A DNA stretch of 63,257 nucleotides, the filler included, from Octopus bimaculoides (Eukaryota), in the NCBI RefSeq assembly GCF_001194135.2. It is 11 parts of 9 records of this genome, joined end to end, with 100 filler letters (N's around TTAATTAATTAA, not from the genome) between each part and the next. Parts side by side here need not be neighbours in the genome. Positions count along the whole stretch, not along the records: positions 41,179 to 43,703 come from NW_026392793.1; 10 more parts are not named here. One strand, written 5' to 3'. Positions 1-63,257 of this stretch are shown here, piece after piece. The number at the start of each line of letters is the position of its first letter. Within the stretch, counting starts at the first letter, position 1. A program made the position numbers and the translations under genes. The notes under the pieces were generated by a model. The model was not told the origin of the DNA and ran no database searches. It worked only from the letters and a program-made list of their open reading frames with translations.

Positions 1-11920: not shown

Positions 11921-13560
11921 TAAAATTAGTAGTGAATTATATAACTTCTTTAAAAATGAATCTCACAATCCAAGTCTGCGATATGTTATTAAAATAACCT
12001 ATTCAGTTGAACTGTAACAACTAGTTATAATTTCTCAACAAATATTGAAGCTGTCGAGGTGGCGGTGGGGTGGTAGCTGTCATCATCATCGCCGTCGAAT
12101 GACCGAATAGTGGTCAGCGCCTCTTCTAACCATTCACTACTATCTGGATAGAATTGCAAATTACATTGCGAAAGTGAATTTCTTAAATTATGATTTCCGA
12201 CATTGGCACAAAGCTACGAGATTTTGGGGAAGTGACAGTCGATTGAATCGAATCCATTATTTGATTGATCTTTATCTCATCGACTACAGTGTAATGAAAG
12301 TCGATTCCGATATTATCTGAATTAAGATAATAAAATGACGTATCAAAATATCACAAAACATATTGTCCAGCTCTCTACTGGTTCATGAATTTTTAGAAAT
12401 AAAATGTCTGAAATAAAATGACAGTTTAACCACGTCAGAACACCGATAGAACAATGGAAAAACAGAGACCAATCACTTGATAGATCAATGCCCTATCACA
12501 CAAGTATAAATCGAGTTATGGAAAGCAAAAGTAATGAAAATGAAAAATAATAATTACAATAACAGTAAAAAAAAAACAATAGCAATAGAAGGAAATGAAG
12601 CTGAAGACTCATTTTATAAATGATAAACGGCGTTGAATGTTTCCAGAACACCTACTGAACTATATTTTCGACTTGCTTGCACAAATCAAATGTACGATTA
12701 AACTTGAACAACCATATTTGATCAAGATGTTGTCTGCTTCATTGACGTTTAATATTTTACGCGGGATTTGAACAACAGGAAAATTAAATATGGTTAATTT
12801 AACTATTATGTGGGCATATTTTATCTAATTCACGGCACTTGAAGTGTGGAATACTATAAATCATCTTTCATTGCGCAATAGCTTGTCATTTTAAAACCGT
12901 TCAATAGCAACTGCAATGAGTAGGATTTCAAAGTAAAATATTGACAGCAAACAGGGTTACGTTCGATATGCACCACCTATTCTCATTCTAAAGAAATAGT
13001 TCTTTATTAATAAAAATAGTTAACGAATAAAAACAACATATAAGTTTTTTCTTTGCATAGGTGGTTACCATTTTAATGTATTTTGCACTAATGACTATTA
13101 TAGCTATCGTTTCTTGTGTAATCAATGTCGTTTGTGGAATAACCTGTAGCTAGCCAAGCATATGACATGTTAAAAAAACTTGGCTACAACTTGTCAATAA
13201 AACCCCAAGAAAACAAATTAGTTATTTTGTTTGGTATTCGTTGATAAAAGTTTGAATTTCATGTGCGCAGATACGATGGCTGTGTATTTAAACAAGTTTG
13301 ATTTGCACTACGGGTTCAATTCTTTTGCGAGACACGTCGGATAACTATCTTCTATCATAGGTCGACTGAACCTAATTGAGAAAAATATTGTAAATGGAAT
13401 TAGGTAGAACCCGTTGGAAGATCGTTCTTGTTCTTGGGTGATAGAAAAATAATCCGTCTCTTGGCTTGACAACACCTGGACATTGACAACAACCTTGCCA
13501 CTGATTACTTTTAGCGAACAATTCTGTGTGTGTATGTATGTATGTATGTATGTATGTGTG

Positions 13561-13601
<41 letters not shown>

Positions 13602-14177
13602 NNNNNNNNNNNNNNNNNNNNNNNNNNNNNNNNNNNNNNNNNNNNNNNNNNNNNNNNNNNNNNNNNNNNNNNNNNNNNNNNNNNNNNNNNNNNNNNNNNN
13701 NNNNNNNNNNNNNNNNNNNNNNNNNNNNNNNNNNNNNNNNNNNNNNNNNNNNNNNNNNNNNNNNNNNNNNNNNNNNNNNNNNNNNNNNNNNNNNNNNNNN
13801 NNNNNNNNNNNNNNNNNNNNNNNNNNNNNNNNNNNNNNNNNNNNNNNNNNNNNNNNNNNNNNNNNNNNNNNNNNNNNNNNNNNNNNNNNNNNNNNNNNNN
13901 NNNNNNNNNNNNNNNNNNNNNNNNNNNNNNNNNNNNNNNNNNNNNNNNNNNNNNNNNNNNNNNNNNNNNNNNNNNNNNNNNNNNNNNNNNNNNNNNNNNN
14001 NNNNNNNNNNNNNNNNNNNNNNNNNNNNNNNNNNNNNNNNNNNNNNNNNNNNNNNNNNNNNNNNNNNNNNNNNNNNNNNNNNNNNNNNNNNNNNNNNNNN
14101 NNNNNNNNNNNNNNNNNNNNNNNNNNNNNNNNNNNNNNNNNGTATATGTGTGTGTGTGTGTGTTGTGTGTGTGTGTG

Positions 14178-14617
14178 TAGTACAACAATCGTTTCGGTTG
14201 CCTTCTGCGCTGCTCCCTAGTGGGTGGGGAACGATGTAATGACATCAGATGCATCGCACAGGAGCCTCATCAGGTGACGTAACATGCTTCAAAAGTTATA
14301 AGATTTACTCATTACTCCAAGTTAGATGCTAGTGGTGTTATGGTGTATTGCTAATAGTTCACACACATTGGTGAAATGAGTATACTTGTAGTCAGGAAGT
14401 GGTTGATACTCATTTCACTAATGTGTGTGAACTACTAGCAATACACCATAACACTACTAGCATCTAACTTGGAGTAAAAGGCAAATTTTATGACTTTTGA
14501 AGTATGTTACGTCATCTGATGAGGCTCCTTGTACTGTGTGATGCATCTGATGTCATTACATCGTTCCGCACCTACTAAGGAGCAGTGCAGAAGGCAGCCG
14601 AAACGATTGTTGTGCTA
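14178..14617. repeat. Long fold-back: ~210-bp inverted arms, 22-nt loop
   Basis: 14178-14383 is the reverse complement of 14406-14617 at ~90% identity with one 6-nt indel. Confidence 0.95.
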
Positions 14618-14854
14618 AATAAGGCTTCTAGTTACACTCCATCTTCCGTATAAATCATTTAAAATATTCCCAACGTGTACCTAGGAATTCCTGACGTAGA
14701 TTCAGCGACGAAAGCGCAGTAACGCGTATGACACCTAGCAGCCATAAGTGGTGAACGTTCTCTGCAGGCGCACTACCTAGGACTTACTCGAAACAAGGCG
14801 TGGATATTGCATTTTAATATCTCCTTTTTAAACTTTAATTTCTAGTTTTAAATT

Positions 14855-14918
<64 letters not shown>

Positions 14919-15085
14919 CCATGCATATATATATATGCACAGAGAGAGAAAGAGAACGAGAGAGACACACACACACACTTATATACGNNNNNNNNNNNNN
15001 NNNNNNNNNNNNNNNNNNNNNNNNNNNNNNNNNNNNNNNNNNNNNNNNNNNNNNNNNNNNNNNNNNNNNNNNNNNNNNNNNNNNN

Positions 15086-15136
<51 letters not shown>

Positions 15137-15184
15137 TGTGTGTGTGTGTGTGTGTGTCTTTGTGTGCTCGCTCCTGTATCACTC

Positions 15185-15670
15185 TACGCTGAATCATCAA
15201 TTTATGACGGTGGTCACACGCTGAAAGCTGTCGATAAATTTTCATATCTAGGAAATATGTTCACCGAATGTTGAAATAGCTTCACGCATCAGAAAGGCAA
15301 CTGATACTTTTGCCAGCCTCGAAACATGTGTTTGGGATCAGAAAGGAATTCATAAAACGGTATTAAAATTGCAGCCGTCTTTACAATATTGCTTTACTCT
15401 TGTGAAACTCGGGCCGCAGACGACTCAAAATCCTGGCGTGGTTGTGCCATCAATGTCTACGTAGTATTCTGTGTGCTCCACTTGAGTGCCCATTCACCTG
15501 ATCCTGGAGTACTTTAAAATGCTGATACACCTCAGCATTGGAAATCACATCTATAAACATAGACATCACTGGATAGGTCATCTTCTTTGACAAGTTGACA
15601 GCGGAAACCCCAAACAAACCCTTTATGGTGAGCTGGAGTCTGGTACGAGACTACAACATAAGCGAAAATT
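15185..15670 (+). mobile_element. Degenerate RTE-clade LINE, post-RT region
   Basis: LKAVDKFSYLG..IASRIRKA..LLYSCET..HWIGH..PKQTLYGEL motifs with frameshifts. Confidence 0.8.
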
Positions 15671-16200
15671 GTGATTGTTGTTATTTGATGTGTTTTGGCG
15701 TTTTTGCTGTGCGATGATTCCGCTATGTATATTAGTTTTCATTTCATTATACGTTTTGCTTGTTTATTTAAACTTTTTGTAGTTAGACCTAATTCTGGAT
15801 GTTTAATGCCGCACAAACTTTTAATCTTTTCGTAATTCGAAAACGTTTAGACTCATATTGAGCGTACTATTCATATAATTGCTTATTCTGTTCACAGTCC
15901 CAATGTATCATTATATTGAAGATATAGTCACGAATAGGCCAAAGGAGACTAATGTGTTTAGCTATGATGACTTCTGTCTTTCAACTTTCACAATATATTC
16001 AATAGTAGATGAGGAAATGTTCTTCAAAAGTTTCGAGAAAGTTTTCTTTACGGTTGAATTTCAAAGTTATACACGGCTTGGATTTTCTTTGCTTTCAAGT
16101 TGTTTGATTTCTACAATTGCATTGAAGTGGACGTAATAGAATTCCGATCGAGCAACACATGGGTATTTTTCATCAGAAGATTGCTCAGTTAGTTTGTCAA

Positions 16201-16488
16201 TGCATATATTGTATGTCACTGCTTAAATACTAATGTAGAAATGTTCGTGTGTAATCTTACCTGCATTCTGTAGCTCAACTTTCTCATATGGCAAGTTGCC
16301 TTTGTATAAGTGGTAATTACATACGTCCGAATGTCAGACAGACCACTAGAGTAGCCATATTTCATGTATGAATTACCGCTTATACAAAAGCAATTTGCCA
16401 TATGAGAAAGTTGAGCTACAGAATGCAGGTAAGATTACACATGAACATTTCTACATTAGTATTTAAGCAGTGACATACAATAAATGCA
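16201..16488. repeat. Long fold-back: ~115-bp arms at ~95% identity, ~40-nt loop
   Basis: 16207-16325 is the reverse complement of ~16365-16482; 4 substitutions and 1 indel. Confidence 0.95.
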
Positions 16489-16536
16489 ATATACGCACGC
16501 ACGCACACACGTACTCACAGACACACACACACACAG

Positions 16537-16567
<31 letters not shown>

Positions 16568-16783
16568 TCCGCAATAAAGAAACACTTCGTGTTAAAGCTC
16601 CGATGGAACTTTAAGATGACTAGCACAGTTTTGGATGACCAGTTCCTTATCGGCGAAACAGCTGTAAGTCAATGAAGGTGATTATTGTTCCTTCCTTGTA
16701 ATTCCTATATGTGTATGTGCGTGCGAATATATATATATATATATATACANNNNNNNNNNNNNNNNNNNNNNNNNNNNNNNNNN

Positions 16784-16862
<79 letters not shown>

Positions 16863-18387
16863 ACTTCTGTTTAAAATTTTAGGCCTGCTTGTTAATCATC
16901 CAGTTATCTTACCTTCCTACAATCAGTATAGTGTCAAAAAAACTTGAAGTCTATCCTCTCATCATTTGCATACAAGTAAGTACTTAGTTCCCAGCAGTTG
17001 TTAAGATATAACATCATAAACTTAAGGATTGCTTATTAATCACTTAAATGGCACGTTAGTTTTGTTTTGGTGTCAAAAACTTAAGCTGTATTTTCTGATC
17101 ATTTCACTAAGCACCTAACGATTGTTTATGAAACTTGGTATTAGAAACTTAACGTCTGCCATTTTTTATAATTCAGATGTTACTTAGCACCCGTGTTCCT
17201 TTTATTTTGGCAAACGATCTGTAGCATTATCGGTATCTGGTAAGCCATATATACATATTTCGACTTCCGTTAGGGACAATTGTTTTACTTCGGTTTTAAT
17301 TATTATTTCAAATAACGTCAGCCCTGATCAAGTAAATCTGTGATGAAAGGCAGCAATGTAACCGTTAATACGTTATCCTTTATACGTTTTATGATGGCAG
17401 AATGTGATTTAAGAGATGTTTGAGTGATATTTCTTCTAGGTGGAATGATTATAAAGTGGTACTTGACGCCTCAACGTGGTCACTTAATTTGGTAGAAATA
17501 GCTGCAAATTCACCCTCAAATCACACTATACTGTCTTAAAGAAAGCACTAACACATTGTATAATATGGTCCAAGATGCACAATGCATAAAAAGAAAGAAA
17601 CAAACAAATGATTACGGTGGGGATGGTCTTTCAGAAATAACAATGAGAAATTTTCTACGTGGTCGCGTATTCTGCAAGAAATAGTTGCTAAATCTTCCTC
17701 AAATATTATGTAAGGACAAGACACATTAGACGATGTGGTCCTTATATAGTCCCAAAGCAAACATTGTGGTTAAGATACATTTTCATTTTAGTTGATAGCG
17801 ATGCCACAACATGGCCAAAACCTTTTGGATGGAAGCAGTAATAGTGTGAAAGTACAAGGAATGCATCTTAAATATTTGCATGTGTACGTTTAGCTAGGCA
17901 TCAACTTCGGTTTTGAGTATGGAAATTTTAAAGATTATTATATAATAGATCAACTGTATTATCTAGTGTCATCTATTGTAAAGGATTTGGGGTCAAAACT
18001 TGCAAATATTTTGTAACAGAACCTTGTCGAAAGGCGATTTGCTTTCTTATGTTAGGTTCAATGTTTCAGAATTTTAGGTAGTAAGACAATGGGAGTAGTT
18101 GTGACATTTATGTCTTTCTCAAGGACATGAACGAAATTTCATTCAGAAGTGCTAATGCTCGTTGTAGCCATTAGGGCGATTCCTCGTAACTGAAGATGTC
18201 TACTTGCTGAAAAGTTTATCATGCAATTAGTTATAGAGTGAGCTGCTTTACATCGTAATATACTAAGTCTGCATACTCAGTTTGTACACCAAAATACTCA
18301 GCGAGCACAGTCATCCATTATATTCGACCATCTTGCTTGGACAGTACAATCAGCACTCTCGGTCATCATACCAAACCAGCATAGTCA

Positions 18388-18468
18388 ATCAGCACACTCG
18401 GCCAGCACACTTGGCCAGCACACTTGGCCAGCACACTTGGCCAGTAAACTCAATTAGCACACTTGGCT
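18388..18468 (+). repeat. 13-bp minisatellite (CAGCACACTTGGC) x ~4-5
   Basis: Direct reading; no spacers. Confidence 0.9.
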
Positions 18469-19354
18469 TCGGCAGTCTAATAGTTTTTCTTCACGGCCAT
18501 ATTGTCTTTATTTTCAACCAGTGAGCAATAAACCGTATCTCTTTGCCTTACGCCTAACTAGATTGTGAGGAGAGAGATAACTACATGAAAGGGTGATGCA
18601 ATTCCACTTACAATCTCTTGAACTACGAAAAATTTGAATTGTATTTGAAAAGAAAAGTGGATGTGAGGATGCAAGATCTAAAGAATTATTAGTGCTGAAA
18701 AAACACCTTTTAAACCTAGGACGTTTTGGCGGCAGTTCCAGATTTGATTACACAGCTTTTTGTTTTGGATTATGTAATAACTATATCGTCTAATGTGTTC
18801 TGTCCTTATATAAGATTTTAGAGTGCGATTTAAAGGAGATGTGGCTGCTATTTCTCGCAGGAAGAGTGGTCAAATAAAAATTTCCTTAAGGTTTTTTCTG
18901 ACCATCTCATTTTTACTCACAATGCATCTACAATCAAATTATACAATGTCTGTGCTTTCTTTAAGACTGTACAGAGCGATTTGAGGAAACGTTTGCTGCT
19001 ATTTCAACTAATTTACGTGACCCCCTAGAGGCTTCAAGTACACTTAAAGAAGAAAGTAGAAATGTTCCGGACGTAGATATAGATAAAGTGCATAATGGGC
19101 TGAAGACTAAACGGTGCCCTAACATGACCGCAGCTTTCGAGCTAAAACTAGTTAAAGGGTTAGAGTTTAGTTATTAAAGAGACGTTTTTTTTTTATTTGT
19201 TTTGCTTTGATATTTCCAGAATGTTCGGTGGAAAATTTAGCATACTGCATCTTTCTTTGTATCTCCCTGTCTCTTTTTGTCACACCATATGCTTTTCCAT
19301 TGTTTTAAATCCATCATTCTTTTTCTCGTTTTTTCTCTCACATCATAGATGTGA

Positions 19355-19410
<56 letters not shown>

Positions 19411-19455
19411 GTCTGTCTGTCTGTATGTCTGTCTGTCATTACATGAGTGCATATG

Positions 19456-19490
<35 letters not shown>

Positions 19491-19847
19491 TGTGTGAGTG
19501 AGCAATATATGTATATAGAGAGACATACACATACTGTGTGTATGTCTGTTATGCTAATAAACATACATATATGTATGTGTTCGTTTGTGTTATACATACG
19601 CATATGTGAAAGAAGTTAGGTGCACGCACACTCATGTACGTATCTGGACAACTATGCTTGTGTCTGTGTGCATATGTATTTGTGTGTGTATATGTGTGTG
19701 TGTATGTGCATGTGTATATATATGCGTGCATGCCGGACTCTAATGACAATGACAGCATTGGTGGGCGAGTGTTTTTTGAATACGTTGTATACTTAATGTA
19801 TGCATCGGTACAATTTCTTCTGGGATCCTGGCCAATTTTCACCTAAG

Positions 19848-19892
<45 letters not shown>

Positions 19893-20274
19893 CAATATGT
19901 AGTTGTACTATTAACAGGGTGATAGGATTAGTCAGCCCTGTCGCCTGTTGGAAAGAAAATAGCTGTGCTAATATTGAAATACGTGTCCTTCCAAACTTTT
20001 ACATCACCCTCTCCCACCTGTCAACTCGGAATAATCTCGCTGACGACACATTAGATCGACAAAGTCCCGTGTTTGAACGCGCTTAAAACTGTTGCGCTTT
20101 TTTTTTTTTTGGCTAAGAAAAGAACTTTACTTGAAGTCCCCCGAAAAAGATTATTTTTCGACTGAAACCTAATAATATTTTATTTAGAAGTTTTTATTTA
20201 GCACATGTTAAAAAGAGCAAGCAATGATAATAAAATAATAAGACATAAGAATAACAATAACTTTTATGTTTCTT

Positions 20275-20922
20275 ACTTGCTTCAGTCACTGGACTTTGGT
20301 CATGCTGGGACCCCGTCTTAAAGGGTTTAGTCGAACAAATCGACCCCAGTACTTGTTTTCTATTTTAAATCCTGGTACCTATTCCATCGGTCTCTTTTGC
20401 CTAACCGCTAAGTTACGAGAACGCAAATAAATCCACATTGATTGTCAAGCGGTGGCAGTGGACAAATACAAACACCTATACACTCACATACGTACATACA
20501 CACATATACACGATGGTCTTCCTCACAGTTTAGTCACTATAATTCACTCATAAAGCATTATGTATGTATGTATGTATGTATGTATGTATATTCGACAATC
20601 TTCTTTCAGTTTCCGTCTACCAAACCCACTCACAAGTCTTTGGTCGGTCCGAAGCTGTAGTGGAAGACATTTGCCCAACGTACCGCACAGTGGAGCTGAA
20701 CCTAAAATCACGTGGATTAAAGCGAACTTCTTAAACACAAAACCATGCTTGCGCCTATTCCTTTATTCTTCTGCTGGTTTCAGTCATTTGGCTGCGGCCT
20801 TAAAGGGTTTTAATCGAAGAAATCGACCTCAAGACTTATTCTTTGTAAGCCTAGTACTTATTCTATCTCTTACTTTGCTGAACCGTTAAGTTACGGAGAC
20901 ATAAACACGCCATCATCAGTTG

Positions 20923-20986
<64 letters not shown>

Positions 20987-21145
20987 ACACACATATATGC
21001 GACGGGTTCCTTTCAGTTTCCGTCTACCAAATCCACTTATAAGGCTTTTGTAGGCCCCAGGCTACAGTAAAAAACACTTGCCCAAGATGCCACGCAGTGG
21101 AAATGAACCCGGGAGCATGTGATTGGGAAGCAAGCTTCTTACTAC
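20275..21145 (-). mobile_element. Two adjacent tRNA-derived SINE copies (family A)
   Basis: Reverse complement of the 25095 element: head, internal CA/TA tract, tail ending GACTGAAACAAGTAA. Confidence 0.85.
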
Positions 21146-21479
21146 TGTGCTTAAGTTTAGAATTTTTTTTTATTTCGAACATGTAAAAAACAAAACTTAT
21201 AAGAATAACAATAAAATATAATCAAGAATAAATCTGTACAATAGTTTTAGTGAACAAATTTTCGTTAACAACAGTAATTATATATTACATGTTCTAAAAT
21301 GTGTTGGAGGAAGTATGAACTTATTTCTTCCGATCACTTTTTAATTACTTGTTCATTATTTCCTTTATACAGTTCAAAAACAACTTCGCAGTTTAAGGCA
21401 CAACTCAATTCTTTCTCCAATCTACACCTTACATAGTAAATGTAAGTTCATTTAGCCATATCAGTTCCGTTATTCTTAC

Positions 21480-22100
21480 GAAACTCTCAGAATTTACTAG
21501 AAAGGTCTATCTCCCTCTCTTCTCTCACTTTCCTCTTCAAGTAGTACTTGCAGAAGTTGTCGAGGGCTTGGTCTGAGAGGAAAATATCTGTTCTCAAAAC
21601 TCTCAAGTACCTCAGCTTTACAAATCTCTTCACCATAGTCACCAATCAGACGAAGTTATCTGCTCTTCCTTGCTAATAAACGGATACGTCTTTCATTTGA
21701 TAACAGCTGTTTGACATTATATCCACAAATCAGCAATGCACAGATATTGGATGGGTGCATGCAGTATGATTTTATCATTCTGTGCGCATCTCGGATAAGT
21801 TAGGTTTGGAATGAACTCTGCGGCCATGCTTGCAGAGTTTATATCAAAAAGGAAAAGTTACCCTGTAGCGTTGCTAGGCAAAAACTTTTTGGAAATCGTC
21901 TGTAATCTCTGATCTAAAAAAATCTTCCAAAAGAGACTACTAACATTGTCTTCGTCGACGTCCATATCACCCCAAGGTCATTGATGCTCATACCATCCAC
22001 TAACCCTCTTTAGAATGTAGACGTTCCACTATTGTATTACTAGCCAGCAGAATGATGCAAGCTCTTTACAACATTCCAGCTATTATAAGCCCAAACTTGG
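21480..22100 (-). mobile_element. Degenerate L1/Tx1-like LINE ORF2 C-terminus
   Basis: Minus strand reads PRCAQNDKIILHAPIQYLCIADLW (zf-RVT-like C..C..H..C..W) and FLSDQALDNFCKYYLKRKVREER. Confidence 0.6.
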
Positions 22101-22254
22101 ATTATCTTAGGCCCAGGATGACAGCTCGGTCAAAGAGACGAACAGAAAAAAGACGTCACACTAATGCAAGCATGCTTCTTCACCGACGTTTTGCTCAGGA
22201 TTCAATAATAGGATAAAATCTTTTACAAGAATTTTATCAAGAAGCTAGCGTGAA

Positions 22255-22514
22255 AAAATTCATAAAGGAAAAAAACCATCATTATTTATTCCCAAGAATA
22301 TAGTCGCCATGATAGATCGCTGACCACAACATTCAATTTTTTTCTCCGTGTTTTTCTCCTTGTTTTTCTCCTTATTCGTTCTGTTGAAGAGCGTAGCTCG
22401 AAACGTTAAAGACTTTCTATTTTCCCGAGCGTTAAACTAATACATCCTTTTGTTGTTTACACCACCTGTCCTCGTCTGTTGTTGTTTTCTTCGTAAATTC
22501 TCCCATATATATAT
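22255..22514 (+). mobile_element. Probable Penelope-like terminal fragment
   Basis: TGAAGAGCGTAGCTCGAAACGTT (degenerate hammerhead-like boxes) followed by a pyrimidine-rich tail ending in (TA)n. Family assignment from recall. Confidence 0.4.
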
Positions 22515-22959
22515 NNNNNNNNNNNNNNNNNNNNNNNNNNNNATATTCTCTTGCATTTCTGAATTTCACCTGTAGGTACATATATATTTATAATTAAGTA
22601 CACATACACAAACATAAACATCATCAATGCATCGCAGCATGATTTAATTGCATGTACCTCGCTTTCGTCAATTATTTTAAGTGCTTGTATGGTGACGAGC
22701 AGAATTAGTCTTCACCCACGGTACATCGTGGATTTGACAGCTGGAGGGAGAGAGGGCTGCACCACCATTCAGTTGGGCCTCATTTCAATGGAATAGATCA
22801 GAGCAACGTAAAATAAAATATCCTATTTGATGCACTTTATTTTATGATGATCCCAGTACAGCTGGCAAAACCACAACTGTATGTTTGTGAGCTCGACACC
22901 CTAAGAAGTAAGCCACTGGCATTTACTGACACACACGCACGTGAGAACACGCGCGCACA

Positions 22960-23830
22960 CACACACGCACAGCCCCTCCACGCGCGCGCGCGCGCACACA
23001 CACACACAAGCATGTAATTATATATGCATGTATGAGTACAATTATGTATATAGATACGTCTGTATCTATAGTGTGATTAAACGCGCATACCTAAATACTT
23101 GGAATGTTTCGGTATATAAAAATAATTTAAAATACATAAGTGAGTGAGAGAGTGAAAGGATATTTTAGTGACACATTGCATTCTTTATCCTGTAAGGTCT
23201 TTTCCTTACCGAGTCTCTTATTGGTGGAACCGCATAAAAACGTAAACAGGTAAAAGAGATCGGTTGGCTTCCTTCTTTCGAAGCCATTCCTTTCCTGTCC
23301 CAACATGCAAACGCTATTAATGACCAAACAAGACTTGTTTTGCATGCTACACAAAGACTGCACTGAACATTAATTAGTTAAAGTGTCTACTTAAAATTAA
23401 AGAGAAAAAGAAAACTTAAATGCATGTCAGTACACGAAATCAAACTTCCTGTACAAATAGTACAAATGGCAGTAGCTGCGGCGGTGAAGGTACTAGCGAT
23501 GGTCCGTGGTGGAAAAATGAACCGAAGGGAGTGGTTTTTAGACCAAAGTTTTTTTCACAATCTGAACGCAGAAAGCGGATGTATCCGATCAAAATGTTAT
23601 TACCGTTAACTGCAGAAAGCGAATTTGCTTCATGGCTTTCCTGCAAAAAGCGCAGACACCCCAAGTGGCACTTATTACAAAAGACGATTTTTCGGATTTT
23701 CTTCATATATTTCGTCAAATGTCTCTTTGCAGAGCAAGAGTCAATACTTTTAGTATTGATAAGTATAACGAAAATCGGTCACAAGTCTCGAAACGTCACG
23801 TCATCTGGGCTGGTCGTCCAATACTTTCTT
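22960..23830. promoter_or_regulatory. CpG-rich unique segment; promoter/first-exon candidate
   Basis: (CG)n tract ~22980-22995, elevated CpG 23420-23830, overlapping CRE half-sites ACGTCACGTCA at 23793-23803, minus-strand donor-like CTCG|gtaagg near 23209. Confidence 0.3.
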
Positions 23831-24922
23831 CCTTCACAATTGAGTATTAAGCAACTAAACTGATTTGAATCCAATCATTGCCACCACCTCGATCTGCTCA
23901 TAGCTATGATATTTGCTTTTCAACTCTCACTCAAACTGGTTGCATGCATATTGCGTCTACAACTAAGATACTTAACTATCAGCAGTCATGTTCCTCTTGC
24001 TGCAGGTATAATAGCGTGATGTAATTCATACTGTGTACATTACTCAGTATTTCCTTGTTCTTTTCTGAGAGTAAGCTATATAAGTTGAGGGAAATTTAGT
24101 AGCTATTTCTAGAAGGTCGAGTCACCACATAGAAACTCATTTCATTGGTATGATTTGGATGTCTTTTGAAGTTATGGTCGCTATCGATTTCTAGGTGGTG
24201 AACTGGCAGAATCGTTAGATCGTTGAAAAAACAAATGCTATGAGGTATTCTGGCTTTTTTATTCGGAGTTCAAATCCCAATGAGGTCAACTTTGATTATC
24301 ATTCTTTCGGCTTTGATAAGATAATATACCAATCAAAGTGTAGAGATCAATAGCATCGACTGATATCCTCAAAACTGCTGGTATTGAACCTGAAATGGAA
24401 CCTATTATTGCTACTAACTGCCTATTGTATCATACACGAAATCATTGTTATTAATGAAAGAAATCGTCATTGGTGATAATTAGTTCAGGTAAACCTCGAC
24501 AGAACAGAACGATATCAAAGCTATTCCAACCGTAATCATGTCTTTTTTGAATCGTGGACGACATTTATCCAATATTATCTTTTTTCTTAAGGTATGATAT
24601 GAAGGATATTTAACTATTATTCCGAACAAATCGAGAGATCATGTACATAAATTCCTTGTTAACTCGTGTATTTTGATACATATCTCACTCACTCACTCAC
24701 TTACTCACTCAATCTCTCTACTCCTCCTGTCTCCCTAGCTTTCGGCTACTTGAAGATAGACTACGAAACTCAAACTTCGAAGTTAACGACAACCTAATTA
24801 TTTTTCTATTGGAAAAATTAACGAAAATGTACTCTACTAAAGTGATTCTTCAATTTAATGTTAAACTATTTTTATATACAACTTCAGTAAAAATAAGCAT
24901 CCCACCATCCCTCCATCCATCC

Positions 24923-24972
<50 letters not shown>

Positions 24973-25094
24973 GTTTATTTTTTCGTTCAGTTAAATTAAA
25001 AACAATTTTACATTAATCTGATGTGTTACTCTATACTTTTGTAGAGGACAAATTTATTATTCTTATACAAGAGTGTTGTTGATAGTGACATAAA

Positions 25095-25492
25095 TGCGCA
25101 GGAGTGGCTGTGTGGTAAGTAGCTTGCTTACCAACCACATGGTTCCGGGTTCAGTCCCACTGCGTGGCATCTTGGGCAAATGTCTTCTACTATAGCCTCG
25201 GGTCGACCAAAGTCTTGTGAGTGGATTTGGTAGACGGAAACTGAAAGAAGCCCGTCGTATATATGTTTATATATATATGTGTGTGTCTGTGTTTGTCCCC
25301 CTAGCATTGCTTGACAAACGATGCTGGTGTGTTTCTGTCCCCGTCACTTAGCGGTTCGGAAAAAGAGAACGATAGAATAAGTACTAGGCTTACAAAGAAT
25401 AAGTCCTGGGGTCAATTTGCTCGACTAAAGTTGGTGCTCCAGCATGGCCGCAGTCAAATGATTGAAACAACTAAAAGAGTAAAAGAGTAAGA
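25095..25492 (+). mobile_element. Full-length tRNA-derived SINE (family A)
   Basis: A box TGGCTGTGTGG, B box GGTTCAGTCCC, internal TA/GT tract, AAAAGAGT tail. Many related copies (e.g. 30010, 31542, 31958, 34825, 37090, 44325, 51851, 53260, 57470, 62900). Confidence 0.9.
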
Positions 25493-25605
25493 GTGTTGTT
25501 GATATTGACATCAAAGTTTCGGCAGTCTGACGATGGCTTAGCTGGCTGAAACTCCAAAGTCACTGTCATCAACATTCTTGTGTTAGAATAATATATATAT
25601 ATATA

Positions 25606-25961
25606 CTAGCAGAAATACCCGGCGTTGCCCGGGTTAAAGAGAATAATGAAATCTAAAAACGCCGTCTAGACTACGCAACATCTTTATATATAGAGATGTA
25701 TATACACACACGCACCCAAACACACATATATATATGTATATCAATATAAATATATGAAAGTCAATGAAGTTTCGTAAAAGAAGGTGATCATGTACATACT
25801 TTTTTGCTGTTGTGATTATAACACCTCATTGTAAACTATGTTCCTTGTTTTCCCTTGTGGAGCATATACAAATAGGTTTTTTGTTGCTGCCCACTCTTGA
25901 GCAGCCAACATACAGTTGTCCATGTGAGAAGCAGGGCTCTTCCAAGAGAAGACCAGCTACA
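25606..25961 (-). mobile_element. Helitron 3' end with PIF1-like helicase C-terminus
   Basis: Minus strand LLLEEPCFSHGQLYVGCSRVGSNKNLFVYAPQGKTRNIVYNEVL*, then hairpin CCCGGGCAACGCCGGG and terminal CTAG followed by T. 5' part lost in gap. Confidence 0.9.
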
Positions 25962-26536
25962 NNNNNNNNNNNNNNNNNNNNNNNNNNNNNNNNNNNNNNN
26001 NNNNNTTAATTAATTAANNNNNNNNNNNNNNNNNNNNNNNNNNNNNNNNNNNNNNNNNNNNTGGTGGTGGTGGTGGTGGTGGTGGTGGTGGCGAAGAATG
26101 ATGATAAATAATGATAATGATGTCGATTATGATGATGATAATCATTTGAATTAAGTACCTTTATGTATTTTTGTATTTATATTTCCGTCAACCCAAACGT
26201 GACCAACTGGAAGAAGAAACGGTGAAATGGTGAAATCTGACTTCTGGTGGATTTGAACTCGGCTCCATACAGACCACGTGCAACTAAATACTGCGTAACT
26301 ATTAATTGCCATTCCCTCTACCAATTCGACCAAATATACTATGCGCACACATACACATATACACACACAGTTACGCTGACACACACACACACACACAAAT
26401 TCACACAGTCTTTCTCTCTCTCTCTCTCACACACACACAGTTACACTGACATACACACACACACAGATTCAGTCTTTCTCTCTTTCTCCCACACACACAC
26501 AGTAACACTGATACACACACACACAGATTCATACAG

Positions 26537-26568
<32 letters not shown>

Positions 26569-27339
26569 ACACACACAGTTACACTAACATACACACTCAT
26601 TCACACACACAGTCACTCACAAACATAGTTACATCCATACATACATGAACACACACCCCCACACTCACACACTCAAATACAACACATGCACAGTTACACG
26701 CAAAATCACACACACACAGTCACACATTCACATACACTCACACACATACATAGTCTCACATACACACACACACACATACACTGCCACACACAAACATACT
26801 CAGTTTCACAGTCACACATACACATTCACAGATTCAGTGACATACACAGAGAAACGCACACACACACACACTCACACACACCCACACACACCCACACACA
26901 TTACAAGAGGCCAAACGCTCTACCATCACAAGCAATCCTCTACTACATGGAGATAGTAGACAGATCATTGCGAGTCAGTTACTGTATCAATAGATCAATA
27001 TCATATATTTCTTTCACCTTTCGAACGTAAGCTGATCAATATTTTAACTGCAACTTAAAGTATTAACGTAGGAGGAAGGGGAGGCAAAAGAGAGGGAGGA
27101 GGAACAGGGCAAAAGTGAAAATGAAAGTGAAAGTAGAAGAAATGCGTGTCTGTATTTGTGTAAGTGTGTGTGGGGGCGTCTGAGTGTGTATTGGTGTATA
27201 TCTATATGTATATATGTGTGGGCGTGCATGTTAGTGTGTATTGATGTATGCACACATGTCCGCATATCTTTGTGTGTATGAGTGTGTGTGCATGTAACAG
27301 TGTGTGTATGTATGTTGGTGTATGTATGCATGTGTGTAT

Positions 27340-27460
27340 CTCTTAGGAAGGGCATCCAGCCATAGAAACCAAGCAAAATCAACCTGGTGCAACCCTCCAC
27401 CAGCTCTGGTCAAACCATCCAACCCATGCCAGCATAGACAACAGAATGATAATGATGATG
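27340..27460 (+). mobile_element. 3' part of a (GAT)n-tailed SINE/LINE-tail family (family C)
   Basis: GGAAGGGCATCCAGC..AACCCATGCCAGCAT..GATGATGAT. Other copies at 40835-40985(-), 55760-56040(+), 56045-56287(-). Confidence 0.7.
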
Positions 27461-27697
27461 ATGATATATATATATATATATTATACACACACACACATAT
27501 ATATATATACACACACAGACACACATATATATACACACACATATATATACACACACATATATACACACCTATATACACACCTATATATATATACACACCT
27601 ATATACACACCTATATATATATATATATATATATATAAATACACACACACATATATATACACACACACACATATATATATATACACACACACACACA

Positions 27698-27735
<38 letters not shown>

Positions 27736-27844
27736 GGGAGAGAAGCTAGTTTTCCTTAACAGTTCTAACAGAAGCCACAAATGATTGGCTGTTCTAAAAG
27801 ACACAGTTTCATTTTTCAGCTCATTAAACACCGTTGATCATACA

Positions 27845-27915
27845 TGTAAGTTGGTATAATGGTAGAACACTTATCACGAAAGCATAGAGGTATGGGTTCA
27901 AGTCCCATGCATACA
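27845..27915 (+). pseudogene. Degenerate tRNA-like sequence (GAA at anticodon position)
   Basis: Perfect T arm ATGGG-TTCAAGT-CCCAT and A-box-like TGGTATAATGG. Acceptor, D and anticodon stems imperfect; loop lacks U33. Confidence 0.4.
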
Positions 27916-28463
27916 AAAACCCCACATTTTCCTGTTGAGGGCTCATATGCCCCAATATTACACTATTTTCTTTAGTAAATACACCTGGATCACTTAAAAG
28001 CTTTAAGCTTATAAAATATTATTTTCAGCATTGAGAGAATTGTTACTCATCACAGCTTCTCAAGTCATCACAGAAAATGCATTCGTTAGTTTATATATGT
28101 ATATATATATTCTTTTATTCTTTTACTTGGTTCAGTCATTTGACTGCAGCCATGCTGGAGCACCACCATAAAGGGGTTTTTTTAGTCAAAGAAATCAACC
28201 CCCAGGATTTATTCTTTGTAAGCCTAGTACTTATTCTATCAGCCTCTTTTGCAGAACTGCTAAATTGCAGGGACGTAAACACACCAACATCGGTTGTCAA
28301 GCGATGGTGGAGTGACAAACACAGACACAAAGACACACATACACAATATAAATATATATATATNNNNNNNNNNNNNNNNNNNNNNNNNNNNNNNNNNNNN
28401 NNNNNNNTTAATTAATTAANNNNNNNNNNNNNNNNNNNNNNNNNNNNNNNNNNNNNNNNNNNN

Positions 28464-28504
<41 letters not shown>

Positions 28505-28922
28505 TATACATTAGAAATAGGAATGATGAGTAGCTTTTCATAATGCCGAAAATAAATTTAATAACCTTTATATATTTCAGACACAAAGGCCCACCATCAG
28601 ATAAAGTGGTGGCACCACCACTTTCACAAATGCCACAGAGTTGCAGTCTGAACCACAACCAGCATAGCCAATATCTAAATAGACCAAGATATCTTGACTG
28701 TTTATGGCTGATGATGGGTGTTGTGCCAAAAATATTATAAAGTCCATTAAACTTATTCCTTTTTTTACATTGTAAGCAGTTCTCCATTTTTACTATCTTA
28801 CTTCTTCATCACAAGGTTTCAAGTAGGTGACAACACTCATCTTATATATGTATGTGCTTGTGTATAACTATATGTTTATGTATAAAAATATTAGTGTGTG
28901 TGTATTGATATATATATATATA

Positions 28923-29016
28923 CAGTGGTTGGACAAAATAATGGAAACACCTACTCCATATTAAGATAAATTTGTTTGAAATTTTAAGATATTTCCATTA
29001 TTTTGTCCAACCCCTT
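28923..29016. mobile_element. Tc1-like MITE
   Basis: TA-flanked; left TIR CAGTGGTTGGACAAAATAATGGAAA inverted at the right end (TTTCCATTATTTTGTCCAACC). Confidence 0.75.
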
Positions 29017-29323
29017 TATATATATATATATATCCAAAAAAGTCAACACAAAATCTAGAAACAATTAACAGAAAAGGACAAAAGGAAATAAACATGGAAA
29101 TCCTCTCATCAGCCATGGAGACCAGACTCATCACAGTTTCAATGCTTTTAAATTCTAAAGTCTGTAAGTTCCATGGTACTGTACCCCTGGTTGTACCAGT
29201 AATATAGGATATATAACTGAGATGATGGACAAACAAGGGCTGAAAATAATGGACAGCAATATACGAGTGAAACAGATAAAAGAAAACTACAGACAGAAAC
29301 AATAAAAAAATTAACAAAAGAGG

Positions 29324-29367
<44 letters not shown>

Positions 29368-29719
29368 ATAGATGGATAGAAGTAAATATATATGTATGTG
29401 TGTATAAACACACATGCACACACAATAGAACCACTTGGTTTTATGATATGTCGCTCTGTATTTGTGTCTGTTAATGTTTACACTCTGCAAACATATGAAA
29501 TTGCTGAGCTACAGCCAGCATTCTCTGTTCTCACTCCTGTATCAATAAAGTTTTTGGCAGTTCTGTGCTACCAAAAGAGAGGTGGAATGTAAAATATATT
29601 AGGTTTAGCAGCAGGAAGTTCATGCAGCTATGAAATGCCTTAATACCATATATTCATGTAACCCATGCTAGCTTAGCAAAACCAGGTGTACAACAAATAA
29701 ACAAATATATCTCACACAT

Positions 29720-29757
<38 letters not shown>

Positions 29758-30163
29758 AAGGCAGCAAGCTGGCAGAATCATTAGCACACTAATGCTAGTG
29801 ACATTTCATCCTCCTTTCTTTTACTTTCTGAGTTCAAATTCCATTGTAGTTGATTTTGCTTTACATCCTTTCAGTGTTGATAAAATAAACACTAGTTGAG
29901 CACTGGAGGCAGTGTAATCAACTTAACATACCACTCCTAAAATTACTGGCCTTGTGCCACAATTTGTTTGTAATCATTATTATTATTATTAATATTTAAT
30001 ATTTATATTCTGGCTGTGTGGTAAATAGCTTGCTTACCAGCCAAATGGTTCAAGGTTCAGTCCCACTGCATGGCACCTTGGGCAGGTGTCTTCTACTATA
30101 GCCTCAGGCCAATCAAAGCCTTGTGAGTGGATTTGGTAGTCAAAAACTGAAAGAATCCCATTG

Positions 30164-30207
<44 letters not shown>

Positions 30208-30761
30208 TGTATCTGTGTTTGTGCTCCCAACATCGCTTGACAACCGATGCTGGTGTGTTTATGTCTCCATAACTTAGCAGTTCAGCAAAAGTGACCGATA
30301 GAATACGTACTAGGCTTACAGAGAATAAGTCCTGGGGTCTACTTGCTCAACTAAAGGTGGTGCTCCAGCAAGGCTGCAGTCAAATGACTGATACAAGTAA
30401 AAGAATAAAAGACTAATGTAATTCTTATCCTGCAATGAAACATGTGTAACATGGAATTAAAGATACACCAAATTTTCCTTTTGTTTTAATATATACTTAC
30501 TCTGCAGATATTATTATTCACCTGGACATTCAACTGGTATTCTTTTTTTTTAAATACTTGTTTCAGTCATTTGGCCTCAGCCATGCTGGAGCACTGCCTT
30601 AAAGGGTTTTAGTTGAAGAAATCGACTTCAGGACTTATTCTTTGTAAACCTAGTACTTATTCTATCGGTCTCTTTTGCCAAACTATTAAGTTAAGGGAAG
30701 ATAAACACACCAACATCAGTTGTCAAGTGATGGTGCAGGGCAAACACAGACGCACATGGAC

Positions 30762-30834
<73 letters not shown>

Positions 30835-31541
30835 NNNNNNNNNNNNNNNNNNNNNNNNNNNNNNNNNNNNNNNNNNNNTTAATTAATTAANNNNNNNNNN
30901 NNNNNNNNNNNNNNNNNNNNNNNNNNNNNNNNNNATATATAGGATACTGTTATAAAATATGAAGTCCTTAGAGTAGCTTGAACAAGTCTTAACTGGCTTC
31001 TTTAGTTTAGACTATTTTTAAACAGAATTCTTCCTTTTAAATCCTAGGATATTGTATGCCGCGACTGCTAAACTACTTTTGCAGTTATTTACTTGGAATT
31101 AAAACCAGCGTTTAAAATAAATATCCGTTATTTTTCGGTCTAGATTTCATTTAATTTTACATTCTGTATTTACATGGGTATAAAAATATATTAGCCAAGC
31201 TTAGTTATTAGTAAGCCGACGGATTAGAACGCAAATCAGCTGGTTTCACTCGCTGTTTTGGCGTGATCATACCAAATCTAATCTCTAATTTGTGAAATAG
31301 TTTTACACGCTTTAGTTTTATGTAGGCAACCATTTAACTAATTAATCGTAAAGGAATTTTTTAATACTATATTTTTAATGGTCTTAATTCATTTATTTAT
31401 GTTTTTATTTTTCGTTCATAAAATTACTCTGGCATTTAATTGCGCTATTTCAAATATTGAATATCCTAGAAATGCTAGCATACAGAAATTTGACACATAC
31501 AGGTGGATGGAGTTGTTTATTCTTTGTTTTTAAATATTCCA

Positions 31542-32366
31542 TAGACGTGGCTGTGGGGTAAGAAGTTTACTTCTCAACCACATGGTTTTGAGTTCAGTCC
31601 TATTGTATGGCACCTTGGGCAAGTGTCTTCTACTATAGCCACGGGCAGACCGAACACTTGTCCGTGTATTTGATAGACGGAAACCGAAAGAAGTGTGTGT
31701 GCGCGCGTGTTTCTGTCGTTTTGTCTTCCATTTCCGCTTGAGAACTGGTATCGGTGAGTTTACATGTCCGTAAATTAGCAGTTCGGCAAAAGAGACCAAT
31801 AGAGTAAGTAGCTGGCTCAAAAAAGGAAAGAAAAGAAGTACTGAGGATAGTTCGTTTGACTAAAATTCTTCAAGGCGCTGCCCAAGCATGGCCGCAGTCT
31901 AATGACTGAAACAAGTAAAAGGTAAAAGAAAGCTAAATGGTAAGACCTTATCTCTTTTTTCTTTTACTTGTTTCAGTCATTTGACTGAGGCCATGCTGGA
32001 GCACCACCTTTAGTCAAAGAAATCGACCCCAGGACTTATGGTTTGTAAGCCTAGTACTTATTTTATCGGTTTCTTTTTGCCGAACCGCTCAGTTACGGAG
32101 ACGTAAACACACCAGCATCGGTTGTCAAACGATGCTGGGGGAGACAAACACAGACACACAAACATATACACACATACATATATACATAAATATACATGTA
32201 CACGACGGGCTTCTTTCAGTTTCCGTCTACCAAATCCACTCACAGGGCTCTGGTCGGCTCGAGACTATAGCAGAAGACACTTGCCCAAGGTGCCACGCAG
32301 TGGGACTGAACCCGGAGCCAGGTGGTTGGTAAACAAGCTACTTACCTCACAGCCACTCCTGCATCT
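31542..32366. mobile_element. Tail-to-tail pair of family A SINEs
   Basis: 31542-31930 on +, 31958-32366 on -. Forms a large imperfect inverted repeat. Confidence 0.85.
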
Positions 32367-32844
32367 ATAACACCTTAACACAGAAATATTTAAGTTAGAA
32401 CTTCAATCAATGCATACTAACCTTTACTATTGGTGCTCCTTTCAAAGAGCTTTCATTCATATAACTGTATCAGAGAAAAGGCGCAAATATAAAATCCTGA
32501 CCTCTCGATTCTGCTTCTCGAATTTCTAGAAAAAACAACAACATGAACATATGTTTTTGACTTTGACTAAATACTGTGCCATATACAAATTCTTACAATT
32601 TTTTCTTTTATCCATATATTATGCATATACTGTCAAACATCATGTTTTAGAGTTTTTTTTTTTCTTATCCCTTTTTCTTTTTGCATATAAATGAAAGCTG
32701 AATAAGTATCATGAATTTGTGTGATAGTCATTTTCTCTGTAAATTTCACATTTATCACTATTTTAACCCGATGCAGATGCAGTAGTCGATTCTTATGACT
32801 CACTCAGACAAAATAACTACGTAAAATTATTATATTTATTTCTA

Positions 32845-33336
32845 AGGCAGCGAACTGGCAGAATCGCTAGCACACGAGGCAAAATACAATTTGGTATTTT
32901 GTACGTCTTTACGTTCTGAGTTCATATTCCATTGAGGTCGACTTTGCCTTTCATCCTTTCGGAGTCAATAAATCAAGTACCAGTGAAACACTGGGTAAGT
33001 CGATGTAATCGACTTACCTCCTCCCCCGAAAAAAATATCGGGCCTTGCGCCTAGAGCAGAAAAGAATATAAGATGGTGAGCTGACAGAAATGTTAGCAAG
33101 CCGGGCGAAATGCTTAGCGGTATTTCGTTTGCCGTTACGTTTTGAGTTCAAATTCCACTGAGGTCGACTTTGCTTTCATCCTTTCGAGGTCAATTAAATA
33201 AGTACCAGTTACACACTGGAGTCGATGTAATCGACTTAATCTCTTTGTTTGTCCCCTCTATGTTTAGCCGCTTGTGGGCAATAAAGAAATAAGAAACCTT
33301 ACCATGCCGGGTGAAATGCTTAGCGGTATTTCGTCT
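32845..33336 (+). mobile_element. Tandem copies of a second tRNA-derived SINE (family B)
   Basis: GAGCTGGCAGAA..GAAATGCTTAGCGGTATTTCG..GAGTTCAAATTCC..GAGGTCGACTTTGCCTTTCATCCTTTCG..GATAAATTAAGTACCAG. Other copies e.g. 5100, 5570, 24190, 29757, 36151-36382, 45200, 53780, 56390, 58926-59475. Confidence 0.85.
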
Positions 33337-33542
33337 GTGTGACACTGGTTGAAATGCTTAGCGGTGTAACGTCTCCGTGAGTTTGGATCTATTAGTAATT
33401 ATTTGAGTACGTTTATATAGTAAGTGCAAGTTTCTATTGACTGTTCTTGTGTTATTTCCTGTTATAATTATTTGTGTTATTGTCTTCGTTCGAAAACTAT
33501 TGTGTATTCTCCCCTGTTGGGGAGACATTAATCGCTGGCAAG

Positions 33543-34331
33543 ATGCCGAATAGTGTATCTTCGTCTGGCGAAGAGTCAACTGATGGAAAAAATATTGAAA
33601 GTTTATTGTTTGGAGATGTTTCAGATTCTTCTGAAGGTGAACCGCCAAAACCAACAAATTCTACTGTGAAAAGCCTTCAAACAGAAGGAAAACAAAAAAG
33701 AAGTTTTGCGTCGGCGGCTGGAGGTGGAACCCGTCAGCTGTCGACAAACAAAAGCGACCTACGAATGTACAAAGACATGATTACAATTCAAGACGGTGTT
33801 GTCAAGATTCAACCCCCAGAGGATTATTTATTGTCGGAAAAAAAGAAAACCATCATATACAAGACATACTGTAAAAAAGAAAGAAGAATTGAGCGAGTAA
33901 GCGAGGAGAGAATGGAAAAAGGTTTGAAATCCATCTGGCAAGATATCATATATCTGACCAGAGGTAAGAAATTTGGTACCATCGAGGTACAACTAAAAAA
34001 TATTGAAACGGCACAGATGCACTCGATAAATTCATTGGAAACAGAAGATTTAATTCTAATACCTATATACATGGGTATGAGGACTGCCAACATACGAATA
34101 ACAAAGGTCCCTCCTAAAGTCGACCCTATGTGGTTGATGGCGGCGGTCCTGGCAAAGAAGGTAAATGAAGTGAATATACTTCAGGCTATCGTCACCGAAA
34201 AAACATATTGGATCGGCCACACGGTCCACTTATTAATTCAAGAACAGGCTGTAATTGAACAACTTCCAGAAAAAATAGAAGTTGGGGAGGAATTGTTCCT
34301 CAACGTTTTTGTCGAGGGGCGTAAACCCCGA
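33543..34331 (+). CDS. LINE ORF1p (gag-like; L1/Tx1-type), truncated by assembly gap
   Basis: 263 uninterrupted codons from ATG (MPNSVSSSGEES..KRSFASAAGG..IRITKVPP..LNVFVEGRKPR). Ends where a CCHC knuckle usually follows in such ORF1 proteins; ~200-nt 5' leader. Confidence 0.7.
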
Positions 34332-34613
34332 NNNNNNNNNNNNNNNNNNNNNNNNNNNNNNNNNNNNNNNNNNNNTTAATTAATTAANNNNNNNNNNNNN
34401 NNNNNNNNNNNNNNNNNNNNNNNNNNNNNNNTATATATATATGCATAATATATATATATATATATATATTTACACAGGCACATGTATACACACGTATACA
34501 CACACACATACATATATACTCATATAGATGAATATATGTGCATATGCTTGTATGACTTCATTCACAGATAGACAGTCAGGCAGACAGGCCCAGAAGCAGT
34601 CAGGTAGAAAAAT

Positions 34614-34663
<50 letters not shown>

Positions 34664-35034
34664 GGATGGATGGATGGATGGATGGATTGTGAATGAAATT
34701 TTTGAAAGAGGGAGTGGAAAAATCAAAAGACAGGCTAAGAAAGTGAGCTAAGAAAGTGAGATAGAAAGTGTGAAGGAAATAATGTGAAAGAATGAGAGAG
34801 AAAGAAGATGTTTATATATATATTCATTTATTCGTTTCAGTCATTTGACTGTGGCCATGCTAGAGCACCACCTTTAGTCGAAAAAATCAAACCCGGAACT
34901 TATTCTTTGTAAGCCTAGTGCTTATTCTATCGGTCTCTTTACCAAACCGCTAAGTTACGGGGACGTAAACACACCAGCATCGGTTGTCAAGCAATGCAGG
35001 CCGGGGGGGGGGGCAGAAATAGACACACAAACAT

Positions 35035-35068
<34 letters not shown>

Positions 35069-35237
35069 GTATATACGAAGGGCTTTTTTCAGTTTTCGCC
35101 TACCAAATCCACTCACAAGGCTTTGGTCGGCCCGATGCTATAGTAGAAGACACTTGCCCAAGGTGCCATGCAGTGGTACTGAACCCAGAGCCATGTGGTT
35201 GGTAAGCAAGCTACTTACCACACTGCTATGCCTGCGC

Positions 35238-35276
<39 letters not shown>

Positions 35277-37558
35277 GTATATACGAAGGGCTTTTTTCAG
35301 TTTTCGCCTACCAAATCCACTCACAAGGCTTTGGTCNNNNNNNNNNNNNNNNNNNNNNNNNNNNNNNNNNNNNNNNNNNNNNNNNNNNNNNNNNNNNNNN
35401 NNNNNNNNNNNNNNNNNNNNNNNNNNNNNTATATATATATATATATATATATATATGTGGTAAGTAGACATTGTTTTTTTAAATAGATGTAGAGAAAGAG
35501 AGGAAAAGTGACCAAAAGATTAAATATTAAAATAACAAGAGAATTAGAGAAAAGAAATATTAGAAAAGGAGGAAGAGAAGCAGAGAGTGAGGAATGAGGA
35601 GAGGGGAAAAAAATGAAAGAGTGAAAAGCAAAGCACTTGCTATAATGTGAAAATAAAGAAAAGCAAGACAAGAGATAATGAGGGAGGTTGAAAGAGGGTG
35701 GGAAAAAGTGGTAGAAAGAATGAAACATTGTGAAACAGGGAAGAGTGGGAAAATATGAGAAAAGGAGGAAAGGAAAGAAGAGGTGGAGGAGAAATGAAGG
35801 TAAGAAAGAAGTTTAGAATGTGGCTGGACAAAGAATAACTGCAAGGAAAGAAGCAGAAAAGCGGACTAAGTGAAACAGAGAAATAGTGAGAGAAAGAAAA
35901 GATGAAAGAGTATGAAAGAAAAGTGATATAGAAAATGAGAAAGAGTGAGTTGGAAACAGAGCAGGACAAATAGCAAGGGAAAGAGAAAAAGAAAAGAATA
36001 AAAGAACAGAGAGAAAGAAAAAAAAGAAAAAGATAAAGGAAACATTAGAGTGAAAACAGCTTTAAAAAGAGTGAGTTAAAGAGGGAGAGGGGGAGAGAGA
36101 GAGGGAGGCAGATAAGATAAGGGGTAAAAAGGGAAGAATGAAACAAGTGTTATTTCTTTACTACCCACAAGGGGCTACACACAGAGGGGACAAACAAGGA
36201 CAGACAAACGGATTAAGTCGATTATATCGACCCCAGTGCGTAACTGGTACTTATTTAATCGACCCCGAAAAGATGAAAGGCAAAGTCGACCTCGGCGAAA
36301 TTTGAACTCAGAATGTAGCGGCAGACGAAATACCACAAAGCATTTCGGCCGGCGTGATAACGTTTCTGCTAGCTTGCCGCCTTTGTGAAGAATGAAACAA
36401 GTGTGATTGAAAGTGCAATAGGGAGAGGTATGAGAAAAAGAGCAAAGGAGAAGGATAACAAAAGAAAGTAAACGTAGCAAAAAGAGAAAATGTATAAAAG
36501 GACTGAAAGCTCAAGCAAAGTAGAGTAGGAGAACAAAAAAAAACAGACTGAGGAAGGAAGAAAGAAAGAACGTGATAGCAGCAAAATACGAATGGGGTAA
36601 AAGTTGAAGAGGTGGGGCGGAAATGGAAATAAGTAGTCATTTACAACTTAGGGATTAGTCTGTATCCATGCTAGGGAATTGCCTTCAAAAATTTTAATTG
36701 AACACATTAACCCTAGTACTTATACCACTTTGGTACTTCTTTTTAACAATCTTTGTATAAGTTACAGGTCTTAACAGAATGCTACATAAACAACAACAAT
36801 GGCTTTCAGGCTAGTGTAAACAAACACAGACACACATACACATATATATTTAACTTATATAGTGATGTAATATCATCAGTTGAGGAATTATCTGATGAAG
36901 AACTAAATACAAATCATAAAGTTAAGTATTTACATTTTATACAATACAAAACAACAAAAAAAAACTTGGGTGACTTATTGATAAAGTTTCACCAAGGGTG
37001 GCTTGTTCAAGGTATTTCAGCCAACTACTCCCAGCAAAATTTATTACTCACTGATAATTAATCTCTGCTCTCTTCAAAAAGATGTGGCTTTAGTTTCAGT
37101 CCCACTATACAGCTCATTAGGTTTGTGCCTCTAATTAAAGGCCCGAGCCAACCGACACCTTCTGAATGAATTTGGTAGACAAAATCTGTGTTAAGGCCCA
37201 ATATATATGTGTGTTTGTGTATGTTTGTGTGTAGGTGTGTGTGTGTTTGTGTGTATGTGTGTGTGTTTGTATGTGTGCATGTGTGAGTGCATGTGTGTGT
37301 GCATGTGTGTGAGCATGTGTATGTATTTATGTTTGTACTTCATACTACTTCACAACTGATAATCATACAACACTGTTACTTGGTAGTTCAGCAAAAAGAT
37401 ACTGATAGAATGTATACCAGAATTTAAAACAAATATTGGGGTCAGGTTGTGTGACTAAACCCTTCAAGGCAGTTCTTCAGTAAGGCTGCACTCTAATGAG
37501 TGATACAAGTAAAAGAGTAAGGGTATATCTATAAATACATACATATATATATATATAT

Positions 37559-37601
<43 letters not shown>

Positions 37602-37849
37602 CATATGTATATATGTGTATATAAGTGTACATATATATGTATATACATGTGTGTGTGTGTATATATATAGATAGATAGATACATACACACACACACATAC
37701 ACACATGCAATGGGCTTCAACACAGTTCCTGTCTACTAAATTTCACTCACAACATGCAGGTCAAACTGACATGACAGTAGAAGATACTTGCCCAACTGCT
37801 GCACAATGAGATCAAACCCAGAACCACATGGTTGCAAACAAACTTCATA

Positions 37850-38506
37850 TCCAGGAAGAAAGATTTGAAAATGAAAAAGTGTGATAGGAAAATATGAAAT
37901 TACAAAGAGAAACGGATAAGGAGGAGGAGGAGGGTGGAGGATTGAGAAGGGAAATGAAGAATGGAAAAAGAAATGGAAAAGTAAGGGGAAAAGAGAAGAA
38001 AGAAATAGAAAGAGATGGAGATAAAAAAAAAAATAGAGAAAGGGAAAATTCTGCAGAGAAACGGTAAGAAAGAAAGAAAGAAACACAGAAATATAATGTG
38101 AGGAAGGAAGGAAGGGAGAGAATGAGAAAACAAAGAGAGGGGTGGGTGCAATGAGAAAGGGAAAGAGATCTTGTATGTAAGAGGAAGGAAGGAAAGTGTG
38201 GTAATTGAAGAGAGAGAGAGAGAATGAGAGAGAGAGAGAATGAGAGAGAGAGAGAATGAGAGAGAGAGAGAATGAGAGAGAGATGGAGAGGGAGAGAGAT
38301 GGAGAGATAGAGAATTAGAGAGAGGGAATGAGAGAGAGGGAATGAGAGAGAGGGAATGAGAGAGAGGGAATGAGAGAGAGATGGAGAGAGAGAATGAGAG
38401 AATGGAGGGATGAGAAAAAGAGAATCAAAATTTAAAGAAGAAATAGTGAGGAGAATGAAAGAAAGAAATAGAAGAAATAGAGTANNNNNNNNNNTGAAAT
38501 GGTGGG

Positions 38507-38544
<38 letters not shown>

Positions 38545-39560
38545 GCAAGAGAGAGAGAGGAGGCAAGAGAGAGAGAGGAGGCAAGAGAGAGTGAGAAAAT
38601 GTAGATTAAACTGGAGGAATGATTGAGGACAGAGATGGTGTGAGAGGGAGGATAAAGAGAAATAGAATGATAAAAATAGAAGGATAGACAAAACTGAGGA
38701 AGAAAGAATAAGGGAAAATGTAGGAGAATAATTTTGAAGGAAAAGTGTTTTGAAGAATGAAAGGAATAAAAAGAAAGAAAAAAATAAAATGGAAAGAAGG
38801 AAAAACTAAGAAAGAATTTGAAAAGAAGTGTTAGGAATAGAGTAAAAAGAAAAATGAAAGAAAAAATTAGAGAAAAGGCAGGGGGAAAGACAGAGAAGGA
38901 AAATGGAAGGAAAATGAAATCAGGAAGGAAGAATGAAGGATGAATGAAGAAGCAAAAAGAAACTGACGATTAAAAGGATGAACAAGAAAAAGACGAAAGA
39001 ATTTATTGAAAGAAAAAAAAAAAGAGACAGAGGGAGAAAAGTAAACAAAGTGAAAGAAAGATGGAATAATGAAGAAGAGACACTGGGGTAATGAAAGAGG
39101 TAGAAAGAAAAACAAAAAAAAAACAAGCAGTGAAACGAAGACTCGTAGAAGAAGATAAAGAAAGAGAAGAGAGAAAAAATTGGAGGATGAGGGTAAGAAC
39201 CAAAGAGAGGGGATGCAAAAAGAGGGACAAAGAAGTGCAAGAGAGGTGTAGAGATGTGAGTGGAAGAGAGAGAGAGAGAGGGAAAGAAATAAAGAGAGAG
39301 AGAGAGAGAGGGAAAGAAATAAAGAGAGAGAGAGAGAGGGAAAGAAATAAAGAGAGAGAGAGAGAGAGAGAGAGAGGGAAAGAAATAATGAGAGAGAGAA
39401 AAAGGAAGAATTTTAAAAATGTAAGTAAGAAGAAAGTGAAAGAAATGAAAGAGAAAAAGAGAAGAAAGATAAAGTGTTGAAAGAGGAGGAAGAGAGGAGA
39501 GAATGAGGGAGGGAGAGAGAGAGGAAGATAGAGAGAAAGAGATGGTATAAAAGAGAAGTG
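37850..39560 (+). repeat. ~1.7-kb polypurine (GA-rich) low-complexity tract
   Basis: Direct reading; includes (GAGAGAGAGAAT)n and GAGAGAGGGAAAGAAATAAA units. Similar tracts at 35460-36130 and 40440-40660. Confidence 0.95.
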
Positions 39561-39839
39561 TGCAGATATGTGCATAAATGTGCATATGCATGCACATGTG
39601 TGCCTGAATGTTCAGTGTACATATGTGCAATGAAGGTAGCAAGGAGTGGGGAACAAAGCAGAAGGGTTAAAGTTCAAGAACAAAAGCACAACACTGCTAT
39701 GGTATGCAGCAACATGCATTATAAAGAAGAGCAGGCACAGAAACTTGCATGCAAGTTTGCAAGTGAAGGCAGTGCAGCAGATAAAACATTGGCCAAATGG
39801 ATAGAGAGAAAAGTTGCAAGCACGAAAACGGAGGAGAAT

Positions 39840-40330
39840 TGAGACACAACTTGCAACAACACCCAATACCCAAATCACAACAAAAACAACAGCAGCAGCA
39901 GCAGCAACAACAACGAATACAACAACAACAGCTACAACAACAACAACCACAACAACAGCAGCAGCAGCAGCAACAACAACAACAACAACAACGACTGCAG
40001 CAGCAACAACAACAACCTCAAATTTTGCAAACACCACACCAACCACAGCTACAACTGCACTCACAACAACTGCATTCACAACTGGAATTGCAACAATCAG
40101 TGCACATGCAGCTATATCTGCCACACCCAACACCACAACATGCACCAGTGATATCAAAACAATGACAGTAAAAACAACAACAGAATCAACAGCTACTAAG
40201 AGAGAAAAAACATTTATACAACTTATAAACATCTTTATATTATTAAACGCATCATCAATAACAACAACCGCAACAAACTGGAACTTCAGTGACAACAACA
40301 CTTGCATTACAAAACAACAATAAGTATAGC
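39840..40330 (+). repeat. Degenerate (CAA/CAG)n tract
   Basis: Source of the poly-Q, poly-T/A and poly-V ORFs. Confidence 0.9.
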
Positions 40331-40758
40331 ATAAGCAACAATAAGTATAACATAGACAACAATAACAAAGCCAGACAGACATATCAAAAACTGAACATTC
40401 AAATGACAATAGTGTGACTTTAAACAAAAAGACCAGGTAGTGTGGGGTGGTATTGAAGAATAAGTAGTAGCAGAAGTATTAGAGTAAAAAGAAAATGAAA
40501 TAGAAAAAAAGAGAGACAAGGAAAAACAAGAGTAGCAAAAGAAGAAGGAAAAGGAGAAAAAAGAAGAGGAAGAGAGGGACGAGAAGAGGGAGAAGGAAAC
40601 GGGGGAAGAAGAAGAAGAAGAAACACAGAAGAAAGAGAAGAAAGAAAGGAGAAAAGACNNNNNNNNNNNNNNNNNNNNNNNNNNNNNNNNNNNNNNNNNN
40701 NNNNNNNNNNNNNNNNNNNNNNNNNNNNNNNNNNNNNNNNNNNNNNNNNNNNNNNNNN

Positions 40759-40791
<33 letters not shown>

Positions 40792-42058
40792 AATGTAAAA
40801 ATATACATATATATATATACATACATATATATATATCATTGTCATTGAACATCCGATTTCCAAGCTGGCATGGGTTGGACGGTTTGACTGAAGACTGGTG
40901 AACCAGAAGGCTGCACCAGGCTCAATCTCATTTGGCAAAGTTTCCATAGATGAATGCCCTACCTAACGCCAACCACTCCGAGAGTGGTCAAATAAAATAT
41001 TTATATGTATATGCATATATATGTAGATATTGACATATATACATTAATATATATATACATATATATATAAATATATATNNNNNNNNNNNNNNNNNNNNNN
41101 NNNNNNNNNNNNNNNNNNNNNNTTAATTAATTAANNNNNNNNNNNNNNNNNNNNNNNNNNNNNNNNNNNNNNNNNNNNTGTTCATTATGTATGTATGTAT
41201 GTATGTATGTGGTTGGGAAGCAACACCCTTTACTAAGTCAATTTCTTCTTTAAAAACCCTTCTTAAGTTCGCTTCGATTTTTGTGTGAAAAACTGAAGTA
41301 AAATTTGATGATTGACGGTCTCAAGAAAGAACATTAGTGCACAGGATTACTCGGAATAATCGCGTCGATGGGGTGCTCCAGCATGACCGTAATGAAAAGA
41401 GTGAAACAAGTAAACGATGCACGATAAATCCTATTTTCTAGTTAGGCAGGACACATTACACAAACACACGCACTCACACACACACACACGCATACACATA
41501 CACAGGCACTCACATGAACATACACACACTCTCACATATATACACGTGCTCACACACACAGACATATACACACATACATACATACTCACACATACACACG
41601 CACACACACACTCACATATGCAGGCGCACTTACATGCAGACGCACGTGCATACCCATACACACCACATACACACACATACACTCACGCATACACACGCAC
41701 GCACACACACTCACAGACACGCACACTTACGCACACACGCACACACACACACACGCACATACACACACAGACACACACACACACAGAGACACAGACACAC
41801 ACACACACACGCACACACACACATCCATATCTGTGACTTGTGTTTGTCTCTAATCACCGCTTCATATTCAATCTTGGCAATGCTTCGGTCATCGTAACAT
41901 AGCAATTCGACAAAATAGGAACGAAAGAATGAGCAGCAGTCCAAAGAGAGATAAGTACTGCCATCGATGAGTGCGAGTAAACACGTCGATGTGGTGCTCC
42001 AGCTTGGCAGTTGTCCAAGTTTTGAAACAAGCAAACGACGATTAATAGAATCTACTTT

Positions 42059-42098
42059 ATAGTGGGTTAGATGTGGAATTTAACTTCTTACCCACTAT
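42059..42098 (+). other. Hairpin A: 13-bp stem (cut by gap), loop TGTGGAATTTAACT
   Basis: ATAGTGGGTTAGA-loop-TCTTACCCACTAT, one mismatch. Confidence 0.85.
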
Positions 42099-42457
42099 NN
42101 NNNNNNNNNNNNNNNNNNNNNNNNNNNNNNNNNNNNNNNNNNNNNNNNNNNNNNNNNNNNNNNNNNNNNNNNNNNNNNNNNNNNNNNNNNNNNNNNNNNN
42201 NNNNNNNNNNNNNNNNNNNNNNNNNNNNNNNNNNNNNNNNNNNNNNNNNNNNNNNNNNNNNNNNNNNNNNNNNNNNNNNNNNNNNNNNNNNNNNNNNNNN
42301 NNNNNNNNNNNNNNNNNNNNNNNNNNNNNNNNNNNNNNNNNNNNNNNNNNNNNNNNNNNNNNNNNNNNNNNNNNNNNNNNNNNNNNNNNNNNNNNCGTGT
42401 GTGTGTGTGTGTCTCTGTGTGTGTGTGTGTCTGTGTGTGTATGTGCGTGTGTGTGTG

Positions 42458-42532
42458 AGTATGCCAACGCCAGCTCTTGACTTTCGAAGTTAAATTCCAC
42501 ATCGAAAGTACAAGAGCTGGCATTGGCATACT
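42458..42532 (-). ncRNA. Hairpin B: pre-miRNA-like, ~30-bp stem, loop TGTGGAATTTAACT
   Basis: Minus strand AGTATGCCAATGCCAGCTCTTGTACTTTCGA-loop-TCGAAAGTCAAGAGCTGGCGTTGGCATACT; one G-U, one bulge, apical UGUG. The hairpin is seen; the miRNA call is inference. Confidence 0.35.
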
Positions 42533-42645
42533 TCAAGGGAGATAACTCTCAATAAAACCGCAAATACTTGTGAGTATCCTCCCTTAACACTAGTAAGTGT
42601 GGTGTCATTTTATACAATGCAGACGTTCTGTGTGCATGAGAGTGT

Positions 42646-42713
<68 letters not shown>

Positions 42714-42877
42714 TACATACAGACAGACAGACAGACAGACAGACAGTGACAGACAGACAGTTACAGAGAGACAGAGTGGAACAGGTAGGTAGAAAGACAG
42801 ATGGATAGAAGGAGAAGAGAGAGAAACGGAATTGTAATAATATTCAGGTGAAAGTCGGTGGGTGAAAGACACACATA

Positions 42878-43650
42878 TACTGGATCAGCCCATAAATAAT
42901 GCGGTTATTTTGTACTTGTTTTATTTTGCAAAATTAAGATTAGCAAAGTTCTTTTTTAATCTCAAATATACATTCCTTCATTTTCTGCTATGTTCTTCCA
43001 TCTATTTGGTAGACTTGCAAGGTCCCTCGTCCAAAATCTACTTGTCCTTAACGAAAAAATCTCTTCCAGTACTCTTCTGACCTTGTCTATAGAATTCATA
43101 TTCTTTCCGTCCAAATGATTTTGAATAAATGACAATCAGATGGGGCAATGTGAAGCGAAAATGGTGGGTGGGGCATCGTTTCTCATTCAAACTACTCCAG
43201 TCTTTGGAATGTCAACCTCACCGAATGTGATTGAGCATTATCCTGATGGACGAACACCTTTCATCATGAAACCACAGATGGTCATCTTTCCGATGGCATG
43301 CAAGTGTTGATGAATGGTTGAATGAACAAATCCAAGCTTTTCTGCTATTTCCTCAACAGTTACGATGGGATTTTGTTCCACCAGTGTTTGCAGGACGTCC
43401 TCATCAGGCTCTACAGATCTTCCTGGACGAGGTTCGTCTTCTTGGCTATAGTTTCCTGCTCGGAATTTCTGGAGCCACCATTGACACTAGCTTACGCTTA
43501 TTGTCCAATCACCCTATACTGCATTAATATTCCTTGCACTTCCATTGCGCTGTTACCTTTATTGAAGTCATAAAGCAAAATATGCCAAATATGCTCCTTT
43601 GTCACTTCCTTTAAAACTTTGAAAAAATAGCTGATTAAATCGAAACGCAC
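42878..43650 (-). mobile_element. Internally deleted mariner transposon
   Basis: N-terminal HTH (WWLQKFRAGNYSQEDEPRPGRS..EDVLQTLVEQNPIVTVEEIAEKLG) joined to catalytic remnants (HQDNAQSH, PHPPFS..IAPSDCHLF). TA + CTGGATCAGCCCATAAATAATGCG end. Confidence 0.85.
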
Positions 43651-43809
43651 AATTCAGACCTTGCGCAAGAATCAGGCAGAGGTAAAAATACTACCTACTT
43701 TTANNNNNNNNNNNNNNNNNNNNNNNNNNNNNNNNNNNNNNNNNNNNTTAATTAATTAANNNNNNNNNNNNNNNNNNNNNNNNNNNNNNNNNNNNNNNNN
43801 NNNCACACA

Positions 43810-44038
43810 CGAGTGATAGTGCCGAAAAATTCCTGGCTTTAAGGGTGTCGCGAAAGGCCTTGTTGGAAGGCCTTGTTGGAAGTCTAATCCTCCAAGTTCT
43901 TTTACAAGGCTTAGAAAAACTGAAGGACTGCTGCAATGAGCGTGTGAATCTGAGAGAGAAACATGTTGAATAAAATCATAATTAAGTGATCCTCTATTTT
44001 CTTTAAAACAAAACCAGGAACTTTTTAGCACCCACTCG
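43810..44038 (+). mobile_element. Mariner-derived MITE
   Basis: Imperfect TIRs CGAGTGATAGTGCCGAAAAATTCCTGG / CCAGGAACTTTTTAGCACCCACTCG. Interior encodes a transposase-end remnant GLEKLKDCCNERVNLREKHVE*. Confidence 0.8.
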
Positions 44039-44091
44039 CATATAAGCTACACACACATACACACACACACATACATACACACACGCACACA

Positions 44092-44313
44092 CGAGTGATA
44101 GTGCCGAAAAATTCCTAGCTTTAAGGGTGTCGCCAAAGGCCTTGCTGGAAGTCCAATCCTCCAAGTTCTTTTACAAGGCTTAGAAAGACTGAAGGACTGC
44201 TGCAATGAGCGTGTGAATCTGAGAGGGGAATATGTTGAGTAAAATCACAACTGATCTTCCTCAATATTCTTTTACTCGAAGCCAGGAACCTTTCAGCACC
44301 CTCCCCACCCTCG
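44092..44313 (+). mobile_element. Second tandem mariner-derived MITE
   Basis: Similar but not identical to 43810-44038; interior GLERLKDCCNERVNLRGEYVE*. Confidence 0.8.
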
Positions 44314-45989
44314 TATCTTTGTGCGTATTCTTTTATTCTTTTATTTGTTTCACTCATTTGACTACGGCCATGCTGGGGTACCGACTATGGTCGCACAAAT
44401 CGACCCCAGGAATTCTCAGGGAAGGGCCGGTGTGCACTATCTGTATATCGAGTCCTTCTCTGCGGACTGCGTGTTGTACCACTGCAGTAGTTCTGTCTTT
44501 GTAAGTCTAATATTTTATTCTATCGGTGTCTTTTGCCGAACCGCTAAGTTACGGGGACGCAAACACACCAGCATCGATTGTCAAGCGATGTTGAGGGGAC
44601 AAACAGAGACACACATACATATTTCTCTTTTACTCTTTTACTCTTTCATCTGTTTCAGTCATTTGACTGCGGTCATGCTGGAGCACCGCCTTTAGCCGAA
44701 CAATCGATCCCAGTACTTATTTTTTGTAAACCTAGTACTTATTTTATCGGTTTATTCTGCCGAATTGCTAAGCTACGGGGACGCANNNNNNNNNNNNNNN
44801 NNNNNNNNNNNNNNNNNNNNNNNNNNNNNNNNNNNNNNNNNNNNNNNNNNNNNNNNNNNNNNNNNNNNNNNNNNNNNNNNNNNNNNNNNNNNNNNNNNNN
44901 NNNNNNNNNNNNNNNNNNNNNNNNNNNNNNNNNNNNNNNNNNNNNNNNNNNNNNNNNNNNNNNNNNNNNNNNNNNNNNNNNNNNNNNNNNNNNNNNNNTT
45001 TATTCTATCGGTGTCTTTTGCCGAACCGCTAAGTTACGGGGACGCAAACACACCAGCATCGATTGTCAAGCGATGTTGAGGGGACAAACAGAGACACACA
45101 TACATATTTCTCTTTTACTCTTTTACTCTTTCATCTGTTTCAGTCATTTGACTGCGGTCATGCTGGAGCACCGCCTTTAGCCGAACAATCGATCCCAGTA
45201 CTTAACTTATCACTGGTACTTAATTCACCAGTACTAAATTTATTCACTGGTACTTAATTTATGGACCCCCGAAAAGATGAAAGGCAAAGTCGACCTCGGA
45301 GGAATTTGAACTCAGAACGTAATGCATTTCGCCCGGCGTGCATACGATCCTGCCAGCTCGTCGCCTTGGAGAACGCTTTAATAATAATGAGACCGTTTAT
45401 TGAGGCAATCGTAACGTGAAAAGACATTTCAAGCGTTTCCAAACCAAAATAGCAATTCACATATCATTTTTGTAAAGGTATTAAACTTTTCGTCACACAA
45501 ACATGACCTGCTCACTGACACAGTTTCACTGCAACTATCTGAAACTTAATTAAAAGTTAGTTCTTACAGCCTCGTTCTTTCTTTCAAGTTGAACTTGCAG
45601 ATATAAAACTCTGTTGTATTCATATTGATTAACTTTTAAACTCTACTCATCGGTTATCGATAGGTCATCGTTTAACACTTCCCGCTTCTATTCTTTTGTC
45701 TGTTTACAACTTTATAAATATCTGCATCATCTTTTCACTCTTCTTAAACGTTAGCTTTGAATTAATGCATACGAGACTCGCTATGAATAAACATAAGTTA
45801 TTCTTGCACATATCTCTTTTGAGCCACAAGCCTTATAGAAAAATGGGTTCCTGCTATGTAAACTGAATTTTATTATAAACGTGTTGATAAAAAAAAACAT
45901 GGTAGAGGAACAGATGCTAATCGAGAAATAATGTCGATAAAATTATATGTACCACTTTAAAAATCTATGAGTGTATATGCATACGCTTA

Positions 45990-46039
<50 letters not shown>

Positions 46040-46529
46040 TATATACATATATATACGACGGGCTTCTTTCAGTTTCCGCCTACCAGTCCACTCGCAAGGC
46101 TTTGGTCNNNNNNNNNNNNNNNNNNNNNNNNNNNNNNNNNNNNNNNNNNNNTTAATTAATTAANNNNNNNNNNNNNNNNNNNNNNNNNNNNNNNNNNNNN
46201 NNNNNNNTATATATATAAATATATATATATATGTGTGTGTGTGTATGTATGTATGTATGTATGTATATGTCTATATCTATTTATATATACTTGTATACGA
46301 GCAAATTCATTGCTAGAAAGAATCATTGAAATGAATCAATGATGAAACAATGTGAGGCCCTTGTATGACTCTTGAGCCCGTCCAAAGAGTTGCACATTCT
46401 ATCATTCTATTGCATAATGCACAGCAGTGCTGCCTGGCACAAGGAACAGGTGCCATAGTTATGAATTCTTTTGTCATGCCTTTCCAATCCTTCAACTGAA
46501 AGGCATATTCTATTGTGAACAATACCCGT

Positions 46530-46855
46530 ATCTCAATTTACAAGGAGTAGATCTTTGTGAATTCTCTGATGGCTGACCAGGTCTGCATGACTCAAGCATT
46601 TCCTCTCGCAAATCACACGTAGAAGAAGTAACACTCCCTCATTTTCCACTGCTTCATTCTTTCTAAGCCTTCTCTTGATCTTCTCGTACTTCATTCTCTC
46701 TCTTTCAAACTTCGAACAATTATTGTGCACCCTTTTCCACCATCCATTTCGGTCTTATGCCTCTCTCTTCCAATCAACAACTGAAACTCCTATTTGTGTC
46801 AGAGCAATTCTGAAGCAGTCCTTGAACCTCATTTTGGGTTTATGTGTTTCTATGT
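46530..46855 (-). mobile_element. RTE LINE extreme 3' coding end with C2H2-like finger
   Basis: KPKMRFKDCFRIAL..DWKREA*DRNGWWKRV..VICERKCLSHADLVSHQRIH. Confidence 0.8.
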
Positions 46856-46869
46856 AAGTGTGTCTGTGT

Positions 46870-46981
<112 letters not shown>

Positions 46982-48040
46982 GGAGAATGAATCCAACACT
47001 AGTTTATAAAACGGAAAACAAGACCATATGAATACATGCGTATGCGTGCGTGTGCGTGCGTGTGCGTGCGTGTGCGTGCGTGTGCGTGCGTGTGCGTGCG
47101 TGTGCGTGCGTGTGCGTGTGTGTGCATGCATTTATATACATAATTTTAGTTAATTTTATTCGGTACCCAAAAATGAGAGATAACTCAGCGATTCCCGAGA
47201 GCTTTCACTCTTGCATTCCCACACAAATTAGTACCAAAGCAGGACTTGATGTTACAGCGGCTGAATCAAATACCCGCCTTGAATTATTAGGTACTGGCTT
47301 AAAAGTCGCACTCCGTGCGGACTTTTGAGCAAGTCCCTGCGGAGGATTAATTGGGCCTGCTGCCCAAAACTAAAGAAAGCTAAAAAGCATGATTATAATA
47401 CTTCTATAATGATTGTATGCCCCGGTGATGTTTGATCGGAGGTTAAAGACAGATGCGAATTAATTCTGTAATGCAATCATACTATTGTTCCAGTCCCAGC
47501 TTGAATTCCAACTGTTGGCCTATTTGTCCCAAAGTTTTTTATCTCGGCGTAAAATTAACGAAGCGAATGTCATTTATCTCCCCCTTGATCTCCGACGTCA
47601 TCAGATGGCATGAATCTGTCAAGCTTCTTACCTGCTAGAAATAGCAACTTAAATGCTTGTAAATTAGATCCCAATGCTGGATGTTCAAAAACCAAATGAA
47701 GGGTAGATTTTCAATCCCGGGATTACGCTGATTCCAAAAAAGAATATCATGTCTATGAAGAGCAAATGTAGAATGAGATACAGGGGTCCCTGACGGACAG
47801 GCAGAGTTTCCCTTTTATTATTATAAATAGTAAACTCGCCGAATTTAAACCTTGGAATGAGTAATTACGAAGTCTAAATTCTCAAACTATAACTGCTACA
47901 AGTGGATATGCCATTGTCCCATATATGTTGTATAAGGTCATGTATGTATGTGAATGTTCTTCTCTTTCTCTTTTTAATTTAGAACAAATTTGGACCAGCC
48001 TTCTACTTGATAGCAAGGTTATGAAGGAAGGTATCTTGTT

Positions 48041-48307
48041 TTAACCATCACCCTTGCAAACATTTATAATCTCATATATCGTGATCATTTGCAGCATAAG
48101 AATTAAGGATTTACATTCTCTCCCCAAGATCCCAAGTTCAGCCATACTTTGCTCCAGACTGTTTTGTATGTAGCCTGTTATAGGTATGTAGCTGAAAGTG
48201 TATCTTGGGTACTGGATTTGTAAACTCCTTATCAATGCTCCATAGATGTTCTCTTTCTCTTGTATTTTCCTAACCCCATTGAGCTCCAAAGGGCAGCTGA
48301 TTCCCAC
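48041..48307 (-). mobile_element. Restriction-like endonuclease C-terminus of an RLE-type non-LTR element
   Basis: ISCPLELN..KIQEKENIYGALIRSLQIQYPRYTFSYIPI..LEQSMAELGI. Confidence 0.6.
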
Positions 48308-48589
48308 AACAGAACATTTATTTCTTTATGCATGTATGCATGTATGTATGTATGTATGTATGTATGTATGTATGTATGTATGTATGCATGCATGCATGTA
48401 TGTATGTATGTATGTATGTATGCATGCATGCATGTATGTATATAGGTGTGAGGTAAGGAGTTCCGCTGCGTAGCATTTTGGACAAGTGTCTTCTAATATA
48501 CTCCCGGACCGACCAAAGCCTTGTGAGTAGGTTTAGCTGACGGAAAGTGAAAGAAGCCTGGCATTTATATGCGTGCATGCGTTTGTACA

Positions 48590-48910
48590 TGCATTTACGC
48601 CGATAGCGTTCCTCCTCTGCAAGCTCAGCGTAAAACAGCTGTTTCGGCATGCGTTCATCCACCATTCGAACAATATGGTCAGATCATCTCATTTGGTTCC
48701 TCAAAACCATAGCTTTACTTGAGGTGATGTCTGCAGATGCAAGGACATCTGTGTTTGGAGTAAAAGAACTCCATTTATTGTTTAAAATGCGACGAAAGCA
48801 TTTTCGGTGGAATTGTTTTAACAATTTAAAATGCCTTTCATAACAAGTCCATGTTTCACAAGAATACAACAGGGAAAGTAACACAAATGATTTGTAAAGA
48901 GCCAAGGTTT
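48590..48910 (-). mobile_element. RTE LINE post-RT fragment
   Basis: LYKSFVLLSLLYSCETWT..FHRKCFRRILN..QMR*SDHIVRMVDERMPKQLFYAEL. Confidence 0.85.
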
Positions 48911-49443
48911 GTACTCATATGTTAAGGAGGTATATGGCTCCAAATCTTCTGCAATAGCTCCAGTGAGAACAGCAAATGGACGTTTGCTTCTGACTGACAC
49001 CGCTTCTATTCACTTTTGAATAGAACATCATCCACTGACATGAGGACTACAAAAAATTGAACACCTTTGAGTTATAGAAGAGATGGCATTTGAACCAACT
49101 CTACCCCCACCTATTGGCCCAAGAAGACTTTCGCCGGTATGACAAAATTGACAAAGCCAGGAAGTTCCAAAGCACCAAACGCGTGACTCCAAGCCGCAAG
49201 TGCTTTTGCTGCCCTTTGAATATACGTACATACATACATACATACATACAAACATACATACATATATGCATGCATATAAGAGCACTATTTTCCGCTTTCT
49301 ATGCTAACAAGATCACGATTAATCGTCACGATGCTACTCCTTTCTTATTGGGAGCCCCTGGTCTCATAGATAAGTTTTTGTTGCTGTGATTTGGCTTGGT
49401 TTCTTTTGGTTGAATGATCTCCATATTGTCAAACACTTTACAC

Positions 49444-49483
<40 letters not shown>

Positions 49484-49603
49484 GTATGTATGTATATATG
49501 CATGTATGTATATATATATATGTATATGTATATGCATATATATACACACACACATATATGTATGTATATATGTATGTATGTATGTATGTATATNNNNNNN
49601 NNN

Positions 49604-49645
<42 letters not shown>

Positions 49646-49735
49646 CACACACTAATATATATGTATATATACACACGAACACATACACACACATGCACAC
49701 AAACACACTCATATATGTAATACACGAGGTAGAAT

Positions 49736-49771
<36 letters not shown>

Positions 49772-49956
49772 TTTCGCCAAGCAATGTAAGCTGCTTCGTA
49801 TATTCTATTCAATAAGGATGCGCTAACATCAAAAACATCGTGCTATATATATANNNNNNNNNNNNNNNNNNNNNNNNNNNNNNNNNNNNNNNNNNNNTTA
49901 ATTAATTAANNNNNNNNNNNNNNNNNNNNNNNNNNNNNNNNNNNNNNNNNNNNATA

Positions 49957-50275
49957 TACGAGGGTGAGTCAAAAAAGTAATGCCATTTTGTTTAGGACAG
50001 GTATAATTACCAACTCAGGAACATGTATCATACATCAAAATGAAGCTGGTCCTCTGTGGATCACATCCCTACTTCTCAACATAGTCACTGTTTCTCTCAA
50101 TAGCAATGTTCCACCTTCAAATGAGAGCATGTATCCCTGCCCCGTAAAATTCTGTTGACTGTTCTTTGAGCCACTTCTTCACTACAGTTTTCACTTCCTC
50201 CTCACTGAAATAATGTTTGCCTCTCAAACCCTCTTTCGTAGGGCCGAAGAGATGATAGTCTGAAGGTGCCATATT
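49957..50275 (-). mobile_element. Mariner 3' fragment with TIR
   Basis: APSDYHLFGPTKEGLRGKHY..KWLKEQSTEFY..DYVEK*; TA + CGAGGGTGAGTCAAAAAAGT. Confidence 0.85.
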
Positions 50276-50394
50276 ATATGAACGTGTATATATATAAATA
50301 TATAAATATACACACATCCAGTGAGAGATATATATCACTTAATACAATGCTCCACAACCTATTTCCACTCGTGATACACTTACATTCTTTCCAA

Positions 50395-50530
50395 AATTTG
50401 GCGGCACCCCCAGACTAAAAATATAATTAAAAGTATAGAGAAAAAATTATATTCAGGTTACACTGTGGCACACCTAGCATGGTCTCATGGCACACCACTG
50501 TGCCACAGCATACCAGTTGCAGGGCACTGA
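50395..50530 (+). mobile_element. Probable hAT-type MITE end
   Basis: GGCACACCACTGTGCCACAGCATACCAGTTGCAGGGCACTG resembles subterminal/terminal motifs of hAT MITEs (recall). Confidence 0.45.
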
Positions 50531-50590
50531 TTTTAATATAAACAATTTACAAAATAACTACATATAGTTTCATGCTTTAGAGATACAATA

Positions 50591-50700
50591 AATTGGCTGG
50601 TTTATATAACATGCCATGTGTCTCTAAGCACTCCTACAGTATTGACTGAGGCTGAAAGATTGTTTGGAAACACATGGCATGTTGTATAAATCTGCTAATT
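50591..50700. repeat. Hairpin: 40-bp arms (33/40), 30-nt loop
   Basis: 50591-50630 is the reverse complement of 50661-50700. Confidence 0.85.
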
Positions 50701-50846
50701 TATTGTATCACTAAAGCATGAAACTGTTAGTAGCACTTTGTAAATTATGAATATTGAATGATATATAAATTGTGGCTGTGGGTTAAGTAGCTTCCTTACC
50801 GACCACAAAGTTCCAGGTTCAGTCCCACTGCGTGGTACTTTGGGCA

Positions 50847-51419
50847 CCTGAAATTCATCCACATAAACTTTTTCTGAAGGTAGGAGTCCCAATAATGCTT
50901 CTAAGAAATTTAGACCCTCCTAAATTATGCAATAGGACAAGGTTGATTGTGAAGACATTATCACCTAACGAGACAGAAGCTACCATCATCACTGGATGTG
51001 CCTCTGGGGAAGAGGTTTTCATTCCAAGAATTCCAATCAAACCAACAGACATGACCTTTGAGTTCAAACGAACACAATTCCCAGTGCGATATTCCTTTGC
51101 AATGTCTATTAATACAGTTCAAAGTCATTCTTTGAAATCTACCGGCTTGATTTTCTCATGGTCGACTTTGTTGGTTGCTCCAGGGTAGGTAGTTTGCAAG
51201 ATTTATTTGTCTATGCTCCAAACCAGAAAACAAAGAATGTTGTTTACCCAGAAGCTCTTACATAATTTCCTTCAACGTATGTGGCAGAATTTATCTCCTT
51301 TCATGAAAGTGGTAAGTTTTGTATTTTTGTTTATTGTTATTATTATTTTTTTTTATTGTTATTCTTCCAATATGTAAAGAAAAATTTAATTCTGAGGCAA
51401 CACCAGGTGCCTCTGCAAG
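50847..51419 (+). mobile_element. 5'-truncated Helitron (PIF1-like helicase C-terminus + 3' end)
   Basis: PHKLFLKVGVPIMLLRNLDPPKLCNRTRLIVK..VFIPRIP..FKRTQFPVRYSFAMSIN..SRVG..KTKNVVYPEAL*. Decayed terminal hairpin/CAAG|T. Fused to a SINE head at its 5' side. Confidence 0.9.
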
Positions 51420-52881
51420 TTATATATATATATATATATATATATAACAAATAATAAATGAGTATATGCATATATACGTACAAGTATGTGCATACCTACA
51501 TCTACCTGTGTATATAGGTGCATATCTGGGTACAGGACATTGCAAACAAAATGTAGACAAAAAAAATAATAATAACCAGAGTACAGAACACACACAGGCC
51601 ACATAGAGAACATTTTCCTTCATCAGCTGCCACCATTCTAACACAGGCGTTTCGAAGAGTTGTTGGTCGGTGGGTGGGTGCTGGGAGTGCTAGCAGCAAT
51701 GTATCTTTCTTCTAAGGAGTTCCTCTCTTAACGTGGTGTGTGTTCCTGATCACACTTTTAAACATGTATTGTTGATATTTTGAAAAAAGACAAAAAGTTA
51801 AAAGATAAAAAAAAAACAAAAATAAGACAAAAAAAGACACAAACAAACATAGGTGCCGGTGTAGCTGAGTAGCAAGAAGCTTGCTCCCCAACCACACGGT
51901 TCCAAGTTCAGTCTCACTGTGTGACACCTTGGTCTTCTGCTATAGCCTTGGGTTAACCAAAGCCTTGTGAATGGATTTGCTAGATGGAAACAGAAAGAAG
52001 CCTGTCATATATATGTATGTATATGTGTGTGTGTGTGTGTGCATGCATTTGTGTGTGTGTGTATGCATTTGTGTATCTGTGTTTGTCTCCCTGCCCCAAC
52101 ACCACTTGACAACCGCTGTTGGTGTGTTTACATCCCCGTAAATTAGCGGTTTGGCGAAAGAGACCAAAAGAATAAGTACCAGGCTTACTAAAGAATAAGT
52201 CCTAGGGTCGATGTGTCCGACTATAAGGTGGTGCTCCAGCATAGCCGCAGTCAAATGACTGAAACAAGTGAAAGAGTAAAAGAGAAAAAAATAATAAAAT
52301 AAAGGTTTAAGTTAATTAGCGTTATTGCTGCAGAAAATGGTCTACGTCTGTGATGGCGAGTCAGGAGGTGGAGCTCTGGGAATGTGGCCTTAAAACCAAA
52401 GGATGGTGGGGCGGCAGTCTGAAAAAGGTTTGGAACCAGCGATATAGGTCACTGCCTGTGAGTTATGTGTTCTTTCCACTGTGTTTCCGTCCATGACTCA
52501 CCTGCAATATAACAATCAATTTCCAGTGTCAAAAGCCTATTTCAGTCGGTGACTAAATCAATGAGCCATGTGAAATGATGCACAATGATATGTCATGCAA
52601 CACTGCTTATTCTTTTATCATCTATCTTCAATCTTTTGTCTTTTGTCTTGTTTTAGTCATTGTACAGTGACTGTGCTGGGAAGTACCCTCCCTCCCCCAA
52701 CACACACACACACCAAAGGGATGTAGTGAGACAGACCCACTCCTTGTGTTTTTAAGCCTGTATGTATTTTTATTATTACATTGATCATCTTTTGCTGAAC
52801 TGCTATGTCACAAGGATGTAAATGGAACAACACTGGCTGCCAAGCAGTGATGAAAGACAAACACAAACACACACACACTCC

Positions 52882-52917
<36 letters not shown>

Positions 52918-53357
52918 AACAAATGCACACACACATATGCATTCATACACACATACGTATACGCACAAACACACACACAGACATACATACATACACAGAC
53001 ATACACACACATACATATATGCACAAACACACACACAGACATACATACATACACAGACATACACACATGTGCACATGCATACAAACACATACATACACGC
53101 ACATGCACATACACAGATACACATACATACAAACATACATACATACATACATATACATACACACACACATATATGCACAGACACACATACATACATACAT
53201 ACATACACACAGACATACACACAGACATACACACATATACAAACACATATACATACCAACTGTATCAGTCTCCTTTGCTGAACTACAAAGTTACAGGGAC
53301 ACAAACAAACCAACACCAATTGTTAACTGCTGGTAGTTGGGGACAAACACAAACACA

Positions 53358-53405
<48 letters not shown>

Positions 53406-54713
53406 CGACAGGCTTTCTTCAGTTTCCATCTACTGAATCCACTCACAAGGCTTTGCTCAGCCCAAGGCTATAGTAGAAGACACTTGCCCAAGGTACCACA
53501 CAGTGGCACTGAACCTAGAACCATGTGGTTGAGAAGCAAGCTTCTTACCACACAGCCACACCTGCGCCTATATATTTTTCTGAATGTAAAATATTTACCA
53601 GCTGAGAAAAGGGTGCGTCTATTAATTAATCATAAATTATTTATTAGTTATTAATTAATGAACTGATCACCAAGTGCAGATTGTGACTGAAATCAATGTC
53701 CAGCGTATATATTTTTTCCTACTGTTTCAGGTAGTGTTCAGGTCTCTTTGACTTCACTAAATATAATATTCTTTTCTACTCTAGGCACAAGGCCTGAAAT
53801 TTTGGGGGAGTTGGGGTGCAGTCGATTAGATTGACCCAAGTATGCAACTGGTACTTAATTTATCGACCCTGAAAGGATGAAAGGATGAAAGGCAAAGTCG
53901 ACCTCAGCGGAATTTGAACTCAGAACGTATATTNNNNNNNNNNNNNNNNNNNNNTGCAGTCGATTAGATTGACCCAAGTATGCAACTGGTACTTAATTTA
54001 TCGACCCTGAAAGGATGAAAGGATGAAAGGCAAAGTCGACCTCAGCGGAATTTGAACTCAGAACGTATATTCGTTTCTACTCTCAGCACAAGGCTCAAAA
54101 TTTTGGGGAAGATGGGTAATCGATTAGATTGACCCAAGTATGCAACTGATACTTAATTTATCAAACCCGATGTCCCTTGCTTTGGTGTGTTGGCTATTGT
54201 TTCTTGCTCCCTGATTTCATCAGCTTGTTAACTTTCAGTGCTATTGTGGCTTATCGAGTCACTTTTGACCTTCATTTCTAGCAATGCTGGTACTATCTAA
54301 TACCCTTGTTTATAAATTTGCCTTTTGGTATTTTTGCTTACTAACCACCTATATTATTACTATCTATTAATAATAATATCATTATTCATAATTATATATA
54401 TATATGTGTGTGTATGTATATATATATATATATATNNNNNNNNNNNNNNNNNNNNNNNNNNNNNNNNNNNNNNNNNNNNNNNNNNNNNNNNNNNNNNNNN
54501 NNNNNNNNNNNNNNNNNNNNNNNNNNNNNNNNNNNNNNNNNNNNNNNNNNNNNNNNNNNNNNNNNNNNNNNNNNNNNNNNNNNNNNNNNNNNNNNNNNNN
54601 NNNNNNNNNNNNNNNNNNNNNNNNNNNNNNNNNNNNNNNNNNNNNNNNNNNNNNNNNNNNNNNNNNNNNNNNNNNNNNNNNNNNNNNNNNNNNNNNNNNN
54701 NNNNNNNNNNNNN

Positions 54714-54759
<46 letters not shown>

Positions 54760-54763
54760 AATA

Positions 54764-55480
54764 CTAGCTGAGGTACCCAGTAATACCTGGGAGCAGGGAT
54801 ATTCCCAATACCCATTACAATGCCTAATTTCTCTCAAATGAAAAATGAAATCAAGAGAGGACAGATACTAGGTGTAATCAAATTCATTCACAAAACAATA
54901 ATACAAATAAATACATGTGGGATCGGAAAATGACAATTGTTTGGTCAGATGAGCGGAAAGCTGCAAATATATTCTCAATGGAAACATCATGAAAGGAATT
55001 ATAAAGAACTGCCATGAGAAAAATAACTTAAAAGTTTGAAAAGCAAACTAAAAATTAATTAGAGAAAAGGCACTTAATTTTACAACTGTGTTTCATGGGT
55101 ATAGTTCCACTGATCATGAAAATCAAATAATCACAACAGTTAGAACTGACAATTTTAAGTGCAGGTGTTAAAAAAATACATGTTACATGTTTTAGCACAC
55201 AAATCTGCACCATATAGAATCGATAATTTTAAGTGCAGGTGTTAAGAAAATACATGTTACATGAACCTGAGAATGCTGAAATAATTGATGAACATTTTAA
55301 CCTCAAAACAATTTAGGCCAAATTTCGTTAATCAAAAATCATCTTTCGTTTTGCTTGAGTGGCCTAGGTTAAAATTTATTTTGTCTCAACCCATCCTTAG
55401 CACATATTCCATCTGTGTATAAAATTTCAAGAAAATTGGTTGAAAACTTTAAAAGTTATGGCAGAAAATAACATTCATAT
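54764..55480 (-). mobile_element. Probable non-autonomous Helitron
   Basis: 3' end CCCAGGTATTACTGGG hairpin + TACCTCAGCTAG|T. Internal ~40-bp duplication at 55150/55225. 5' limit uncertain. Confidence 0.55.
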
Positions 55481-55571
55481 GAGAATTTGCATTGAAATGG
55501 CCTATTGATTGGTTGGGTAACTATGTATTTCCTTTGCAGTAATGCTCCTGCTTCTGTCTTCATTCCTAATA

Positions 55572-55604
<33 letters not shown>

Positions 55605-56629
55605 AGCCAGGTAACCTTGTACTTTCTCTACAGCAAGACACCTGTTTGTGTCTCTATGTCTCACTATAACCTTTCATCATCCAACACAAGACCACTACCT
55701 TCGATGTCTGCACCCCTATTGAAAGTATTTTCATGTTTTCTTCCTTTTTTTTGTCTTGCAAGTACTTGGTGACCCTATCAGTGCAGGTGCCACTTAAAAG
55801 CATCCAGTCCACATTGTAAAGTGGTTGGTGTTTGGAATGGCATCCAGCTGTAAAACCCATGCCAAAACTGACCTTGCCTATGCTAGTGACATGTAAAAAA
55901 CACTAAGTCCATTCTGCTGAGTGGTTGGTGTTATGAAGGGCATCCAGCTGTAAACATCTTGCCAAAACAGTTACAGAAGACTTGTGAAACCATCCCAGCC
56001 ATGCTAACATGGAAGCCAGACGTTAAACAACAATGATTATGATATCATCATCATCATCATCATCATCATCGTTTAACGTCCGCTTTCCAAGCTAGCATGG
56101 GTTGGACGATTTGACTGAGGACTGGTGAAACTGGATGGCAACACCAGGCTCCAATCTAATCTGGCAGAGTTTCTACAGCTGGATGCCCTTCCTAACGCCA
56201 ACCACTCAGAGAGTGTAGTGGGTGCTTTTACGTGTCACCCGCACGAAAACGGCCACGTTCGAAATGGTGTCTTTTATGTGCCACCCGNNNNNNNNNNNNN
56301 NNNNNNNNNNNNNNNNNNNNNNNNNNNNNNNTTAATTAATTAANNNNNNNNNNNNNNNNNNNNNNNNNNNNNNNNNNNNNNNNNNNNTGTCTGTCCTTGT
56401 TTGTCCCCTATGTGTATAACCCCTTGTGGGCAGTAAAGAAATAGGTATTTCGTCTGCCGCTACGTTTTGAGTTCAAATTCCGACGAGGTTGACTTTACCT
56501 TTCATCCTTTCGGGGTCGATAAATTAAGTACCAGTTGCGTACTGGGGTCGATCTAATTGACTAATCCGCCTCCCCCAAAATTTGGGGCCTTGTGCCTAGA
56601 GTAGAAAAGAATATATGTAAATTTATATC

Positions 56630-57012
56630 ACGAACTCCTCGGTATATTACGGATTTCTGCGACCGACAGGTATTTATGGTTTTAAAATTTTTAACTATTT
56701 CTGTAGTAAAATAAGCATTTTCACGCCTAAAAATTGATAAATTCATAAATAAAAATACAGTAGAGTACTGCACTGTACAACACATTAATTAAAATCTATT
56801 AAAAGAAAATACGTTGTGTGCTGTAGATGAGTAAACAAATAATCACACGTACTGTACGGAAAACGGAACTCGGGAGGCGAGTGTGTGGTGGTGTTGTGCA
56901 TTTATAATAAAATAAATACATACAGTACTGCATTGTTTCCACTTCGCGGATTTTCATCTATCACGGGGGTGGGGTTTGCAATGTAACACCCGCGACAGTC
57001 GAGGGATTACTG
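56630..57012 (+). mobile_element. pogo/Tigger-like MITE
   Basis: 3' terminus CCCGCGACAGTCGAGGGATTACTG + TA and subterminal TTCGCGGATTTTCA motif. 5' TIR decayed. Confidence 0.55.
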
Positions 57013-57813
57013 TATTTGAAAATGATCAGTCTCGAAAGTAACTGTAAAAAAATAAACGCGGTCCAACTGTTAACTGATAAACAATTTAGACTTTTTTGTT
57101 AAGTGTCTATCGTTTGTACCTCCATATAAAGTCGAAACCAATCTCCTTTCAAATCTGTTCTTTATTTTTTTCATTCTTTCTGCAGTTCTTCGAAAATGTT
57201 CGTCATTTCCTCGTAGATTACACAAAGCATTGTGAACTTGATTACTCCTCAGGAGGAAATGGCAGGCTCCTGTTCCAGCGTTCTTTTTGCGTTTGTTAGT
57301 TATCTTAAGAGATTTTTCTCTCCATCACCTCTCCTCAGTAGATTTTATATCCTTGTTAGTTTTCCTGATCCTCCGAAAGGCGATCGCGTGGCCCTGTTTG
57401 CAGGACGTACAAGGATGTACATAGTTATATCAAGTTGAGCGGGAAAACAAATTGTTATAATACCTATATATTTTTATCTTTTGCTTATTTCAGTCATTTA
57501 AATGTGGCCACGCTGGGGCACAGCCTTAAATGGCTTAGTCGAACAAATCGACCCCAGAACATACATTTTTTAACGCCTGGTACTTATTTTACTGATCCCT
57601 TTTTGCTGAATCACTAAGTTGGGGGAATAAACAAACACCGGTTGTCAAGCGGTGATCACCCACACACACACATACACACATAGAACCTCCCCCAACACGC
57701 TTATATATGATGGGTTTCTTTCAGTTTCCGTCTACCGATTCCACACAAAAGGCTTTTGTCCTCTCAGAACTCTCTCCCTCTCTCTACACACACACAAACG
57801 CACACACACACAA

Positions 57814-57872
<59 letters not shown>

Positions 57873-57926
57873 TGAGTAGACAGACGAAAGAAGGACACTC
57901 AACACATTTATTGGGAGTTATATGTA

Positions 57927-58058
57927 TGGATCAAAATAGTTTGATTCAAACTCTTAGGTACTTTGAGCTTCAAGCGTGACGCTAATCTTCGGCCGAAGAC
58001 TAGCGACACGCGTGAAACTCAGAGTACCAAGGGGTTTGAATCAAACTGTTTTGATCCA
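57927..58058. repeat. Loopless imperfect palindrome (~66-bp arms)
   Basis: Centre CTTCGG|CCGAAG; arms ~85% complementary; TA-rich flanks. Confidence 0.9.
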
Positions 58059-58062
58059 CATG

Positions 58063-58103
<41 letters not shown>

Positions 58104-58882
58104 TAATTGCTAGCTAGGACATCGTATTCCGTTTCGTAAGCATAATATACTACCAAGTATATTCAAAGTTTACAAATAAACACTGTGTGACTATTTTTGT
58201 GTTAGCAGTGCGATATTCTCTTTCTAAAGTTTATTTCTATAGATTTACCTTCGGATTCACAGTCACCACGGAACGGCGTGGCTTGCAGTGCTGGATCAGA
58301 ATTCTACTCCCTTCCGAGTGGATCTTTGGTCGTCAGCTGATAGAATATGGACAAAAAAATGTATTTTGGTCATCCTCAGTGCTGCAAATGGCAGTGTGAC
58401 TGTTGTTGCTTTGAAACAGTAACTTCTGTGCCCTACAAATGTTGTTACTGGTTCTGTTACCGCTACTGTCTACTGCTCTCTCTCTCCTCTTTTTCTGGAC
58501 GGAGAGTGTAGGTGTTGTGTTTAACAGCATTGTGGAAATTGTTCAGAATTACATTTTAAACATTGAGATATTGTTTTTTTCCTGTGCAATACGTCGGTCT
58601 TATTGTAAAAATAAATTCGTTCGCTTTTTTTTTTTATACCTTTTCTGTTTCTTCGAGAGATTATATTGATTTTTTCGCATTCTTAAGTAGGCATTTTTTT
58701 TATTTCTTGAATGTAAACACGCACAGAACCATATAATCATGTCCGAAATACGTGAGACATTATGTCTCTCTCGATACAGTGTTAGGGGCGGGGATGTAAA
58801 ACATAATTCCACGAGGTTCTTTGTTTGGAAGTTAGATAAAACATGCATAACTCAGACAGAGGTGAAGAATCATCCACTCAAG

Positions 58883-58925
<43 letters not shown>

Positions 58926-59503
58926 CCTTTCTACTATAGGCACAAAGTCTGAAATTTGGGGAAGGGGATAGTCGATTACATCGAACCCAGTGCGTAACAG
59001 GTACTTAATTTATCGACCCCGAAAGGATAAAGGGCAAAGTCGACTTTGGCGGAATTTGAACTCAGAATGTAGCGGCAGATGAAATACAGTTAAGCATTTC
59101 GCCCGGCGTGTTAACGATTCTGCCAGTTCACCGCTTTTATGATATTAATGATAATTATAATCCTTTCTTCTGGAGGCACATGCCTGCAAATTTGTGAAGA
59201 GGGGACTAGCCGATTACATTGTCCTCAGTGTTTCATTTGTACTTAATTTATCGTCCTTAATCTTTTCTACTCTAGGCACAAGGCCCGAAATTTTTAGGGA
59301 GGCGGTCAGTTGATTAGATCGACCGCAGTATGCTACTGGTACTTAATTTATCGACCCCGAAAGGATAAAGGGCAAAGCTGACCTCGGCGGAATTTGAACT
59401 CAGAACGTAGCAATGGGCGAAATATCGCGAAGCATTTCATCCAGCACGCTAACAATTCTACCAGCTCGCCGCCTTAATAATGATAATAATAATGATAATA
59501 ATA

Positions 59504-59925
59504 CACTCAGTGAGCAAGAGATACGAACGCCATGGCAGATACATGGATGCAGAGGAGTGATCTGATGATAGAGATAGAAGCACTTATATGCGCGGCACAA
59601 GAACAAACGCTAAGGACGAACTACGTGAAGTGCAGAATTGACAACACAAATGTGAGCGACAAATGCAGGATGTGTGGTGAGAGGGAAGAAACGGTGTGGC
59701 ACATTGTTATTGAATGCTTGAAATTGGCAGAACGCAAATACAAAAGACGACATGATAATGTGGCAACAATGATCCATTGGGAGCTCTGTGGAAATTATGG
59801 CCTACAAAGAGCAAAGACGTGGTATGACCAAATCCTAGAAAGAGTTACCGAGAATGAAAACTGCAAAATCCCGTGGAATGCAATGATTCAGTGCGACCAT
59901 CAGGTCACTCAATGACTAAGACCTG
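59504..59925 (+). mobile_element. R4/Dong-like non-LTR fragment with CCHC finger
   Basis: EALICAAQEQTLRTNY..DKCRMCGEREETVWHIVIEC..YKRRHDNVATMIHWELC; same family as 110-880. Confidence 0.85.
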
Positions 59926-60090
59926 ATACTTTGCTATTTTCTCCATACCATTTATATTAACTTTCTCTTCAGTTGGAACTGCAAGTCTAATTACCTAGCG
60001 TTCTCTATTCTCTTTGTCTACTACTATAGCCTAATGCCGACCAAAGCCTTGTGAATGAGTTTGGTAGACGGAAACTGAAGGAAGCCCGTC

Positions 60091-60131
<41 letters not shown>

Positions 60132-60389
60132 TTCAAGGCTTGAATATGGTACTTATGCGAAGGCACCCGAATATCACATCCCAAAAAGGATGGGTCATTA
60201 AAATCAAATAATAAGCAACACGGATTTCAAAAGTGATTGCAGTACGCACGTTTCATGCTACTTCAATTTATTTAAGTAATGTGAGCATTNNNNNNNNNNN
60301 NNNNNNNNNNNNNNNNNNNNNNNNNNNNNNNNNTTAATTAATTAANNNNNNNNNNNNNNNNNNNNNNNNNNNNNNNNNNNNNNNNNNNN

Positions 60390-60424
<35 letters not shown>

Positions 60425-60572
60425 TTACATATTATTAAATATCAGGATATTATATATATGTGTGTTTTTGTGCGAGGGAATAAATAAAATTCCAAATTAA
60501 AAGGGTGTCACCTTTTCTTATTATTTTCGTTTTTTTTTGTTGCTTTTTTTTTTGTATACAATAAACAAACAC

Positions 60573-60630
60573 CAGGTACTTTTTCACAAGTCTGGTACTT
60601 TTTCACAAGTCAGGTACTTTTTCACAATAT
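60573..60630 (+). repeat. 19-bp tandem repeat x3 (CAGGTACTTTTTCACAAGT)
   Basis: Direct reading. Confidence 0.9.
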
Positions 60631-61876
60631 AGGGACGTAGATGTTGCAGACCGTGGGTTTCTCATTGGCAACAAGTGTGAAATATATATATTTACACGTC
60701 TGTATGTTATTGGTAAAACGCTGCTGTTATACAAATACACAAATATATATCATGTACAATCCGTTGTTATTTCTCTGCCGTTTTTTCTTCTGTCTTTTCA
60801 TATTGAAGTATAAATCTCCGGTCTTTTAATTCTTGATGATTCCACAAATAGCAAGAATGATACATAAAATACCTTTCGGAAATTCGTTTATTATGGTGTT
60901 TTTTTTTTTTTGTGGTTTGTCTTTTTTTTACATCTTTCTTTTAATTTTTAATATCTATCTGTTTTAACTTCTAGCAACAAGAGGTTCCGTATCCAAAGGC
61001 TTAATTAATGTACGTTGTATGTGTGTATGCATATATGTTTATATGTGTGAATATGTGTGAAAATATGAGTGTGTGTATGTGTGTGCTTATCGTGAATTAA
61101 ATACACATTTATATATATATATGTATATATATATATTAACTTCTATAATATAATGTGTGTGTGTGAAAGTAGTGTATTTAGATACATTTCATAGTATATT
61201 GCTGGCGTATATGGATGTATGTAAGTATGTGTTTACGTTTGTTGTTTGTGTGTGTACATGTGTATGTATATGTGTGCATCTATGTGTATGGCTGTGTGTG
61301 TGTGTGTGTGTGTGAAAGTATCGAATATTTTTCAAGCACCCACAATGCCTCCTAAAACGATCGAGTGGGTGTGAATGGCGTTGCTATATAGTCCTCATCG
61401 ATAGTGTTTTTGTGTGTATGTATGTATGTGTGCCTGTGTGCATATATGTGTAACTCTGTGTGTGTGTGTGTGTGAAGAGGTGCATACATGCATATACATA
61501 CACACATGTATGTGTGTGTGTGTGTATTTTGCATATATATAGTAGTGTTCTATATGGCTTGCCTCATTACAGTACAGACTTAGGCAAACAAGGCTTCCCT
61601 CAACTGACAAACAGAGAGAAAAGCTCACTGATTCGATATACACATTCTACAAAGGCCTCTTTCTACTTCCATATATGGTATGAATAAGGAACCGCCTTCT
61701 TTCAACAAAAATGGACCAATCAAGAAGCTAAGTACTCTGAACGAGCTATACGAAGAGTATATAAATAAGAGTGGAAGGAGAATAGCACAGAATAGACGTT
61801 AAGATTTTCCCCCCATCAAAGTTAAACTCTATCATGTGTGTGTGTGAGCGTGTGTGTATTATGTATATATGTATTA

Positions 61877-61921
<45 letters not shown>

Positions 61922-61953
61922 CGGTCATTTTTCACAGGAATTTTCAATGGCCG

Positions 61954-62014
61954 GATAACTGAAGAGATGGCGGCGTGGGTTTTCTACCCGGCATCCGAAA
62001 CTCGGAGTATTATC
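61954..62014 (+). ncRNA. Type-I hammerhead ribozyme motif in a Penelope-like terminal repeat
   Basis: Stem I GATAA/TTATC, core CTGAAGA, stem II GATG..CATC (one extra C) with inner GGGT/ACCC, GAAA, stem III ACT-CGG-AGT, cleavage triplet GUA (after 62009). Confidence 0.7.
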
Positions 62015-62266
62015 ATTGCTACCGAATAAGTGTCATATATTTTTACAGATAAATTCCTCTATTTACGTAATATCGAGGTCTCTTTCTTTCTTTTGTTGTC
62101 GTTTCTGTCAATATATATATTGCTTTGTTTCTCTGGAGACTGTCACAATGATGTGGACACCTCTAATAAGAAACTATTAAGGTTCGAGAATTGATTAAGG
62201 TTGTTCATTTTTTGTAGTCCGCGGAGAAATGGGTAAAATTTACCCTGGTCATAATCATACCATATG

Positions 62267-62311
<45 letters not shown>

Positions 62312-63127
62312 TAAGTATATATACAGATATATAAATATATATGTAAATATATATNNNNNNNNNNNNNNNNNNNNNNNNNNNNNNNNNNNNNNNNNNNNNN
62401 NNNNNNNNNNNNNNNNNNNNNNNNNNNNNNNNNNNNNNNNNNNNNNNNNNNNNNNNNNNNNNNNNNNNNNNNNNNNNNNNNNNNNNNNNNNNNNNNNNNN
62501 NNNNNNNNNNNNNNNNNNNNNNNNNNNNNNNNNNNNNNNNNNNNNNNNNNNNNNNNNNNNNNNNNNNNNNNNNNNNNNNNNNNNNNNNNNNNNNNNNNNN
62601 NNNNNNNNNNNNNNNNNNNNNNNNNNNNNNNNNNNNNNNNNNNNNNNNNNNNNNNNNNNNNNNNNNNNNNNNNNNNNNNNNNNNNNNNNNNNNNNNNNNN
62701 NNNNNNNNNNNNNNNNNNNNNNNNNNNNNNNNNNNNNNNNNNNNNNNNNNNNNNNNNNNNNNNNNNNNNNNNNNNNNNNNNNNNNNNNNNNNNNNNNNNN
62801 NNNNNNNNNNNNNNNNNNNNNNNNNNATATATATACATTCATATAGATATATATGCATATACATATATATACACCTACTTATTTATGTATGTATGTATGT
62901 ATGTATGTATGCCTTTAGACTGTGGCCCTACAGTTGCACTACTTTCAAGGGGTCTTAGTTGAACGAATAGCCATAAGTGATATTTGTAAAGCCTGGTGAT
63001 TACTCCATTAGATCTTTTTCTGAACCGCTATTCCAATGGTACATACACAAAAACAACACCGGTTGCCAAGCGGTGCTGGGAAACAAACACATACACAATT
63101 AAACACACCCATATGTATGTATGTATG

Positions 63128-63161
<34 letters not shown>

Positions 63162-63257
63162 TGTATCTATCTATCTATCTATCTATCTAGTAATATATTT
63201 ATATATATACATATACATACATATACATACATACATATACATACATACATATATATA

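What the first reader, a model, noticed from the sequence alone, without database searches (positions are those of the whole stretch)
42059..42532. Two hairpins with unrelated stems share an identical 14-nt loop, in opposite orientations
Seen: GA-TGTGGAATTTAACT-TC lies at the apex of hairpin A (42070-42087, +) and its exact reverse complement lies at the apex of hairpin B (42486-42503). The remaining stem sequences are unrelated. They flank a gap plus (GT)n. An exact 18-nt match centred on two independent palindromes is unlikely by chance, and simple duplication would copy the stems too. Inference: a constant-loop/variable-stem cassette. Options are a protein-recognised loop on programmable small-RNA precursors, paired end-hairpins of an uncharacterised mobile element, or a core that triggers inverted copying of adjacent DNA. 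The loop loosely resembles the SINE B-box region (GGAATTTGAACT), a possible source.
Basis: partly seen in the sequence, partly recalled or inferred. Interest (0 to 1): 0.75.

Follow-up and report, generated by a model that had tools for sequence, protein, structure and literature searches.

The report
Compound fold-back inverted repeat with shared core
The two "hairpins with the same loop" are real in the sequence, but they look like two adjoining halves of one old DNA-repair scar in microsatellite-rich animal-type DNA, with a long inverted repeat hidden by the assembly gap, not a programmable hairpin cassette.

Summary
GATGTGGAATTTAACTTC occurs exactly twice, at 42070-42087 (+) and 42486-42503 (-). 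Each copy sits at the centre of a palindrome, and the arms are otherwise unrelated.

Two facts change the picture.
- Hairpin A's right arm stops exactly at the gap edge (42098), so its short stem length is set by the contig end.
- The (GT)n on the far side of the gap (42396-42460) is the reverse complement of 41741-41811, 62/64 with the same interruption pattern, right up to the gap edge.

Both gap edges are therefore inverted copies of the left contig. Hairpin A is most likely the apex of an inverted repeat with arms of about 330 nt. The gap should hold rc(41812-42058), 247 nt, against 297 N.

That long right arm ends where hairpin B begins, giving X-core-X'-Y-core'-Y'. I read this as one fold-back (snap-back) repair or template-switch event, in which each side copied its own flank in inverted orientation around the same short core.

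No support was found for a SINE B-box, a known RNA family, a library adapter, or a transposon with target-site duplications. The source genome could not be reached, so I cannot exclude a multi-copy family or an assembly artefact. Interest is modest.

The parts
41741..42069 (+). Left arm X of the long inverted repeat. It comprises the distal part of the imperfect (CA)n, a unique spacer, and repeat unit U2.
   Evidence: 41741-41811 is the reverse complement of 42396-42460 (62/64 ungapped, plus one 6-nt indel). 42059-42069 pairs with 42088-42098.
42070..42087 (+). Core copy 1, GATGTGGAATTTAACTTC. It is the mini inverted repeat GATGT/ACTTC around the 8-nt spacer GGAATTTA, and it forms the apex of palindrome A.
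42088..42098 (+). Visible start of right arm X' (TTACCCACTAT). It is cut off by the gap.
   Evidence: Pairs 10/11 with 42059-42069. The next base is N.
42099..42395 (.). Assembly gap of 297 N. Predicted to hold the reverse complement of 41812-42058 (247 nt), the middle of the right arm X'.
   Evidence: Both edges of the gap are inverted copies of the left contig. This is an inference and was not read.
42396..42460 (+). Distal end of right arm X'. This (GT)n carries the same interruption pattern as 41741-41811, in reverse complement.
   Evidence: 62/64 identity. The best match of any other 64-nt window within the (CA)n tract is 55/64. The repeat finder I1 gives 97%.
42458..42485 (+). Left arm Y of palindrome B. 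It starts 0-3 nt from the end of X'.
42486..42503 (-). Core copy 2, the exact reverse complement of copy 1. It forms the apex of palindrome B.
42504..42532 (+). Right arm Y' of palindrome B. It continues into unique sequence W.
41320..41450 (+). U1, an old paralogue of U2 (41935-42071), followed directly by (CA)n with no hairpin. It shows what the end of U2 looks like without the core.
   Evidence: 125 nt at 67% identity. The alignment has conserved boxes CGTCGATGKGGTGCTCCAGC and TGAAACAAGYAAACGA, and homology stops at the left stem of hairpin A.

Best explanation
The two hairpins are the two centres of one compound inverted-duplication scar with the structure C - X - core - X' - Y - core' - Y' - W.
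- X is 41741-42069.
- X' is its inverted copy. Most of it lies in the assembly gap, and it ends at 42460.
- Y / Y' are the arms of hairpin B.

Most likely history (inferred, not shown):
1. The ancestral locus read X-core ... core'-Y'W. The core was present as a short (18-21 bp) inverted repeat, either a small palindrome or the termini of a small element.
2. A double-strand break or fork collapse occurred between the two copies, next to a microsatellite.
3. After resection, each 3' end terminated in the core. Each end folded back on the core's own mini inverted repeat (GATGT/ACTTC) and was extended, copying its own flank. That gave about 330 nt on the left and about 30 nt on the right.
4. The two extended ends were then joined with 0-2 nt of microhomology.

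A variant needs only one ancestral core. It invokes three replicative template switches (FoSTeS/MMBIR type), two of them fold-backs at the core.

Either way, the shared 'loop' reflects common descent within one event. The 'unrelated stems' are simply each side's own flank. No function is implied. If transcribed, the long inverted repeat would give double-stranded RNA as a by-product.
For: Shown directly:
- The exact 18-mer occurs in inverted orientation at both palindrome centres.
- Hairpin A's right arm runs into the gap with no loss of pairing.
- The sequence right of the gap is the reverse complement of 41741-41811 up to the very gap edge. The match is 62/64, against a maximum of 55/64 for any other 64-nt window inside the (CA)n tract.
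- The implied missing piece is 247 nt, against 297 N.
- The long right arm ends at 42457-42460 and palindrome B starts at 42458, so the two palindromes abut.
- Arm divergence is similar in both palindromes: about 3/84 mismatches in A/X and 1/28 in B, each with one indel. This is compatible with a single age.
- Paralogue U1 lacks the core and the inverted copy, so these were added at the end of U2.

From the literature:
- A 5-bp inverted repeat next to a double-strand break is enough to prime fold-back inverted duplication in yeast (PMC10622511).
- Snap-back synthesis from inverted 'primer repeats' of 2 to 9 nt, followed by end joining, is described for alternative end joining (SD-MMEJ; PMC5728401).
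Against: - The middle of the right arm is unread. The long inverted repeat is inferred from its two ends only.
- Scaffold order and orientation across the gap are unverified.
- No pre-rearrangement allele or orthologue was available.
- The favoured version needs the core to have been present twice, in inverted orientation, before the event. No target-site duplication or other trace explains why.
- The core alone does not fold as DNA (0 kcal/mol). The priming duplex would be only 4 of 5 bp.
- From my own knowledge, not tested here: 330 nt of snap-back synthesis followed by release and joining is longer than usual templated insertions and shorter than usual fold-back inversions.
- The genome-wide copy number of the core is unknown.
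Confidence: 0.45

Rival explanations
1. Assembly or scaffolding artefact. Hairpin A could be a contig-end turn-back. Alternatively, the right contig could be an allelic or paralogous copy of the 41741-41811 region placed downstream in the wrong orientation. In either case the 'pair of opposite hairpins flanking a gap' would not exist as drawn.
For: - Hairpin A ends exactly at the gap.
- The right contig starts with an inverted near-copy of sequence about 600 nt upstream in the left contig, and it differs from that sequence by 2 mismatches and a 6-nt indel, as a second allele might.
- From general knowledge: palindromes and microsatellites are classic places for contig breaks and mis-scaffolding.
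Against: - Hairpin B lies 60 nt or more inside its contig, is imperfect, and has unique flanks, so it is not a contig-end effect.
- Hairpin A's stem has a mismatch (T42068 / T42089). A pure graph turn-back would give perfect symmetry.
- No artefact model explains why an 18-mer shared with B sits at A's apex.
- The 18-mer is not a general adapter. 0 of 36 hits in other assemblies are in palindromes, there is no vector or plasmid match, and there are no viral hits.
- The gap size fits the palindrome model (247 vs 297).
Confidence: 0.2
2. A multi-copy genetic element. The core would be the terminus or central recognition site of an uncharacterised mobile element or nuclease system (foldback/MITE-like, or a hairpin-recognising HUH or rolling-circle type). 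It would recurrently generate or occupy palindromes, so that many loci carry 'same core, different stems'.
For: - The 18-bp exact inverted repeat resembles terminal inverted repeats.
- The favoured scar model itself needs a pre-existing inverted pair of cores, which a small element would supply.
- The region is repeat-rich, with a U1/U2 repeat family and a mariner remnant.
- By eye, the core contains GAATTTAAC, which matches 5 of the 7 specified positions of the NANTATTAC origin motif of rolling-circle replicons.
Against: - There is no target-site duplication outside the pair or outside the cores (sequence).
- The interior is an inverted copy of the upstream flank, not element-specific sequence.
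- There is no third copy in the piece, even with 3 mismatches.
- No Rep, helicase or other transposase ORF is associated. The only transposase remnant is an unrelated degenerate mariner 350 nt away.
- The nonanucleotide motif is not actually met.
Confidence: 0.2
3. Small-RNA precursor hairpins (miRNA-like or hairpin-RNA) whose shared loop is recognised by a processing protein.
For: - Hairpin B has the size and near-perfect stem of a young hairpin-RNA or miRNA-like precursor.
- Weak, sub-threshold Rfam miRNA hits overlap it: MIR2646 at 25 bits against a threshold of 245, and mir-5904 at 21 against 73.
Against: - All Rfam hits are far below their gathering scores.
- From general knowledge: in miRNA families the stems are conserved and the loops drift, the opposite of what is seen here.
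- Hairpin A is probably not a short hairpin at all.
- The two cores are on opposite strands, so a single transcript would carry two different loops.
Confidence: 0.05

Closest known systems
Fold-back (snap-back) inverted duplications primed by short inverted repeats next to a DNA break. Examples: yeast fold-back priming (PMC10622511), Tetrahymena rDNA palindrome formation (Yasuda & Yao 1991, cited there), and human fold-back inverted duplications (PMC3907307).
   Same: - An inverted copy of the flank sits directly next to a short non-duplicated spacer.
- The spacer is bordered by a very short inverted repeat.
- The break is plausibly at a fragile microsatellite.
   Different: - Here the duplicated arms are short (about 330 and about 30 nt) and internal to the chromosome, not running on to a dicentric or a telomere.
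- There are two fold-backs back to back, sharing the same core in opposite orientation.
- The event is old and fixed in an assembly, not recovered experimentally.
Synthesis-dependent microhomology-mediated end joining, also called polymerase-theta templated insertions, in snap-back mode (PMC5728401, PMC4912351, PMC5068794).
   Same: - The 3' end folds on an inverted primer repeat of 2 to 9 nt and copies its own flank.
- It is then released and joined to the other end with minimal microhomology.
- From my own knowledge: the synthesis is error-prone, which would also explain the imperfect arms.
   Different: From my own knowledge, reported templated insertions are usually a few to a few tens of nucleotides. 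The right side (about 30 nt) fits, but the left side (about 330 nt) is much longer.
Terminal-inverted-repeat DNA transposons and MITEs, and excision footprints that keep transposon termini. From memory, not tested: P-element donor ends with 17-nt 3' extensions.
   Same: Two identical copies of about 18 nt in inverted orientation. Ends carrying identical terminal sequence would be produced by such an excision.
   Different: - No target-site duplication.
- No element body.
- No known terminal-repeat motif recognised.

Membership tests
Fold-back / snap-back inverted duplication junction | Two arms in inverted orientation, adjacent, and separated only by a short unique spacer. | tested here: met
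   B: 28/29-nt arms around the core. A: 11 nt next to the core and 65-71 nt at the far end are both inverted copies of the left contig. The middle is hidden by the gap.
Fold-back / snap-back inverted duplication junction | A short inverted repeat bordering the spacer that could prime the fold-back. | tested here: inconclusive
   GATGT/ACTTC pairs 4 of 5 around 8 nt, but it is not stable on its own (0 kcal/mol). A 5-bp repeat suffices in yeast.
Fold-back / snap-back inverted duplication junction | A pre-rearrangement allele or orthologue without the inverted copy. | not testable with these tools
Only the old paralogue U1 lacks the core.
Polymerase-theta-type templated insertion | Microhomology at the final junction, and an insert templated from sequence near the break. 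| tested here: inconclusive
   The X'/Y junction overlaps by 0-2 nt (GT at 42459-42460). The inserts are inverted copies of the immediate flanks.
TIR DNA transposon / MITE | Terminal inverted repeats flanked by a target-site duplication. | tested here: not met
   The 18-bp inverted repeat is present. The flanks GTGGGTTA / GAAAGTAC next to the cores, and AATCTACTTT / TCAAGGGAGA outside the hairpins, show no direct repeat.
tRNA-derived SINE (B box) | A tRNA-like promoter region with A and B boxes. | tested here: not met
   No tRNA-like gene. No Rfam tRNA or SINE hit, even at E <= 1.
Known miRNA / small-RNA precursor family | A match to a curated covariance model at its gathering score. | tested here: not met
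   Best hits over hairpin B are 25 bits against a threshold of 245 and 21 against 73.
Sequencing-library hairpin adapter or linker artefact | The same sequence at palindrome centres in unrelated assemblies, or a match to vectors. | tested here: not met
   13 genome and 23 metagenome hits, close to the roughly 17 genome hits I estimate by chance. None has flanking complementarity of 5 bp or more. 0 viral hits and no plasmid match.
Rolling-circle (HUH) origin hairpin | A conserved nonanucleotide NANTATTAC in the loop and a Rep gene nearby. | tested here: not met
   The loop has GAATTTAAC, 5 of 7 specified positions (read). There is no Rep-like ORF in the piece.

The most novel reading that the evidence does not exclude
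The 18-nt core is a genome-wide signal, either the terminus of an unknown element or the site of a sequence-specific nuclease. Wherever it is cut, it folds back and copies the neighbouring DNA in inverted orientation. The genome would then hold many palindromes with the same centre and different arms, each a potential hairpin-RNA source. This locus would be one instance in which both ends of a single break did so.
Probability: 0.1. Interest if true: 0.7.

Novelty: new member of a known kind. Interest (0 to 1): 0.3.

Why it matters
If the gap really hides the rest of the right arm, this is a naturally fixed example of a double fold-back junction. Both ends of one break copied their own flanks around the same short core. 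Such germline scars show which repair routes shape microsatellite-rich animal genomes, and how long inverted repeats (potential sources of double-stranded RNA) arise.

There is also a practical lesson. A short hairpin that touches an assembly gap should not be read as a short hairpin. If the core instead proves to be multi-copy, it would point to an undescribed palindrome-generating element.

Tried and rejected
- **Adapter or linker artefact.** I scanned 185,579 prokaryotic genomes, the JGI metagenome collection and IMG/VR for the 18-mer. That gave 13, 23 and 0 hits. None is centred in a palindrome, and the number is about what I estimate by chance. Rejected as a universal adapter.
- **Vector or shRNA construct.** No plasmid match to 42455-42640.
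- **Known RNA families.** Only sub-threshold hits. The mir-297 hits come from the (CA)n tract.
- **tRNA / SINE B box.** Nothing found.
- **Finding the source genome or other copies.** Exact look-ups of two 107-aa window ORFs returned nothing. A search with the mariner pseudo-protein found only three metagenomic proteins at 53-56% identity, so the species is not in the protein collection.
- **Literature search for the core and stem sequences.** No paper found.
- **Transposon with target-site duplication.** Flanks checked by eye. No duplication.
- **Hidden homology between the stems of A and B, or between B and the rest of the piece.** None beyond the 20/21-nt core.
- **Reading frames across the gap**. 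These are artefacts of translating N. The region is non-coding microsatellite-rich DNA, so 'in frame' does not apply.

Full report
**What the piece is.** Places 41179-43703 read as animal-type, non-coding, microsatellite-dense DNA. The layout is:
- (TATG)n at 41186-41210.
- A long imperfect (CA)n at about 41458-41823.
- 273 nt of unique sequence at 41826-42098.
- The N run at 42099-42395.
- (GT)n at 42397-42457.
- Hairpin B.
- A weaker third palindrome at 42535-42585.
- (GA)n/(GACA)n at 42638-42775.
- On the minus strand from about 42870 to the end of the piece, a degenerate, internally deleted mariner/Mos1-like transposase remnant with frameshifts and stops. It gives an HTH_48 hit at 23 bits, just under the cut-off, and its nearest database proteins carry PF17906.

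No ORF in the piece is credible. The ORFs that 'cross' the gap are translations of N.

**Check of the observation.** The 18-mer GATGTGGAATTTAACTTC is at 42070-42087 on the plus strand and at 42486-42503 on the minus strand. There is no third copy with up to three mismatches, and no match in 100 shuffles. Both copies sit at the centre of palindromes that fold far better than shuffled controls:
- A: -9.4 kcal/mol, z = -4.6.
- B: -31 to -34 kcal/mol, z = -11 to -12.

Outside the core, A and B share nothing. The common stretch is 20 of 21 nt.

One refinement applies. The 18-mer is itself a weak palindrome, GATGT / ACTTC with a T.T mismatch, around the 8 nt GGAATTTA. Only those 8 nt and the mismatch define its orientation.

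**The gap test.** The scan's program asked for this first, and it changes the picture.
- Hairpin A's right arm (TTACCCACTAT, 42088-42098) runs straight into the first N. Pairing has not yet failed when the sequence stops, so the '13-bp stem' is a lower bound set by the contig end.
[quoted passage not shown] The stretch 42397-42460 is the reverse complement of 41741-41804 at 62/64, with the same pattern of interruptions (...GCACATACACACACAGACACACACACACACAGAGACAC...).
- With one 6-nt indel, that alignment runs to the first base after the gap (42396 pairs with 41811).
- Within the (CA)n tract itself, no other 64-nt window matches any other better than 55/64. This is homology, not low-complexity noise.

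Both edges of the gap are therefore inverted copies of the left contig: its last 11 nt before the core, and a stretch that starts about 330 nt before the core. The simplest reading is that hairpin A is the apex of an inverted repeat with arms of about 330 nt (41741-42069 and 42088-42460), and that the gap hides the middle of the right arm. Symmetry predicts 247 missing bases, rc(41812-42058). The scaffolder estimated 297. From general knowledge, a long palindrome containing a microsatellite is just where a short-read assembler would break.

**How the two hairpins relate.** The long right arm stops at 42457-42460. Palindrome B starts at 42458. The locus therefore reads:

C - X - core - X' - Y - core' - Y' - W

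Two palindromes of very different size sit back to back, with the same core in opposite orientation at their centres. The arms of each are inverted copies of that side's own flank. That is why the stems are 'unrelated': they were never meant to be related.

Arm divergence is similar in both. It is about 3 mismatches in 84 readable positions for X/X' and 1 in 28 for Y/Y', each with one indel. This is compatible with one age.

An old paralogue of the sequence just left of hairpin A exists in the same piece: U1 at 41320-41450 against U2 at 41935-42071, 125 nt at 67% identity. Homology stops exactly at the left stem of hairpin A. U1 continues directly into (CA)n, with no core and no inverted copy. 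So the core and the inverted copy are additions at the end of U2.

**Most likely mechanism (inferred).** One break-repair or template-switch event.

In the version I favour:
1. The ancestral locus was X-core ... core'-Y'W. The core was present as a short inverted repeat, either a small palindrome or the ends of a small element.
2. A break occurred between the two copies.
3. After resection, each 3' end terminated in the core. Each end folded back on GATGT/ACTTC and was extended along its own flank, about 330 nt on the left and about 30 nt on the right.
4. The two extended ends were joined with 0-2 nt of overlap (GT at 42459-42460).

This yields the observed order and orientations exactly. I checked the alternatives on paper:
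- A single ancestral core broken on two sister chromatids gives the two cores in the same orientation, not opposite. That does not fit.
- A single ancestral core can give the observed structure only through three template switches, two of them fold-backs at the core. That is possible for FoSTeS/MMBIR-type replication but less economical.

Published work supports the steps:
- In yeast, a 5-bp inverted repeat one base from a break, with a 35-nt spacer, primed inverted duplication in wild-type cells (PMC10622511).
- Snap-back synthesis from inverted primer repeats of 2 to 9 nt, followed by release and joining, is the SD-MMEJ / polymerase-theta model (PMC5728401; PMC4912351 and PMC5068794, listed).

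Weak points:
- The core alone is not a stable hairpin (0 kcal/mol).
- From my own knowledge, 330 nt is long for a templated insertion.
- The origin of the two ancestral cores is unexplained, since no target-site duplication is present.
- The centre of X' has not been read.

**Rivals.**
1. *Assembly artefact.* A palindrome touching a gap, and a right contig that begins with an inverted near-copy of upstream sequence, are both warning signs. Against this, B is internal to its contig and imperfect, and A's stem has a mismatch that a graph turn-back would not create. Nothing artefactual explains the shared 18-mer. It is not a general adapter: 36 hits in prokaryotic and metagenomic collections, about what I estimate by chance, none in a palindrome, no viral hit, and no plasmid match.
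2. *A multi-copy element or nuclease site that repeatedly makes such palindromes.* I cannot exclude this, because the source genome is out of reach. The piece shows no third copy, no target-site duplication and no associated gene. The core's GAATTTAAC only loosely resembles the NANTATTAC origin motif.
3. *Small-RNA precursors.* There is no Rfam support. From general knowledge, the conservation pattern, constant loop and variable stem, is the reverse of what miRNA families show. Expression cannot be tested here.

The suggested SINE B-box origin finds no support.

**Verdict.** The interpretation as a constant-loop/variable-stem cassette is not supported. This is a new instance of a known kind of rearrangement. 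It has one unusual feature, two abutting fold-backs sharing one core, and it rests partly on an unread gap. Interest is modest unless a genome-wide search shows the core to be recurrent.

Noticed in passing
41320-41450 and 41935-42071: An old direct repeat, U1/U2: 125 nt at 67% identity. It has two well-kept boxes, CGTCGATG[G/T]GGTGCTCCAGC and TGAAACAAG[T/C]AAACGA. U1 is followed directly by the long (CA)n. It looks like a microsatellite-associated interspersed repeat. No tRNA or Rfam match.
   Followed up: partly
42535-42585: A third, weaker palindrome immediately after hairpin B. The arms AAGGGAGATAACTCTCAA / TTGTGAGTATCCTCCCTT are 78% complementary with a 15-nt spacer (DNA fold -7.8 kcal/mol, z = -4.1). 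The spacer is unrelated to the shared core. It may be a further trace of fold-back synthesis, or chance.
   Followed up: partly
about 42870-43703, minus strand (runs off the piece): A degenerate mariner/Mos1-like transposase remnant. The N-terminal helix-turn-helix parts and the C-terminal tail are present, the catalytic middle is deleted, and there are several frameshifts and stops. The nearest database proteins are only 53-56% identical, from metagenomes.
   Followed up: partly
41186-41210, 41458-41823, 42397-42457, 42638-42775: Roughly a quarter of the readable piece is simple repeats: (TATG)n, imperfect (CA)n, (GT)n and (GA)n/(GACA)n. The sub-threshold Rfam mir-297 hits at 41537-41694 are just the (CA)n tract.
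   Followed up: yes
42057-42536, both strands: Four ORFs listed across the gap consist mostly of X from translated N. They are not evidence of coding sequence.
   Followed up: yes
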